Shown here: positions 1-64,000 of the stretch, in pieces | Layout: each line of letters opens with the position of its first letter | Numbering within the stretch: the first letter of the stretch is position 1 | Assembly (NCBI GenBank): GCA_000146465.1 | Contig: CP001945.1 | DNA length: 64,000 bases | Reading direction: 5' to 3' (one strand) | Made by a program: the position numbers and the translations under genes | Notes under the pieces: model-generated | What the model was told of the DNA's origin: nothing | Databases searched by the model: none | The model's input: the letters and a program-made list of their open reading frames with translations, nothing else

Positions 1-2490
<2,490 letters not shown>

Positions 2491-2519
2491 AAAAAAATTC
2501 CCCCCAATCTCTCAAATAC

Positions 2520-3811
2520 TGATCCTGCTGCTGGTTCTCCAACAGCAGCCATGTTACGACTTATATCTTATCTAACACGAAGGACTCAGACCTTCCAATC
2601 TTCGTCCACTGCGTCATCTTAGATAGCGACGGGCGGTGTGTACAAAGGACAGGGACCCATTCAAAACAACTTGTTCAATCGTTATTACTAGGAATTCCAC
2701 GTTCAGAAGCCCATTACACAGCTTCATCCCTCACAGCAGGCTCCCTCGCCATCTATCGTAGTGCGCGTGCCGCCCGCTTCATCTCAGGGCATAACGGACC
2801 TGTTCTGTTCCATTCCTCCCTTGCCCCAAAGAGCACTGTCAAAGGGTCTCACATCTTACGCAACTTAATCCAAAGCTCACGCCATCCATTTCAAACGGCC
2901 ATGCACCACCGCCGCGCGCATCCCGTCCTCGTTCTCCTGCCCGCTTCAGAACCGGTAAGTTGCCCCGCGTTGAGTCAAATTAAGCCGCACACTCCACTCC
3001 TTGTGGTGTCCTTCCGTCAATCTCTTCAAGTTTCACTCTTGCGAGCATACTATCCCCAGAACCCACATACTCAAGATTTCTCATGCACAACACTATATAG
3101 TCCCGTCCAGTCGGCATCGTTTACTGCTAGAACTAAAACGGTATCTAATCGATTTCGATCCTCTAGCCTTCGTCCTTCATCGTCACATAAGTCCAAGAGC
3201 ACAGCCTTCGCTTCTGTCCGTCCAGTCAGGGTCTTCGTATTTCACCCCTCGCCCAACTATCCGGTGCCCCTCGTCCTCTGCCAAACCTCTTACATCCACA
3301 TCAGGACATAATCCCCCAAACAAAGACATACAAAAGACTACGGACTTTTTAACTGCAGCATTCACCATAGACACTATTGGAGCAGGTATTACCGCGGCTG
3401 CTGGCACCCGACTTGCCCTCCAATCAATCTCGACTCCTTTACACTCGAAAAAAACTCACTTCTCATAACCGCCTCCCCAAAGGATTAGGCAAGTTTCGCG
3501 CCTGCTGCCATCCTTGGACGTAGTAGCCATCTCTCAGGCTCCCTCTCCGGAATCAAACCCCGATCCCCCGTCTCCCGTCTCCGCCTAGTTAGGCCATTAC
3601 CCTAACTACCAGCTGATAGGCCTACAACTTACTTGGCTCGTGTCAAAAACACTCCTAGCCCCCTACCTGCAGTTTCCCGCAGTTACAGCTCTCCCGCCAA
3701 CCAAATCATCGTACTATCACTGAGCCGTCCGTCAATCCCCCACAAGGTTCATCAACATGCATGGCTTAGTACCAGAGAATAGCAACCACGTCAGGCAGAA
3801 TCAACCTGGTG
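2520..3811 (-). rRNA. SSU rRNA, complete, about 1292 nt (microsporidian-sized 16S-like)
   Basis: The 5' end CACCAGGTTGATTCTGCCTGAC is the reverse complement of 3790-3811. The 530-loop GGTGCCAGCAGCCGCGGTAAT is the reverse complement of 3385-3405. CCTTTGTACACACCGCCCGTC is the reverse complement of 2629-2649. The 3' end ...AACCAGCAGCAGGATCA ends at 2520. A short ITS (about 2491-2519) follows before the LSU. Confidence 0.9.
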
Positions 3812-3821
3812 CTACCCCCCA

Positions 3822-5003
3822 TCAAAAATCTCTCAGATCCCTCATCAACAAACCCCTGGCCACAGCCACATCAAATCCCAAAAAATCCTCCATCCCCACC
3901 GTCGAACACAAATCTCTCTCAGAGGAGACCAAAACTAATCCAAAACCACTCTCTTTTCCCCTACTTCTTCTCTTTTCCTCTTCCTCTTCTCTTATAAGCT
4001 CCTCGGAATACCTTTCAGATTCTGCTTTCCTTTCTATTTCTTCTATTCTTCTTCTCTTTTCCTCTCTTTCTATGATTCTATCAGCACAAAATTCCGAATC
4101 ATCTTTATGTTCCAAGAATACCTCTTTAACTAGTTCTGCTGCTACTTCTATTCCATATTTGTTGTATACATATATCAGAGAATCATGACTTAAATAGCCA
4201 AGTAACACAATATCACTCCCTTCACGTTTTTTCATGGGACCATCCCCTAAACTAAATTCTATTTTGTCAGAGTATAATCTGTTTAAGCGCATCTTCAGAA
4301 TGAAATGTTCTCTATTCTCTTTTTTTTCCCAAAGATACACACATGCATCATGTACTATATTAAATGCCGAAATCATTAAATTCTGTTGCTCTTTAGTGAG
4401 AATAAGTTTGGCATACTTCTTGACTATCTCTAATTTTTTCTTTTCCTTTTCTTTTTCTTCTTCCGAAGAAGAAGGATCCTTATTTAATTTTTTCGTTTCT
4501 GTTTCTACTTTATCGATAAGACGATTTCCAAATTCATTAAGTAAATGGATGTTCTCCCATGTTATTTTCTTTAATATGAATCCTAGGGTAACTCCTTTGG
4601 ATTTCTCTTTTTTCTTCTTATAAATATCAATCGAATTAAAATATCGGGTCTTATCGCTTTCAATCAAAACTTCTTTAGCTATCTCGCTGTAAACCCATTT
4701 TTTATAAGGAGAAATAGCTACAGGTCCCATACAATCGAATATCAATGAACAAAATCCCATAATAACATCTTCTACATATTCTTTTTCTGTTTCCTTTATT
4801 TCGTCGTACCTTGTTGAAGGAGATGCTATAACTAAGCCATTACGAAACACGAATGGATAAAATATTAATTTGCGATAGTTACCCTCGCATAAGAAACTCT
4901 TCACTGGATTTCTTTTTCTCTCTATGTCTGTTGACGGCCCACTTTCCGAACCACGTAACACATTTAGCAGAGCAAGAAACTTTATTAGCAACATCCTTGC
5001 CAT
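3822..5003 (-). CDS. Hypothetical lineage-specific protein with an N-terminal signal-peptide-like segment and a K/E/R-rich charged C-terminal half. The 3' third overlaps the purine-rich tract immediately upstream of the SSU 5' end.
   Basis: The track ORF 3822-5006 starts on TTG; the first ATG is at 5003 (MARMLLIKFLALLNVL...). No recognisable domain. The C-terminal 60 aa are encoded by a GA-rich stretch that abuts the rRNA start, so the true stop may lie earlier or the ORF may be spurious. Confidence 0.35.
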   Translation of the reverse strand: MARMLLIKFLALLNVLRGSESGPSTDIERKRNPVKSFLCEGNYRKLIFYPFVFRNGLVIASPSTRYDEIKETEKEYVEDVIMGFCSLIFDCMGPVAISPYKKWVYSEIAKEVLIESDKTRYFNSIDIYKKKKEKSKGVTLGFILKKITWENIHLLNEFGNRLIDKVETETKKLNKDPSSSEEEKEKEKKKLEIVKKYAKLILTKEQQNLMISAFNIVHDACVYLWEKKENREHFILKMRLNRLYSDKIEFSLGDGPMKKREGSDIVLLGYLSHDSLIYVYNKYGIEVAAELVKEVFLEHKDDSEFCADRIIEREEKRRRIEEIERKAESERYSEELIREEEEEKRRSRGKESGFGLVLVSSERDLCSTVGMEDFLGFDVAVARGLLMRDLRDF

Positions 5004-5369
5004 CAAAAGGAAACTTCCAATCTGAACTTATAATGTCATCATCCCTTTTACCTTTATAAGGATTCAATCATTAATAAAAATATCGATTCTGATAAGTTCC
5101 TGAAACCACTGTTGGTCAGATAAGGAATATCTCTTGTCAGTCACAGGTAATTACTTCCGCTTACTAATTCTTCTCACTATCCCAAAAAATAAAATAAGAA
5201 TCTTTAGTGTTGTTTGTTATCCATTCCATCTCATATCCCATAAACAGATGTCCCGAACCCAAATCCAGGCACGGTACGAGATGGAACAAGGCGATTCCTT
5301 CCTCTGAATTATGATTCGAGGTCTTTACCCATTACCTAATCACAAAAAATTAGAATTTATTAGGAACCA

Positions 5370-6839
5370 TCAGAAATAAAAGTATGTAGTTGTGGTTCTT
5401 CTCCCTCTTCTTTCTTGGGGAAAGCCAAAACCTGCAAAGTCTCCAAATCCTCGGAAGATTTCCTGGAATGGATCTTCCCCGAACCCTCCTGTCTGCTGTG
5501 GATTGTCTGGATCTATTCCCCCGTCGTACATCTCTCGCTTCTTTTTATCTGTAAGCACCCCGAAGGCTTTATTGAGTTTCTTAAAATTCTCTTCCCATTC
5601 TTTTTCTTCTCCCTCAGTTTTTTTCCTCTTCTTATTTGCAACAACCATCTTTCGATATGCCTTTTTTATCTCTTTTTCTGAAGGCTTTTGGTTTTCTTTG
5701 AATCCAAGTATTTTATAATATCCTAGGAAATCTCCTTTGTTTCTGGACATCCTTTGGCTGCCATCCATGTATCTTCGTTTTTTATATCTTCTTTCTTCCT
5801 TCGCTTTCCTTTCCCTCTCCTTTTCCGCTTTTGCCGTCTCTATCTGATTCCAAATGTGGTTCTTGAGCTTTGTGTTTCGAAACTTAAATTCCTGAAGCTT
5901 TTCCTCGGCTTCGCTTATTTTTCCATCAAAAACTAGTGCCATAATGTACAAATACATTGCATCCTCGCTCTTTCTCTTCGAGTAAAGATACTGCGCTCGG
6001 TTTGTAAGCCCTTTCTCTCCGCTTTCGATCCCATTTTTGCATAACTCCAAGATTACATTCAGCTTCAACGTAGAAAAGATACTTGGAAAAAAGTTGCTAT
6101 CACTCTCTATGAGTGAAATACTTCGTGCCAGAACATCTAGCTTTCTATACTTATCTTTACTACTTAAATTACTCTTCTTCACTCTTTCATAGGAGTCCAA
6201 GATGCTCTTAAACGAAGAAGCTATTCCTTTATATCCCAAGCTTTCTAACTCCTTGATACCCGCCGAAAACATTCCCGTTAAGAAATATAGTTGCATCTCC
6301 TGATGGATAAACTCTGGTTCGCTTGGAAACATAACTCTTGACTTTTTGATGAACTTAGCTGCTTCTTCTAGTTTCTCATCTATTAGGCATACTTGAATGT
6401 ATGCCCTCAAAACAGGCCCCGAATATGGGCTTTCTTTCACTAATGTGGAGATAAGACGGACGTTGCTACTAAGCAATATGGACAAACATTCGCTGGCTCT
6501 TGTGGTCTTTCCTTTCATTTCTTGGTCCTCTCCAAATCTTTTTATTATTTCATCATACTCTCCCCTGGACATAAGAAATTCTGCATACTTTTCTCGGAAA
6601 ACACCGCTGTTCCCAAAGTACTGTGAAATCTCTTTGTATATGGATTCTGCCTTTTTAAGATCTCCGCTCTTCATGCTCAGATCAGCTTTGAATATTTCTC
6701 CTGCTAGGTCTAGTTGTGACTTTACAATTCCTAGAAACAGTCCTAATGCTGCGCTAAGGAGCGTTTTATTTCCTTTTTTTACCATTCCAAGGAAGCCCAA
6801 GGGCTTATCGTTTCTTTTCTTTTGGTCTTGAACCATCAT
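5370..6839 (-). CDS. TPR-repeat protein with a C-terminal DnaJ-like J domain (DNAJC7/p58IPK-like)
   Basis: Several TPR-like helical repeats. C-terminal YYKILGF...EIKKAYRKMVV...FKKLNKAFGVLTDKKKREMYD matches J-domain helices II-IV, but the HPD tripeptide is replaced (ANKKRKK). ATG start confirmed at 6839. Confidence 0.75.
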   Translation of the reverse strand: MMVQDQKKRNDKPLGFLGMVKKGNKTLLSAALGLFLGIVKSQLDLAGEIFKADLSMKSGDLKKAESIYKEISQYFGNSGVFREKYAEFLMSRGEYDEIIKRFGEDQEMKGKTTRASECLSILLSSNVRLISTLVKESPYSGPVLRAYIQVCLIDEKLEEAAKFIKKSRVMFPSEPEFIHQEMQLYFLTGMFSAGIKELESLGYKGIASSFKSILDSYERVKKSNLSSKDKYRKLDVLARSISLIESDSNFFPSIFSTLKLNVILELCKNGIESGEKGLTNRAQYLYSKRKSEDAMYLYIMALVFDGKISEAEEKLQEFKFRNTKLKNHIWNQIETAKAEKERERKAKEERRYKKRRYMDGSQRMSRNKGDFLGYYKILGFKENQKPSEKEIKKAYRKMVVANKKRKKTEGEEKEWEENFKKLNKAFGVLTDKKKREMYDGGIDPDNPQQTGGFGEDPFQEIFRGFGDFAGFGFPQERRGRRTTTTYFYF

Positions 6840-7185
6840 TTAAGGATATCGTCTTTGCAACTTTTATTACTAACCAAGCCCTCTTTATTTATTTCCCCTC
6901 TACCAAGCCACCACTTTTTATATTTCTCTTTACCCACTTCCTCATCTCTCGATAGGAATAGGTTATGAGCAATACTATAAAAAGGATCCCTAGGTATTTA
7001 ACTACACCGTCTGGGTTCATGATTTCCATCTCTCTTCTGGGGAACAAGCTCATTTTGTTTACTGATGTATCATCAATTTAATCGGATCTTTAAAACAAAT
7101 CAGCAACTGCGATGGTACAGTTCTTTTCTCCTTGGATCTATAACCTCTGGATCTAGAGACAAATCGGGGAAAAAATTTACCCCTG

Positions 7186-7386
7186 ATGACCTTTGAAGTT
7201 CTTTTCGACATACCTGTGAAGAAGAACGAACAGAGCGGACCTCACTCGCACAGAAAGCCTTTTGGGAAAGGATCGAGAAGTTGTGTGTCCTGTTACACGT
7301 TCCGTGGCATAATAAGAAAGCTAATGATGTGTAGGCGATGTTTCAGAGAATACGCCAAGGATATAGGATTCGTAATTCTCGATTAG
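7186..7386 (+). CDS. RPS29: 40S ribosomal protein S29 (uS14), zinc-finger type
   Basis: [45 protein letters not shown] aligns with eukaryotic S29 (HPRKFGQGSRSCRVC...MCRQCFRQYAKDIGFIKLD). ATG at 7186. Confidence 0.8.
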
Positions 7387-7400
7387 GATATTAAAGACCT

Positions 7401-8096
7401 TTATTTCATCTTGCCCGTTTTGAGTGTGTCTTGGGCTTTTTGAGCCGCCCTTCGCTTTGGAAGTTTGATTCTTGGATATTTGGCTCTCTCCTTCTTCTGC
7501 TTCTTCTGAGAAAAGGGAGGCAGAGAAAGTATATACTGGACAAAAGGCCCAAGGGCAATGAGAAAAACCACCACCATCATGGTGTAGTCTGGAAGACGAT
7601 ACAGCCTCCCTAAGCCCAAGCCCAAAATCAAGATGAATATTTCCCCCACCTTGTCTCCTGTAACCTTCATTTTCTTGTTAAAAAGCAGCTTCTGCACGAG
7701 AACTCCGGACATCTCCAAAGCCATCAACCATCCCACAATCAAATGGAAAGGTTTGTTGTTATTTTTAAGAGAAATGAGCATAAAGCCCTTACCCATCACA
7801 GGGAATATGGCACTTGATATCCACAGAAATCTTGTCTGGGAGAGTATTGAAAAGATAATCATCCCGACAAAATACGATATGAGCGACTCCTTTGACAGTT
7901 CTGCCTGCTTATAGACTATGTTTGCACATAATCCCGGGCCAAAGAAGTTCACAAATCCAGGAAGAATGAGATCTGACAGCGTTGCATCTATTCCGTTTTC
8001 CACTAATTCATAGCTCGACTGAATGACACATCCTGCTGTGACCACGGGCTGTAGATCTTCTAGTTTTTGCGTGAGGATTTTGCTTGACATTGTCAT
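7401..8096 (-). CDS. Hypothetical multi-pass membrane protein with a K/R-rich C-terminal tail
   Basis: 231 aa with 3-4 predicted TM helices (FVGMIIFSILS, LIVGWLMALEMSGVL, IFILILGLGLG, MMVVVFLIALGPFVQYIL). ATG at 8096. No confident family assignment. Confidence 0.5.
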   Translation of the reverse strand: MTMSSKILTQKLEDLQPVVTAGCVIQSSYELVENGIDATLSDLILPGFVNFFGPGLCANIVYKQAELSKESLISYFVGMIIFSILSQTRFLWISSAIFPVMGKGFMLISLKNNNKPFHLIVGWLMALEMSGVLVQKLLFNKKMKVTGDKVGEIFILILGLGLGRLYRLPDYTMMVVVFLIALGPFVQYILSLPPFSQKKQKKERAKYPRIKLPKRRAAQKAQDTLKTGKMK

Positions 8097-8218
8097 GTTA
8101 GGGTTGTTTTGGATAAAACAAAGGTATATTGATAAAACTAACCTGAAACCCTATTATTTATAGAAAGTAAATAACAAAGCTTTGTAAGGCTTCTAGGCCA
8201 TAAAATAAATAAAATGCT

Positions 8219-8788
8219 TTAACGATTGGATTGGGCTATTCTTTCGATCTCCTTCTTTTTGTTGACTGCATAGGAGTTCTGTGAACCTGTAGAGGCCGCA
8301 ATTAGTTCATTGGCAATTGCTTCTGCCAGTGTTATTCTGTTTCTGAACGATGCACTTCTAATTCCAGCAGAGATATTAGATATTGCTATGCTTATTCGCT
8401 TCAGGGGAGAAACATCTACGGATGTCCTTCTCATAGACCCTGCTCTGCCAATTCTTGCTGTGTCCTCTCGGGGTCCGGCGTTGATTATGGCATCCACCAG
8501 AACCTGAAGGGGGTTTTTCTTTGTCATGGAATGAATTATGAAACAAGCATCCTCAAATATATTGATTGCAAGTCTCTTCTTCCCGCTGTTTCTTCCATGT
8601 CTCATAAGAGAGCATACAAATCTCTCTGCAATGGGAATTCTTGCCTTCCCCATCGTCCCCTTTGTGATAGTTGTAGTTGCATGTGGAACTATTCCGTGGC
8701 GAGACAAGTTTATATAAGGCTTTAGAGACAAATTCTCTACCTTGACCTCATCGTAGCTATACTTTTCAAATAGCTTTATCTCTGACAT
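8219..8788 (-). CDS. RPS5: 40S ribosomal protein S5 (uS7)
   Basis: [14 protein letters not shown]...[13 protein letters not shown]...[40 protein letters not shown]...ASFRN...[31 protein letters not shown] is near-identical in pattern to eukaryotic S5. The track ORF starts on TTG at 8890. ATG candidates are 8827 and 8788; 8788 is preferred because it is preceded by AAAAAATTTTACCCTCAGGGA. Confidence 0.85.
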
Positions 8789-8809
8789 TCCCTGAGGGTA
8801 AAATTTTTT

Positions 8810-9160
8810 ATGATTTTTATAGGACATTCCTTCGATTTCGAATTTACAACGAAGACTTCTAATCCAATAAGATGTGCATTTGGAAAGCAATTCTTCATGC
8901 TTCTATTTTCAGATAACACTGGAATGTACAAAGGATCGACCCATCACGTATGCTTCGTCGTCCCAGTGCACTACCCGTCATTTGTCAGGTCGTTGTTGAA
9001 ACCCAAACACTTGTCCCTGAAGGAAAGTGTAGATTATCTGTTCAAGTTCAAAACTCCAGAAGATAGAAATAGATTTACTCTTTATGTTGGTAGCATATCC
9101 AACACTTGTTTTGAGATTATAAAGGAACTAGGCCCTGCCAGAAAAGTCTCAAAGAAGTAA
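8810..9160 (+). CDS. Possible small hypothetical protein (116 aa)
   Basis: ATG-initiated ORF in the S5 to small-acidic-ORF spacer with a K-rich C-terminus and no recognisable family. It could be spurious. Confidence 0.2.
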
Positions 9161-9219
9161 AATACCATAGTGCTCTTAGTTTACAAAAAAACTTCCCTGC
9201 TCTGCCTTTGTATCCAATT

Positions 9220-9387
9220 CTAATCCTTTTTGAGCTCTTCGAGATTTTGAAATATTCCATTATAGGATAGAATAAACTCTTCTATCGGCTTTATTTCAGG
9301 TATCTTATGGTTGTTCATTGCCAGTTTAATATCTGCTTCCATTTCGGCCTCGTTTATCTTATCAAACAAACTTTCGTCTTCTTCCAT
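9220..9387 (-). CDS. Possible small acidic protein (about 55 aa from the first ATG)
   Basis: The track ORF starts on TTG; the first ATG is at 9387 (MEEDESLFDKINEAEMEAD...). No family recognised. Confidence 0.2.
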   Translation of the reverse strand: MEEDESLFDKINEAEMEADIKLAMNNHKIPEIKPIEEFILSYNGIFQNLEELKKD

Positions 9388-9453
9388 GGATTGTTTGAAC
9401 GAAAAATATTTGGGTTCCCCGCTTGACTCATCCAACAAAACGACCCCCTTCCG

Positions 9454-9732
9454 ATGGAGGTCTTGAAGATTACGTCCACATGCCTTTTTGTTGTAGGTCT
9501 TGGTGTTCCAAAATACTTTAGAAACAAAGCCTTAGTACTGTTTGTATCCACCTTTATGGCCGTGGCTCTATTTTACATTGGATTTGGAAAAGAAATTCTT
9601 AATTTCATCATCAATAGAAATATTGGGGTCCTCAGTATAGGATTTGCTTGCTTCAATTTGGCTGCACTCTTTATGGGATGCTGGCTCTCATGTATAATCC
9701 ACGAAACCATCTCGGCTTTGTGTTCCTTCTAG
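9454..9732 (+). CDS. Possible small hydrophobic membrane protein (92 aa). It could alternatively be a 5' exon or frameshifted start of the downstream RRM gene.
   Basis: True ATG at 9454 preceded by CCCCC. Encodes 2-3 hydrophobic helices. The strand is T-rich here, so it may be spurious. Confidence 0.25.
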   Translation: MEVLKITSTCLFVVGLGVPKYFRNKALVLFVSTFMAVALFYIGFGKEILNFIINRNIGVLSIGFACFNLAALFMGCWLSCIIHETISALCSF

Positions 9733-9791
9733 AAAGATATCATTTAAGTTACGAAAATACTTTGCCTCCAGAAACAATTGCCGTTATCCCT

Positions 9792-10265
9792 ATGCACGGC
9801 AAAAATAAAGGAATCGCAATATCAAATATACATCCAAGAATAAGGCTGAAGGACATAATAGATATATTCTCCGTCTTTGGAAATGTAATTGGATTCCAAG
9901 TACTCAAGGAAGGATTTGCTTTGAAGTTTGAATCGTTTCCCGAGAAATCTTTATCCATGGACAATTTTCCTTTGGTGCACAAAAGAATGAAGGTTAGGCT
10001 TATTGAATTGGCTGATGACTACGATACCTTCCAAAGGGGGACCGTTGTTATGTTTAACCCTTCTTTAGATGTAGACGAAATAAGAGATGAGTGCTGTATG
10101 TTTGGTTGTGTAACCGAGGTGATAAGAAAGCAGAATGGAATATATGTTATTTGTAGTTCGGAAGCTGATGGGGAGAGTATATTTATGAACATGTATGGAA
10201 GATACTACAACAAAGAAAGAATAAGATGCTGGATAACTGACGAAAAAAGCCTATTGGGAGAATAA
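9792..10265 (+). CDS. RRM-domain protein with a C-terminal UHM-like motif (U2AF65/PUF60/SPF45-like splicing-factor architecture)
   Basis: An RNP-like KGIAISNI...GFALKFES fold, followed by a C-terminal ...NMYGRYYNKERIRCWITD matching the UHM R-X-F pocket motif. The track ORF starts on TTG at 9648. ATG candidates are 9678 and 9792; 9792 is preferred because it is preceded by CCC. Confidence 0.55.
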   Translation: MHGKNKGIAISNIHPRIRLKDIIDIFSVFGNVIGFQVLKEGFALKFESFPEKSLSMDNFPLVHKRMKVRLIELADDYDTFQRGTVVMFNPSLDVDEIRDECCMFGCVTEVIRKQNGIYVICSSEADGESIFMNMYGRYYNKERIRCWITDEKSLLGE

Positions 10266-10370
10266 ATGTCGTTTCTTATAAACTTGATTTCTTCTCTCAA
10301 CACTGAGGCGGGAATTGAGGGCCGCTTCCTCTTGTCCCATTATTTCTATAATTGATGGAGAGGAAAAAAG

Positions 10371-10444
10371 TACCCAGCGTGGGACTCGAACCCACAACCT
10401 ATAGATTAAGAGTCTATCGCTCTATCCTGTTGAGCTAGCCAGGC
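10371..10444 (-). tRNA. tRNA-Lys (anticodon CTT)
   Basis: The reverse complement GCCTGGCTAGCTCAACAGGATAGAGCGATAGACTCTTAATCTATAGGTTGTGGGTTCGAGTCCCACGCTGGGTA folds as a cloverleaf with anticodon loop CTCTTAA and T-loop GGTTCGAGTCC. A T6 run follows immediately downstream on the coding strand, consistent with a Pol III terminator. Confidence 0.85.
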
Positions 10445-10589
10445 TTGCCATGTCCCCTCTATCGTTTCATCTATTCTTAAACATCTACGCAATTGCCTTT
10501 GTTTGTCATTATATCCAAATTTCCAACTATTCCTTTCTTGTATAATAAATTAAAACAATTACTTTATAAAAGCTTTGATACTCGTCCTC

Positions 10590-11576
10590 ATGAAAATAAT
10601 GTTATGGACATTGGGAACACTTCTGATTACTATCGCTGCATTAAACCCAGACCAAATCGATCTATCCATCTCCAGGGTTAACAACACAACATACAGGACT
10701 CTTGAAAAGCTTGTTTCGAAAGACTCGTACTCTCTTGTCAAAACCAAAGATCTTGGTGAGTTTTCTTCTCCATCAAAATGCACCCTACTTTCCTGCCTCA
10801 TAAAGAAAAGTTCCATCTTTAACGAAGAGTACATAAACCTTCTGGAAGTTAAGGAGGCATATACAGGTTACAAGACAAATGACGGATCTGCAGAAACATG
10901 GAGGAAAATATGGGAAATCTCTGGGGAAGACTCCTTGCTTCCAACCTTGGTAAGCGGGCTTCAATTTTCGATATTCACTCACCTGTCTTCTTTCCACAAG
11001 AAGTTCTTTACAGTCTATTTTCCAAATCCCGCTCTCTTCCATAAAAAGTTCCAGGACAAACATCGTCTAAACTTCTATCTGACCTATCTTCTTCTAAGGA
11101 ATTGTGTCGGAGGCATAGATATGGACTGCCCGGAAATGGATAAAGATCTCTTGGATGTAGTCCAAACCATAAGAGCTCAGGGCTCTACAAATTGGGTTAG
11201 GCAGACTTTGGATTTGGAGAAAACAATACAAAGAGTTGACAAAATGATCGACCTTTTGAAGAACATAAACTGTGAAAAATGCCAGCTGTGGGGTACAATC
11301 CAACTCAAAGGTCTTAGGGCGGCACTGAAGGTGTTTTCCGGATCCAGCAACCTGGATAACCTTGAAAGATTCTTCCTTGCCAATCTCTTTATGAGGCTCT
11401 CTGTTTCTGTTAGGGAGAACATTAAGCTTAGAAGATATAAGTTTCCTCTTCTTGTATCAGTCTCTCTTTACTGGATGGAAATTCTTTCCTTTGCAACTTC
11501 TTTTTTAATCATCCTTCTGGTATCAAGAGTTAGAAACAAGTTCAAGAGTAAAATTGCTCTCAAGAGCTGTATGTAA
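10590..11576 (+). CDS. ERO1: Endoplasmic reticulum oxidoreductin 1 (ERO1)
   Basis: Signal peptide MKIMLWTLGTLLITIAAL, and the active-site motif NCEKCQLWGTIQLKGLRAALKVF (Ero1 C-X-X-C...LWG...GLGTALKIL). The track ORF starts on TTG; ATG at 10590. Confidence 0.8.
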   Translation: MKIMLWTLGTLLITIAALNPDQIDLSISRVNNTTYRTLEKLVSKDSYSLVKTKDLGEFSSPSKCTLLSCLIKKSSIFNEEYINLLEVKEAYTGYKTNDGSAETWRKIWEISGEDSLLPTLVSGLQFSIFTHLSSFHKKFFTVYFPNPALFHKKFQDKHRLNFYLTYLLLRNCVGGIDMDCPEMDKDLLDVVQTIRAQGSTNWVRQTLDLEKTIQRVDKMIDLLKNINCEKCQLWGTIQLKGLRAALKVFSGSSNLDNLERFFLANLFMRLSVSVRENIKLRRYKFPLLVSVSLYWMEILSFATSFLIILLVSRVRNKFKSKIALKSCM

Positions 11577-11661
11577 ATTGAACATTAAACTGTCCATCAC
11601 TTGGTAAACACACAAGACAGTAACGACTCAAAATATAAAAAACCGGTTTAATCCAACCCTT

Positions 11662-21381: not shown

Positions 21382-21795
21382 CTATGGTTCTCCTATCTTC
21401 TTTCCCATAACCCTTGGATTTTGTGCCGAGAGCTTTGCCATTGCTATTGTTTTATAGTCGAATGTACAGCCATGTTGGTCATGAAATCTGTGCATGATAC
21501 AATATGTGTTTCCACATCTACAGTTGTAGTTATTTGTTAATTTTAGCTTTTTCCCACACTTTCTGCAAGACATAAAAGTGGACTCCTTTTTCTCTATAGT
21601 ACTATTCTCGGCAACACACTTTCTCCTCTGCAAATTGCATGGAGAAATCACCATCTTTCTTTTCTTATGGAGGGGTGTATTGCTGATAGGCTCGGGACAG
21701 CTTAGTTCTTCTTTCTTGACGTCGTCCTCGCCTCGGATCTCTTCTTCCATTCTCCTCACGAAGTTCTCCATTTTCATCGGCCCCAAATAATCCAT
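21382..21795 (-). CDS. AN1-type zinc-finger protein
   Basis: CRKCGKKLKLTNNYNCRCGNTYCIMHRFHDQHGCTFDYK matches the ZnF-AN1 C-X2-C...C-X-C...C-X2-H-X5-H-X-C pattern. Confidence 0.7.
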   Translation of the reverse strand: MDYLGPMKMENFVRRMEEEIRGEDDVKKEELSCPEPISNTPLHKKRKMVISPCNLQRRKCVAENSTIEKKESTFMSCRKCGKKLKLTNNYNCRCGNTYCIMHRFHDQHGCTFDYKTIAMAKLSAQNPRVMGKKIGEP

Positions 21796-21861
21796 TTTTT
21801 AAGTTTATTCATTAGCTTCAGAGTAAAAAGCTGGTCCCAATAAAATCGTTTCTTTGTAAGA

Positions 21862-22905
21862 ATGCTAGAGGCTATGGCCTTCATGGCCAAACAGTTTTCC
21901 TGGGAACAGGAGTATAAGAGAACATGGGAAGACAGAAGTGACAGAAAGGTAAATGAATTCAACACAGAGACAGGAATTTTCTACAGTAACAATAGAAAGG
22001 GAATAGTAAGACATCTACATGTAATAATAGATGTCTCCGAGGCGATAGACAAATCGGATTTCCTTCCCACATTCAGGACAAACGTGGCAAAGATTCTTGA
22101 GGGGTTTATTCCTTCGTTCTACAGCGAGAATCCTTTGTCCACCCTATCGTTCCTCAGCGTTAGAGATGTGTGTGTGAAATATATAAGTAGTATGGACATG
22201 GATATACATGCTTTCCTAGGCCAGACAGGATCTAAGTGGTTTTCCTTGCTTAACGGGCTCGAGGGATCGGTGGAAATCATTAAGAATACTACACATGTTA
22301 AAGAAATCCTAGTCATTGTTGCAAGCACATCGACCCGAGATCCTCATGGATATACCGAAGTGCTTACCAAGCTCAAAGTACACAACATAAAGGTCCACTT
22401 TATCAGCCTCTGTGGAGAGGTCACCTTATACAAGTCAATATCCAAGGCTACCGAGGGGAGATTTTATGTTCCAGTCGATGTAGGCCACTTATCTATTATA
22501 ATGAAAGAATTATCCCATCCCACAGATTTCAACGGGACAACTCTCAGCCTAGTTAAGATTGGATTTCCTTTACCGGTAATAGAGCCATCTGTATGTGCTT
22601 GCCACTTAGAAATGAAGAGTGCTGGATATGAATGCCCAGTGTGTAAGACTATGGTTTGTTCCCTTCCAGTCTCATGTCCAATATGCAACACTCAACTTGT
22701 GTCTACCCTGAATCTTTCAAAGTCATTGCGATTTCTCTATCCACTAAAGCCATTCATCGAAAAGGAGGGGAAGATGTGCCGAATATGCCAAAGCAAGGGA
22801 GGATACCAATGCGAGCTCTGTAAAAGTATTTTTTGCAACAGTTGCAACGGATTTGTTCATAACACCTTGAGCTTCTGCATTTACTGTGAATTACCGTACA
22901 ACTAG
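21862..22905 (+). CDS. SSL1: TFIIH subunit p44/SSL1 (vWA domain + C-terminal zinc fingers)
   Basis: vWA-like N-terminus (HVIIDVSEAID...). GYECPVCKTMVCSLPVSCPICNTQLVSTLNLSKS matches p44 (C-P-R-C...CPICGLTLV). The C-terminal C4/C3HC ring is present. Confidence 0.8.
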   Translation: MLEAMAFMAKQFSWEQEYKRTWEDRSDRKVNEFNTETGIFYSNNRKGIVRHLHVIIDVSEAIDKSDFLPTFRTNVAKILEGFIPSFYSENPLSTLSFLSVRDVCVKYISSMDMDIHAFLGQTGSKWFSLLNGLEGSVEIIKNTTHVKEILVIVASTSTRDPHGYTEVLTKLKVHNIKVHFISLCGEVTLYKSISKATEGRFYVPVDVGHLSIIMKELSHPTDFNGTTLSLVKIGFPLPVIEPSVCACHLEMKSAGYECPVCKTMVCSLPVSCPICNTQLVSTLNLSKSLRFLYPLKPFIEKEGKMCRICQSKGGYQCELCKSIFCNSCNGFVHNTLSFCIYCELPYN

Positions 22906-22918
22906 AATATATGACACC

Positions 22919-23425
22919 TTACCAATAGTCTGATAATAAAATGTCGCTGGAAACATCTCTAATCTCATCCTCAGGGCTTTCAGGATCCTGTTCGTAATTC
23001 CAATTAATTCTTTTCCAAAGATTTATTTGGTTTACAACTTCCTTTCCTAACACTCTCACAGACGATCTCATAATGGTGTCTCTGTTTGAATACAAATAAC
23101 TCTGGAAATTGATTCTTCTTATAAATCCAACATCGAAAACACTTGGGATCAGCTTCTTCAGCACTGCATATCCATTGGAAGGCCGAGAGATTCTTTTAAT
23201 CTTAATAAGCCTGAGCTCTCCGTACGATCCTCTGGTCTTTACTTTACAGAATATCTTGCTCCCTTTTAGAACAAACTCTTTAGGAAAGTTTATATAAACA
23301 GGAGACACCAGTTCTATACAGTCTCCGCTGGTCAAAATACCCTGGGAGACAGTTGTATAGGCAAACACATCGTATTCGGTTGTTTCAAATCTTTTTTCGT
23401 ACACTGGCATGAATAAGCTTCTCAT
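22919..23425 (-). CDS. Hypothetical protein (168 aa)
   Basis: ATG-initiated ORF tightly packed between neighbours (14 bp and 21 bp spacers). No family recognised. Confidence 0.45.
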   Translation of the reverse strand: MRSLFMPVYEKRFETTEYDVFAYTTVSQGILTSGDCIELVSPVYINFPKEFVLKGSKIFCKVKTRGSYGELRLIKIKRISRPSNGYAVLKKLIPSVFDVGFIRRINFQSYLYSNRDTIMRSSVRVLGKEVVNQINLWKRINWNYEQDPESPEDEIRDVSSDILLSDYW

Positions 23426-23446
23426 AAAATATTCCTAAGTACCCCA

Positions 23447-24184
23447 ATGACTGTGAATAAAGAACTAAGGGATATTCTATCTGGTTACCATGATAGGATA
23501 AAGTCGAAGATATGCGAAAACAAGCTCGACGAAGCCATCTATCTGGTCGACTCGTTGTGTGCAACATTTAAGTCTCCATCCAGCCCCTATGACCGATCGT
23601 CTTGCACTCCATACAGTAACGAGGTTTCCGAAAAATACGGAATTGGAGAATATATAAATGCATCTTTCGTCCCAGCGCTCGGGACACTGTTCATAGCAGC
23701 CCAAAATCCAAAAGACGAAAAGAAAGATGTCTTCATTGATCTTCTGGTTAAGTCAAACACAAGTCTAATCGTTTCACTCATAAACGATCCAAAGTATTTT
23801 GAAGAGGAGTGGCTTAAGGACAGAAAAATCATAAAGTATATGGGGAAGGATTTGTTTATCGATGAGACATATGATGTCCAAGGAAGGGACATAAGGAGAC
23901 TTCGATATATCAACTGGGTGGACTTCTCAGTAATCACTCGTGAAGAAATGGAGCAGTTCCATTCTCACTTCAATAAGGTGCGTACAGACACAGTGGTTGT
24001 ACACTGCATTGCTGGGGTTGGGAGAACGGGCACATTCATTATGTATGATATTCTCAAGAAAATGGAAAATGTTACATTGGATATGTTTGTAGACGTCTTT
24101 TTAAACCTTAGAAGTAAGAGAGCACATCTTGTAACAAACAAAGTTCAGCTTGAATTCTTAAAAAGCATTTTTCTAGGAAACTAG
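23447..24184 (+). CDS. Protein tyrosine phosphatase (CX5R active site)
   Basis: VVVHCIAGVGRTGTF is a canonical PTP P-loop (HCxAGxGR[S/T]G). Confidence 0.75.
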   Translation: MTVNKELRDILSGYHDRIKSKICENKLDEAIYLVDSLCATFKSPSSPYDRSSCTPYSNEVSEKYGIGEYINASFVPALGTLFIAAQNPKDEKKDVFIDLLVKSNTSLIVSLINDPKYFEEEWLKDRKIIKYMGKDLFIDETYDVQGRDIRRLRYINWVDFSVITREEMEQFHSHFNKVRTDTVVVHCIAGVGRTGTFIMYDILKKMENVTLDMFVDVFLNLRSKRAHLVTNKVQLEFLKSIFLGN

Positions 24185-24227
24185 AAATACAATAAAGAAG
24201 AACGGTGGCTTGGTCTTAGTACTCTTT

Positions 24228-26615
24228 TTAATTCTTTTTGAGGATCAGCACGTCTTCGATATACGAAGAACAAACGTTCTCATCTGTCTCTGCTCTTGTC
24301 TTTTCGCTCAAAACAACCGGAGACGTATGCATCTGAACAGAAGAAAGTTTCTTTGGCTCTCCAACCATTCCAACCGTATTTATCGGATGTCCTACTCTTA
24401 TATTTATCTTTTCCGAACATGTAACATACTTTGGAGTACATGCTTGGCAGAGCAAAAAGAACATGTATGAATGAGAGGTGATCAGAGGACTGATGGAGGA
24501 GTCTAGCAACATGAACACCGTAGAGAAAAGACCTATGGTGTTTTTTGGCATAAATGTTGTCTTGTCAAAACACAAGGGCGAGATGCTCAGCAATCCCTTT
24601 CCTAGAGACACAAGCCCTTGTGCAATCTTGAGTACGGGAAGGACCTTTAAATCCTTGTAATAGTAGGAGTATTGCTGGTCCAAGATCTTGGTTATACGGG
24701 AATTCAATGTACCGGCTCCAATGAATCCTAATGACACAATTGTGGATATGATACAGTTTGTTTCTCCGATATTTAAGGACTTTTCCAAAATATCTAGAAC
24801 ATTTACTTGTGGATTCGACGGGTACAGTATACTGTAGCATAGAGGCAATACACTTCTTAGATGCGAGGAATCCAGTAGCAATGAGGAGGAGACAATTCTT
24901 CCAACCATCTGGCTTGATGTTTCGTCACCCATTGACACCAGGGCACAGCTGAGAAGTCCAAGAGATTCCAGAAGTGCATCGGTGTCTCCTGTGAACGAAT
25001 CAGTTAAAATAGATTCAATGATATTGGAATCTCCACTTCCGGCGTGCTGGAACCCTTTTATCAATATGTTTTGATGCTTCCCAAGGGAGCCTCCAATCTC
25101 CATTATCCCACACTCAACATCCTTCCTGCGGTAAAACAGACTAGCTAATCCTAGCATCAAAAACCTGAAGAACTGGGTTTCAGACTCCTTCTCCTTTTCT
25201 AGAAATGTTTGAAGCATAAGAGATGTGAGATCTTCGTCTGCACTTCCACAAAATACGCTTCCCAATGTAAAAGCAGTGAAGAATACAACTTCATTGCAGT
25301 CGGAAAACATCAGTGGCTGAAGAAGCTCCCGAACCTCCTCCGATTGAGTTCCCGAAAACATGGCCTCGATTCCTAGGAGAGTTCCTATAACATGGATGCT
25401 GTTGTTTGATTGCAAATTGTTCGATAGAAGCGCCAGAATAGCTGGTCTTTCTTCAAAGTTCCTCAACCCAGATAATGCAAGGCCTAGCAAGCTTCCTGTT
25501 TTTCTATGTGAAGAATCTGAAAATATGTGCTCCTGAAGAGTTTCCATCACCTTTTCCGAATTCCATGATTCAATCACTCCAATTGACCCAAAGACTGAAA
25601 TAAGGTCCGGCACATCACATCCAAGAATGGCCTCATAATCCAGCGGAACTCTAGAATCTCCCTCTTGTGGCACAAATATCGGGTCCCGTCCATACCCCAT
25701 GTGGACAAATCCATTAGCGATTGCAACAGATGCAAGCTGCTTTGTATCCTTGTCGTACTTAAATCCTCGGAAAATTCCATCCATCTTACTCGGCTTATCT
25801 ATCTCAAGTTCCGTTCCAACACTTCTATAGACTTCCTTAATATAACTATTAGACAGAATGTACTTTTCTTCAGGATCAGAGACCTCATAATACAGATTGC
25901 ACCTTGCAAGTATATACAAACATTGCTTCTTGTAGTCCCTGTCTTCTATTTTTTTCACATATTCGATGGCTTCTTTGGTTTTCTGTCTCTTTATAAGCCC
26001 TACAACATATCTCGAGTGATCATTCATTTTAAGATAGATTCCAAGAATCACTTCCGAAAGCTCAACAAACGAATTCATGTCCTCCAAATATAACACTATT
26101 CTGTTGTAGTTGTGAGTGTCAACATATTCCAAAATACTTTCTATTCCCCTAATTTCTAGTAAGAAGTCTATTGCTTCAAATTCGGCATTATGCTTGAATA
26201 AAAAGTCAATACATTTTCTTGAAACCTCTCTGGTTCTCTCAAATGGAAGATCCATCTTGCCGTTCTTAACATCGGCAATACATCCCGTCAGCTTCTTGAC
26301 ATACAGATGTCCCCACTCCTTGAGGTCAATCACGTTTCCTTCAATCCTATATTCCAAAAGCTTCTTCTCATCATCAATAACACATATTGCACTTATTATG
26401 TCGCATAGCCATTTTCTTTTGTCTTCCGACAGATCCTTACACACCTCTTCCAGCATCGGAAGGTTGTCTGCAAGATATTGGAAATTGATTGTATCAATGG
26501 ATTTTGAATGCGACGACTTTGTTATGTTAAACAGCATATTCAGTGCATTGTTTTGGATATCGGCATCGGGATCTCTTATCCTCTCAACTATTATTTTCAG
26601 CTCGTCTTCCTCCAT
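24228..26615 (-). CDS. RPN1: 26S proteasome regulatory subunit RPN1 (PSMD2), PC-repeat protein
   Basis: Multiple PC repeats (LLGLALSGL, IGTLLGIEAMFSG, FTLGSVFCGSADED, LMLGLASLF). The C-terminus ...PKKLSSVQMHTSPVVLSEKTRAETDENVCSSYIEDVLILKKN aligns to the RPN1 C-terminus ([40 protein letters not shown]). Confidence 0.8.
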   Translation of the reverse strand: MEEDELKIIVERIRDPDADIQNNALNMLFNITKSSHSKSIDTINFQYLADNLPMLEEVCKDLSEDKRKWLCDIISAICVIDDEKKLLEYRIEGNVIDLKEWGHLYVKKLTGCIADVKNGKMDLPFERTREVSRKCIDFLFKHNAEFEAIDFLLEIRGIESILEYVDTHNYNRIVLYLEDMNSFVELSEVILGIYLKMNDHSRYVVGLIKRQKTKEAIEYVKKIEDRDYKKQCLYILARCNLYYEVSDPEEKYILSNSYIKEVYRSVGTELEIDKPSKMDGIFRGFKYDKDTKQLASVAIANGFVHMGYGRDPIFVPQEGDSRVPLDYEAILGCDVPDLISVFGSIGVIESWNSEKVMETLQEHIFSDSSHRKTGSLLGLALSGLRNFEERPAILALLSNNLQSNNSIHVIGTLLGIEAMFSGTQSEEVRELLQPLMFSDCNEVVFFTAFTLGSVFCGSADEDLTSLMLQTFLEKEKESETQFFRFLMLGLASLFYRRKDVECGIMEIGGSLGKHQNILIKGFQHAGSGDSNIIESILTDSFTGDTDALLESLGLLSCALVSMGDETSSQMVGRIVSSSLLLDSSHLRSVLPLCYSILYPSNPQVNVLDILEKSLNIGETNCIISTIVSLGFIGAGTLNSRITKILDQQYSYYYKDLKVLPVLKIAQGLVSLGKGLLSISPLCFDKTTFMPKNTIGLFSTVFMLLDSSISPLITSHSYMFFLLCQACTPKYVTCSEKINIRVGHPINTVGMVGEPKKLSSVQMHTSPVVLSEKTRAETDENVCSSYIEDVLILKKN

Positions 26616-26748
26616 TAAGGGGGTTTGTTTTTCCCAAATTAAACCTGAAGACTTAACACGTTCCTCCTAAAAAAGCTTCAAACCACAGGACAGAACTCTC
26701 TCTTCCTTGCAATCCGGTTGTAAATTTACAGAAGATATTTTAATATTC

Positions 26749-28716
26749 CTACACCCAGTTACTGTTTATATATTCTCTCTTCTCGAGCATTGAAATCCCA
26801 TGGTCAATAACAGATGCTATGTGCCCCACCATGTGATGCTTTGGTGCATGTTTTACAAGAATAATCTGCTCAAAAAACCTCCTCTCCACAAGCTTAAAGG
26901 TAACCATGGGATTCTCATTCTTATTAAGAGAGCACCGTATTCTTTTCATATGCACTAGTTCTCCAGGTAGGTAAAGCTTTGGATACAGATTTGTGCGCCT
27001 AAGATGGGTCAAAATTAGATCCATGTCCTTTTCCATCTCTCCACACGAGTCCATTGGCCCATGTTTCTCCCCAATCGAGCAACACAGGAATTTAAGGTCC
27101 AGCACACTCCCATAACTCATTCTTGGTATTATATCGTTTCCATAGATTATCACAGTTATCCCTTTGGCAAATCTAGATGCTATTTCTTCGGAGACTACTG
27201 GCGGACTTGAGAAAACAATTGCTTCTACATCTACATTTTCTAGCAACCCCATCTCCTCCACCATTATCTTAACCAAGATAGAAATCGCCCCTCCAAGAGA
27301 ATGCCCCAGAAGTAGAAGCTTCTTGGATCCAATATCTCCTAAGATCTTTTCAACAGAATTTATGTGATTATTTATAAAATGAGTTGACAGCCTTTTGAAT
27401 CCGTTATGCACAAATCCATTGCTAAATTCAGCATATTCACAGTTTATGTCCTGAATTGTTTCTTCGGAGTTTGTGGTTCCCTTAAATGAAATTACAACCC
27501 TTTCATTTTCTCTATCGTGGAAGATTATGTGCTGAACAACCTCTGAGGGCTCTAAATGCATGCAAAGTAGGTCTTTGTTTTCTATCCCTAGGAGCTTGAG
27601 TACTGCTCTCCTTTCATCTGAGACCGATTCACCAACAGAAGCCTGAGGCCTAAGAAACATACTAGGCCAGCTGTTTGCATACGATCCCATAGCAAAGTAA
27701 AATAATCTCTTTATCTTCCGAAGCATTTCCAAATTGCACAACAAATATCCATTGCTTGATAGTATACTTGGGATGCATATTGAACTCTCATCTCTACCAT
27801 CCTTTTCACATAAAGAACAGTGAGTAGGAAGTTTCAACCTAAACAGCCTTTTTTCATTCTCTTTATCTTCTTTTATGCCCCCCTCGGATGGAGAAAAGCT
27901 CCTTCTGCCGTTTGCTTCATCAAAAACCCTTGGAAGTTCCTCATGGCTTACTTCCAAGACCAAGTCTATGTTTTTGGTGAACCGGGCATTGATCTCCGCT
28001 ATGGTCTTTTCGACCAGAAGACCTCCAAACAGTATGTTCAGTCTGCATCCGTGGCTTCCGCGATTAACGTAATCCACTAGCTTCTTTATGCTTAGAATGG
28101 TCCCTGCTTTTTCATTGCTAAAGAAGAACCCAAAAACCTTCTGAACAAATCCACTTATCTCATCCTCCTCTCGCATATCTCTTTCATCATATATCTTTCT
28201 TCCAAACGTATAATGGAGCTTCCCTATAACTTCCTTTGGCTCGAAGTCGTAGCTACTCGCCTTATCGCGATATCTTCCGTGATAAATGTCCAGAGTATGC
28301 TCTTGCTTTTCATCTCCGTTTCTAAAAAAGCAATGGTTTAAGAGTACAAAGCCCATGCATAAATCCCAAGGGAATGAGTTTTTCATTAGAAGAATCCTGC
28401 TGTCGCCTATAACCGTATGGTGGAATGTCTTGAAGGTCATGACAGCTCTGTCCTTAAAGATAACTTCTTCTCCGTCGTAGCACAGAACTAGGGTATCATA
28501 AGTATTCTCAGGAACTTCAACCTTTCTAATCTTTATATCAACTTCCATTCTTACCCCGGGCGAGATAGGGTAGTATTGACTTTTGGATTTCTCCTTCTGC
28601 CTTATGGAATATAAACATCCCCTTCTGCAAATGGATTGGCAAACTCGATAGAAAACAGTCGCCTCTCCTCGCAAAGTAAAACAGCTCAGAACATCCAATG
28701 ATGCAAGCAATATCAT
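26749..28716 (-). CDS. Class-3 (fungal-type) lipase-domain protein with a roughly 380-aa N-terminal extension
   Basis: GHSLGGA nucleophile elbow with surrounding lipase_3 topology (FKGTTNSEE...LLLLGHSLGGAISIL...IIPRMSYGS) in the C-terminal half. The N-terminal half has no recognised domain. Confidence 0.7.
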   Translation of the reverse strand: MILLASLDVLSCFTLRGEATVFYRVCQSICRRGCLYSIRQKEKSKSQYYPISPGVRMEVDIKIRKVEVPENTYDTLVLCYDGEEVIFKDRAVMTFKTFHHTVIGDSRILLMKNSFPWDLCMGFVLLNHCFFRNGDEKQEHTLDIYHGRYRDKASSYDFEPKEVIGKLHYTFGRKIYDERDMREEDEISGFVQKVFGFFFSNEKAGTILSIKKLVDYVNRGSHGCRLNILFGGLLVEKTIAEINARFTKNIDLVLEVSHEELPRVFDEANGRRSFSPSEGGIKEDKENEKRLFRLKLPTHCSLCEKDGRDESSICIPSILSSNGYLLCNLEMLRKIKRLFYFAMGSYANSWPSMFLRPQASVGESVSDERRAVLKLLGIENKDLLCMHLEPSEVVQHIIFHDRENERVVISFKGTTNSEETIQDINCEYAEFSNGFVHNGFKRLSTHFINNHINSVEKILGDIGSKKLLLLGHSLGGAISILVKIMVEEMGLLENVDVEAIVFSSPPVVSEEIASRFAKGITVIIYGNDIIPRMSYGSVLDLKFLCCSIGEKHGPMDSCGEMEKDMDLILTHLRRTNLYPKLYLPGELVHMKRIRCSLNKNENPMVTFKLVERRFFEQIILVKHAPKHHMVGHIASVIDHGISMLEKREYINSNWV

Positions 28717-28729
28717 AAAATTTTAATGA

Positions 28730-29110
28730 TCAAAAGCTAAGAGAAGAAAAAAGGAATTTTGCCTTGCCTTCCTTCCACGTTTTCATCATGGCGTCTTTGG
28801 TCTTATCTGTAAGCACTTTCTTAGTTTCGGCATTCTCCTCAATTCCGTTGTAGTCGATTGCAGCCAATCCCAGATCTGCCTTGTATCTTGTGGCGATGAG
28901 ATGGCTGATGTTATACTTCTTGAGTATGATGTAGAACTTGGCATTTCTACGTTGGATCCACTTAGGCTGGTGGTCCTCTGATTCCTTAGGAACCCGGACA
29001 ACACACGCAGTCAGAACACATCTCTCATCGAGCTGTTTTATCACAACGGCTTTCTTACCTGCATTCTTTCCATTGGTCACAACAACGATCATATTCGGTA
29101 CAAAAAGCAT
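28730..29110 (-). CDS. RPL27: 60S ribosomal protein L27e (eL27)
   Basis: MIVVVTNGKNAGKKAVVIKQ... and ...SHLIATRYKADL...KFLFSSLSF align to eL27 (KVVLVLAGRYSGRKAVIV...NHLMPTRY...KWFFQKLRF). The track ORF starts on TTG; ATG at 29110, preceded by AAAAAATTTGCCCTGGGAA. Confidence 0.85.
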   Translation of the reverse strand: MLFVPNMIVVVTNGKNAGKKAVVIKQLDERCVLTACVVRVPKESEDHQPKWIQRRNAKFYIILKKYNISHLIATRYKADLGLAAIDYNGIEENAETKKVLTDKTKDAMMKTWKEGKAKFLFSSLSF

Positions 29111-29154
29111 TTCCCAGGGCAAATTTTTTACGCCAACAAATCTTGCAGGCCATT

Positions 29155-29460
29155 ATGGAGAAGATCGAGCTTATAAAGGGCATAGAAGCAAATGCCGAAA
29201 GGATTCTAGAGGACTTTATAGAAATCCTCCAGTATCTGAGATCTGAGGGCTCCGATAAGTGCGACGAGGTCCAGAATCTACTCTTTGCAAGCCGAAGAAC
29301 AGTGGATCTTATCGACTCTTCCTTGGAAATATATCATTATCTCATAAGGTTAAAATACCTTACGTCCGATGTCTCGAGACTGGTACCACTGAAGAAAGAA
29401 GACGAAAGCGGGATCCTTGAGGACCTTTTTGAAGATTTGAATACCCGTCTGGGAATTTAA
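29155..29460 (+). CDS. Hypothetical small helical protein (101 aa)
   Basis: The track ORF starts on TTG; the first ATG is at 29155. Helical/coiled-coil character. No family recognised. Confidence 0.4.
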   Translation: MEKIELIKGIEANAERILEDFIEILQYLRSEGSDKCDEVQNLLFASRRTVDLIDSSLEIYHYLIRLKYLTSDVSRLVPLKKEDESGILEDLFEDLNTRLGI

Positions 29461-29590
29461 CTTCTGTTGAATAAAAGCTCCTTTGTAGGAAACAGCCGAA
29501 ATATTTCTTTTCTACAAATGCCACCTTCTACGGAGATCTATTTTATATCCCAAAAAGTTAAAAAATAGATCCTTCGATATCCTTTGATAA

Positions 29591-32500
29591 ATGAAGACTA
29601 TTGAAGAGACATACCAAAAAAAGACACCTGTGGAGCATATTCTTCTTAGACCTGACTCCTATATAGGATCTGTAGAGAAAGAAATGCAACAGATGTATGT
29701 ATGGGATGAGGATAATAGCAAAATGGTGTTCAAAAATATAGAATATGTGCCTGGATTGTACAAGATATTTGACGAGATAATTGTAAATGCGGCAGACAAT
29801 AAGATACGGGATCCTAAGATGAATGTCATCAAAGTTTCCATCGACCCCGAGAAAAATGAGATATCTGTGTACAACAATGGGAGGGGGATTCCTGTCAGAA
29901 TCCATAAAGAGGAAAACGTGTATGTTCCCGAACTTATTTTTGGAAATCTATTGACATCGTCGAACTACAATGACGACGAGAAGAAAGTCACAGGAGGAAG
30001 AAATGGATATGGAGCCAAATTATGTAATATATTCAGCAAGGAATTTATAGTGGAGACAGCGGATTGCGAGGTCAAGAAATACTACAAACAGAGATATAGA
30101 GACAATATGGGAATCAAAGAAGAGCCTGAAATTAGTAGATATACCAAGGAGGACTTTACAAGAATAACATTTAAACCCGACCTCCGGAGGTTCAAAATGA
30201 ACAAGCTGGACGATGACACGGTATCGTTGTTGAAGAAGAGGGTTTATGACCTTGGAGGAATTGTCAAGGATGTAAAGATATTTCTGAACGAGAAGAAAAT
30301 TCCTGTCAAGGGCTTCAAGGAATATGTAAAGTTGTACATTCCATCCGGGGTTAATATTGTGCATCAGGTTATTAATGACAGATGGGAACTGGCTCTTACT
30401 ACGAGTGAAGAGCAATTCCAGCAAGTATCATTTGTCAATGCAATCTGTACCTCGAAAGGAGGAAGCCATGTCAACCATGTTGTTGAGCGTATTGTGGATC
30501 CGTTGTTGGAAGCAATACAGAAAAAAGAAAAAGGACTTTCTGTAAGGCCATTCCAGATCAAGTCGTGCATGTTTATATTTGTAAATTGTCTCATTGAGAA
30601 CCCAGCATTTGATTCACAGACGAAGGAAAACCTTACCTTGAGAGTATCAGCTTTTGGCTCGAAATGTGAACCGATATCGGACTTTGTGAAAAATGTTATA
30701 AAGAACACATCACTGGTTCAAAAGGTGACTTCGTTTGCAAAGGCTAGGCAAAGCCAGCAGCTAAAGAAGACGGATGGAGCTAAAACAAGTAGGCTTTCTG
30801 GAATTCCCAAGCTTGAAGATGCCAACTTTGCAGGAACAAGCAAGTCGAAGGATTGCACTCTGATATTAACCGAGGGGGATTCTGCCAAGACATTAGCTGT
30901 TTCGGGACTCAGTGTGGTTGGAAGAGACATCTATGGGGTCTTCCCTCTTCGAGGAAAGCTGCTGAATGTTCGAGAGGCATCTCACAAGCAGATAATGGAC
31001 AATGCAGAGATTTCAAACATAAAGAAGATCCTGGGCTTGCAGCACAACAAGATCTATGAAGATGTGTCAAGCCTTAGGTATGGGCATATTATGATAATGA
31101 CCGATCAAGATCACGACGGTAGTCACATAAAAGGCCTTATAATCAATTTTCTGGATCACTTCTATCCTTCTTTGCTGAAGATACCGGGTTTCCTTCAGGA
31201 GTTTATCACGCCAATTGTAAGAGCCTCAAAGAAGGGCGAGGTCAAAGACTTCTTCACATTACCGGAGTACGAGGAATTCAAGAAGAATTCCGATGGATGG
31301 AATATCAAGTACTACAAGGGATTGGGAACATCTACAAGTGCAGATGCTAAGCAATATTTTAGCAATCTTCCGATCCATGTAAAGTACTTTACCCCATTGA
31401 TTGAAGAGGACAAGGAGCTTATTGACCTTGCGTTCAACAAAAAGAAGGCAGATGCAAGAAAGACATGGCTTCTAAACTTTGAGCCCGGAACATTTTTAGA
31501 TCAGTCGCAGCCACAGATATCGATCTCAGACTTTGTTAATAAAGAGTTGATCTTGTTCTCCATGGCAGACAACATTCGCTCTATTCCGAGCTTGGTGGAC
31601 GGACTCAAGCCGGGACAAAGGAAGGTGATGTTCAGCTGCTTCAAAAGGAACCTTAGGTCTGAGATAAAGGTGGCACAACTGGTAGGGTATGTATCCGAGC
31701 AATCTGCGTATCATCATGGAGAACAATCTCTTTGTTCCACAATTGTGAACTTGGCACAGGACTTTGTTGGGTCGAATAACATAAATCTTCTGCTCCCGAT
31801 TGGGCAATTTGGGAGTAGGCTTCAAGGAGGAAAGGATGCAGCAAGTCCTCGTTATATCTTCACATCTCTATCTCCTTTAACAAGGCTTATATTCAATGAG
31901 AATGATGACGCAATCCTCAGCTATCTCAACGATGACAATCTCTCAATAGAGCCGGAGTTCTATGTTCCCATTATTCCTATGGTATTAGTTAATGGAGCCG
32001 AGGGGATAGGGACTGGATGGAGCACCTCTATTCCGAACTTCAATCCAGTGGATGTGGTAGAGAATATCCGGAGGTTGATCAGAGGCGAAGATCCTGTGGA
32101 GATGATTCCCTATTACAGGAATTTTAGAGGGACGATTGAAAAGGTGGGAGAAGGAAAATACCAGGTTTCAGGAATATATGAGGGAGACATGGACCTTGAA
32201 ATCTCCGAACTTCCTGTTGGGACATGGACTCTAAATTACAAGGAGTTTTTGGAGTCTCTTGTGCAGGCTGGAGTTGTAAAGGACTTCAAGGAATACCATA
32301 CAGAAAAGACAGTAAGCTTTTCGGTCAAGCTTTCAAAGAGCATCAGCAACCTAAAGCTAAGCACAACCATCACCATCAACAACATGGTTTGCTTTGATGA
32401 AAACCTTGGAATTAAGAAGTATTCGACGCCTCAGGAGATTCTGAAGGAATTCTATGATGTTAGACTTAGATATTATTCAATAAGGAAGGAAAACATGTTG

Positions 32501-33016
32501 AAGGTAATGAAAGAAGAGTTGGTGAAGTTGGAAAATAAGGTTAGGTTTATAAAAGAGGTTTCAACGGGTGAGCTTGTAATTAGCAGAAGGAGAAAAGGGG
32601 AAGTTATATTTGATCTTGAGTCGAGAAGATATGCAAGAGTTGACGATTATGAATATCTTCTGAGCATGTCAATATTAAGTCTTACTGTAGAGAGGATTGA
32701 GAAATTAAACAACGAACATGCAAAGAAGCTTGAGGAATATAACAAACTGGAAAGTAAAACTCCCAAAGAACTGTGGTTGGATGACTTAGAGGTCTTTGAA
32801 AGAGAGTATCTGAAGATTGTTGAGAGAGAAACTAAAGAATATGATGACGAGCTAAATGGATGTGTTCGAAAGAAAGGGAAAAAGCCAAAGTCTCGAAAAG
32901 AAACCACTTACAGGCCAAAGAAGGCAAAAAAGCCCAAATCCCCCCAAGTAACGGAGAACTCCAGTGACGACAATTCCTTAGAGGAAAAACCTTGGAAGAA
33001 GTACAGCCTCATATAA
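29591..33016 (+). CDS. TOP2: DNA topoisomerase II
   Basis: The GHKL ATPase domain is present (ENVYVPELIFGNLLTSSNYNDDEKKVTGGRNGYGAKL). The TOPRIM domain is present (LILTEGDSAKTLA...IMIMTDQDHDGSHIKGL). The WHD carries the catalytic tyrosine region (ASPRYIFT). There is a K-rich C-terminal tail. 1141 aa. Confidence 0.95.
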   Translation: MKTIEETYQKKTPVEHILLRPDSYIGSVEKEMQQMYVWDEDNSKMVFKNIEYVPGLYKIFDEIIVNAADNKIRDPKMNVIKVSIDPEKNEISVYNNGRGIPVRIHKEENVYVPELIFGNLLTSSNYNDDEKKVTGGRNGYGAKLCNIFSKEFIVETADCEVKKYYKQRYRDNMGIKEEPEISRYTKEDFTRITFKPDLRRFKMNKLDDDTVSLLKKRVYDLGGIVKDVKIFLNEKKIPVKGFKEYVKLYIPSGVNIVHQVINDRWELALTTSEEQFQQVSFVNAICTSKGGSHVNHVVERIVDPLLEAIQKKEKGLSVRPFQIKSCMFIFVNCLIENPAFDSQTKENLTLRVSAFGSKCEPISDFVKNVIKNTSLVQKVTSFAKARQSQQLKKTDGAKTSRLSGIPKLEDANFAGTSKSKDCTLILTEGDSAKTLAVSGLSVVGRDIYGVFPLRGKLLNVREASHKQIMDNAEISNIKKILGLQHNKIYEDVSSLRYGHIMIMTDQDHDGSHIKGLIINFLDHFYPSLLKIPGFLQEFITPIVRASKKGEVKDFFTLPEYEEFKKNSDGWNIKYYKGLGTSTSADAKQYFSNLPIHVKYFTPLIEEDKELIDLAFNKKKADARKTWLLNFEPGTFLDQSQPQISISDFVNKELILFSMADNIRSIPSLVDGLKPGQRKVMFSCFKRNLRSEIKVAQLVGYVSEQSAYHHGEQSLCSTIVNLAQDFVGSNNINLLLPIGQFGSRLQGGKDAASPRYIFTSLSPLTRLIFNENDDAILSYLNDDNLSIEPEFYVPIIPMVLVNGAEGIGTGWSTSIPNFNPVDVVENIRRLIRGEDPVEMIPYYRNFRGTIEKVGEGKYQVSGIYEGDMDLEISELPVGTWTLNYKEFLESLVQAGVVKDFKEYHTEKTVSFSVKLSKSISNLKLSTTITINNMVCFDENLGIKKYSTPQEILKEFYDVRLRYYSIRKENMLKVMKEELVKLENKVRFIKEVSTGELVISRRRKGEVIFDLESRRYARVDDYEYLLSMSILSLTVERIEKLNNEHAKKLEEYNKLESKTPKELWLDDLEVFEREYLKIVERETKEYDDELNGCVRKKGKKPKSRKETTYRPKKAKKPKSPQVTENSSDDNSLEEKPWKKYSLI

Positions 33017-33100
33017 ATTCTGAATGAATCACATCTTAAGTCTCATCTTCTGTGGTAGTTTACTGTGACTCTTAAGAAAATTGAGATCGAGTAAATTTTA

Positions 33101-33616
33101 TTATTCTTTGCGTGCCTTTCTATACATTGCATCTATCTTCTTTTGGTACTCAATAGAGGCCGATTTCTCTTTCATAACCTTGTGGTACGCGGACATCTTG
33201 CTTTCCTTACGAATTGTCTTTCTCAAAGTCTTTGATTTCCTCTTGGCAAAATCAGCTAATTTTGGCTTTAGACTCTTGAATACCACCGGCTCGTCTTGGG
33301 GTAGAGGCAGTACTCTTTCTTCTCCTTGAATTCCAAATGCTTCAAAAACTCCAGGGTTCCTTTCAAACATCCCAGCATAACGTCTATAAAGATCCTTGTC
33401 ATTTTCAAACAGATAGTTTTTTACTTCGTTCAAGTAAATCGGTTTGGTCTTGGCCGAAACAAATATCTCTATTAGTTCTATGATCTTGGGATGAGGAGCT
33501 TTTTCTAAAGTTCCACCTACTAGAGTTCCGACTATGTCCTTGTACTCCTTCTCTCTTATTTGGAGGCCTTTGTATCGTCTTATAATTGCATCTATGTCGT
33601 TCTGTAGGATACTCAT
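33101..33616 (-). CDS. Hypothetical protein with a lysine-rich C-terminal tail (possible nucleic-acid-binding or ribosome-associated)
   Basis: 171 aa starting at ATG 33616. Compact globular N-terminus and a K/R-rich C-terminus. No confident family. Confidence 0.45.
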   Translation of the reverse strand: MSILQNDIDAIIRRYKGLQIREKEYKDIVGTLVGGTLEKAPHPKIIELIEIFVSAKTKPIYLNEVKNYLFENDKDLYRRYAGMFERNPGVFEAFGIQGEERVLPLPQDEPVVFKSLKPKLADFAKRKSKTLRKTIRKESKMSAYHKVMKEKSASIEYQKKIDAMYRKARKE

Positions 33617-33678
33617 ATAAACCCCTCCAATCCGAACTTTTATTATTCCCCTTCCGAACCAAAGCCCTGAGCACAGAT

Positions 33679-34881
33679 ATGGTTGATAAAATGGATAAGA
33701 GATCGATCAGAAAGCTATACTTAAGGAAAGACCCAAAAGATCCCTATTTTCGTTCTTCTCTCACTAGACTTGTGGCCATAGGAAACCCATACCTAACCTT
33801 CATACTCCATGCTATGTTCCGAGATGTTCTTCCAGGAATACCATGCCCGGCGCCGTTTGGTATTCTCATGAAGAGCGGAAAGACAATCAGCTATATAGTC
33901 AGGCGTCTTATGGGAAGGAAGGTGGTATTGGAGGCCAAGAGCGAGTCGGAGGAACTTTACAGCAACAAATGGAACGAAAGTGACTATGCCGATATTATGA
34001 AATTTCTTTTGAATATCGAAAGGACAAATAAGAGGTTGCTGTTTGTTGATCAGCCTTTTATCCGGAACGTGATATCGAAAATATCGGAAGCAGAAAAGGC
34101 AAGAATCATTAGATTCCTAGAGGTCTCTCCTCTTTCTATATCAATAATGAGAACAATAAGAACTGAGAATCTAACAGACACCCATCTGGCAGTCATCAAC
34201 CTTCTGAAGGCCAAGACCATGCCATATGAAGAAGGATTTAGATATGTTCATGAATCCAACGTGGATTTTAAGCTTTTGAAGAGAACATTCTTGAAGTCCA
34301 CCTTTTCACAGATACAGAAATACTTTCACATTCTGGTGGACTTTTTCCCAGAAATGATGTTTGGAATAAGAAAGCCTTACAGTAATAGAATGCAAATATT
34401 TGCAGACCCTCTTTCGATACCGCTCAAGCCGAGGTTATTATGTGTTTATATCCCTGCATGCATATACTTTATAAGAAGGAAATCCAAATCTCTAAGCCTT
34501 GTAAAGAACCTGGATGTCCTGATTAAGACTATTTACATCGAAAAGATCCTTTCTGTTTCCCCTAGGAGGTACCTTTTAAAGAAAGTGATACATCAGCTGA
34601 TTCTTGACACACCTATTCTTGTAAAAGTTATTGTAATGAGGAGATTTCCCCCAAACCTCATTAAGAAGATGGTCGAGTATATCCCATCCTTTCACCTTGC
34701 ATACGAGTTGTCTCTCAAGATTCTTTCCAATGATCCTTCGGATAGCTTCTATGAGGAGCTGGTTGAAGAATTACTTAAAAAGTATCCGACCAAGAGTAAT
34801 GTCAAAAGATTCCAAGCCTGCTCTCATTTATTTAGCAACTCTCTTCTGGAGAGACTAAAGTATCTTACCGAGACAGTCTAA
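33679..34881 (+). CDS. Hypothetical protein (about 400 aa)
   Basis: The track ORF starts on TTG at 33586 and overlaps the upstream gene; the first ATG is at 33679 (MVDKMDKRSIRKLYL...). No recognised domain. Confidence 0.5.
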   Translation: MVDKMDKRSIRKLYLRKDPKDPYFRSSLTRLVAIGNPYLTFILHAMFRDVLPGIPCPAPFGILMKSGKTISYIVRRLMGRKVVLEAKSESEELYSNKWNESDYADIMKFLLNIERTNKRLLFVDQPFIRNVISKISEAEKARIIRFLEVSPLSISIMRTIRTENLTDTHLAVINLLKAKTMPYEEGFRYVHESNVDFKLLKRTFLKSTFSQIQKYFHILVDFFPEMMFGIRKPYSNRMQIFADPLSIPLKPRLLCVYIPACIYFIRRKSKSLSLVKNLDVLIKTIYIEKILSVSPRRYLLKKVIHQLILDTPILVKVIVMRRFPPNLIKKMVEYIPSFHLAYELSLKILSNDPSDSFYEELVEELLKKYPTKSNVKRFQACSHLFSNSLLERLKYLTETV

Positions 34882-35127
34882 AAAGTGAGATTGGTAGAAT
34901 CTCCAGTGTTTTATTTGTTATCCCAGGTATAAAGCTTGTAATTTCCGTCAGAATCCCCAGAGAAGCCTGAATACCATTCTAGATGTTTTAACTTTCTGTT
35001 TTTATGAATGAAAGAGACCTGTATTTTACATTAGTCTCTTAAGAAGAAATTGTCCCCACTAGCTGCTTTTCCATATCTCCAAGTAGTTGTACTTTACTTA
35101 GAGAAAAGAATTACATGGAAAATATAA

Positions 35128-36306
35128 TTAAAAACCATTCTTTATATCAAACAGGTCTAGAATAACACATATAGTTATAAGGAATCCCGTAGAAAGAAGA
35201 TCAGAAATCGATGAAATAAGTGGAAGTGCCAAGACTCCTGTGTCTTCTTCTTTCTTATCTAAATACTCAACAAGGAGGGAAATCCCACTCAGCAAAATTG
35301 TAACCTGGAAAACAAAAGATATTATAAACAATACACAGAACTCACGTGAGTATAGAATCCCCATTAGTGCTGCCATTCCAAGATAGCATAGAGACATGAG
35401 TATGGAAGCTAATACCAATGTTATATATGACTTTCTACTGTTATGAATTGTCCGATTATTGATCGATGTAAATATCCTGTGAAGATAAATGAATGCTATT
35501 GATACAGACATTCCACCAAACACAGGAAACGACGGCGCAAGAACTGGGAATCTAGTGGAAAATGTCTCAAGTACGTATCCACTAGCAGTACTAATTCCAT
35601 ATGTTGCAAGAAGAACCTCCACCGGCTGAAGAGGAATTCTCTTTTTACTGACTAGTACAAAGCAGAGACACAAAGGCATCAAGGAGATTGAGAGGAAAAT
35701 GTATGAAAGACAGGATGACGGGGAGGAGTCCCTAAACCATTTGGTAAAGTATACCAAAGACCTTACATTCGTGTAATCTCCAAAAGATGATATGGTAGGG
35801 AGAATGATATTGTCTGGATTGATGTCCATAAATTTTGACAGCTCTATAGATATTACAAGCAGTATAATGAACAAGATCGAAGTCAATATGCACGATACAA
35901 GTGCACCTGCAAGTATGGAAAGTCCTAGTCCTTCGCTCAATCCTCCTGATAAAATGCCTCCTGCCATCCCTATTAGTCCTATTACAAGTCCTATTGCTAC
36001 AGACTGTGCCAAAACCATGCTAGAGTTGTCAAAGACATATCTGAAGTACCTCCTATATATGAACAAAGGAGATTGACTCATCGACGAAAGATACATCGCA
36101 AATGTTAGTTCTATGTTGCCCTTGAATGCCAAAATGCAGTTTGCTTCGAGAATCACAGGGACGCCTGCTAAGCGGGGATCATCGGTGGCATCTATCAGTA
36201 CGGATCCCATGAGGATCAAGCCACTCAGCGATATAAGTAATCCTGGAATTGATTGTATTAGCAGGGAGGAATCATACAGTGACATATTGAACAAGTCCCC
36301 AAACAT
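35128..36306 (-). CDS. SLC41/MgtE-family divalent-cation (Mg2+) transporter, two internal repeats
   Basis: Two MgtE-like TM repeats, each with a D-x-x-P-D/L...P...S-x-GD motif (DINPDNIILPTISSFGDY and DTGVLALPLISSISDLLS). The track ORF starts on TTG; ATG at 36306. Confidence 0.65.
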   Translation of the reverse strand: MFGDLFNMSLYDSSLLIQSIPGLLISLSGLILMGSVLIDATDDPRLAGVPVILEANCILAFKGNIELTFAMYLSSMSQSPLFIYRRYFRYVFDNSSMVLAQSVAIGLVIGLIGMAGGILSGGLSEGLGLSILAGALVSCILTSILFIILLVISIELSKFMDINPDNIILPTISSFGDYTNVRSLVYFTKWFRDSSPSSCLSYIFLSISLMPLCLCFVLVSKKRIPLQPVEVLLATYGISTASGYVLETFSTRFPVLAPSFPVFGGMSVSIAFIYLHRIFTSINNRTIHNSRKSYITLVLASILMSLCYLGMAALMGILYSREFCVLFIISFVFQVTILLSGISLLVEYLDKKEEDTGVLALPLISSISDLLSTGFLITICVILDLFDIKNGF

Positions 36307-36595
36307 CAATTCGGGCCTCTGAGTTTGTTAAGAAGAAAAAGTTTCGCAAGCACCAATAATGCTTTATGGAAGGGTCCAACGCTCCATTCCATGGGGTTTC
36401 AAATGCTTTGAAATCATTGATGGACGTGATGAAAGAAAGTAGGAGAATCCTATGAAGAGTGGAGAGGAAACCCTTGTTTCATTTTCAAACATAAGGAGGC
36501 CTTGTGTTCGTAGGACCTGGAATTTCAACAGGCTTGTGGAATTTCTTTTAGGTTGAAACCTTTTGAAAACAACACCCATATAATCAATCCAGAGC

Positions 36596-37330
36596 ATGGA
36601 AAAATCAAATGCGAGCTTTAATTTCGACAAAATACCGAAGTTCATAATGAAGCTCTATAAGGCCACCAATAACGAGAAGTACAAAGGAATCTCCTGGACA
36701 CCCGATGGGCTTAAGATTCACATATATGACCGAGACGTGTTTGTTAAGGAGACACTTCCCCTCATATCGAAGACAAGGGAGTTTGGAACGTTTGTCCGGA
36801 TGTTGAACAGTTACGGGTTTGTTAAGTCCAAGGACATTGAAGAGGAGGACATATATTACAATAAGAACTTCAGAAAGGGAAGAGAGGACCTGCTGGGGTT
36901 TGATGATACACTCCGAATGATTAAAAGGAAGAAGTCCAATGATATTCGAATGAGAATTGGAGATGGATCTTTGAAGGACGTAGTGGAGTATTTATACGTA
37001 CAAAACCAGGAGTTATATACAGAATTGTCTGCTTGCAAGGAGCGCATAGAGAGGCAGGAGAGAGCCCTCAATGGTCTTATAGAAATTCTTTCAAGGGTCT
37101 TTAGAACAAATTCCCAGGACTTCGGGGCTCGGATTAAACCCAATGCTCATAATCTCCACGACGAAATGGACCTTTTTCTTGGAGAGCTTTCAGGGCCTCT
37201 CAAAGAAGGGTATGAGCCGCCTTCTCCTGATGTGCAAGGGAAAGGCATCCCTGAACTGTCCTTTAAGCCAGGAGAAAATTTTCAAGTAGATTCCGACTCT
37301 AAGAACGACAGGTATGATGCTTTCTTCTAG
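36596..37330 (+). CDS. HSF: Heat shock factor (HSF-type winged-helix DBD + coiled coil)
   Basis: FIMKLYKATNNEKYKGISWTPDGLKIHIYDRDVFVKETLPLISKTREFGTFVRMLNSYGFVKSKD...NFRKGREDLL matches the HSF DBD consensus (FL.KLW...I.WS..G.SF.V.D...F...VLP.YFKH.N..SFVRQLN.YGF.KV...F.KG..DLL). A coiled-coil segment follows. Confidence 0.8.
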   Translation: MEKSNASFNFDKIPKFIMKLYKATNNEKYKGISWTPDGLKIHIYDRDVFVKETLPLISKTREFGTFVRMLNSYGFVKSKDIEEEDIYYNKNFRKGREDLLGFDDTLRMIKRKKSNDIRMRIGDGSLKDVVEYLYVQNQELYTELSACKERIERQERALNGLIEILSRVFRTNSQDFGARIKPNAHNLHDEMDLFLGELSGPLKEGYEPPSPDVQGKGIPELSFKPGENFQVDSDSKNDRYDAFF

Positions 37331-37366
37331 ACATTTGTTTCGAGTAGGTTATAGCCTTTCTCATAG

Positions 37367-39769
37367 ATGGCTATGGGTGGAGAGAACATATTAGAAATAA
37401 AGATGATGTGTAATCAACCTGTCAATTTTCTTCATTTTGCACTGAAACGATTATCCTTAATGGAGATTAGAAAGAGAAGTAGGATTGTTCGTGCGCTGGT
37501 AGCCTTGCTTGCCTTGACATCTGGAGCTGTTACTATCATTGCCTCTATAGCTAAGCTGCAAAACTACATCAAGTTCTCGCCTGAAAACGACGGTCGGTTG
37601 GATGAATTTGGTTTCCACCGATCATCTCTTGAGGTCTCAGTCGAAGAATTTGGATGTATCTCTCTCAGATTTTCAGACATAAAGGAAGACTATTTTAGCA
37701 TAGGCGAGAAAGAGGGACGAGAAGAGAAAGAGAGACTGTATCTTGAGTTTATTATAAACACTCTAGGCCAAATCTCTCTTCAAAAAGACGATGAAGGAAT
37801 ATCTGAGAAAAAAGATCTATCTAGAGAGAAAGAGAACTTGCGGATCTTAGTTTGTGAGATCAGATACAATATCTGTAAAAACTCGAAGCTTGCAGGTATC
37901 AAGGGAAAGACAAGCTCGGATCCCTCTTCAGTAGCGCTAAGGAGGTTTTTGGGACTTGATAGGAACTTCCTTAGCCACTGTGATCTTGAGACAGAGGAGA
38001 CGAAAAAGATGTTAAAGGTTATTCAGGGACACTGGCCTTTCCGTTTAGAAGATGTGGAATGCAAGGTTTTTGGAAAGACTCTTCCATTGAAAGGCTATGT
38101 GGCATCTATCCTTGCTAACTATCTCCTTGAGTGCAAAATAGAAAAGCAGAAGAGGATGGCAAGAGATGCAAACATTCTCATGAGAATTGAAACCAGTGGA
38201 GAGGTGGAAAACACTAAGCCAAGCGAATTTGTGATACTGAATGATGGGGAGTGTATGAGCCCGGAAACATACATGAATATTGTACGAGAAATTCTCTTTC
38301 TTGCCAAATACAAAAATATCATTTCTAGCCTGAGTGAAGCAAAAGAGAATCCCCTGTGTGCTGACGAGTTATGGTTTCTTCTACAGAAATGTAAGAACAG
38401 CTTTAATAGGAATTTGTCTTATAAGTTCGACCGAATTCTTGATAGTAAGCCTCGGGGTAATCTGGAGGCTGAAAACGGCCAGAATTGTAAGGTTGATAAT
38501 TCCCTAGCAGGTTTTCTTGGGGTATCTGAGGACTTTCGAGATGGGGAACTAAGACAGATAAAGGAAAAAGACATATCTATTCTTGAACACTACCAGAATT
38601 TTCTCTCCGAGATGGTTGATGAGAAGGTCTATTATCACATTCTAGACGCAAAAAAAGCCATTAAAGTAAAGGATTATATGGCAGTCCTACTACTCAGGAA
38701 CTATAAGGACAAAATATACAAGCTGGCTGGGGAAATTGAGAAAAAGAATGTTTCTTTGGTGAAGATAAACGGCAGATCTATTGAGATGAGGCGCTATCTG
38801 TGGTTTTTGGTTAGACTTATGCACAGAGCCGAATCTTTAAGTAACAGTGCTTCCAACAAAGAACTCAGCAATGGATTAAGAAAGTTAAGAGAGAACTTTA
38901 TACTTTACATCGAACTGTTGATACACGGTAGAAGGATAGATCATCTCGACCCTCCTTCCCGAGCAGTGCTTAGGCTTTTGGGAAAAGGAGAGATAGAAAG
39001 CATTAATACAGAAGATATAGAGCCTGAGCACAGTTATATATTTGAAAATGAGGAACTATGTATTTCTAGCAGAAATAATGTCTTTTCTACAAAGTGTAAT
39101 TTGAATGGAACTGAGGTATCTCTTGGGAGTTATGCCGTGAGTGTGATTTCGAAATATCTCAAGGAGTATGGTAAATACAACAAAGAAAAAGAGGATTCAG
39201 ACTCTAATGTTTTCAGGAATGTGAATGAAGCACTCTCCATAAGATACGAGGACGGTAGACCTGTGGGAACGGAATACTTTGTTATGGTAAGAAGTATGTT
39301 TAGAAAGGCGTTTTGCTATGAGTTGGAACATCTTTTGAGAAAGGCAATATTTGACGATGAGCCTGGATCTAGTATAATCAAGTACTATCTGGATTGGAAG
39401 ATAAGAAATATTGATGAGTTTTTCCTGAAGGCCTTTCGAATCACAATGAACATCTTTGACCAAGGTGGAAAGAGAGTTCCCTCTCATGCTGCCAGCATGA
39501 TCGAAAGGATTTTGGGGAATGATGTTTTCTTTATGGGAAATATTCGTCCAAAGCCGAAAGATGAGAAATTATTCAAGTCGATTTTGTTCCGATTTCCTCG
39601 AAAGTACAAGAAAATTGAATGTTATTTTGGGAATAAGAAATTCCGACTAGTTAATCTTGTTGGCAAGGCGATTGTGGAGTATCTTCGATCCGATCCCGAT
39701 GGACATGAGGGCCTCTCTCTTGAGCTTGAGAGGAGCTTGGTGCCGGAGACGGCATCCTATGAAGAATGA
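37367..39769 (+). CDS. Large lineage-specific hypothetical protein (800 aa) with an N-terminal hydrophobic anchor/signal
   Basis: ATG at 37367. N-terminal RIVRALVALLALTSGAVTIIASIA hydrophobic segment. The rest is mixed helical with no recognisable domain. Confidence 0.55.
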   Translation: MAMGGENILEIKMMCNQPVNFLHFALKRLSLMEIRKRSRIVRALVALLALTSGAVTIIASIAKLQNYIKFSPENDGRLDEFGFHRSSLEVSVEEFGCISLRFSDIKEDYFSIGEKEGREEKERLYLEFIINTLGQISLQKDDEGISEKKDLSREKENLRILVCEIRYNICKNSKLAGIKGKTSSDPSSVALRRFLGLDRNFLSHCDLETEETKKMLKVIQGHWPFRLEDVECKVFGKTLPLKGYVASILANYLLECKIEKQKRMARDANILMRIETSGEVENTKPSEFVILNDGECMSPETYMNIVREILFLAKYKNIISSLSEAKENPLCADELWFLLQKCKNSFNRNLSYKFDRILDSKPRGNLEAENGQNCKVDNSLAGFLGVSEDFRDGELRQIKEKDISILEHYQNFLSEMVDEKVYYHILDAKKAIKVKDYMAVLLLRNYKDKIYKLAGEIEKKNVSLVKINGRSIEMRRYLWFLVRLMHRAESLSNSASNKELSNGLRKLRENFILYIELLIHGRRIDHLDPPSRAVLRLLGKGEIESINTEDIEPEHSYIFENEELCISSRNNVFSTKCNLNGTEVSLGSYAVSVISKYLKEYGKYNKEKEDSDSNVFRNVNEALSIRYEDGRPVGTEYFVMVRSMFRKAFCYELEHLLRKAIFDDEPGSSIIKYYLDWKIRNIDEFFLKAFRITMNIFDQGGKRVPSHAASMIERILGNDVFFMGNIRPKPKDEKLFKSILFRFPRKYKKIECYFGNKKFRLVNLVGKAIVEYLRSDPDGHEGLSLELERSLVPETASYEE

Positions 39770-40055
39770 CAAGGTACTCATGCAGGCTCATATGCATAAA
39801 AACCTCAACCCCAAAGTTTTTATGGGGATTGAAAGAAGAAGGTTCTATCAGAAACTCACGGTGTTTATAGTCCTTATGTTTGTATCGCCGATAGCAGTCC
39901 ATGTGATTGGAAAATGGTTTGAATCCAATCCTCCGGCGATCTCGTTTATATCATTATTCTTAGTCTTGGGATCGATGGGGGCAATATGCAAGCTCGTGAT
40001 CGACAGGGAGCAAGAGAAAAGGAATAGAAGAGAAAGAAAAATTAAAGTCAAATAA
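39759..40055 (+). CDS. Small two-TM membrane protein (98 aa) overlapping the upstream stop by 11 nt
   Basis: The track ORF starts on an alternative codon at 39657; the first ATG is at 39759 (MKNDKVLMQAHMHKN...). Two hydrophobic helices (LTVFIVLMFVSPIAVHVI, ISFISLFLVLGSMGAICKLVI) and a K/R-rich C-terminus. Confidence 0.4.
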   Translation: MKNDKVLMQAHMHKNLNPKVFMGIERRRFYQKLTVFIVLMFVSPIAVHVIGKWFESNPPAISFISLFLVLGSMGAICKLVIDREQEKRNRRERKIKVK

Positions 40056-40166
40056 ATTCTACCAGGAGTCTTGTTTCCATGACTATAGGGTTTTAAGCCA
40101 TACACCTAGGTTTTCGATTTAAATTTGTTTATTTCTGTCTTTTTTAGATCTGCAAGAACACCCCAA

Positions 40167-40949
40167 ATGAGTGAGGCCTCAGTGATAGTTCACCCATTGG
40201 TGCTACTTTCTGCAGTCGACCACTACAAAAGAAAAGGGACCAAGAGAGTCGTTGGGATACTACTTGGGAGTGACGATGGAGAAGTTCACATTACGGAAAG
40301 CTTTGCTTGCATATTTGAGGAGGACGAGGATGGATGGTTTATAGACACTTCATACATAAGAAGTATGTTTGATCTGTTCTACAAAGTTAACCACAAGCTC
40401 AAAATAATAGGATGGTACCACACAGGACCAAAGATGTATGGGGATGACCTGGACATAACAAGGTCTCTGTCAAACTTTGTCGAAAATCCATTTCTTGCCA
40501 TCATCAATGTCCATCTTGGAGAAAATGATCTTCCAGTCCAGACATTCAGGTTAGACGAACAGGACGAATTTGTACATGTCGGATGCAGCATAGAAGCCGA
40601 AGAGGCTGAAGAGGTGGGAGTTGAGCATCTGATCAGGGACATCAGAGAGGAGGCAAGTGGGTCGATTGCATCCAGGATCAATGGAATAAAGGAGTCGCTA
40701 TTGGTTTACAAGGGGGTTCTTTCGGAGATAAGATCCTATCTTGAAGACGTGATAAGCAAGGACATCCATCCAAATCAGGAAATAATTGATCTCTGCCAGG
40801 AGATCATCAACTCAATTCCGAAGCTGGAGAAGCCTCTTGATGAGAACCTTTCCGACTGCTATGTTTCTGTGCTTGCAAAGACTGTGATTGCATTGAATGA
40901 TTTGAGAAGGAATAGACTTGAGAATGGAATCGAGATGGGTACGCCATAA
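40167..40949 (+). CDS. RPN8: 26S proteasome regulatory subunit RPN8 (PSMD7), MPN domain
   Basis: VIVHPLVLLSAVDHYKR...RVVGILLG...KIIGWYHTGPKMYGDD...AEEAEEVGVEHLIRDI aligns almost residue-for-residue with RPN8 (VVVHPLVLLSVVDHFNR...RVVGVLLG...RIVGWYHTGPKLHKND...AEEAEEVGVEHLLRDI). The track ORF starts on TTG; ATG at 40167, preceded by TTTAAATTTG...CCCCAA. Confidence 0.88.
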   Translation: MSEASVIVHPLVLLSAVDHYKRKGTKRVVGILLGSDDGEVHITESFACIFEEDEDGWFIDTSYIRSMFDLFYKVNHKLKIIGWYHTGPKMYGDDLDITRSLSNFVENPFLAIINVHLGENDLPVQTFRLDEQDEFVHVGCSIEAEEAEEVGVEHLIRDIREEASGSIASRINGIKESLLVYKGVLSEIRSYLEDVISKDIHPNQEIIDLCQEIINSIPKLEKPLDENLSDCYVSVLAKTVIALNDLRRNRLENGIEMGTP

Positions 40950-40981
40950 CTTTAATAAAACGTGTCACATTTCTGGCAGAA

Positions 40982-42106
40982 ATGTCTTCAAATCGGGCTA
41001 GGTTTTTTTGTAAATTTTTCTTTGGGGTATGCAGCATGGAGATTAGCCACATTGTTTTTCTGGATAATGGGGATACAAGCAAAGTTAACCAACAGGTGGT
41101 GTGTGGTAAGTATCTTGTATTCAACTCTCCTTGGGATGATTCTCAAGCAGACACTAAAATAAAAAGAGATGGAAGAACATTGGACATAGAGTCTAAAGAG
41201 ATAATCCTCAAGGTTGCCAGTGGAAAAATTGTTTACTTGGAGACTGTTTATCCTGTAAGTACCGGTGTTGAGTTTGTGGAGCTTATATCCCCACCCAATC
41301 CATATGATTTCTTTCTCCTGAGAAAGCACTTTCTTTCCAAGCTAACAGGAGTATGTCCCAGACCAATGGAGAAGGAAGTAACATATCCAAAGAAGAGGAG
41401 AATAGGATGTTTTATCATGCCGGTAATTCTGTGTATACTAAGAAAGCCTTTGGAGTATTTCCTTGTCAATATTCCTAGTCGCATCGTCGACTATATAATG
41501 AACTCCTCAGTCGAGGAAAAGCAAATCATAACGATAAAGACAACCTTGGGCGCCTATGTAAAATTCTTCACCACCATCCAGAGTCTATTTTTGAGGTTGG
41601 GGTTTCCAGTAGTATTTATTGATGGAATTTATATGATTCCAACAGCAGCTTGTTTATCAATATTTTCTCGCCTAGGTCTCTTCTTAGCAAAGCTGCTGGT
41701 AGAGTCCATTCATCTACTAAACAACAGTAGCTACAATCCCTTAAAAAAGCGGAGAGACTCAGTTGTCCTTAACACAGACCAAATATTCATGTCTGTACTG
41801 ATTTTCTCATTTCTTCTTTTGATCACATTCAATGTTGTGCATTTCTATGTTCTTTATATCTTTATGAACCTATGTCTAATAGCCTTGACAACTTTTAGCG
41901 ATTTTATAGATTTCGTGCTAATAGACATCTCGAAATTCCATACATACACTCTTTCAACAGATCACACCAAACACCGCCAAATCAAGCTCAAATACACCAA
42001 GGTCTCTATCTACCACAAAATCAAATTTGCAATTCAAGCAAGTCTTCTCTCTTCAAAGACGCTCAAAGACACTGTTCTAGCTAAATATCTGCTTGAAATA
42101 AAGTAG
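40982..42106 (+). CDS. Hypothetical polytopic membrane protein (possibly a GPI-anchor pathway component; not confident)
   Basis: 374 aa starting at ATG 40982. A soluble N-terminal third followed by 5-6 TM helices. No confident family. Confidence 0.45.
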   Translation: MSSNRARFFCKFFFGVCSMEISHIVFLDNGDTSKVNQQVVCGKYLVFNSPWDDSQADTKIKRDGRTLDIESKEIILKVASGKIVYLETVYPVSTGVEFVELISPPNPYDFFLLRKHFLSKLTGVCPRPMEKEVTYPKKRRIGCFIMPVILCILRKPLEYFLVNIPSRIVDYIMNSSVEEKQIITIKTTLGAYVKFFTTIQSLFLRLGFPVVFIDGIYMIPTAACLSIFSRLGLFLAKLLVESIHLLNNSSYNPLKKRRDSVVLNTDQIFMSVLIFSFLLLITFNVVHFYVLYIFMNLCLIALTTFSDFIDFVLIDISKFHTYTLSTDHTKHRQIKLKYTKVSIYHKIKFAIQASLLSSKTLKDTVLAKYLLEIK

Positions 42107-42161
42107 TCCTTTTTCATATTTCTCCATTCCAAGATATCCGAAATCAAAAATAAAGCTTTTA

Positions 42162-44042
42162 TTATGGAACAAATATTCTTTGTTGCATCTTCTCCCCATC
42201 TTTCCTGCAGTGTATTGCCTTTAAGATTTCGTCGTCCGATACTTTTCCCGCTAGAGAGGCATAGAACGACTCAAAATCTCCTTCTGAAATCGATATCAAA
42301 AGGCCCAGATTCAGGAGGTGAGTAAGCTTCTGGACCGCCTCTGCGCTCCCAAAGTTCTTGGCAAATTCCAGGACCCTAGAAACATACTCTACCATGTTTC
42401 TTGACTGTTGCTCATCAAATGTAAGGTGCAATATTCTACTGTATAAAGCAGAATAGAGATCACAAAGAATTCTGTTTATCAGGATCTTGGAGTTTTCTCC
42501 TCTTATCGACATTTCAGATGCCTCACTAATTTCCTTCTCTATAACTTCCAGAACTCTTTCACATCCCTCCAGATTCACAAAATTCTCCTGTTTGACTCGG
42601 ACTCCGATTCTCATGGCACATGTTTCTATTTGATCCTCAAATGCATCCTTGAGCTTCTTATTGATCTTATTTCTGAAGACCCCAAGCTTCTGGAATTTAT
42701 CTCCAAAGTATTTCCTTGTCACCAAGTAAATGAATTGAAGCAACTTTATCACTTCAAACTTGCTTTGCATCGAATCATAAACGCTAGTAACAAATCCATT
42801 AATCTTCCAGGAGAAAAAGTCTATAAGCTCATCTTCCTCTTCCTCGTTGTAGAACTTGTTACATCTCTCCAGGGCAAAGTTTATGGTGTTAAGGAGCTGC
42901 TTATACATGAAGATGTTACTGGAATCGTTCCCAACTTCCTCTCCAAGAATGATGTACTTGGTGTTGCAAGGCTTCCGAAGAACAAGAATTTCATAGATCT
43001 GGTCGAAAAAGGCTTTCTCCTTATCAACAGCAATTCTGGTATACTGCGAAATAAGATCTTCGGTGGCATGAGATTCATCGAAATCTGGGTCTATTGTCTC
43101 GATGAACGATCCGAGAATCTGAAGATTCCGGTGGCAACTTTCAAGCCCTAGAAGAAACGTGCAGGGACTTGTTCCCTTGAGATAGTCGCCCAATGCTGTA
43201 GAAATAATGTCGTCATATACCTTCTTGTGTATCATCTTATATACATCCTTTGTATTTACAAAGATATCCCCAAGATCCCTGAACTTGTCGTCATATGCAT
43301 CTCTAATCTTGCTTATCAACTCCACAAACGTGCTATGCTCAACTGCGTGGAAGTCAAGGTCTATGATCTTTTCTTCCTTGTTCTCCATTCTAACCGGCTC
43401 CTTAAACAGGTCCAAGGAATATATGTAGGAATGAACGAGAAAACTTTCCTTTCCCATTTCAAGTAATGAGTTATATGCGGACCTCATCATTGTCTTGTTG
43501 TTCTGCTTATTTCCTATTTCAAACACATCAAGCATCTTGTCTTCCATTGCCTTATTGTATTCTCGGAGCTTCTCGCAGTCTTCGGTCACCTTTGAGATGC
43601 TATACAAAAGAAAACATAGAAATCTCCAGTCCTCCTCGCTATCACTTGAGATAAGACTGTCAATCACATTGAAATTCCCCTTCTCAACCTCCATCAGATA
43701 CTTTACGGCTTTTTCCATTCTTTTGAGATGGTTGATCTTCTTGTTTTTTTCTAGCACGTCTCTTGACGGCCCAAGCGGCTCCAGAACTATCTGGCCTATC
43801 TCTTTGCTCAGATCGTCAATCTTGTCAAGCTTCAGTCCCTCCTGGACGGTACGAAGCTTTGTGTTGAGCTTTTCCCTCTTGAAAAACAAACCCTCTCTTA
43901 TGTTCTCAAGGTCTCCAACAAGCTCTACAAGATTGGTATGTGTCTGAAAAACATTGTCTTCTTTGATATCAACAGATTCCTCAACAAGACTTGTCAGATT
44001 GAATGACCCAGCTCTCAACTGGCTTACATGGACGCTTTTCAT
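42162..44042 (-). CDS. Large helical-bundle protein, tentatively an exocyst/CATCHR-type tethering subunit (Sec6/Sec10/Exo70-like)
   Basis: About 626 aa from ATG 44042 (track ORF starts on TTG). All-helical with N-terminal coiled-coil heptads. The family assignment is inferred and uncertain. Confidence 0.4.
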   Translation of the reverse strand: MKSVHVSQLRAGSFNLTSLVEESVDIKEDNVFQTHTNLVELVGDLENIREGLFFKREKLNTKLRTVQEGLKLDKIDDLSKEIGQIVLEPLGPSRDVLEKNKKINHLKRMEKAVKYLMEVEKGNFNVIDSLISSDSEEDWRFLCFLLYSISKVTEDCEKLREYNKAMEDKMLDVFEIGNKQNNKTMMRSAYNSLLEMGKESFLVHSYIYSLDLFKEPVRMENKEEKIIDLDFHAVEHSTFVELISKIRDAYDDKFRDLGDIFVNTKDVYKMIHKKVYDDIISTALGDYLKGTSPCTFLLGLESCHRNLQILGSFIETIDPDFDESHATEDLISQYTRIAVDKEKAFFDQIYEILVLRKPCNTKYIILGEEVGNDSSNIFMYKQLLNTINFALERCNKFYNEEEEDELIDFFSWKINGFVTSVYDSMQSKFEVIKLLQFIYLVTRKYFGDKFQKLGVFRNKINKKLKDAFEDQIETCAMRIGVRVKQENFVNLEGCERVLEVIEKEISEASEMSIRGENSKILINRILCDLYSALYSRILHLTFDEQQSRNMVEYVSRVLEFAKNFGSAEAVQKLTHLLNLGLLISISEGDFESFYASLAGKVSDDEILKAIHCRKDGEKMQQRIFVP

Positions 44043-44142
44043 CAGGGGAGACAACAAATCACGTAATCAAAGAGACCTGAGAGGACCGACCTCGAGTCCC
44101 AAAAGAAAGAAGAGTTAGTTCAAGATAATTTAATGATGGCGA

Positions 44143-44901
44143 TTAGAAACCATTCCACTCCTCGGTATTCTCTGCAGTTATTCCACCCAAAATCTCTTCT
44201 TTCCCAACGTTAAGAACCGTATTTGTTGTTTCAAGGAGCTGCTCTTCAATAAGCTGCTCAAGCTCGACACTGTCTCTAAAGAGGAAAAGCTCGACTTCCT
44301 TCATGTCTCGAGCAAGTTCCGCCCCGGTCTTCATGTAACTGATTAGTCTGGATAAGATAAAAAACCCGGCAGCAATAGCAGATGGCGACCTGTTGTTCAT
44401 GGGGATGGCAATGTCTACTCCCACCAGAGAGTTGTCTGCATTGACAAATGCAATGGTTGGAAGATTGCAGTATTGTGATTCCAAAATCGCCTGCTTATCG
44501 GCATATGTATCGGAAACAATCAGAATCCTCGGGTCATACATTCTTCTAACTTCCGAGTTTGTAAACGATCCGGGAATAAACCTTCCGGTTATTGGTGTTG
44601 CACCGACAGCCTCGCAGAACTTGACAACGGGCTTTCTTCCGAATGTCTTTGTAGATACCACGGCAATGCTAGAGGGATGCTTTATTCCACAAAAGGCCCG
44701 AGCTGCAATGATGAGTTTCTCCCACATTGCATTGATGTCAATAATACTAATCTTATCATGAGGCCTTGTGCCGTAAAGGTATCTAGCAAAGTTCTTGTTT
44801 GCGGAGGTTCCTCCAAGATGTGCCTGGCTAAGTATAAGCAACTTAACAAACTCCTCTGGAATTTTGATACTATCCGAGATTCTGGTGTTATCTTGCGGCA
44901 T
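44143..44901 (-). CDS. RPSA: 40S ribosomal protein SA (uS2)
   Basis: KLLILSQAHLGG...MWEKLIIAARAF...GATPITGRFIPGSFTN...NLPTIAFVNADNSLVGVDIAIPMNN matches uS2/RPSA. ATG candidates are 44934 and 44901; 44901 is preferred because it is preceded by a CCC motif. Confidence 0.85.
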   Translation of the reverse strand: MPQDNTRISDSIKIPEEFVKLLILSQAHLGGTSANKNFARYLYGTRPHDKISIIDINAMWEKLIIAARAFCGIKHPSSIAVVSTKTFGRKPVVKFCEAVGATPITGRFIPGSFTNSEVRRMYDPRILIVSDTYADKQAILESQYCNLPTIAFVNADNSLVGVDIAIPMNNRSPSAIAAGFFILSRLISYMKTGAELARDMKEVELFLFRDSVELEQLIEEQLLETTNTVLNVGKEEILGGITAENTEEWNGF

Positions 44902-45081
44902 TTCAAGGGTACAAATTTTTTCAGGATTATGCATTTAGCACGGAGCAAAGTAGAAACAGAAGCCCAGGGATTATTAGGAAGGAATTCTCTTTTCATGTGA
45001 TGTATTCCAACCTTCTTTTACAAAAAATTCCTGTAAGATATTGGGGCCAGATTGCAGGTGTTGAAATCAATTCTTTTAGGA

Positions 45082-45196
45082 CGAATTTATAGCCCCCGTA
45101 GCTCAGTCGGTTAGAGCGTGGTACTTATATGCTGGAAAGCTGTGCAATACTTGGTTTATACTGCTAAGATATGCCAAGGCCGCGGGTTCGAGTCCC
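45082..45196 (+). tRNA. tRNA-Ile (anticodon TAT) with a 41-nt intron at the canonical 37/38 position
   Basis: 5' exon GCCCCCGTAGCTCAGTCGGTTAGAGCGTGGTACTTATA, intron 45120-45160, 3' exon ATGCCAAGGCCGCGGGTTCGAGTCCCGCTGGGGGCA. Anticodon stem TGGTA/TGCCA, loop CTTATA|A. Eukaryotic tRNA-Ile(UAU) genes characteristically carry an intron. TTTT follows at 45200. Confidence 0.85.
45120..45160 (+). other. tRNA intron (41 nt) within tRNA-Ile(TAT)
   Basis: Inserted 1 nt 3' of the anticodon. Removing it restores the anticodon stem pairing. Confidence 0.8.
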
Positions 45197-45258
45197 GCTG
45201 GGGGCAGTTCTTTTCTTCTAATATTCTATAGTTTCTTTTAATTCCTTTGGCTTTCTTC

Positions 45259-46110
45259 CTAGAAGTAGATTCCTACCTTCCTGAACTCCAACAGAAGAGC
45301 AAGGAAGTCGTCAATGCTCATCTTGGCAGCCCGAGCCCCGTCAAGCTCTGCCCTGGACAAAACCTTTTCAAACACTTCCTCTGGCGTGGTGTTTTCAAAG
45401 CTAGGGTTTCCTTTTACCTTGCTGACCAAAGACGAATTCCTAAAGTTGGCCTTGAGAGTCTTGTTTTTTCTAAGAAAGCATATCTTCAGAAATCTGTCAA
45501 ACTCCTCGAGGTCTATTGGGGGCCTGGGAATCCGAGGCTCTATCCTTACAAAACTCGACTCGATCTTTGGTGGAGGCACAAAGCTGTTCTTGGACACCTT
45601 TAGAACATGATCCACCTGTGCAAGCATCTGTGCTCCAACAGATAGCCTACAGTACTCTGAACTTCCAGGCTTTGCCACCAGCCTGTCTGAAAACTCCCTC
45701 TGGAACATTATGAATGCACATTTGAAGTCATATTTTAGAAGCTTGAACATAAACGGGCTGCTGATTTGATATGGCAAGTTACTGATGCAAAGATCAAAAT
45801 GGGGGAAGTCATGCTTCAATGCATCCCCTACAAACAACTGGAACTTCTGAGCCATTCCAGGAGTGCCGTTAACTTTCTTTGCCAGCTCAGCTGCCAGCCT
45901 AGGGTCAATTTCATAGCATATCACCTTCTTTGCCTTCTGAAGTAACTTCATTGTCAAGTTTCCCGTCCCTCCCCCTATTTCTAGCACCGTGTCCGTTGGC
46001 TTAATCTTTGCCCTCTCTATTATTGTGTCGATTACTCCCATGTTCTTCAGTATATGCTGTCCATGCTGTTTATTGAACTTTGGATTTACCATTTGAACAC
46101 ACCCCACCAT
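45259..46110 (-). CDS. DIM1: 18S rRNA (adenine1779/1780-N6)-dimethyltransferase DIM1 (KsgA family)
   Basis: GQHILKN, VLEIGGGTGNLT (SAM-binding) and NLPYQISSP motifs; overall collinear with Dim1. The track ORF starts on TTG at 46158; ATG at 46110 is preceded by TTAAATTTTTATGC. Confidence 0.85.
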   Translation of the reverse strand: MVGCVQMVNPKFNKQHGQHILKNMGVIDTIIERAKIKPTDTVLEIGGGTGNLTMKLLQKAKKVICYEIDPRLAAELAKKVNGTPGMAQKFQLFVGDALKHDFPHFDLCISNLPYQISSPFMFKLLKYDFKCAFIMFQREFSDRLVAKPGSSEYCRLSVGAQMLAQVDHVLKVSKNSFVPPPKIESSFVRIEPRIPRPPIDLEEFDRFLKICFLRKNKTLKANFRNSSLVSKVKGNPSFENTTPEEVFEKVLSRAELDGARAAKMSIDDFLALLLEFRKVGIYF

Positions 46111-46138
46111 GCATAAAAATTTAACATTGTAGATGGAT

Positions 46139-46945
46139 TTAATCGCTGAGGTCTCCAAAGAAAACCCCCGATGGCGTTAGAACATACAAAGACTTTTCCC
46201 CACGGACAACCCAGCTTGCGTCTCTTGGGACTTCCACAGAGACTTCTCCAAAAAGATCTGTCACCATTCCACCAAATGCTATAAGATTGTCCCCGACAAC
46301 CCTAGAGCTTCCAATGTCTTTCTTGAAGAGGATCTTTGCTCTACAAGTATCGTACTTCAAAAGTAGATCTCCACTGGTTACAATGTACAAATATCCCTCG
46401 CGAGGTACTAACAGCTTTACAGTGTCAAAGACCTTCAGCACCAGAGAGGAATCTTTGTAGACATGCCCAAGGGGTGTGGCATGAAATATAGAATCTCCAC
46501 TGACCCAGAAGTCCTGAATAATTGAGTATCCATCTTTTTCTCTGCATATACTTTGATTCTTGAAGTACTTGATGTCCTCAAATGCCGACCCATACAGAAC
46601 CCCATCCCCTCCAAGAAAATGCATTCGTGTTCTGCCCATTATTACCTTTTTGACGCCTCTCCTCATCTCAGGTAAATTGACCACAACCTCCCTAGAAATT
46701 GCATCAAAAACAATAATCTTCGATGTTTTGAACACAAGATATATGTAATGCTCGTAGATCCCCATCTTCAATATGTCTCCATAGAATGTATACTCCTCGC
46801 CCGAGGATAAAGCAATCAATGTGCTTCTGTTCGTCAGGCAAAATACATTTCCATCATACACCACAAATTCCTTACAGTCTGATATTCCCCTTATTAGCCT
46901 GAAAGAAACATTAGGAACCTCTGCAAAGAGCTTTATACCTTCCAT
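46139..46945 (-). CDS. Hypothetical protein (268 aa), beta-rich and possibly propeller-like
   Basis: ATG at 46945. Repeated short beta-strand-like segments. No confident family. Confidence 0.45.
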   Translation of the reverse strand: MEGIKLFAEVPNVSFRLIRGISDCKEFVVYDGNVFCLTNRSTLIALSSGEEYTFYGDILKMGIYEHYIYLVFKTSKIIVFDAISREVVVNLPEMRRGVKKVIMGRTRMHFLGGDGVLYGSAFEDIKYFKNQSICREKDGYSIIQDFWVSGDSIFHATPLGHVYKDSSLVLKVFDTVKLLVPREGYLYIVTSGDLLLKYDTCRAKILFKKDIGSSRVVGDNLIAFGGMVTDLFGEVSVEVPRDASWVVRGEKSLYVLTPSGVFFGDLSD

Positions 46946-47040
46946 CCAAACTCACCTTCTTTTGGGGTAGTTCAAAACAATTCTTGAGGGCCGTCCAGTG
47001 GGAAAAAATCATGATGGTAGAGCGTCATTATATTTTATTT

Positions 47041-48708
47041 TCAACTAAACAATACTCCGTCTGAGAAATGATACACCTTGTCGAACTTATTTAACAGGTC
47101 CGAATTCCGCATTATCATTATAATAGTTTTGTCCGAGAGGTTCTTCATAATCATGTCAACTAATCTATTCTCAGACTCTTTATCCATGTGAGAAGTCACC
47201 TGGTCAAATATATATATAGATGCATCTTTGACAACTGTCCTCATCATACTGACCTTTTGTTTCTGTCCCCCACTCAGTCTGTTACCTCCATTTCCAACAA
47301 GGGTTTGATACCCTCCATCAAGGTTTTTAAATACCCCATCCAGCTCATACCTTTTACAGAATTCCACAATCTCCTCATCGCTCAAACGTGAGTTCCCATC
47401 CCTTATGTTGCCAATGACAGATTTGTTAAACAGCTGCGATTCTTGAGGCGAGTACGCTATCATCTTACGGAGCCCCTCTTTGCTCAAACCATTGAGCTCC
47501 ATACCGTCGATTTGAATGCTCCCAGAATAGTCAAGAAACCCAAGCAGAGCTCTAGCAAAAGAAGTCTTCCCCCCTCCGTTGTCTCCAGATATACCTATCT
47601 TCTCCCCCTTTCTTATGCACATGCTCACATTCCTTATCAGCTTCTTGCCTTCTATCGATATCTCCAACCCCTCAATTTTTATCTCTCTTTCTAAGTTCTC
47701 CTTGTAGTACCCGATTTCCTGTATGTCCTCCCTACTCGGCTCGCTTCTATTCTGTGCTATGTTTGTAAGATTCAATAGAATCATTCCAAAGCTGTTGCTT
47801 ATGTCGACACAATACATTCGAAGCTGGTTACTTAGTGAGAATATCAAGGTATAGTCTCGAAAGCCAATATTCTTCGTATCTCCATTTGAAAATCGAACAG
47901 TCATTATAAACATTGCTATGACAAACATATTCTCTCCAATAAAGTTTCCAACCTGCAACCAGCTCCAATATATCTTGGCATATTTTGTTTGGCCCTTCAT
48001 ACATTTGTACAGCTCGTTTGCCTCTAGCTCTTCGTTATTGTATGATTTTATAATGTCATAATTCAATATGCTGTTGTAGATTTTCCTATTCGACAGGTCA
48101 ATCTCCTTGTTCATCTTCAGTCTGATGATGTTTCGATAGTGGTTTAAGACGATGACACATACTCCATAGACAATCACAACTCCTGCCATGAGCAACCCAT
48201 AGCGATTCTCAATCCCACTTCGGATTTTAATCACCGTTATCAGTACACAGAACAGACTCATTATAAAGCACTTTATAATCGATTCCAAGACATCTCGTAG
48301 AGACAAGACCTTCCTATTCATGAATGAAATCATGTCTCCCACCCCTATCTTTTTGAAATCTAAAAACGACATGGATATATGCTCCCTATACAGATCTATA
48401 ATGTAGTCTCTACATATAGTTTCTATGTAGCTAGACATCACAAACAGAGAAACAAATCCAAACACATAGGAAGAAAGAGCTACTGCTAAATATACCTTGA
48501 TTTTTCCGTTCACAGCCTCTGTCTCATCAGCCTTCTCCTGGATTTCATTCAGAATTTCTGTAATGAATATTTCTCCATATCCTGCTACTAGTAATATTGC
48601 AATCACAGGAAGAATAATGACCCTAACAACCGGAGATCCAAGAATATATTTGAAAAGGATATCCCTTACTGCCGAGAGTTTGCTGGATCTCTTCATAACC
48701 TCTTTCAT
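47041..48708 (-). CDS. ABC half-transporter (TMD-NBD, ABCB-like)
   Basis: Six TM helices then an NBD with Walker A GDNGGGKTS, signature LSGGQKQKVSMMR, and Walker B IYIFDQVTSHMD. Confidence 0.85.
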   Translation of the reverse strand: MKEVMKRSSKLSAVRDILFKYILGSPVVRVIILPVIAILLVAGYGEIFITEILNEIQEKADETEAVNGKIKVYLAVALSSYVFGFVSLFVMSSYIETICRDYIIDLYREHISMSFLDFKKIGVGDMISFMNRKVLSLRDVLESIIKCFIMSLFCVLITVIKIRSGIENRYGLLMAGVVIVYGVCVIVLNHYRNIIRLKMNKEIDLSNRKIYNSILNYDIIKSYNNEELEANELYKCMKGQTKYAKIYWSWLQVGNFIGENMFVIAMFIMTVRFSNGDTKNIGFRDYTLIFSLSNQLRMYCVDISNSFGMILLNLTNIAQNRSEPSREDIQEIGYYKENLEREIKIEGLEISIEGKKLIRNVSMCIRKGEKIGISGDNGGGKTSFARALLGFLDYSGSIQIDGMELNGLSKEGLRKMIAYSPQESQLFNKSVIGNIRDGNSRLSDEEIVEFCKRYELDGVFKNLDGGYQTLVGNGGNRLSGGQKQKVSMMRTVVKDASIYIFDQVTSHMDKESENRLVDMIMKNLSDKTIIMIMRNSDLLNKFDKVYHFSDGVLFS

Positions 48709-48903
48709 TTCTGGGGTAGAATTTTCCTCTCCTTTTCGTCTATTGAGTCTCTAGTAGCTTGGGAGGTCTAAAATCCCATTCGAAATGGATTATTGGGTGA
48801 GCTTCACAAACGCAATGTTTGGATTGGCAGAAAAGGGGTGAAGGGCAGGCTTGAACTTGGAGATGGCCTGTAGTGGTGTTTACAGGATTTTCTGCCCCTT
48901 GGA

Positions 48904-49274
48904 ATGACAGTCGTGCAATACATCCTACTCAGGAGTGACTTGAGCTTTTCAAGAGGCGCAGTAATTGCCCAGGCCTGCCATTCAAGCGTCTATTCCATCG
49001 AAAAATACAGAAACCACCCAGACACAATAGAGTATCTAGAAAACATAGAATCTATGGCAAAGATAATTCTGAAGGTAAGTGGATGGATTAATTTTAGATT
49101 AAGGAAAAGGATGTGGAAGAGATAGCCGGATATCTTACTTCGAAAGGCATAGACCATACTGTTTGGATTGAAGATCCGGAAAGAATACCAACATGCATAT
49201 CTCTCAGGCCGTACAAAAGAAGCCATATACCTGATGTTGTTGATTATTTAGCAAGGTTTGGGCTATTCCGTTGA
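48904..49274 (+). CDS. PTH2: Peptidyl-tRNA hydrolase 2 (PTH2), two exons joined across a 23-nt spliceosomal intron (exon 1 48904-49074, exon 2 49098-49274)
   Basis: Exon 1 encodes YILLRSDLSFSRGAVIAQACHSSV (PTH2 motif D-L-x-M-x-x-GK-x-AAQ-x-x-HA). An in-frame stop follows, but intron GTAAGTGGATGGATTAATTTTAG (49075-49097) joins to an exon 2 encoding DVEEIAGYLTSKGIDHTVWIEDPERIPTCISLRPYKRSHIPDVVDYLARFGLFR, which aligns to the PTH2 C-terminus (DEETL..LL.HAK.LGL....I.DAGRTQIAPGS.TVLGIGP...ID.VTGHLKL). The spliced product is 115 aa. Confidence 0.75.
49075..49097 (+). other. Spliceosomal intron (23 nt) in PTH2: 5'ss GTAAGT, branch-like TTAAT, 3'ss TTTAG
   Basis: Seen directly in the sequence. Its length is not a multiple of 3 and its removal restores the PTH2 reading frame across the apparent stop. 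Confidence 0.7.
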
Positions 49275-49384
49275 TTACAACCTGAGGAGTCTCCCTTATT
49301 TATCTCCTTAGAGGCTCCTTTTACGATAAAGAAAGGGACATTGGAATGGCTCTATTTTAGGGCAAAAACAAATCCCCTGGAGTA

Positions 49385-51625
49385 ATGAACTCATGTCTCA
49401 AGGATGAATACAGGCGGCAGTTGATGGGAGATTGCAATCAGATGCCTTGCCATAAGGTGTTCTGCAGAGGAGGTCTAAAGGACGAGGTGGTTGAGGCATT
49501 ATCAGAACTGCTTTCAAGGTATGGAGATGTGTTTCTATGCAGAAACATATGCAAAACCATTGATGAAGCTTCTGGAAGAAGCTTAGGAGAAGATGGAGAC
49601 ATAATCCTAGACTTTTTCTTTTGCATAAATGGAATGGGCCCCAAAAGAGGACCTGCTTCGGAAATCAGGACTTGCGAAGATGACGATGGTGCAAGGAAGC
49701 CCCGAACGAAAAACGAAGAAGACAAAGGCGTCTTAAGGCTTGAGGGAGGAATGGAGTCAATGGAATGGGCCAAGAGAAAGTTTAAGAAGAAAGGTGTTCC
49801 TTTGTTCAAAAATAAGACCGGGAATAGATTTGGATGCTTGAAAATCAACGAGATGAAGGATGAGTTTGATGGAGCAGGTCGGCTCGACCACAGTATTTGT
49901 ACTCTTATATCCAGAAAAGAAGAAATCTCAGAGGAGAAAAGATACATTCTTATTGGTGTGCTCCATCTACTTCTCAAGAAGTATGAAAACTCTCTTCATC
50001 TAACTCTTGGAATGATGATTATCAGAATTTATTACTCGATAAGTAGATATGATGATATTGAAGAGATATATTATCCAATATTGTACAAGGTGTTCTGTAA
50101 TATACGTAGTTTGTACAGTGAAATGCTTAAGAAGACTTCGCTCAGTGAAGGCATAGGTTGCGAAGGAGGAAAGATAGACATGAGAGAAGGCCGGGCTATT
50201 TGCCTTTACCTCCCCAGGTTTACAAGGCTTGATCTTTCGATGCTTGTAGACAACATAACTACTACTCTTAATTCTGAGGAGGTGATTGACAGCCGAGAAA
50301 GTAAGAGAGTTGATAATCTCCTAGGAATGCTCCATATGCTATATCTTATAAATGAGGAGTGTGGTTTCCTCAGCTACAAAAAATTCTATCTATCTGCCTT
50401 TTGTTCCCGGATGAACTTCCGTGAGGAATTCAAGCACTTCAGAACAAGGTCGAAGACACCTCTTAATTTTCCCTTTATCCTTCCTGTCCACATCAAGGCA
50501 GAGCTGATTAAGTATGAAAATAACGACAAGATGAAGACATCTTTACAAGATTCCTTTTTTAAGTCTCTATTTGAGGGGCATGTAGATCCATATCTGTTCA
50601 TTACCGTCAATAGAGAAACCGTGTATAGAGATAGCATAGAAATATTCAAGAAGATGAATGTCCTGGATGCTAAGAAGCAGCTTAGAACCACATTCAAAAA
50701 CGAGGAAGGAGTTGACTCCGGAGGAATAAGAAAAGAGTATTTCCAGCTACTGAGCCAGGAAATCAAGGAAGACGAAAGGCTGTTTGAACACACAGAGAAC
50801 CGAATCTGGATCAGGCCCCATAAAGGGGATGAAGAGGAATACGAAGCTATTGGAAGAATAATTGCCATTGCATTTTACAACAACATTGTCTTAAACATTC
50901 CATTTCCAAGCCTATTCTTCAAGAAGCTTCTTGATAGAAAGCCAACCCTCGATGATCTTAGAGAGATATCTTCTGGTATAGCCACATCGCTGAGGAACCT
51001 CAAAAGACTTTCAAAGGATGAAATAAACGGACTAGATCTCCGATTTGTTGCGGAGCATATAGTCGATGGAACTACAAGAATATATCCTCTTGTGAAGAAT
51101 GGAAAAAACATAAAGCTGACATCGGAAAACATGAAACTGTTTATTGAAAAATATATCGAGTTCCATACAGACACTCTTATAAAGCCTCAGTTCGAAGCCA
51201 TTAGGAGAGGATTCTACTCCATAATAGACAGGGACAAAATGGTATACTTGGATCCAAAGGAATTGGAGAAGATAATGATGGGGTCGAATACATTTGACAT
51301 CAAAGCAATAAGATCCACCACCACATACTCCGGATTCCAGGAAGATTCCCCAATCATCACATACTTCTGGGAAATATTCGAGGCTCTGAACAGGAAGAAA
51401 AAGAAAAAGCTTCTTCAGTTCATTACGGGAAACGACAGGATACCTGTCTCCGGCTCTGCATCGCTGAAGCTCATCATAATGAAAAACGGATGCGATACGG
51501 ACAGACTCCCCTCCTCGCAAACATGTTTCAACACACTTCTACTCCCCGAGTATTCATCCAAAAGGAAGTTGGAGAAAAAACTTGAAACTGCACTAGAGCT
51601 CACTGCAGGATTCTTCCTTCTCTGA
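49385..51625 (+). CDS. HECT-domain E3 ubiquitin-protein ligase
   Basis: C-terminal HECT domain with the catalytic Cys region ...LPSSQTCFNTLLLPEYSSKRKLEKKLETALELTAGFFLL. Confidence 0.85.
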   Translation: MNSCLKDEYRRQLMGDCNQMPCHKVFCRGGLKDEVVEALSELLSRYGDVFLCRNICKTIDEASGRSLGEDGDIILDFFFCINGMGPKRGPASEIRTCEDDDGARKPRTKNEEDKGVLRLEGGMESMEWAKRKFKKKGVPLFKNKTGNRFGCLKINEMKDEFDGAGRLDHSICTLISRKEEISEEKRYILIGVLHLLLKKYENSLHLTLGMMIIRIYYSISRYDDIEEIYYPILYKVFCNIRSLYSEMLKKTSLSEGIGCEGGKIDMREGRAICLYLPRFTRLDLSMLVDNITTTLNSEEVIDSRESKRVDNLLGMLHMLYLINEECGFLSYKKFYLSAFCSRMNFREEFKHFRTRSKTPLNFPFILPVHIKAELIKYENNDKMKTSLQDSFFKSLFEGHVDPYLFITVNRETVYRDSIEIFKKMNVLDAKKQLRTTFKNEEGVDSGGIRKEYFQLLSQEIKEDERLFEHTENRIWIRPHKGDEEEYEAIGRIIAIAFYNNIVLNIPFPSLFFKKLLDRKPTLDDLREISSGIATSLRNLKRLSKDEINGLDLRFVAEHIVDGTTRIYPLVKNGKNIKLTSENMKLFIEKYIEFHTDTLIKPQFEAIRRGFYSIIDRDKMVYLDPKELEKIMMGSNTFDIKAIRSTTTYSGFQEDSPIITYFWEIFEALNRKKKKKLLQFITGNDRIPVSGSASLKLIIMKNGCDTDRLPSSQTCFNTLLLPEYSSKRKLEKKLETALELTAGFFLL

Positions 51626-51640
51626 AAATAAATTATCATA

Positions 51641-52063
51641 TCATCTCCGCTTCCCAAGGAACAAGGTTTCCTCCCCTCCATCACTGCTAAAGTCGAGATT
51701 GATTGCAGGATCAATTGGTCTATGTATCTTTCTACCTGCATATAGATTCTCCTTTATATTCCTTCGAAGCCCACTACACCGGAATTCTTCAAGGAATGCA
51801 GCCTCGTCTTCTCCTAGACTTATTCCAAACCCCTCTTCTTCTTCAACACCTATTCTCGAAACTCCTTTACATTCGTAGAACACTCCACGACGGCCCCCGT
51901 ATAAAGACAAAGTCACCTTGTCGCTTCCCACACTGTACTCATAAAGATGTTTATTATTATTCTCCCATAATTCGCTTCTCTTCGAGATCCTCACAAACAC
52001 CATCTTCGATCCTTTGGTACCAGAATTACTCATCTTCTTGGAGTAAAGGACTTTGTTTTTCAT
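51641..52063 (-). CDS. Hypothetical protein (140 aa)
   Basis: ATG at 52063. No family recognised. Confidence 0.4.
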   Translation of the reverse strand: MKNKVLYSKKMSNSGTKGSKMVFVRISKRSELWENNNKHLYEYSVGSDKVTLSLYGGRRGVFYECKGVSRIGVEEEEGFGISLGEDEAAFLEEFRCSGLRRNIKENLYAGRKIHRPIDPAINLDFSSDGGEETLFLGKRR

Positions 52064-52129
52064 TCTGATTCCAAACTCCTACACCAAAATAAACTTCAAA
52101 TCCATTAAATCGGGATGCAAATCCCTTGG

Positions 52130-52978
52130 TCACTCGTCTGGGGGAACATACTTCTCCACATCCCTTTTTTTCTTTTCCTCTCTTTTTTTCTTTCTTTCTC
52201 TGCTGCTTTCTCTTTCTTCAAAATCAAAGTCTCCATCAACAAAGTATTCCCCAGTCTCCATCTCAATGTCCTCTTTTCTCTTGGGAACATCCAGGGGCAT
52301 ATTTCCACTGGGTCTTCCAACAACTTTCTTCTTTGACTTCTTGTTGCTCTTCTTGATCTTTGGAAGAAAACGGCTCCAATCCTCTCCTTCTTTGCTTTTG
52401 TCTTCTTCCAGCTTTCTTTTTTCAATAAGACTCCTAATCTGATACATCGGATGAATGTTGTTCATACAATCAACAACAATCTTCTTCACCTCTTCAATTC
52501 CCTTGAAACTACCTATAATGCTTACTGTCTTTCCATGAACAAGAACATGGCATTTTGTTAGTATCTGGATAGCTTTCAAAGTCATTTCTTTTGGCCCTAT
52601 CAGCCTATCCCTCCGCTTTTCAAATACCTTTTCTGAGCTTGCCATCTTCTTAATGTCAACCACCTCGCAGAAGTACTCGTCTTCCAACACCTTCATTGCT
52701 TCCTCAATTCCAACTCCCCGGCTCACAAGCTTAACAAAGTTAACCGCCTTAACAAATATAAACGGGTCTCTTGTACTTCTGTTTGTCATTACGTCGATCG
52801 TTCTTTCTCCCATGTCGATCTTACAAGATATCTTCTTCGCCTCTAATGCCTTTTCTATGTATTTCTGTGTCTGTTCAATGTATTTTTCCCTGTACTTCGG
52901 AAACATCACGGTTTCTGAACTCATCTCGGCAAACTCATGCTTGAAGTCGTCCTCACAAAACTTGACTCCATCCTCCAT
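52130..52978 (-). CDS. KRR1: KRR1 small-subunit processome component (KH domain)
   Basis: MFPKYREKYIEQ...DPFIFVKAVNFVKLVSRGV...KRRDRLIGPKEMTLKAIQILTKCHVLVHGKTVSIIGSFKGIEEVKKIVVDCMNNIHPMYQIRSLIEKR...WSRFLP is collinear with KRR1. The C-terminal K/E-rich tail is the purine-rich tract at 52130-52360. The track ORF starts on TTG; ATG at 52978. Confidence 0.88.
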   Translation of the reverse strand: MEDGVKFCEDDFKHEFAEMSSETVMFPKYREKYIEQTQKYIEKALEAKKISCKIDMGERTIDVMTNRSTRDPFIFVKAVNFVKLVSRGVGIEEAMKVLEDEYFCEVVDIKKMASSEKVFEKRRDRLIGPKEMTLKAIQILTKCHVLVHGKTVSIIGSFKGIEEVKKIVVDCMNNIHPMYQIRSLIEKRKLEEDKSKEGEDWSRFLPKIKKSNKKSKKKVVGRPSGNMPLDVPKRKEDIEMETGEYFVDGDFDFEERESSRERKKKREEKKKRDVEKYVPPDE

Positions 52979-53005
52979 CCAGGGCCCCAATTCTTAGCTT
53001 TTCAC

Positions 53006-53740
53006 CTATACAAATTTCTGTATCCTCTCCCTCTTCTTTCTTCCAACCACCTCGACAAAGCTATCTTCTACTGTCTTTTCTCCTTGTGACGCCTCCACAC
53101 CCTTCCAAACTCTTCTGGGCCCCCGAACAATACACCTTCTGGGCTCTGGGAGTATCCTAGTCCTCTCAATTCCCACCCTCACCAGCTTTGCAATTTCTTC
53201 CCATAATTTTTTAATGATTTCGCTCTGGAGGTTTAACATCTCATCGATAGATTCGTAGACATTGCACATGTGTTTGTACCACTTTTGAACATCTATATCC
53301 CCCCTTTCCCATGCATCAGGACATAAAAAACCTCCCGTGTATTCATATCCAAAAATATATGAGAAATACATCTTATCTTCGTCGAAATCTTCTCCCTTCC
53401 GGAAGTATCTATGGAAGTAGATGTGTGAGTTCACGTACTCTCTTTTCTGGAATCCAAAAGTAAATAAAATATCTTCGAGATCTCTTCTTTTCATCTTCAC
53501 CATCTTAGAACCGTCCAAGGCATCTGGAACTCCTACTTTTCCGCACACTTCAAATGCTCGTCCATCTTCAACCCATTTCAGCACCTTGTTCCTGTCGTTC
53601 TCGAGTTTCCCATGGATAAATCTTACTACAGATAGATAATAGATGTACTTTTCTCTCCTCCCATCAATATCCTTCCTCATCCAAAAATCCTCAGAAGGGA
53701 TATCAATGTCTATCTTTTCTCCTGAAAACAGAAAATCCAT
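53006..53740 (-). CDS. Divergent HSF-type DNA-binding-domain protein (paralog)
   Basis: YLSVVRF...VLKWVEDGRAFEV...DLEDILFTFGFQKRE...YFRKGEDF follows the HSF DBD pattern (I.W...G..F.V...F.R.LN.YGF.K...F.KG.D). A coiled-coil and a K/R-rich tail follow. Confidence 0.5.
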   Translation of the reverse strand: MDFLFSGEKIDIDIPSEDFWMRKDIDGRREKYIYYLSVVRFIHGKLENDRNKVLKWVEDGRAFEVCGKVGVPDALDGSKMVKMKRRDLEDILFTFGFQKREYVNSHIYFHRYFRKGEDFDEDKMYFSYIFGYEYTGGFLCPDAWERGDIDVQKWYKHMCNVYESIDEMLNLQSEIIKKLWEEIAKLVRVGIERTRILPEPRRCIVRGPRRVWKGVEASQGEKTVEDSFVEVVGRKKRERIQKFV

Positions 53741-53755
53741 GTAGCATTTGTAGAT

Positions 53756-54505
53756 TTATTGAAAGTCTTGGACAATATCATTGAACTTATGCCTTTTCAC
53801 CTTCAGGTTCACAGTTATTCCCGAAGTCTTCTTGACTTTCTCCTTCTCCTTTTTCTTCGGAGGGGACTTTTGGGGAACCTTGGGAACCTCCAAATCTCCA
53901 ACCTCATCGAGGAATCCAAACGAGCAGTTTGCATTGTCTTGGAAATATCTCTTTGCCCATTCTAACATCGATTCCTCAAACTCAATCTTGTTACTTGGAT
54001 CGTAATTTATGCTTTTAAATTCATGATACGGCTTCAATGTCTTCATGTGCGAGCACAAAGAAAACAGAGAATCCCGAAGTTTTGAAATCTTTTTCTCGTT
54101 TTCTCTAAGTCTTCCAATCATTTGAGGAACCTCGCTCATCATGATGCGGATGTTCTCATTCATCGAATCGATCTCTTCCTTAGGTATCTCCCTGTCGCTT
54201 TTATGGTTCACCTTGTATATCATACCAAGGAAATTCTTCTTCTGCCTTTGGAAAAATTTGTTATAATACTTCAGTCCAGATCTTCCAATCTTCTTGAATC
54301 CATAGCTCTCCAGAAGCCTTTTAAATTCTTCTATTCCAGTACAAAATCCAAAAAACGGCCCGGTAATAAATCTAAACATCCCGGGGTTCCTTATAACAAT
54401 GCATCGTCCGCTTTTACTCCATTCAATTGCTGTGAAACGAGTACTGTCCACCATCTCATATAGTATCTCTATTTCCTTTTCTACGGACTTTGATTTCCCA
54501 ACCAT
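53756..54505 (-). CDS. HSF-type DNA-binding-domain protein (paralog)
   Basis: ILYEMVDSTRFTAIEWSKSGRCIVIRNPGMF...EEFKRLLESYGFKKIG...FFQRQKKNFL matches the HSF DBD. A coiled-coil (IGRLRENEKKISKLRDSL) and a K-rich C-terminus follow. Confidence 0.6.
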   Translation of the reverse strand: MVGKSKSVEKEIEILYEMVDSTRFTAIEWSKSGRCIVIRNPGMFRFITGPFFGFCTGIEEFKRLLESYGFKKIGRSGLKYYNKFFQRQKKNFLGMIYKVNHKSDREIPKEEIDSMNENIRIMMSEVPQMIGRLRENEKKISKLRDSLFSLCSHMKTLKPYHEFKSINYDPSNKIEFEESMLEWAKRYFQDNANCSFGFLDEVGDLEVPKVPQKSPPKKKEKEKVKKTSGITVNLKVKRHKFNDIVQDFQ

Positions 54506-54525
54506 TCTTTCAAGGACTTTTCAGA

Positions 54526-55569
54526 CTAAACATTTTTGGCTTTCCTGGACTTTGAATCTACATACTTCACTCCATCCTTAAAAAGGCGGAAAAGCATCTT
54601 ATACACACTGTTCTGAGACAGCCCACACAGCTCAATTTCAAAACTGCTCGAGATGGTAATCTGGGCTCTCTTCCTGGCCGTCCCATCTCTGGAATCTAGC
54701 CGTCTCGACATCTTCCTTATAAACACTTCAAAGATTATTTTGTATTCCTTGCTTATCTCCAGACTGCAAAGCCTCTCCAGCACTCTAATCGACTTGTCAA
54801 ATCTCCCGTGCTTCATCCATGCCAAGCACACAAGAAACTCATCCCACATGGTCTCTCTCCTTTCTTCAACTCCTAGGATCTTTCCAAGGCGATGCAGAAC
54901 ACCTTGGGAATACCGGTCTCTCTTTTCTAATTCTTCTCCAAGAAACTTCCTTGTAAACTTGAAGTATCGTACAAGACAAGGATACATGGAGGATAGTTCC
55001 ACAAGCTTGGGCAACGCCAGTCTCCCAAAATACTCTTCTGGTGCATTCCTTCGCACATTTTCAAATAGATCCAGATCCCCAACCCCGAAATCCTTTTCAT
55101 AGGCCCTGTACCTTGGAGATTGTAAGATAAGCGCTTGTAGGGCATCCCTGCGATATTTACTCTTTGTCCTGTATACGTGGTAAAATACAATATCGTTGTT
55201 CTTAAAGAATCTCGAAAACACACACACATATCTTACTGCAAGATCACTGATTCTTGGGTCTGTAGAGTAGAACATATGGAGGATGTTTGTGTCCACCTCC
55301 TCCACATGCTTACTAACCTTCTCGAGATACTTCAGTGCTAGGGATTTGGCAATCCGATTCTTTGCATGGAATAACTGCCCCATCTTCCTGATTCCACCCC
55401 TTATGACCTCTTTTTGCGAGGTGGACTTTATGATCCTCTTCAAATTCGACAGACCTACCTCGATATCAGAATAAGAGGAATCTGGAGAAATATCTATCTT
55501 TAGGAGCTTCTTCAAATGTGTGTTCGGCTTCATGAAATGGGTTTTAGAAGAAGGGATTAAATAAGACAT
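54526..55569 (-). CDS. Hypothetical helical protein (347 aa)
   Basis: The track ORF starts on TTG; ATG at 55569. All-alpha. No confident family. Confidence 0.45.
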   Translation of the reverse strand: MSYLIPSSKTHFMKPNTHLKKLLKIDISPDSSYSDIEVGLSNLKRIIKSTSQKEVIRGGIRKMGQLFHAKNRIAKSLALKYLEKVSKHVEEVDTNILHMFYSTDPRISDLAVRYVCVFSRFFKNNDIVFYHVYRTKSKYRRDALQALILQSPRYRAYEKDFGVGDLDLFENVRRNAPEEYFGRLALPKLVELSSMYPCLVRYFKFTRKFLGEELEKRDRYSQGVLHRLGKILGVEERRETMWDEFLVCLAWMKHGRFDKSIRVLERLCSLEISKEYKIIFEVFIRKMSRRLDSRDGTARKRAQITISSSFEIELCGLSQNSVYKMLFRLFKDGVKYVDSKSRKAKNV

Positions 55570-55758
55570 TAACAAATCGATGCTTTCAGAGTAACTATGA
55601 CAACTGGCATTACAAAATGCTGGTTAGTGCCTCATCATTAAGCATTGTCAGAAGATTCCTCCGCCAAGCTCCCGAGGAAACTGGTACTCGGAGGATATCC
55701 TCTGCTAGGGGCTATGGAAAGACCTATTTAATAAAAGTAATTTTCTCTTGGCAAGCCC

Positions 55759-56247
55759 ATGTCCATAGAGAACAAGCCATTCAGTTTTACATATATTATC
55801 CGTAACTTTCATAGAATAATTTCCAAGGGAAAGGATGGAGCAGCATGGAGTCCTTGCGGGAGAGAAGTTATAATTACAGACTCTGCCAAGTTCCAACGGT
55901 TCCTCGAGAAATTGTCAAGAAAAAAAAAAGGCTCGAAGCTAGACTACCTGAAAAGAAATGGCTTTATTCGGGGAAAGACAATGAACCAGAAATCGGTTTT
56001 CTCCCATCCATGGTTTGTAAGAGGGCAGAAAGATCTCCTGAAGAACTTCACGCTCAAAAACTCCTTCTGTTGGTCACAGGGGATACAGATGGGAAGCCAT
56101 GGAGAACCTGATGACCCACTGGACTCATTGAAGCTAGGGTTGTTTGATTTGGGAAGAACATTGTTCAATCTCCGGAACAGTTGTTTAGATTTGAATTCGC
56201 ATATTCAGCTTCTTTTTAATATGGCTAAGTCTAAATCATGTGAGTAA
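55759..56247 (+). CDS. HSF-type DNA-binding-domain protein (short paralog)
   Basis: AAWSPCGREVIITDSAKFQRFL...LDYLKRNGFIRGK...VFSHPWFVRGQKDLLKNF matches the HSF DBD C-terminal half including the F.HP.F..GQ.DLL.NI signature. ATG at 55759, preceded by CCC. Confidence 0.6.
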   Translation: MSIENKPFSFTYIIRNFHRIISKGKDGAAWSPCGREVIITDSAKFQRFLEKLSRKKKGSKLDYLKRNGFIRGKTMNQKSVFSHPWFVRGQKDLLKNFTLKNSFCWSQGIQMGSHGEPDDPLDSLKLGLFDLGRTLFNLRNSCLDLNSHIQLLFNMAKSKSCE

Positions 56248-56305
56248 CTGGAACAGTGAGTTTTGACGATGGTGGGGGATTTAACCCTTTGTGAAGAGTG
56301 AAGGG

Positions 56306-56956
56306 ATGAAAAGCAGAGAGAGGGTTTTGGAGGACATAAGAAACAGATTGAGGACACTGCTGTCGAGCAGGAAGTGCATAGGCATGGAAAGCATAAGAGA
56401 TGACTTTTTTTTTATGATAACAAATCCTAAAATCTTCGACGAGCTAGTGATGGAACCGGTCTTTTCTTGCAATAAATATTGGGAGTTTAAGAGACTAATG
56501 TATCTTTGTGGATATTCGCATATCAATAGATGTATGTTCATGAAGGGAGGAGAAAAGGAAGGCCGAGCCCCTAGTATACTTCTTAAGAGGCCTGAAGAAA
56601 AGGATCTTTTGCGTTTTGAAGAAGCCTTGGAAGATCTGCGGAAAAAGTATTTAGATCTTGAAGAGATTCTGGACGATGTATGGGACAGACTGGATAATAT
56701 AGATGGTGCTCTTGAAAGATCCATGGGAGCAATACGGGATGTATTTAACAAAGGAGCAGAAGTCTCAGGAGTTGATCTCCAAGAAATAAATGGACTTGTT
56801 GATTCACTAATGAAATATGATGAGTCGGAGTCCATGGATACATTCAGCGAGGGAGCAACTCCGGAAGAATCCGATATAGAAGCATTTTCGTCCTCCTCAG
56901 AGGAGGGCCACACAAAGGTGTTGGAAAATAAAGAAAAGAAGATCAGTTTCTTTTAG
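56306..56956 (+). CDS. HSF-like protein (divergent DBD + coiled coil + acidic tail)
   Basis: IFDELVMEPVFSCNKYWEFKRLMYLCGYSHI...FMKGG resembles HSF helix-3 and wing (F..EVLPKYFKH.N..SFVRQLN.YGF...F.KG). A coiled coil (LRFEEALEDLRKKYLDLEEILDDVWDRLDNIDGALERSM) and an acidic C-terminus follow. The track ORF starts on GTG; ATG at 56306. Confidence 0.45.
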   Translation: MKSRERVLEDIRNRLRTLLSSRKCIGMESIRDDFFFMITNPKIFDELVMEPVFSCNKYWEFKRLMYLCGYSHINRCMFMKGGEKEGRAPSILLKRPEEKDLLRFEEALEDLRKKYLDLEEILDDVWDRLDNIDGALERSMGAIRDVFNKGAEVSGVDLQEINGLVDSLMKYDESESMDTFSEGATPEESDIEAFSSSSEEGHTKVLENKEKKISFF

Positions 56957-57001
56957 GAAACCTTGGGTAGACTAAAAGCTTTACTTTGGATGGTTTGGGT
57001 A

Positions 57002-57958
57002 TTAAAGATGCTTTTTCTCCCCTGTTTGCTTTTGTGTTTTTGTGTCAAATGCTTCCAGCGCTATAGATCCTAGCACCCCAAGTATTGAGAGGGCTTGTAT
57101 CTTTTTGATCTTGTGGCCAAACACAATTAATGACAAAAGGATCGAAAACATCTTTCTTGTAAGGTTGACTTTAGTAAGGGTTAGAGAACCATGGGATTGT
57201 ATCATTGAGTAGATTACAATCTGGCCAAAGATGTTGAATGTGGAGTACAGAAGAAGATCTGGTGCAACCTCTGGTGTTGCCTTTATGAATGCAATGGAAT
57301 ATCTAAGGTTATCTGTAAGGAGGATTACCGTGAAAGAGATTAGGAATCTGAATAGATTGGTGTAGTACATCATATGAAAGGATGAGGCCTGGAACTTCCT
57401 AAAGATGTGGTCCTGGGTCGAATTGATGATTCCATCGGCAAGAAGACTTGTAGTGAGAACTAAAATTCCAATGAGGCTGAGTCTAGATCCCGAGGAATTC
57501 TTTCCATCGAAGTACGAAAAAGAAAGAACAGATATGGATATCAGACACAAGGAAAAATACTTCCTACGGGTTAGTGTTCTTCTGTATATGAGAAAGTTCA
57601 TCAGGGCAATGGGGAGAAGCTTGCAGGACTTTGCTATTATCAATGTCGGATAGCTAATGTACCTAAGTGAGAGAAACCCTAGTTGGGCAGATATTAGACT
57701 TAGAGACGCTAGATAAGCATAATGGAATAGTATAGCTCTCCCAAGTCCTCCTTCAACTCCTTTGCAACTCATCATCACTCTTCCTATCACAATCCCTCCT
57801 AGACTCTGCAGTACCAATGGAAACAGGACCGATTCGTACCTCCGGCCATGGTATGTTGTAGTTGTTAGCTTTTCTCCATAGATTCCAAACACAAGGAAGA
57901 ATGCATATATCCCTACAACATGAAGCATTAAGCTGACGTGCTTGTTCAGAGATCCCAT
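57002..57958 (-). CDS. Nucleotide-sugar transporter-like protein (SLC35/UAA family-like, about 9-10 TM)
   Basis: 318 aa polytopic. N-terminal VVGIYAFFLVFGIYGEKLT resembles the SLC35B/HUT1 GI..G..QEK motif. The family assignment is moderately confident. Confidence 0.5.
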   Translation of the reverse strand: MGSLNKHVSLMLHVVGIYAFFLVFGIYGEKLTTTTYHGRRYESVLFPLVLQSLGGIVIGRVMMSCKGVEGGLGRAILFHYAYLASLSLISAQLGFLSLRYISYPTLIIAKSCKLLPIALMNFLIYRRTLTRRKYFSLCLISISVLSFSYFDGKNSSGSRLSLIGILVLTTSLLADGIINSTQDHIFRKFQASSFHMMYYTNLFRFLISFTVILLTDNLRYSIAFIKATPEVAPDLLLYSTFNIFGQIVIYSMIQSHGSLTLTKVNLTRKMFSILLSLIVFGHKIKKIQALSILGVLGSIALEAFDTKTQKQTGEKKHL

Positions 57959-58019
57959 GGGCTTAAGATCGAATCTTCACAAATCAAAAAGCATTCCATT
58001 AAAATTTGTTTATCTACCC

Positions 58020-58277
58020 ATGGAGTTCAAGGCTTCTTTGAGACTGCCATGCGAGAGCCCTGAGATTGTTGCAACAGCTATACGATGCGAGGATAGCGAT
58101 TGCGACATGCCGGAGGAAACATATTCTCATGAAGATGGGTACTTAGTTGTGAATGTTTCTGCAGCCAAGATAAAAGATCTTTCCAAATCACTCAACTCGT
58201 TGTTGTCAAGGTTCAAGCTGTCTGTCGAAAGCATAGAGATGTGCAAAAAGCTTGGAGGCAGGAAGGAAGTGGGGTAG
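58020..58277 (+). CDS. Small protein, possibly a Pcc1/LAGE3-like KEOPS subunit
   Basis: The track ORF starts at 57942 and overlaps the upstream divergent gene; the first ATG is at 58020 (MEFKASLRLPCESPEIVATAIRCED...VVNVSAAKIKDLSKSLNSLLSRFKLSVESI). The pattern of alternating hydrophobics and the R/K-S-x-N-S-hydrophobic segment resemble Pcc1. This is an inference. Confidence 0.35.
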   Translation: MEFKASLRLPCESPEIVATAIRCEDSDCDMPEETYSHEDGYLVVNVSAAKIKDLSKSLNSLLSRFKLSVESIEMCKKLGGRKEVG

Positions 58278-58359
58278 AAGGTCCTATGCAGTATTTCCAA
58301 AATAAATTGAATTTAATATTTTTATGTTCCATGGCAGATGTACTTTCTTTTCTAGGACC

Positions 58360-58887
58360 TCATGATTCCCCGGAAAACAAGGCTTCGAGACGGTTGAGCT
58401 CGTTCTCATCAGCCTCTGTTCTAAACTCGCTATACATGGGAACCTTTTGAAGATCCGCACTTATGCATAGCCTTCCTCCTTTGCAAGTGACAGCAGGGAT
58501 TTTTCGCTCCACGCCAATGAGATCTGTAATTTCCGGACAGTTGCTTGCTAGTATGTAATGGTTTTTGTTCGACTTCCTCATAACTCTTCTCAAACAGCTC
58601 AGTGGATCTCTCACCTCTTTGTGATTACAATGTAATATCTCTAAATACTTTGAAATTCCTCTCTTGTGGTCCTTTCCAATCTCTTTAAGCTTCTTGTAGA
58701 CACACTTAGTTATGAAAAGCTTTGGCTGGGACTTAAACAAGTCGTTTATGTGTCTTAGGCCTAAGAAGTATCTGTTCAGTGCTGAAACGAAGTTACACTC
58801 CACAATAATTTGGTAGGGGATTCTGTATCCAATTTTCGGCAGCAGCTTCACTATTTTTTTACTGTTTCTGTTTATTTTTGCATCCAT
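58360..58887 (-). CDS. PIN-domain rRNA-processing protein (FCF1/UTP23 family)
   Basis: [17 protein letters not shown]...[32 protein letters not shown]...[33 protein letters not shown] is collinear with Fcf1 (FVDTNFINFSI...CITDCVMAELEKLG...PCTHKGTYADDC...[25 protein letters not shown]). The track ORF starts on TTG at 58938; ATG at 58887. Confidence 0.7.
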
Positions 58888-58924
58888 TGCCTGTGGGTTA
58901 AATTCCTGGAAAAAAAGACCCACA

Positions 58925-60457
58925 ATGGTTAAAAACAATAACGAAGTTGAACTTTCTGAAGAGGACTTCTATGTCCAAAGATCAAGTATGGTGAAAGGGG
59001 AGATGAGCCAAGGAAAAAACATGTATCCCCACAAGTTTGAGGTGACTCACAGCTTTGGGGAGATCCTTAGAAAGATAGGAGAGGTAAAGGAGCAGTTTGT
59101 TGCAGAAGACGTGGTTCAATCTGCAGGAAGGATAATGAGTATCAGGCTCCACTCCCGATTCTGCTTTTTCATAATTTCTTCTTGTGGAGAGAGTATCCAA
59201 CTCGTTGTAGATGCCAAGAAAGAGGGAAGTGAGCAGATAATCAAGTTTCTGAAGAGGGGAGACATTGTTGGGTTTATAGGGAACGTTGGAAGAACAAGGA
59301 CTCTAGAACCCTCTGTGTTCGCCACTGATGTGAAGGTCCTTACTCCATGCCTTAGGACCATTCCGACGGAGCACTTTGGATTGAAGGATCCTGAGACGAT
59401 ATACAGGAGGAGATACATGGATCTTCTCATCAACCGGGAGTCGAAGGAAAGGTTTGAAAAGAGAACACAGATCATCAGGTATATTAGGAGCTTCTTGGAC
59501 TCGCGGGGGTTTCTAGAAGTTGAGACGCCTATGATGAATCTGATTCCTGGAGGAGCAGCAGCAAAGCCTTTTATAACTCATCACAATGAGCTTAACTTGA
59601 ATCTTTACATGAGAGTATCTCCCGAGCTGTACCTGAAGAAGCTTGTTGTCGGGGGCCTTGACAGAGTGTATGAGATAGGAAAGCAGTTTAGAAATGAAGG
59701 AATTGATCTTACCCACAATCCCGAGTTTACATCCTGTGAATTCTACATGGCCTATGGGGACTACAATGATCTTATGAAGATGACTGAAGAGCTTATGAGC
59801 GGAATAGTTCAGGAGATGTTTGGAACAGACACGATAGTTTACAATCCAAGGAAGAGAGGAGAGGAGATCAAGCCGGTGTCTCTATCATTCAAGAGGCCCT
59901 TCCGAGTGATTAGCATAATCGAGGAGCTTAACACTCGTCTTGGGTTAGATCTTAGTGGAGAGACTCTTGATAACGAGGAGACCTTGGAAAAACTTCTTGG
60001 GGTTTGTGAAAAAGAAGGAATCCATGTTGAGAAACCTCGTACACTTACAAGAGTGCTTGACAAGCTTATTGGACATGTGATTGAGCCTCAGTGTGTTAAT
60101 CCGACCTTTATAAAAGATTATCCAATAGCAATGTCTCCCTTGGCTAAGAACCATCGATCAAAGCCTGGCTTGACTGAAAGATTCGAACTTTTTATCAACT
60201 GTAAGGAAGTGTGCAATGCCTATACGGAGCTAAACAACCCTTTTGAACAGAGGGAGAGATTCCTTCAGCAGGCACAGGACATAAATGCTGGAGATGACGA
60301 GGCCATGATGAACGACGAAGACTTTTGCACGGCTCTTGAGTATGGGCTTCCGCCCACTGCCGGATGGGGCCTGGGGATTGACAGATTTGTGATGTATCTG
60401 ACGAATGCAGCTAATATCCGGGATGTTATTTTCTTTCCCACTATGAAGCCTGAATAA
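58925..60457 (+). CDS. KRS1: Lysyl-tRNA synthetase (class II)
   Basis: N-terminal OB anticodon-binding domain. Class II motifs: FLEVETPMM (motif 1), [11 protein letters not shown]...[16 protein letters not shown] (motif 2) and [20 protein letters not shown] (motif 3). Confidence 0.95.
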
Positions 60458-60477
60458 ATATTTTGCCAGATTTAGGG

Positions 60478-62373
60478 ATGGAAATAATGCGAAGAGGGTT
60501 GGCCCTTACAAAAGTTCTAAACATTCTTATGGCGTTGGGTGGAGCTAAAAAAATAAGACTTGATTCTGGGGATGGAGTCTCTTGCTCGGACTCTGGAGAA
60601 ATCCTGGATGGAATGCTAAACCTAATGGAGATGTATGGGGTGGATGGATATCTTACACTTACTTCGGACGAACACCTAAATGAGTATATAGGAGAGGGAG
60701 ATCAAAGGGTTAGGTTCCTGACGGGGTTTTCTGGATCGAACGGAATGGCTGTAACATGTGCCTATCCTGCTTTGTATACGGATTCGAGGTATTACATTCA
60801 AGCAGCAAACGAGTCGAAGAAGTACAAGCTTAAGAAGATGGAAGAAGACGAGAGAATTGAAGAGTATTTGGAAGCATGCAAATGTAAACAGATTGGAATA
60901 TGCAAGAAGTTCATGAGATCTAAGAGATACGAGGATCTAAAGAAGAGGTTGGAGTCCAAAGGAATATCTTTGAAGCCTATTGATGAGGATCTTGTGGATA
61001 TCTTGTGGAAAGACAAGCCGAAAAGGACATTTAATAAGGTGTATAGTATTGAAGAAGAGAGGATTTCGAAGTACAAAGAGGAGCTTATGGAATTGTGCCA
61101 AGATCCTGAGGACAAGAATATATTAGAAGGGAAAGTCCTTGATAGGGATGTTAGCGTTGTTGGAAGAACATATAAGGAAAAGATAGAAGAGATAAGATCA
61201 TTTCTTGAGGTAGGCCAAACAATGGTCTTTACGGAGCTTGACACAATAGCCTGGATGTTTAATCTCAGAGGATCGGATGTTTCCTACAACCCTGTTTTTT
61301 ACTCTTACGCCCTTTTATCCAAGGATTCAGCAAAGCTATTTACCAATGAAGGGAATATAAAGATGGATGGAGTGGAAGTTTATCCTTACGACGACTTCTC
61401 CAAACATGCAGCAGAGCTCGAGGGTGATATTATTATTTCCGGGGAGTGTAATGCATATATAAAGGATCTGTTCAAGAACGTGCAGTATTGCGACAAGGTG
61501 AGGCTTCTCCAGTCGCAGAAGAGAGAGGTAGAAATCGAAGGATTCCGTTTGTCTTATATGTTTGATGGAATGGCACTTGTAGAGCTATTTGAGTGGATAG
61601 ATCTAAGTCTTGATAAGGGGATATCTGAAAAGAATATCAAAGAGAAGCTGGAAGAGATCAAGAAAAGGTTTTCTGGATATGTCCAGCCCAGCTTTGAATC
61701 AATAGTTGGAGGAGGGCCAAATGGAGCAATTGTTCACCACAAGGCAAGTGATAGGCCTGTATCTCGAGATGAAGTTATCCTTATTGATAGCGGGTCTCAA
61801 TACATGTTTGGAACCACAGACACCACACGGACCTTGCATTTTGGAAATCCAAAAGACGAGGAAAGAAAGAGCTACACCCGTGTTCTCAAAGGACAACTAA
61901 GATCAATGAGGATGAAATTTCCGCTCTCTATGAATGCATCTGTGCTGGATTCAATGTCAAGAATAGACTTGTGGAGCGAGATGCTTGACTACGGGCATGC
62001 TACAGGGCACGGAGTGGGGCACTTTCTGTGTGTTCACGAACATCCCCCAACCATCTCCTTTGGAGGTGAACAGACTCTAAAACCTGGGCAGGTGTTTTCG
62101 ATTGAGCCGGGGTTTTACAAGGAGGGAGAATATGGGATAAGAATTGAAAATCTTGTATATCTGAAAGAAATCAATCAGAAGTTCTACAAGATCCAAAACT
62201 TGACCTTTGTCCCATATCACCTCAAGCTTGTAGATACCGCCATGATGTCCCAGGAAGAGGTAGATCATTTGAACAGAATCTCCGAAGAGATAAGACTCAT
62301 CTTGAAACCCCTCATGAAAGGAAGACCTGGATACAGGTATCTTATGGAAAATACAGAACCTATCAGTAAATAA
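60478..62373 (+). CDS. Xaa-Pro aminopeptidase (M24B family)
   Basis: Pita-bread fold metal ligands ...ILIDSGSQYMFGTTDTTRT..., HATGHGVGHFLCVHE and FSIEPGFY. The track ORF starts on TTG at 60463; ATG at 60478. Confidence 0.85.
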   Translation: MEIMRRGLALTKVLNILMALGGAKKIRLDSGDGVSCSDSGEILDGMLNLMEMYGVDGYLTLTSDEHLNEYIGEGDQRVRFLTGFSGSNGMAVTCAYPALYTDSRYYIQAANESKKYKLKKMEEDERIEEYLEACKCKQIGICKKFMRSKRYEDLKKRLESKGISLKPIDEDLVDILWKDKPKRTFNKVYSIEEERISKYKEELMELCQDPEDKNILEGKVLDRDVSVVGRTYKEKIEEIRSFLEVGQTMVFTELDTIAWMFNLRGSDVSYNPVFYSYALLSKDSAKLFTNEGNIKMDGVEVYPYDDFSKHAAELEGDIIISGECNAYIKDLFKNVQYCDKVRLLQSQKREVEIEGFRLSYMFDGMALVELFEWIDLSLDKGISEKNIKEKLEEIKKRFSGYVQPSFESIVGGGPNGAIVHHKASDRPVSRDEVILIDSGSQYMFGTTDTTRTLHFGNPKDEERKSYTRVLKGQLRSMRMKFPLSMNASVLDSMSRIDLWSEMLDYGHATGHGVGHFLCVHEHPPTISFGGEQTLKPGQVFSIEPGFYKEGEYGIRIENLVYLKEINQKFYKIQNLTFVPYHLKLVDTAMMSQEEVDHLNRISEEIRLILKPLMKGRPGYRYLMENTEPISK

Positions 62374-62490
62374 AGGCCTCTATACTGTTTTTTGATTGTT
62401 CTCTAAAGATTTATTTAACAATATTGCACTGGCGAACTTCTCCATTCCTTTTGTGAGAAAATACAACAATTAGTTCAGAGATAGCACTAA

Positions 62491-63231
62491 TCAAACATCG
62501 TACTCGGGAGGATCAATCAAGTCGTACAACAGATTGATGTTTCTTTTGCAAAGAGGGCAGGTATCCTTCAAATCTAGCCATTCGTCTATGCACTCTTGAT
62601 GGAAATGATGGCCACACGGGAGGAGCTTCAGCTTGATTCCCGGAATGTAGTTATCAAAGCATATTGCACAATGGTATGTGTCATCGGAAACATCATTTTG
62701 GTCCTTATACATAACCTCCTGGAGCTTTGGCTTCACAAATGTTATGAGGAACAGAAGCAAAACAATGGCCAGGAGAGGGGCAATGAAGGCCACAAATCCA
62801 AGTCCTACAAACACAACCGTCGTATAGTACAGCAATGGATTTGCAACATTACAATTTTCGCATTCTTGAATCCAGTTGAACCCGATGAGGTACCAGAACA
62901 AAAGAAGAGCTTCTATGAAGTTGGAAAACAGGGTTATGTCTGTGTTCTCCCTGTACTCTGGTATTCTACTGATTCTAAAGAATGGGAGGTTTTTCGACAT
63001 GAATATCCCGAACTTGGCTATTGTTATTACCATGTATACAAGCAGAAAAAGTTTTAAGGGAACTTCACACTTTTCGTTTCTCGTAAGAAAGAGTATAATG
63101 AAGCTGGTAACGATCTTGAGGACCTTTAGAAACCCTTCTACAATGATTAATGCCTTCAGAAACTTCAATGCGTTGGTTCTTTCCTGAGCTTGGGAATTTA
63201 TAAAATCCGGCTCGCCATCCCTCACATCCAT
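62491..63231 (-). CDS. RING-H2 finger membrane protein (putative E3 ubiquitin ligase)
   Basis: Four or more TM helices, then a C-terminal RING-H2 domain CAICFDNYIPGIKLKLLPCGHHFHQECIDEWLDLKDTCPLCKR. Confidence 0.75.
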   Translation of the reverse strand: MDVRDGEPDFINSQAQERTNALKFLKALIIVEGFLKVLKIVTSFIILFLTRNEKCEVPLKLFLLVYMVITIAKFGIFMSKNLPFFRISRIPEYRENTDITLFSNFIEALLLFWYLIGFNWIQECENCNVANPLLYYTTVVFVGLGFVAFIAPLLAIVLLLFLITFVKPKLQEVMYKDQNDVSDDTYHCAICFDNYIPGIKLKLLPCGHHFHQECIDEWLDLKDTCPLCKRNINLLYDLIDPPEYDV

Positions 63232-63360
63232 TCACATCCTTTTTTCTATTTTTCTTTTTATTTTTTTCAAAGGGGCTGTCTGTCTCCATTGGTAAATCCT
63301 AAAACCCTCTGTATAAATGGGAGTCCAGAATGGGAATTTTTCGATTGCTACGGTTCTGGA

Positions 63361-64000
63361 CTAGTGGGATTGCTCAAATCCTCTTTGAAGAGAGAGACAC
63401 CGTGCCTCGAGCTTGTACATGTACTTGGATGGGGATACCTTCCTCACTATCTTTATCATGGCTGGATCTGCCCGAAGACCCACTCTTGAGAAGATGTATT
63501 GAATGACGTCTTCATTGCTTTTGCAGAAGAAATAGCAGTGAACCAACGACTTATTCCCCCAGGCACTAATTTTTTGAAGATAGTCCAAGCTATACTCGGG
63601 TAGATTCAAGAAGAAATGGTCTACTTCTCTTCCTGCCATTTTCTCGAGGAATTCGGCTGCAGGGAGATTGAAGATTTCAATCTTTTTTGGATCGAGCTTA
63701 TTGATCTTAATGGATTTCCTTAAGCATTCAATGGCGTGAGAGTTCAAGTCGTTTGAGTATACTCTGCAGCCCTTCTTAAGTGCTGCCAACGAAACAGGCC
63801 CCACTCCACAGAAGGGATCGCACACCACATCCCCAACCTGGAACTTCTTCACAAGAATCATTCTTTCGCTTTGGAGCTTGGAACACCAATAGACATTTCT
63901 ATAGTCTATGCAAAAGAGAATGTCTCCTTCCCTGTGAATAGTCTCCAGCACAGGATCTCCTCCTATAACCTCCAGATCAAAGGATCGATACTCATTCGAT
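63361..64000 (-). CDS. tRNA methyltransferase of the TRM5/TYW2 class; the N-terminus continues beyond the window
   Basis: VGDVVCDPFCGVGPVSLAALKKGCRVYSNDLNSHAIECLRKSIKINKL matches the class-I MTase motif I/II of Trm5/Tyw2 (DMFAGIGPF..PAAKKG..V.ANDLNP). The track 'M' at 63951 is a GTG. The frame stays open to position 64000, so the 5' end is off-window. Confidence 0.6.
   Translation of the reverse strand, partial: SNEYRSFDLEVIGGDPVLETIHREGDILFCIDYRNVYWCSKLQSERMILVKKFQVGDVVCDPFCGVGPVSLAALKKGCRVYSNDLNSHAIECLRKSIKINKLDPKKIEIFNLPAAEFLEKMAGREVDHFFLNLPEYSLDYLQKISAWGNKSLVHCYFFCKSNEDVIQYIFSRVGLRADPAMIKIVRKVSPSKYMYKLEARCLSLQRGFEQSH

Follow-up and report, generated by a model that had tools for sequence, protein, structure and literature searches.

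Does a protein-coding gene really run directly into the promoter region of a ribosomal RNA unit? The question is raised by an open reading frame (ORF) in a 64,000-nucleotide stretch of contig CP001945.1 (GenBank assembly GCA_000146465.1), referred to here as the window, which is the rDNA-bearing end of chromosome IV of Encephalitozoon intestinalis ATCC 50506 in the 2010 assembly. The source was recognized from the ORF product, which is 100% identical to the uncharacterized protein Eint_040030 (RefSeq/UniProt XP_003072656.1, E0S6G1). The ORF lies on the minus strand and extends from an ATG at 5003 (or a TTG at 5006) to a TGA at 3824-3822, giving 393 codons counted from the ATG. Its stop codon is separated from the 5' end of the small-subunit (SSU) rRNA gene, at 3811 on the same strand, by exactly 10 nt (TGGGGGGTAG). 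The positions given in an earlier note on this DNA are correct. The features of the region are collected in Table 1.

We compared the window by blastn with the telomere-to-telomere (T2T) assembly of the same strain (GCA_024399295.1), in which chromosome IV is CP075161.1 (locus L008). Window positions 7000-3949 match T2T chromosome IV at 99.97% (L008 8004-11055), and the match stops inside a gene for a 604-aa protein with a DUF3654 and a DUF1609 domain. This 3,052-nt alignment contains a single mismatch, probably at 3952, just beyond the junction. Window positions 3967-3534 correspond to L008 21381-21815, beginning 157 bp ahead of the SSU gene. Both halves of the window are therefore found on one T2T molecule, in the same order and orientation, with about 10.3 kb between them; the DNA skipped in the window amounts to about 10.34 kb relative to T2T chromosome IV. 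This segment (L008 11056-21390) holds the DUF1609 half of the gene, three InterD (DUF2463) genes, one InterC (DUF1686) gene, and an ORF of 246 aa. About 3.2 kb of it is free of genes, C-poor (1 to 4% C), and G-rich, and contains tandem repeats. From that native rDNA upstream region of about 3.2 kb, the window retains 3812-3952 only. At the protein level, the first 350 residues of the ORF product are identical to the native 604-aa protein (P0004) and the divergence is complete thereafter: from aa 351, the window product reads ESGFGLVLVS... and the native protein GRGKAVENSG.... The ORF is thus a chimera of 350 true codons and 43 codons read from the rDNA 5' flank.

TABLE 1 Features at the gene-rDNA junction of the window, in order of position
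Feature	Position	Strand	Evidence
LSU rRNA gene, subtelomeric rDNA unit	27..2407	-	Rfam RF02543, 1414 bits; 99.7% identity to T2T rDNA copies
SSU rRNA gene, microsporidian type, 5' end at 3811	2517..3811	-	Rfam RF02542, 1103 bits, model positions 1-1311
Proximal rDNA 5' flank, G+T-rich, ~7% C	3812..3952	-	Four T2T rDNA flanks (L001, L002, L007, L008), one substitution at 3904
Spurious C-terminal tail of the ORF, aa 351-393 plus stop	3822..3953	-	Derived from rDNA flank; identity to 604-aa protein stops after aa 350
Junction microhomology GAAAAG, assignable to either parent (InterAE/B gene or rDNA flank)	3953..3958	-	Three-way alignment
True coding part, codons 1-350 of a 604-codon InterAE/InterB (DUF3654+DUF1609) gene	3954..5003	-	Match to T2T chromosome IV
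Purine-rich segment, E/K/R-rich interdomain linker, aa 300-350	3954..4106	-	79% purine; aligned with P0002 and P0003 linkers
DUF3654 domain, aa 178-301	4101..4472	-	Pfam PF12376, E=2.7e-23, above gathering score
Signal-peptide-like hydrophobic N-terminus, aa 1-22	4938..5003	-	Hydropathy
Conserved 5' upstream block with TATA-like motifs	5015..5141	-	80% identity to P0002 upstream region (L001, L002, L003)

The true part of the ORF belongs to a known family. InterAE/InterB proteins (UPF0329) are subtelomerically encoded and carry DUF3654 in the N-terminal and DUF1609 in the C-terminal region (PMC4704409; PMC10158259). They have been described as having an endoplasmic reticulum signal peptide and one N-terminal transmembrane segment (PMC4704409), and in the T2T paper both InterAE and InterB proteins were predicted to be globular (PMC10158259). 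The only other homologues of the ORF product are two E. intestinalis proteins of 585 to 606 aa with the DUF3654 and DUF1609 pair (P0002 and P0003), to which it is 34 to 40% identical. The presence of a Pfam domain and of homologues places the full ORF far above chance. Its N-terminus, MARMLLIKFLALLNVLRGSESG, is hydrophobic, with an 11-residue Kyte-Doolittle mean of up to 2.26, and the signal-peptide-like character that the earlier note had ascribed to it agrees with the published family trait (PMC4704409). Hydropathy peaks at aa 1-19 and at aa 80-98 (window 4710-4766), and these two peaks may correspond to the signal peptide and the one transmembrane segment of the published InterAE/InterB layout. 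The RefSeq model of Eint_040030 begins at the second ATG (MLLIKF..., 390 aa) and the T2T annotation at the first (MARMLL...; window 4992-5003, minus strand), a choice of start that alters the n-region of the putative signal peptide.

The native gene is a complete, ordinary member of this family. Its 604-aa product has DUF3654 at aa 178-301 and DUF1609 at aa 369-603 (Pfam, E=4.4e-59), and its order is a hydrophobic N-terminus, the aa 80-98 segment, a helical DUF3654, an E/K/R linker, and DUF1609. In both the window and T2T chromosome IV, the gene is subtelomeric, faces the telomere, and lies on the same strand as the SSU and LSU genes. The window copy resembles the InterAE/InterB family (Dia et al. 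2007, 2016) in its DUF3654 domain, signal-like N-terminus, aa 80-98 segment, and E/K/R linker, as well as in its subtelomeric position, its telomere-facing direction (that of the rDNA), and an upstream block in common with its paralogues. It differs in that it lacks DUF1609 (PF07753), which was not found by Pfam in the window ORF, and carries 43 unrelated residues instead, whereas the native copy is a full member. As sequenced, the window copy is a truncated family member; the real gene is a full one.

The base composition of the 3' part of the ORF had led to the proposal that a GA tract at 3830-4100 encodes a poly-E/K/R sequence. This description holds for window 3956-4100, which is 79% purine and where E, K, and R make up 32 of the 51 residues of aa 300-350. 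It fails for 3812-3955, a stretch of 58% purine and 76% G+T whose product is a G/L/V/F/D-rich tail with zero lysine. The earlier note had also considered the whole GA-rich tract, from 3812 to about 4200, as the external transcribed spacer (ETS) or promoter of the rDNA unit, with the gene limited to about 4200-5003. This idea was right in one respect, as the last 141 to 147 nt ahead of the SSU gene, and with them the last 43 codons, do belong to the rDNA flank; it placed the boundary at about 4200 rather than about 3953, some 250 nt too far into the gene. Positions 3954-4200 are identical to the T2T gene and are conserved at the protein level with the paralogues, in the end of DUF3654 and in the EELIREEEEEKRR linker, and the native rDNA flank is G+T-rich, not GA-rich. 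In the alignment with P0002 and P0003, similarity persists through the purine-rich region, where EELIREEEEEKRR is invariant, and then ends. Since similarity to the paralogues runs through the tract, it is a real coding linker and not a spacer, and we consider the ETS or promoter reading of the whole tract very improbable.

The 43-residue tail has quite different properties. Neither a Pfam match nor a homologue was found for aa 351-393. Its coding region is identical, bar one substitution, to rDNA flanks on three other chromosomes. An open frame of this length is not exceptional: 7% of shuffles of the stretch were stop-free. In the native flank, the frame entered at the junction stays open for 66 codons, against 6 and 11 codons for the other two frames. 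A genuine alternative C terminus was therefore rejected as an explanation for the tail, which has no domain, equals the generic flank of other chromosomes, and lies in a frame open by chance.

At all four T2T ends examined, the native rDNA 5' flank upstream of the SSU gene is C-poor and free of genes for 2.8 to 3.2 kb; the first gene beyond it belongs to the InterD group and lies on the opposite strand. Comparison of this flank at other rDNA copies, which the earlier note had suggested, revealed no ORF abutting the SSU gene at any of these four native flanks. The earlier note had named such an absence as refuting its proposal, and by this standard a native fusion is refuted. Across four T2T chromosome ends, an identity of about 96% extends over 1.9 kb of the rDNA upstream region, and the 300 bp before the SSU gene are essentially identical among three aligned T2T flanks, with one 1-nt length difference in a G run. 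The native upstream regions of about 3 kb lie at L008 18313-21537 (T2T chromosome IV), L001 15397-18559, and L007 13955-16809. On the rRNA-sense strand they are G-rich and have 1 to 4% C, in agreement with the GT/AC strand bias reported in the T2T paper, and a perfect 25-bp tandem repeat (3.9 copies) is found at L008 20865-20962, along with 15-bp repeats. Like other subtelomeric Encephalitozoon rDNA units (Brugere et al. 2000; Mascarenhas dos Santos et al. 2023), the unit in the window has its LSU and SSU genes, in this order, at a chromosome end, transcription toward the telomere, an SSU-proximal flank common to chromosome ends, and C-poor, strongly strand-biased DNA. Unlike them, it has just about 147 bp of the upstream block of about 3 kb, and the window is without TAREs or telomere.

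A different kind of flank is found upstream of the protein-coding gene. The block at 5015-5141 is conserved with the regions upstream of P0002 and P0003, two genes that are not beside rDNA, and the gene probably has a Pol II promoter of its own there. Blocks of about 130 bp are located directly before the start codons of the three InterAE/B paralogues (window 5015-5141, minus strand; L001 9864-9989; L007 ~9864-9989) and contain TATAAAG-like and TATAAGTT-like motifs. They are about 80% identical between paralogues, versus 34 to 40% for the proteins, so that the flank is better conserved than the coding sequence.

These results bear on the most striking claim made for the locus, namely that a secreted, charged-repeat protein gene is stably and natively fused to the rRNA promoter region, ending 10 nt before the SSU gene and coupled in its transcription to Pol I. 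The ORF is indeed intact in the window and has the direction of the rDNA, and all interAE/interB genes face the telomere, as the rDNA does (PMC4704409). Against such a fusion, the long-read T2T assembly has the gene at full length, and 9,722 bp separate its stop codon from the SSU 5' end; five other genes and a repeat stretch of about 3.2 kb lie in this interval. The last 43 residues, without homologue or domain, are those of a generic rDNA flank, and the upstream block of the gene is common to paralogues located away from rDNA. Nothing supports a Pol I coupling of the gene, and we regard a native fusion as so improbable that it can be set aside. The abutment of gene and rDNA does not represent the native or consensus chromosome, and the last 43 codons are noncoding sequence, whether the join is an artefact or a rare allele. 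In biological terms little remains beyond an unexceptional gene from a known subtelomeric family, with nothing to link it to Pol I.

The two protein forms differ in their distribution. The full-length protein is recorded under four accessions; it occurs on four contigs, and a second assembly (GCA_051312795.1) is represented among them. In the cluster table, the chimeric protein occurs on one contig only (193,740 bp). Exact look-ups of the 390-aa and 393-aa chimeric products in public assemblies through a gene-position index were negative, a weak result, as most contigs are short. The Logan contig L006 stops short of the ORF and thus gives no information. The text of the T2T paper makes no mention of the gene-rDNA discrepancy on chromosome IV.

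To locate the junction, we performed a three-way alignment of the window, the T2T chromosome IV gene, and the T2T rDNA flanks. The window tracks the gene up to ...GTAGGGGAAAAG and then follows the rDNA flank from GAAAAGAGAGTGGTTTTGG..., so that its chimeric junction reads GAAGAAGTAGGGGAAAAGAGAGTGGTTTTGG. The exact 6-nt GAAAAG common to both parents sits inside about 19 nt of imperfect purine-rich similarity. The protein-level breakpoint, aa 350, is located in the interdomain linker, after DUF3654 (aa 178-301) and before DUF1609 (aa 369-603). A homologous join to an rDNA flank that carries an old InterB remnant was also considered and rejected, as the T2T flank above the junction is a G-rich repeat unlike the gene. 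Substitutions found only in the window, relative to all four T2T rDNA copies, are located at 3904, 3809, 3785, and 3771. They cluster close to the junction and to the SSU 5' end, a pattern that sequence derived from PCR and Sanger reads would be expected to show.

The history of the 2010 assembly provides a likely origin for the join. Corradi et al. 2010 used 31-bp Illumina reads assembled with Velvet at k=19, and closed chromosome ends by nested PCR with one primer in the LSU gene and the other in a core gene. Five ends were linked in this way: this end of chromosome 4, both ends of chromosome 1, and one end each of chromosomes 5 and 10 (PMC4355639). Because the end was closed by nested PCR, a PCR template switch is the likeliest explanation, and we conclude that the junction is probably an in vitro PCR chimera from the closure of this chromosome end. 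The true template between the LSU and core primers would have been about 14 kb or more and would have included about 3 kb of G-rich repeats, which would make it a poor PCR substrate. Extension may have halted within the purine-rich InterAE/InterB linker, leaving a product that ended in ...GGGGAAAAG. This unfinished product could then have annealed again at a similar motif, ...GGGGAGAAAAG, which lies 147 bp before an SSU gene; the SSU gene and its flank are present in 22 copies per genome. The resulting short recombinant of about 4 to 5 kb would have outcompeted the real product, and nested PCR would have enriched it further. The join resembles template-switch chimeras known from gap and end closure of short-read assemblies: within a stretch obtained by nested PCR, a short purine-rich microhomology links two sequences that are about 10 kb from each other in the genome. 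One of the parents is repeated 22 times, and the later assemblies lack the junction. Unlike in those cases, the in vitro origin is inferred here, and the 6 nt of exact homology are at the short end for the mechanism; the flanking purine-rich similarity adds to them. A de Bruijn misjoin by Velvet at k=19 was rejected as unlikely, since the exact overlap is just 6 nt.

The same product could also have come from a rare true deletion allele in the spore population used in 2010. In this case, a microhomology-mediated loss of about 10.3 kb would have taken out the gene's DUF1609 half together with the InterC and InterD genes and almost all of the rDNA upstream region, and the short allele would have been favoured by nested PCR. 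The parents are collinear, in the same orientation, and at the same chromosome end, as a simple deletion needs, and a 6-nt microhomology is typical for end-joining deletions. Indels of 3 to 10 kb between rDNA and core are known in E. cuniculi isolates (PMC4704409). The 2010 authors themselves raised this possibility, with the caution that subtelomeres may differ in length among the more than 500 million spores that had supplied their DNA (PMC4355639). Nevertheless, the full-length arrangement is found in two later assemblies, with an identical 604-aa protein under four accessions on four contigs, whereas the chimeric protein is known from a single contig. Moreover, the upstream block shows 96% conservation over 1.9 kb between chromosome ends, and a deletion would leave the rDNA unit just 147 bp of it; template switching yields the same product without the need for a rare allele. 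We therefore consider a deletion allele rather unlikely and a PCR template switch the likelier explanation, and we infer that the switch took place in vitro rather than in a rare genome among the spores. A deletion allele, if true, would be a natural experiment on the minimal 5' flank of a microsporidian rDNA unit and direct evidence for ongoing subtelomere erosion.

The join has consequences for the use of the 2010 sequence. Eint_040030 is a chimeric, truncated model whose final 43 residues are rDNA flank, and it should be flagged for curation. In 2010, the five PCR-linked ends were used to argue that E. intestinalis subtelomeres are 11 to 16 kb shorter than those of E. cuniculi, and the chromosome 4 end was among three direct comparisons in which E. 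intestinalis was found to be "missing 11-16 kb and 9-11 genes" (PMC4355639). About 10.3 kb of the chromosome IV "loss" is present in the T2T assembly, comprising an InterC gene, three InterD genes, one ORF, and half of an InterAE/B gene. The other four PCR-linked ends should be treated with caution and may merit the same comparison. For work on the subtelomere or the rDNA flank of chromosome IV, CP075161.1 is preferable to the 2010 assembly.

Several minor observations were made in the course of this analysis. At 3809, the window reads CACCAGGTTGATTCTGCCTGAC and the T2T copies read CATCAGG.... We take CACCAGGTTGATTCTGCCTGAC to be the sequence of the classic microsporidian V1 SSU primer, and its occurrence at this position suggests that the deposited record contains sequence from a primer or from PCR. 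Deeper in the rRNA genes, the window has five extra single nucleotides, at 3454, 2505, 2380, 2222, and 1662. Opposite the purine-rich region, the plus strand contains antisense ORFs of 62 to 143 aa (window 3757-4188, 3809-3997, and 4234-4623). Their products are S/L/F-rich and of low complexity, and they look like by-products of the strand bias rather than genes. Finally, Rfam places a tRNA at window 45092-45206 (plus strand) that spans 115 nt against a 71-position model and was not called by ARAGORN; it is probably the tRNA with a 42-nt intron listed for E. intestinalis in Table 1 of Corradi et al. 2010.

Follow-up and report, generated by a model that had tools for sequence, protein, structure and literature searches.

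A 23-nt intron at a likely ancestral position in the PTRHD1-type PTH2-family gene of Encephalitozoon intestinalis

The segment 48904–49274 of the DNA analysed here (a stretch of 64,000 nucleotides from Encephalitozoon intestinalis contig CP001945.1, called the window, to which all positions refer unless otherwise noted) is very probably the PTRHD1 orthologue of this organism, a member of the PTH2 family with a single 23-nt phase-0 intron of the U2 type, likely ancestral, and would be spliced to a product of 115 amino acids (aa). The interruption at 49075–49097 is a real spliceosomal intron and an ordinary one, being publicly annotated and belonging to a class that has already been described. 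The spliced product is identical (100% identity over 100% of the length) to the NCBI entry "peptidyl-tRNA hydrolase PTH2" of E. intestinalis ATCC 50506, and thus the public annotation already joins both exons in the same manner. The annotated gene is this gene, with nothing different, and in E. cuniculi GB-M1 the orthologue ECU04_0485 has a matching intron and matching synteny. What is modestly new is comparative only: the position of the intron is common to Rozella and probably to human, and Hamiltosporidium probably possesses an unannotated intron of 19 nt at this position.

The features of the locus and the dimensions of its orthologues are summarized in Table 1. Removal of 49075–49097 in silico, by which 49074 is joined to 49098, gives the 115-aa product, and the Pfam profile PF01981 matches residues 4–108, over profile positions 2–112 of 115, with 67 bits (gathering cut-off, 23 bits). 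The 73-aa ORF found without splicing covers profile positions 2–57 and exon 2 alone covers 59–112, so the two halves abut exactly at the proposed junction. The N-terminus of the exon 1 product aligns with those of all orthologues. The first-pass annotation of this DNA, made from the letters and a list of open reading frames, had reported a 73-aa ORF ending at 49125, a 23-nt GT–AG intron in the middle of the coding sequence and a downstream frame with homology to PTH2; the coordinates of the ORF and the sequence of the intron proved exact, and exon 2 is homologous to the family by itself. The 73-aa ORF would be the coding product expected of an mRNA that retains the intron. An alternative acceptor, ATTAAG, is present 6 nt downstream of the one adopted, and was rejected on reading of the sequence because the resulting 29-nt intron breaks the frame.

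Table 1. Features of the PTRHD1/PTH2-family locus of E. intestinalis, with the sizes of the orthologous genes
Feature	Position in the window, or span	Strand	Remarks
Upstream neighbour, ABC transporter	47041–48708	-	555 aa; divergent
Exon 1, PTRHD1/PTH2-family gene	48904–49074	+	171 nt = 57 codons from ATG; C-terminal end ...KIILK
Unspliced ORF	48904–49125	+	73 aa = 57 genuine residues and a 16-residue out-of-frame tail
Intron, U2-type spliceosomal, phase 0, GTAAGTGGATGGATTAATTTTAG	49075–49097	+	23 nt; position and signals kept in five species
5' splice site GTAAGTG	49075–49081	+	Invariant in E. intestinalis, E. cuniculi, E. hellem, E. romaleae and Ordospora
Intron interior	49082–49088	+	7 nt; variable between species
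Branch-point-like TAATT (49089–49093), then TT, then AG acceptor (49096–49097)	49089–49097	+	
Exon 2	49098–49274	+	58 codons (IKEKDVEE...FGLFR) and TGA stop; 177 nt including the stop
Downstream neighbour, HECT-domain E3 ligase	49385–51625	+	746 aa
Orthologue, E. cuniculi ECU04_0485 (three assemblies)	371 nt		115 aa; implied intron 23 nt
Orthologue, E. hellem	368 nt		114 aa; implied intron 23 nt
Orthologue, E. romaleae	368 nt		114 aa; implied intron 23 nt
Orthologue, Ordospora colligata (L006 1501–1886)	386 nt		116 aa; implied intron 35 nt

The signals of the intron agree with the published patterns. Its donor, GTAAGT at 49075–49080, fits the extended consensus GTA[AG]GT; the TAATT at 49089–49093 lies within 0–4 nt of the 3' AG, as the branch-motif expression taken from PMC3486916 specifies; and the length of 23 nt falls inside the range of 22–76 nt given for E. 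cuniculi in PMC3629993. The assignment of the branch point to any one adenosine within 49089–49097 is putative. A strict scan for GTAAGT...TAAT...AG over both strands of the 64-kb window recovered one site, as against about 1.3 in Markov shuffles, and the motif is therefore not above chance there. Because the motif by itself occurs at the chance rate, the claim of an intron rests on placement and on conservation between species and not on the motif: the lone site of the scan falls precisely where the frame of a homologous gene breaks, and it is conserved in the orthologues.

The gene is found between a divergent ABC transporter gene (555–557 aa) and a downstream HECT ligase gene in the window as well as in E. 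cuniculi, E. hellem, E. romaleae and Ordospora, and the protein of ECU04_0485 is 74% identical to the spliced product of E. intestinalis. In the DNA alignment, the interruption lies at one common site in all five species, so that the position of the intron is shared with these four related microsporidia. GTAAGTG is invariant among the five, and at the 3' end the introns of the four Encephalitozoon species have TAATTT[T/C]AG and that of Ordospora has GTAATTTAG, while the 7-nt interiors of the four Encephalitozoon introns are GATGGAT, CCCAAGC, GATGATT and GATAATC. The fractions of variable sites at codon positions 1, 2 and 3 among these four species, counted in the spliced frame, are 0.30, 0.18 and 0.67 for exon 1 and 0.38, 0.31 and 0.71 for exon 2, and this excess at the third position indicates coding-type evolution of both exons. 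Four relatives from metagenome and SRA data (P0005, P0007, P0009 and P0010) have intronless collinear genes, the proteins of which are gapless over K57/I58, and by these the junction is fixed to the nucleotide. The intron of Ordospora is 12 nt longer than that of Encephalitozoon and contains two TAAT(T) motifs, one internal (GCTAATTT) and one at the 3' end.

The proteins recovered by a profile search under the name PTRHD1 belong to Nosema granulosis, Vairimorpha necatrix, Ecytonucleospora, Rozella, a bat and a myxozoan. Bat PTRHD1 is 41% identical over the full length (E = 4e-26), and human PTRH2/Bit1 was matched in sequence with just E = 0.05 in a search against solved structures. Judged by its closest named homologues outside the Microsporidia, the E. 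intestinalis product belongs to the PTH2 family as a protein of the PTRHD1 type and is not a canonical Pth2. Of the earlier description of the spliced product as the canonical 115-aa PTH2 enzyme, the length and the family thus stand and the word "canonical" does not. The product scores below the cut-offs of both NCBIfam Pth2 equivalogs (TIGR00283 and NF003314), with 36.1 bits against 82 and 34.7 against 126, although these models were built for archaea and bacteria and the low scores show only the distance from archaeal Pth2. The canonical proteins (archaeal Pth2, human PTRH2/Bit1 and yeast Pth2) have the Pfam family and the fold in common with the product (TM 0.75–0.83 to 3erj, 1xty, 2zv3 and 1q7s), but their identity to it is just 18–24%. 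Animal PTRHD1 is extended at the N-terminus by about 25 aa relative to the E. intestinalis product, and its introns are presumably far longer than 23 nt.

The AlphaFold model of the spliced product has a pLDDT of 92.8 and a pTM of 0.86, and each of its 14 best matches in the PDB is Pth2, Bit1 or an archaeal homologue that is uncharacterised, the highest TM score being 0.83 (archaeal Pth2, 3erj). The product is thus modelled, with confidence, as a complete Pth2 alpha/beta fold. The exon junction coincides in the model with the end of the strand formed by residues 52–58, and in the unspliced product the domain would be short of two helices and two strands. Membership in the family suggests that the product has peptidyl-tRNA hydrolase activity.

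The first-pass annotation had regarded an internal intron in a gene of this kind as unusual among microsporidia, and this view was not borne out. According to the summary given in PMC6349667, Lee et al. (2010) added 20 introns in E. cuniculi that are without 5' bias and lie mostly in non-ribosomal genes, so that an intron in the middle of a non-ribosomal coding sequence is a described category and not an oddity. The short, non-5'-biased introns of Encephalitozoon (Lee et al. 2010; Grisdale et al. 2013) are, like the present one, about 23 nt long and of the GT–AG type, with a strict GTAAGT and a branch motif tight to the 3' AG; they too lie off the 5' end in non-ribosomal genes, and their retention shifts the frame. 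We found no difference between this class and the intron at 49075–49097. The locus tags ECU04_0485 and Eint_040450 do not occur in the main texts of the literature searched, and ECU04_0485 is listed only among the expression values tabulated by Grisdale et al. (2013). The previously annotated introns of E. cuniculi were all confirmed as spliced by RNA-seq, as stated in PMC3629993; it is from this general statement, and not from a value specific to ECU04_0485, that splicing of the orthologous intron would follow.

A comparable gene has been described in Vavraia culicis, in which VCUG_00792, a peptidyl-tRNA hydrolase, contains a 22-nt intron in the middle of the gene that is 27.7% spliced according to RNA-seq (supplement of PMC4435813). 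Going by the published description, it resembles the E. intestinalis gene in the Pfam family assigned by the authors, in the nearly equal length of the intron, in its mid-gene place and in a nearby HECT gene, VCUG_00794, which is two genes away. VCUG_00792 is without a match in yeast, and another gene, VCUG_01212, was separately matched to yeast PTH2 (PMC4435813), which suggests that VCUG_00792 is of the PTRHD1 type. Desjardins et al. (2015; PMC4435813) stated that only V. culicis and its relatives have the intron of this gene. This statement conflicts with the annotations of Encephalitozoon and Ordospora, which likewise show a mid-gene intron in a PF01981 gene; if the genes are orthologous, these annotations were overlooked.

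Actual splicing of the intron in E. intestinalis, and its efficiency, are inferred here. The intron splits the gene between codons 57 and 58, and the reduced microsporidian spliceosome would take the invariant GTAAGT as the donor and, just short of the AG acceptor, TAATT as the branch motif. With 49074 joined to 49098, the mRNA would encode the whole alpha/beta domain of 115 aa, whereas retention of the intron would shift the frame and lead to the 73-aa product without half of the fold.

Three other explanations were weighed against this one. The interruption might be a 23-nt insertion or frameshift in a decaying PTH2-family gene, or an error of the assembly, with a merely coincidental GT...AG; the chance rate of the splice-like motif in the window speaks for such an origin, as does the weak expression of the E. 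cuniculi orthologue (10–14 FPKM for ECU04_0485 in the table of PMC3629993). We consider it very improbable, because three assemblies of E. cuniculi share the same interruption with E. hellem, E. romaleae, Ordospora and an SRA assembly of independent origin, and the downstream frame is always intact after its removal, whatever the length removed. The pattern of invariant signals around a varying interior, with the third-position excess in both exons, and the complete domain fold predicted for the spliced product also argue against decay. Still less probable is a bypass of the 23 nt without a spliceosome, whether by splicing of the Ire1/HAC1 type, by a bulge-helix-bulge endonuclease, or by ribosomal frameshifting or hopping. 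In favour of a bypass, 23 nt is near the lower limit of spliceosomal introns, and the unconventional intron of XBP1, at 26 nt, is of similar size. However, RNA folding of the region is not significant (z = -0.31, with 74 of 200 shuffles folding as well), and a structured or Ire1-type intron was ruled out on this score; the conserved parts are exactly the canonical GTAAGT, TAATT and AG; and introns of 22–76 nt are established substrates of the E. cuniculi spliceosome (PMC3629993).

The remaining explanation accepts the intron as real and holds that it is mostly retained, so that inefficient or regulated splicing would throttle expression and the main transcript would encode the 73-aa peptide. 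We regard this as rather unlikely. In E. cuniculi, fewer than half of the transcripts are spliced at 30 of the 37 introns, and less than 20% at 22 of them (PMC3629993). From these mostly low values for short E. cuniculi introns, and from the value for V. culicis, a large share of the E. intestinalis transcripts may by analogy retain the intron. The coding constraint on exon 2 in the spliced frame argues, on the other hand, that the product under selection is the spliced one, and in the same paper the low splicing of E. cuniculi introns is ascribed by the authors to an inefficient spliceosome and not to regulation. A spliceosomal intron whose removal restores the 115-aa PTRHD1-type protein is the reading that we adopt.

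Outside Encephalitozoon and Ordospora, the position is occupied in Rozella allomycis, in which PTRHD1 (KE560815.1; L014 1175–1202) has a 28-nt intron, GTAGGTTCAGATATTAACAGAAATAAAG, after ...VVLK; this phase-0 intron is identical to the 23-nt intron of E. intestinalis in phase and in alignment column (K57/I58). In Hamiltosporidium tvaerminnensis (PITJ01000486.1; L013 1105–1461), the PTH2-family protein of the annotation has no more than 61 aa and ends in ...KVILK-VFYS. When the 19 nt GTATTTTATTCCTAATTAG (L013 1276–1294) at the homologous site are taken out, a 112-aa homologue ending in ...SKFKLY is obtained, and this stretch is probably an unannotated intron. A length of 19 nt would undercut the range reported for E. 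cuniculi. In human PTRHD1, a published primer for the boundary between exon 1 and exon 2 encodes VLE/APD, the junction being located within the 18-nt primer, and the alignment of bat PTRHD1 places VLE/APD in the homologous column. Two truncated ORFs from eukaryotes (P0058 and P0060) end in V or VS, as a GT donor would give, directly after the homologous residue. Intronless orthologues are known from Nosema/Vairimorpha-like sequences, two metagenome relatives from JGI and a rotifer. The rotifer orthologue had been picked to test the position in animals; since it is intronless, the support from animals comes from the human junction primer and the two truncated ORFs.

The two metagenome relatives (L008 and L012, from JGI metagenomes 3300073837 and 3300073835) are microsporidian-like, 58–59% identical, and carry intronless PTRHD1 genes whose synteny differs. 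A rough neighbour-joining tree of about 115 residues places both together with Encephalitozoon and Ordospora, and such a grouping would imply that the intron was lost inside this clade. Because Rozella has an intron at this position, as do apparently, on indirect evidence, Hamiltosporidium and human PTRHD1, the simplest reading of the sequences, held with moderate confidence, is that an ancestral intron has been kept in Encephalitozoon and lost repeatedly and independently elsewhere.

Two other regions of the window also drew attention. The genes for LSU rRNA (27–2407) and microsporidian SSU rRNA (2517–3811), both on the minus strand, form a complete rDNA unit at the start of the window. The rDNA of Encephalitozoon is subtelomeric, and the unit at 27–3811 fits a position at a chromosome end. 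In addition, a tRNA match from Rfam at 45092–45206 on the plus strand covers the full model with 57 bits and is 115 nt long, as compared with 74 nt for the tRNAs at 10371–10444 and 13185–13258. ARAGORN reported no tRNA at 45092–45206, which is probably an intron-bearing tRNA gene.

For annotation, the intron has a practical consequence, in that gene calling from ORFs only, or in prokaryotic style, cuts the gene to 73 aa, and knowledge of the intron leads to the correct proteome. It had been suggested that the intron is easily missed by ORF-based annotation, and this holds for the shortened calls P0008 and P0011, derived from Logan, and for P0057, the annotation of Hamiltosporidium, but not for the public annotation of E. 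intestinalis, which includes the intron. P0008 and P0011 come from Encephalitozoon-like SRA assemblies, have 73 and 78 aa, respectively, and end in ...LKVSG; the intron thus gives rise to systematic mis-calls in large collections of proteins.

Miniature introns with rigid signals, processed by a minimal spliceosome, are a part of microsporidian biology that has already been well described. The position shared with the PTRHD1 genes of Rozella and human makes this gene a handy case for asking why a few introns resist loss. It may be that the position is one of the few ancestral opisthokont ones that have outlived the genome reduction of the Microsporidia, with introns of 19–35 nt in this group and 28 nt in Rozella and with several losses, and that its persistence might mean function; for this broader proposal we see the arguments as evenly balanced. 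If it is true, the persistence of an intron in the middle of a coding sequence, in spite of the ease with which introns are lost by reverse transcription, might reflect a throttling of expression through inefficient splicing.

What the first reader, a model, noticed from the sequence alone, without database searches (positions are those of the whole stretch)
53006..56956. Tight cluster of divergent HSF-type DNA-binding-domain paralogs, plus a canonical HSF 16 kb upstream
Five genes in this 64-kb window encode HSF-type winged-helix DBDs followed by coiled-coil segments: 36596-37330, and in the cluster 53006-53740, 53756-54505, 55759-56247 and 56306-56956. Three of them (53006-53740, 53756-54505, 55759-56247) carry the DBD pattern through the trailing F.(HP).F.KG..DLL signature; 53006-53740 lacks the HP, and 56306-56956 reaches only FMKGG. 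The genes at 53006 and 53756 are tandem on the minus strand 16 bp apart. The genes at 55759 and 56306 are tandem on the plus strand 59 bp apart. They are separated by a single orphan gene. Microsporidia have an extremely reduced transcription-factor repertoire, so a locally duplicated and rapidly diverging HSF family looks like a lineage-specific regulatory expansion. The short paralogs may lack trimerisation or activation regions and could act as competitors at HSE sites.
Basis: partly seen in the sequence, partly recalled or inferred. Interest (0 to 1): 0.6.

Follow-up and report, generated by a model that had tools for sequence, protein, structure and literature searches.

The report
Divergent heat-shock-factor-like gene cluster
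Four fast-evolving genes packed into 4 kb of Encephalitozoon intestinalis chromosome IV are all diverged copies of the parasite's one conserved heat-shock-factor-type regulator; two were not recognised before, and the whole set is present in some human-infecting Encephalitozoon species and deleted in others.

Summary

The cluster is not specific to E. intestinalis. The same five-gene block lies between the KRR1 and UAA-transporter genes in E. cuniculi and in three unnamed relatives. All four HSF-like genes are missing from that locus in E. hellem, E. romaleae and Ordospora, which keep only the middle gene.

The middle gene is therefore not an orphan. A conserved C/D-box snoRNA candidate sits beside it.

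The four proteins change amino acids about three times faster than their neighbours but stay under constraint. All keep a heptad-repeat helix. None keeps the base-contacting arginine across orthologs, so competition at heat-shock elements is unlikely. Altered DNA specificity or action through oligomerisation fits better.

These are new members of a known family, of moderate interest.

The parts
36596..37330 (+). Conserved microsporidian HSF-type gene (ADM11324, annotated 'heat shock transcription factor', 244 aa). DBD at about 36641-36895, followed by a heptad-repeat helix and an acidic tail ending in ...DAFF.
   Evidence: PF00447 E=5.7e-18. phmmer against human HSF1 DBD structures gives E=2.4e-10. 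It keeps R71, N74, Y76 and K80 in HSF1 numbering. The L010 ortholog is 48% identical.
53006..53740 (-). Eint_040460, publicly 'uncharacterized'. The public start at 53680 gives 224 aa. It is a degenerate HSF-type domain (about 53390-53635) followed by a long helix. Ortholog of ECU04_0520.
   Evidence: No Pfam hit. Leave-family-out HMM E=3.4e-6, orthologs down to 1.9e-9. hhalign against HSF 84-87%. tblastn of the L009 ortholog against the L010 HSF gives E=8e-6 over 151 aa. AF2 and Foldseek: the top 23 matches are all HSF-family (HSF/Skn7) DBDs.
53756..54505 (-). Eint_040470, publicly 'heat shock transcription factor-like protein', 249 aa. DBD at about 54218-54469 plus a heptad helix. This is the cluster member closest to the conserved HSF.
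   Evidence: PF00447 E=3.1e-9. hhalign against HSF 97%. The E. cuniculi ortholog P0007 is 52% identical.
54526..55533 (-). Eint_040480, the middle gene (335 aa). It is not HSF-related. It is conserved in every relative sampled, including those without the HSF-like genes.
   Evidence: 70% identical to the E. cuniculi ortholog. Orthologs in L002-L004, L006-L008, L010 and L011. No Pfam, NCBIfam or PDB match. hhalign against the HSF families 0.4% or less.
55580..55645 (-). C/D-box snoRNA candidate in the spacer between 480 and 490. It has a terminal stem ATGCTT/AAGCAT, a C box AUGAUGA and a D box CUGA. A 12-nt guide is complementary to the window's own LSU rRNA.
   Evidence: A block of about 65 nt is nearly invariant in five species. 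Sequence shown. Rfam matches are below gathering (SNORD64 27.1 bits, E=0.0025). Complement in the LSU rRNA at 900-913. The core is exact in 8 loci and has one mismatch in Ordospora.
55759..56247 (+). Eint_040490, 162 aa (UniProt: HSF-type DNA-binding domain-containing protein). A very basic DBD at about 55807-56052 plus a short heptad helix, with no C-terminal tail. Ortholog of ECU04_0550.
   Evidence: PF00447 E=1.3e-5. hhalign against HSF 91-95% and against 470 93-97%. DBD net charge +6 to +15.
56306..56956 (+). Eint_040500, publicly 'uncharacterized', 216 aa. The N-domain (56306-56545) is the most degenerate HSF-like one. It is followed by a strong heptad helix (residues 98-152) and an acidic, Ser-rich tail ending in ...FF. 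Ortholog of ECU04_0560.

Best explanation
The four cluster genes (Eint_040460, 040470, 040490 and 040500) are diverged paralogs of the conserved microsporidian HSF-type factor at 36596-37330.

Origin and history. They arose by local duplication around the KRR1/Eint_040480 locus in a common ancestor of Encephalitozoon and a few close relatives. They have been kept as intact, constrained but fast-evolving genes in at least five species. Both flanking pairs were deleted in the E. hellem/E. romaleae lineage.

Architecture. Each protein is a winged-helix domain of the HSF type followed by a heptad-repeat helix.

Inferred mode of action. They act as coiled-coil oligomers whose DNA-binding domains no longer read the canonical nGAAn heat-shock element. 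040470 and 040490 keep strongly basic domains and probably still bind DNA, with a changed specificity. 040460 has helix 2 replaced by a beta-hairpin in the model. 040500 has lost the beta-1 tryptophan, has a neutral or acidic domain, and in one species has lost the domain altogether. These two are more likely non-canonical partner or modulator subunits. They would work through the helix and their conserved C-terminal tails, with each other, with the adjacent gene's product or with the conserved HSF.

Shown: homology, architecture, synteny, the presence/absence pattern, relative rates and residue changes. Inferred: DNA binding, hetero-oligomerisation and any regulatory role.
For: Homology:
- Pfam.
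- Leave-family-out HMM.
- hhalign network: HSF-470 97%, HSF-490 95%, 470-490 97%, HSF-460 84%, 470-500 85%, with controls at 0.4% or less.
- Structure models built from ortholog-only alignments, matched first to HSF DBDs.

Conservation of the block. The order UAA|500|490|480|470|460|KRR1 is found in E. cuniculi, L007 and L008 and L009+L011.

Deletion. Only the 480 ortholog lies between UAA and KRR1 in E. hellem, E. romaleae, L006 and O. colligata, with spacers of 124-397 bp and no remnants. In the tree the hellem clade is nested inside the cluster-bearing taxa, with support 0.965-1.0.

Local origin. In the most basal relative (L010) the conserved MgtE-HSF pair lies directly beside 480-KRR1.

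Constraint. pN is 0.28-0.33 against pS 0.71-0.77, and the ORFs are intact in five species.

Heptad helices.

Residues. R71 is kept only in the conserved HSF. The DBD pI is about 10-11 for 470 and 490, and 4.6-8.7 for the three full-length 500 orthologs. In L008 the 500 ortholog lacks most of the domain but keeps the helix and tail.
Against: - There are no expression, binding or interaction data.
- The evidence for 040500 is weaker: one hhalign link at 85%, a mean pLDDT of 63, and Foldseek E-values of only 0.02-0.5.
- The AF2 alignments have only four sequences, so the 'helix 2 replaced' feature of 040460 may be a modelling artefact.
- 470 keeps a basic residue at or next to the R71 position in all orthologs, so HSE-like binding by 470 is not excluded.
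- Absence of these genes elsewhere in the E. hellem and E. romaleae genomes was shown exhaustively only for 040500. For the others it rests on the syntenic locus and on word-indexed searches that demonstrably miss orthologs.
- Ordospora's lack of the genes may be primary absence, because the relevant node has only 0.58 support.
Confidence: 0.6

Rival explanations
1. The short paralogs are still HSE-binding domains that lack oligomerisation or activation regions. They compete with the conserved HSF at heat-shock elements.
For: Three of the four domains are basic. 470 keeps Lys or Arg at or next to the R71 position, and K79/K80 equivalents. 040490 is short and has no tail.
Against: The base-reading arginine is D/G/N/D in 490, D/K/D/T/G in 460 and R/K/N/R in 470. 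All four families keep a heptad helix. HSE triplets are not enriched in the window and none is intergenic. The only 2-site motif in the cluster's divergent spacer is not conserved in the other species.
Confidence: 0.1
2. The proteins have left transcription altogether. A winged helix plus coiled coil could be used as a scaffold for another nucleic-acid or protein-binding role, comparable in architecture to Hop2/Mnd1.
For: Architecture and size (about 160-250 aa, winged helix plus long helix, adjacent gene pairs) resemble paired winged-helix/coiled-coil proteins. There is a weak TBPIP/Hop2 hit for 040490 (E=0.072 over 21 residues). DNA-contact residues are lost.
Confidence: 0.15
3. The genes are redundant duplicates drifting towards loss and have no current function. 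Their deletion in E. hellem and E. romaleae would be the end point of that decay.
For: Amino-acid change is three-fold faster than in the neighbours. The genes were lost completely in one clade. The 500 domain is eroded in L008.
Against: All four ORFs are intact in five species that are only 60-77% identical in housekeeping proteins. pN is less than half of pS. Core fold residues (W37, G41, G77-F78, F104, K/R106-G107) and family-specific C-terminal motifs are conserved.
Confidence: 0.1
4. Eint_040500 alone is not HSF-derived. Its N-domain would be an unrelated small alpha/beta domain that AlphaFold2 and Foldseek place near HSF and ETS folds by chance.
For: There is no Pfam hit. hhalign against the conserved HSF gives only 3-4%. 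The family HMM gives E=0.08-0.35 for the E. intestinalis and E. cuniculi proteins. No Foldseek match reaches E<=0.001.
Confidence: 0.2

Closest known systems
Microsporidian 'Hms2-like' HSF-domain protein (N. ceranae NCER_100004; the window's own gene at 36596-37330)
   Same: Same domain order: an HSF-type DBD followed by a heptad helix and a short tail, at about 160-250 aa, with no long activation domains. It is the probable parent of the cluster by profile similarity and by its adjacency to 480-KRR1 in L010.
   Different: The parent is conserved across microsporidia (PMC6531884 Table S1) and keeps all DNA-contact residues. The cluster genes are confined to a small clade, evolve about three times faster and have lost the base-reading arginine. 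That the window's gene is the paper's XP_003072684.1 is inferred from accession order and was not checked.
Fungal HSF-type paralog set (S. cerevisiae Hsf1, Skn7, Hms2, Mga1, Sfl1)
   Same: One DBD fold has been reused by several paralogs with different targets. Skn7 recognises a different element with the same fold (PDB 5d5w/5d5x appear among the structural matches).
   Different: The yeast paralogs are dispersed, ancient and keep the recognition-helix arginine (my own knowledge). Here the copies are clustered, young and degenerate. No receiver domain is present.
Entamoeba histolytica EhHSTF1-7
   Same: This is another reduced parasite with a multi-member HSF family (PMC11050682, abstract seen).
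   Different: Those factors are reported to bind HSEs. The paper was not read beyond its abstract, and no clustering or degenerate-domain claim is known to me.
HSF DBD crystal structures (human HSF1 5d5u/7dcj, HSF2 7dci/5hdk, HSF5 8zys, K. lactis 3hts)
   Different: Sequence identity is 12-21%. 040500 lacks the beta-1 Trp and has a shortened wing. The 040460 model has strands where helix 2 should be.

Membership tests
HSF-type DNA-binding domain family (Pfam PF00447) | Match to the family profile above the curated threshold | tested here: met
   Met for 36596-37330 (65.7 bits), 040470 (37.7 bits) and 040490 (26.0 bits), against a cut-off of 22. Not met for 040460 and 040500. The best ortholog scores are 16.6 bits (E=0.011) for 460 and 13.3 bits (E=0.12) for 500. 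Those two are linked to the family only by profile-profile, custom-HMM and fold evidence.
HSF-type DNA-binding domain family (Pfam PF00447) | Winged-helix topology alpha1-beta1-beta2-alpha2-alpha3-beta3-beta4 | tested here: inconclusive
   The 040500 model has H2-20, E27-30, E35-38, H41-53, H58-67, E70-74 and E77-80, which is the expected order. The 040460 model has two strands (49-52 and 60-63) in place of alpha2. Both models rest on 4-sequence alignments, with domain pLDDT about 70-87. 470 and 490 were not modelled.
HSF-type DNA-binding domain family (Pfam PF00447) | Recognition-helix arginine that reads the G of nGAAn (human HSF1 R71 in SFVRQLN; that it is the base-specific contact is from my own knowledge of the HSF1-DNA structures) | tested here: not met
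   It is kept in the conserved HSF (window and L010). It is R/K/N/R in 470, D/G/N/D in 490, D/K/D/T/G in 460 and R/K/K in 500 (from the alignment).
HSF-type DNA-binding domain family (Pfam PF00447) | Heptad-repeat oligomerisation region (HR-A/B) directly after the DBD | tested here: met
   A crude a/d-position score beats 99-100% of shuffles for all 490 and 500 orthologs and for 2 of 4 470 orthologs. It is weaker for HSF (p=0.02-0.05) and for 460 (p=0.01-0.44). AF2 predicts long helices at 98-152 (500) and 131-174 (460). The oligomeric state was not tested.
HSF-type DNA-binding domain family (Pfam PF00447) | Binding to inverted nGAAn repeats | not testable with these tools
   Only motif counts were possible. 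There are 3 triplet HSEs in 64 kb against 1.9-2.05 expected, all inside coding sequence.
Canonical HSF1-type heat shock factor | Long protein with HR-C and C-terminal transactivation domains in addition to the DBD and HR-A/B | tested here: not met
   The best candidate (36596-37330) is 244 aa, and its only Pfam domain is the DBD. PMC6531884 concludes that microsporidia lack canonical HSF and retain only Skn7-like and Hms2-like proteins. Activation domains have no profile, so this rests on length and on that paper.
Hop2/Mnd1-type winged-helix plus coiled-coil pair (considered and rejected) | Match to the TBPIP/Hop2 (PF07106) or Mnd1 profiles | tested here: not met
   The only trace is PF07106 at E=0.072, 13.5 bits (cut-off 22.8), over 21 residues of 040490.

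The most novel reading that the evidence does not exclude
The four genes may form one self-contained, dispensable regulatory module derived from HSF. In this reading there are two DNA-binding subunits with new specificities (470 and 490). Each is encoded next to a degenerate partner (460 and 500) that hetero-oligomerises with it through the heptad helix. The module would control a programme that E. cuniculi and E. intestinalis need and that E. hellem and E. romaleae abandoned. That would explain why both pairs, on opposite sides of a retained gene and snoRNA, were deleted in the same lineage.
Probability: 0.15. Interest if true: 0.6.

Novelty: new member of a known kind. Interest (0 to 1): 0.4.

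Why it matters
The one published survey of HSF-like proteins in microsporidia that I found lists two per genome (Skn7-like and Hms2-like) and concludes that canonical HSF is lost (PMC6531884). Together with the Skn7-like gene that survey lists (not examined here), E. intestinalis and E. cuniculi would carry six HSF-type genes. Four of them lie in one 4-kb block, and two of those four are labelled 'uncharacterized' in public records.

In genomes with about 2,000 genes and very few transcription factors, four extra factor-like genes form a noticeable part of the possible regulatory repertoire. They also differ between human-infecting species, being present in E. cuniculi and E. intestinalis and absent from the locus in E. 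hellem. This gives a concrete, small set of candidates for species-specific regulation. It also offers a natural example of how an HSF-type domain degenerates after duplication.

It does not explain the heat-shock response seen in Nosema/Vairimorpha ceranae. The V. ceranae locus around KRR1 is not syntenic and shows no match to these families.

Tried and rejected
- Pairwise BLASTP between cluster members is not significant. Homology is visible only with profiles.
- Profile searches of PDB sequences with two-sequence alignments of 460 and 500 found no HSF.
- NCBIfam gave nothing.
- The word-indexed protein search found only the query for 040460, and only E. cuniculi for 040470. It missed orthologs that exist, so it cannot be used as evidence of absence.
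- I tested whether the mirror-image gene order reflects an inverted duplication of a two-gene cassette (470+460 against 490+500). The inner pair is related (470-490, 93-97%). The outer pair shows no specific similarity (460-500, 0.2%). The idea is not supported.
- hhalign on the C-terminal halves alone gave no significant link between families. The shared tail endings (...FF in HSF and 500; D[IF]xxV(V/x)G...EF[QV] in 460 and 470) therefore remain an eye observation.
- I looked for remnants of the four genes in the E. hellem, E. romaleae, L006 and Ordospora spacers by blastn and tblastn. None was found apart from the snoRNA block.
- I looked for HSE enrichment. None was found.
- dN/dS itself is unusable because synonymous sites are saturated. 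Only pN against pS is reported.
This was solved by retrieving the same proteins through the exhaustive search and the cluster look-up.
- No paper mentions any of the locus tags searched: ECU04_0520-0560, ECU04_0410, Eint_040460-040500.

Full report
**What the window is.** Exact protein look-ups place the window on chromosome IV of Encephalitozoon intestinalis ATCC 50506. It begins with the rDNA unit: LSU at 27-2407 and SSU at 2517-3811, both on the minus strand. It is therefore a chromosome end.

The finding's five ORFs exist as described. Their public names are as follows.
- ADM11324: 'heat shock transcription factor' (36596-37330).
- Eint_040460: 'uncharacterized' (53006-53740; the public start at 53680 gives 224 aa).
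- Eint_040470: 'heat shock transcription factor-like protein' (53756-54505).
- Eint_040490: 'uncharacterized' at NCBI, 'HSF-type DNA-binding domain-containing protein' at UniProt (55759-56247).
- Eint_040500: 'uncharacterized' (56306-56956).

Three of the five were therefore already recognised as HSF-type. Two were not.

**Check of the observation.** Pfam PF00447 is significant for 36596-37330 (E=5.7e-18), for 040470 (3.1e-9) and, just above the cut-off, for 040490 (1.3e-5). It finds nothing for 040460 or 040500. Pairwise BLASTP between cluster members is not significant, so profiles were needed.

I collected orthologs by synteny (see below) and ran four tests.

1. Local hhalign of ortholog alignments gives these probabilities: HSF-470 97%, HSF-490 91-95%, 470-490 93-97%, HSF-460 84-87%, 470-460 63% and 470-500 85%. 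HSF-500 is only 3-4%. The unrelated middle gene scores 0.4% or less against all families.
2. I built an HMM from human and K. lactis HSF, the conserved microsporidian HSF and the 470 and 490 families only. I searched it against all 805 ORFs of 80 aa or more in the window and loci L001-L010. It ranks the five 460 orthologs immediately after the training sequences (E from 1.9e-9 to 2.4e-3). The L007 ortholog of 500 is the next hit (E=5e-4). The E. intestinalis and E. cuniculi 500 proteins fall into the noise (0.08-0.35).
3. tblastn links a 460 ortholog to the conserved HSF over 151 residues (E=8e-6).
4. I made AlphaFold2 models from alignments containing orthologs only, so no HSF sequence was supplied.
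   - For 040460, the first 23 Foldseek matches are again all HSF-family (HSF/Skn7) DBDs. The model shows two strands where helix 2 should be.

A heptad pattern follows every domain. It is strong in 490 and 500 and weaker in 460.

I conclude that 470, 490 and 460 are HSF-type paralogs with high confidence, and 500 with about 75-80% confidence. Only 490 has the HP...DLL signature.

**Comparative genomics.** E. cuniculi has the same block between the UAA transporter and KRR1. Its orthologs are 47% (460), 52% (470), 70% (480), 50% (490) and 55% (500) identical by BLASTP local alignment. Three of them (the 460, 490 and 500 orthologs) are ECU04_0520, ECU04_0550 and ECU04_0560.

I used KRR1 as an anchor. 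The full block is also present in two unnamed microsporidia assembled from SRR29713748 (L007) and SRR21023573 (L008), and in a third from SRR21633403, split over two contigs (L009 and L011).

In E. hellem, E. romaleae, a romaleae-like assembly (L006) and Ordospora colligata, only the 480 ortholog lies between UAA and KRR1. The spacers there are 124-397 bp and hold no remnants.

A neighbour-joining tree of KRR1, HECT and 480 (1,341 columns) gives (V. ceranae,(L010,(O. colligata,((L007,L008),(L009,(E. cuniculi,(E. intestinalis,(E. hellem,(E. romaleae,L006))))))))). Support is 0.965-1.0 for the Encephalitozoon nodes and 0.58 for the node that excludes Ordospora.

The cluster therefore predates the genus. 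The hellem/romaleae lineage lost both pairs while keeping the gene between them. Ordospora either lost the cluster or never had it.

In the most basal relative (L010) the conserved MgtE-HSF gene pair lies directly next to 480-KRR1. In E. intestinalis that pair is 16 kb away, at 35128-37330. This fits an origin of the cluster by local duplication of the conserved HSF.

An exhaustive phmmer search of 1.84 billion representatives with 040500 finds only four proteins: itself, E. cuniculi, L011 and L007. That family is truly confined to this small clade.

**Rates.** Between E. intestinalis and E. cuniculi, synonymous sites are saturated (pS 0.65-0.77). Nonsynonymous differences are 0.28-0.33 for the four genes, against 0.11-0.17 for KRR1, UAA, HECT and 480. 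The four genes are fast but constrained, and they are intact in five species.

**What the residues say about mechanism.** Fold-core positions are kept in HSF, 470, 490 and 460. In HSF1 numbering these are W37, G41, G77-F78, F104 and K/R106-G107. They are only partly kept in 500.

The arginine of the recognition helix (R71) is the base-specific contact to GAA in the HSF1-DNA structures. That statement is from my own knowledge. R71 is kept only in the conserved HSF. It varies among orthologs in all four cluster families.

The 470 and 490 domains are strongly basic, with net charge +6 to +15. The 460 domain is moderately basic (+1 to +10). Among the three full-length 500 orthologs the domain is neutral to acidic (pI 4.6-8.7). 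In L008 the 500 ortholog has lost most of the domain but retains the heptad helix, the acidic tail and the terminal FF.

HSE triplets occur 3 times in 64 kb against about 2 expected, and all three lie inside coding sequence.

Together this argues against competition at HSEs. It favours altered DNA specificity for 470 and 490, and action through oligomerisation for 460 and 500. None of this was tested functionally.

**Literature.** PMC6531884 reports that microsporidia lack canonical HSF and have only a Skn7-like and an Hms2-like protein. Its Table S1 lists one of each for E. intestinalis. By accession order the Hms2-like entry is probably the 36596 gene. This is an inference.

No paper in the library mentions any of the locus tags searched (ECU04_0520-0560, ECU04_0410, Eint_040460-040500). 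Searches combining microsporidia with HSF-type factors or PF00447 also returned nothing relevant.

**Side finding.** The 225-bp spacer between 480 and 490 contains a block of about 65 nt that is nearly invariant in five species. Read on the minus strand (55580-55645), it has a 6-bp terminal stem, a C box AUGAUGA, a D box CUGA, and a 12-nt guide complementary to the window's own LSU rRNA at about 900-911. Rfam matches are below gathering: SNORD64 at 27.1 bits (E=0.0025), and a SNORD46 match over the guide and D box at E=1.6. The core is present just upstream of the 480 ortholog in every relative, including those without the HSF-like genes.

**Limits.**
- Absence of 460, 470 and 490 elsewhere in the genomes that lack the cluster was not tested exhaustively.
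- The structure models rest on four-sequence alignments.
- The tree is distance-based, on three proteins.
- The unnamed species cannot be identified with these tools.

Noticed in passing
window 55580-55645 (-): A C/D-box snoRNA candidate lies in the 480-490 spacer. It has a terminal stem ATGCTT/AAGCAT, a C box AUGAUGA, a D box CUGA and a guide GTCATAGTTACT complementary to the window's LSU rRNA (900-913, minus strand). By the D+5 rule the predicted target is the A at position 907. It is nearly invariant in all relatives and always sits just upstream of the Eint_040480 ortholog. It is below Rfam gathering scores.
   Followed up: partly
window 27-3811 (-): A complete rDNA unit (LSU 27-2407, SSU 2517-3811) lies at the start of the window. 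It explains the 50% G+C and the strong negative GC skew there, and it marks a chromosome end.
   Followed up: partly
L010 1273-6042 (JGI metagenome contig Ga0596931_0001986): In the most basal relative sampled, the MgtE gene and the conserved HSF gene lie directly beside the 480 ortholog and KRR1. In E. intestinalis the same divergent pair is at window 35128-37330, 16 kb away. This is a possible trace of where the cluster's founder copy came from.
   Followed up: partly
window 53681-53740 (-), and L007 7313-7981: The 20 codons upstream of the public start of Eint_040460 (…GEKIDIDIPSEDFW…) resemble the N-terminus of the L007 ortholog (…LDKFEIMIPGDLME…). A Logan gene call (P0002) also uses the longer 244-aa form. 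The public 224-aa model may start too late.
   Followed up: no
C-termini of the proteins at window 36596-37330, 53006-53740, 53756-54505 and 56306-56956, and their orthologs: The paralogs share family-specific tail endings. The conserved HSF and the 500 family end in an acidic stretch plus ...[FL]F. The 460 and 470 families carry D[IF]xxV(V/x)G about 15 residues before a terminal ...[DE]F[QVI]. The 490 family has no tail. These may be docking motifs. They were not significant by hhalign.
   Followed up: partly
L008 4108-4623 (-): The Eint_040500 ortholog in this species is only 171 aa. Most of the HSF-like domain is gone, and only 36 bp separate it from the next gene. The heptad helix, the acidic tail and the terminal FF remain.
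   Followed up: partly
window 45092-45206 (+): Rfam reports a 115-nt tRNA match (57 bits) that ARAGORN does not report. It may be an intron-containing tRNA gene.
   Followed up: no
window 54526-55533 (-) and orthologs (alignment A6): Eint_040480 is a well-conserved 335-aa protein, 41-71% identical to the E. intestinalis protein across the seven orthologs aligned. It has no Pfam, NCBIfam or PDB-sequence match. Its function is unknown.
   Followed up: partly
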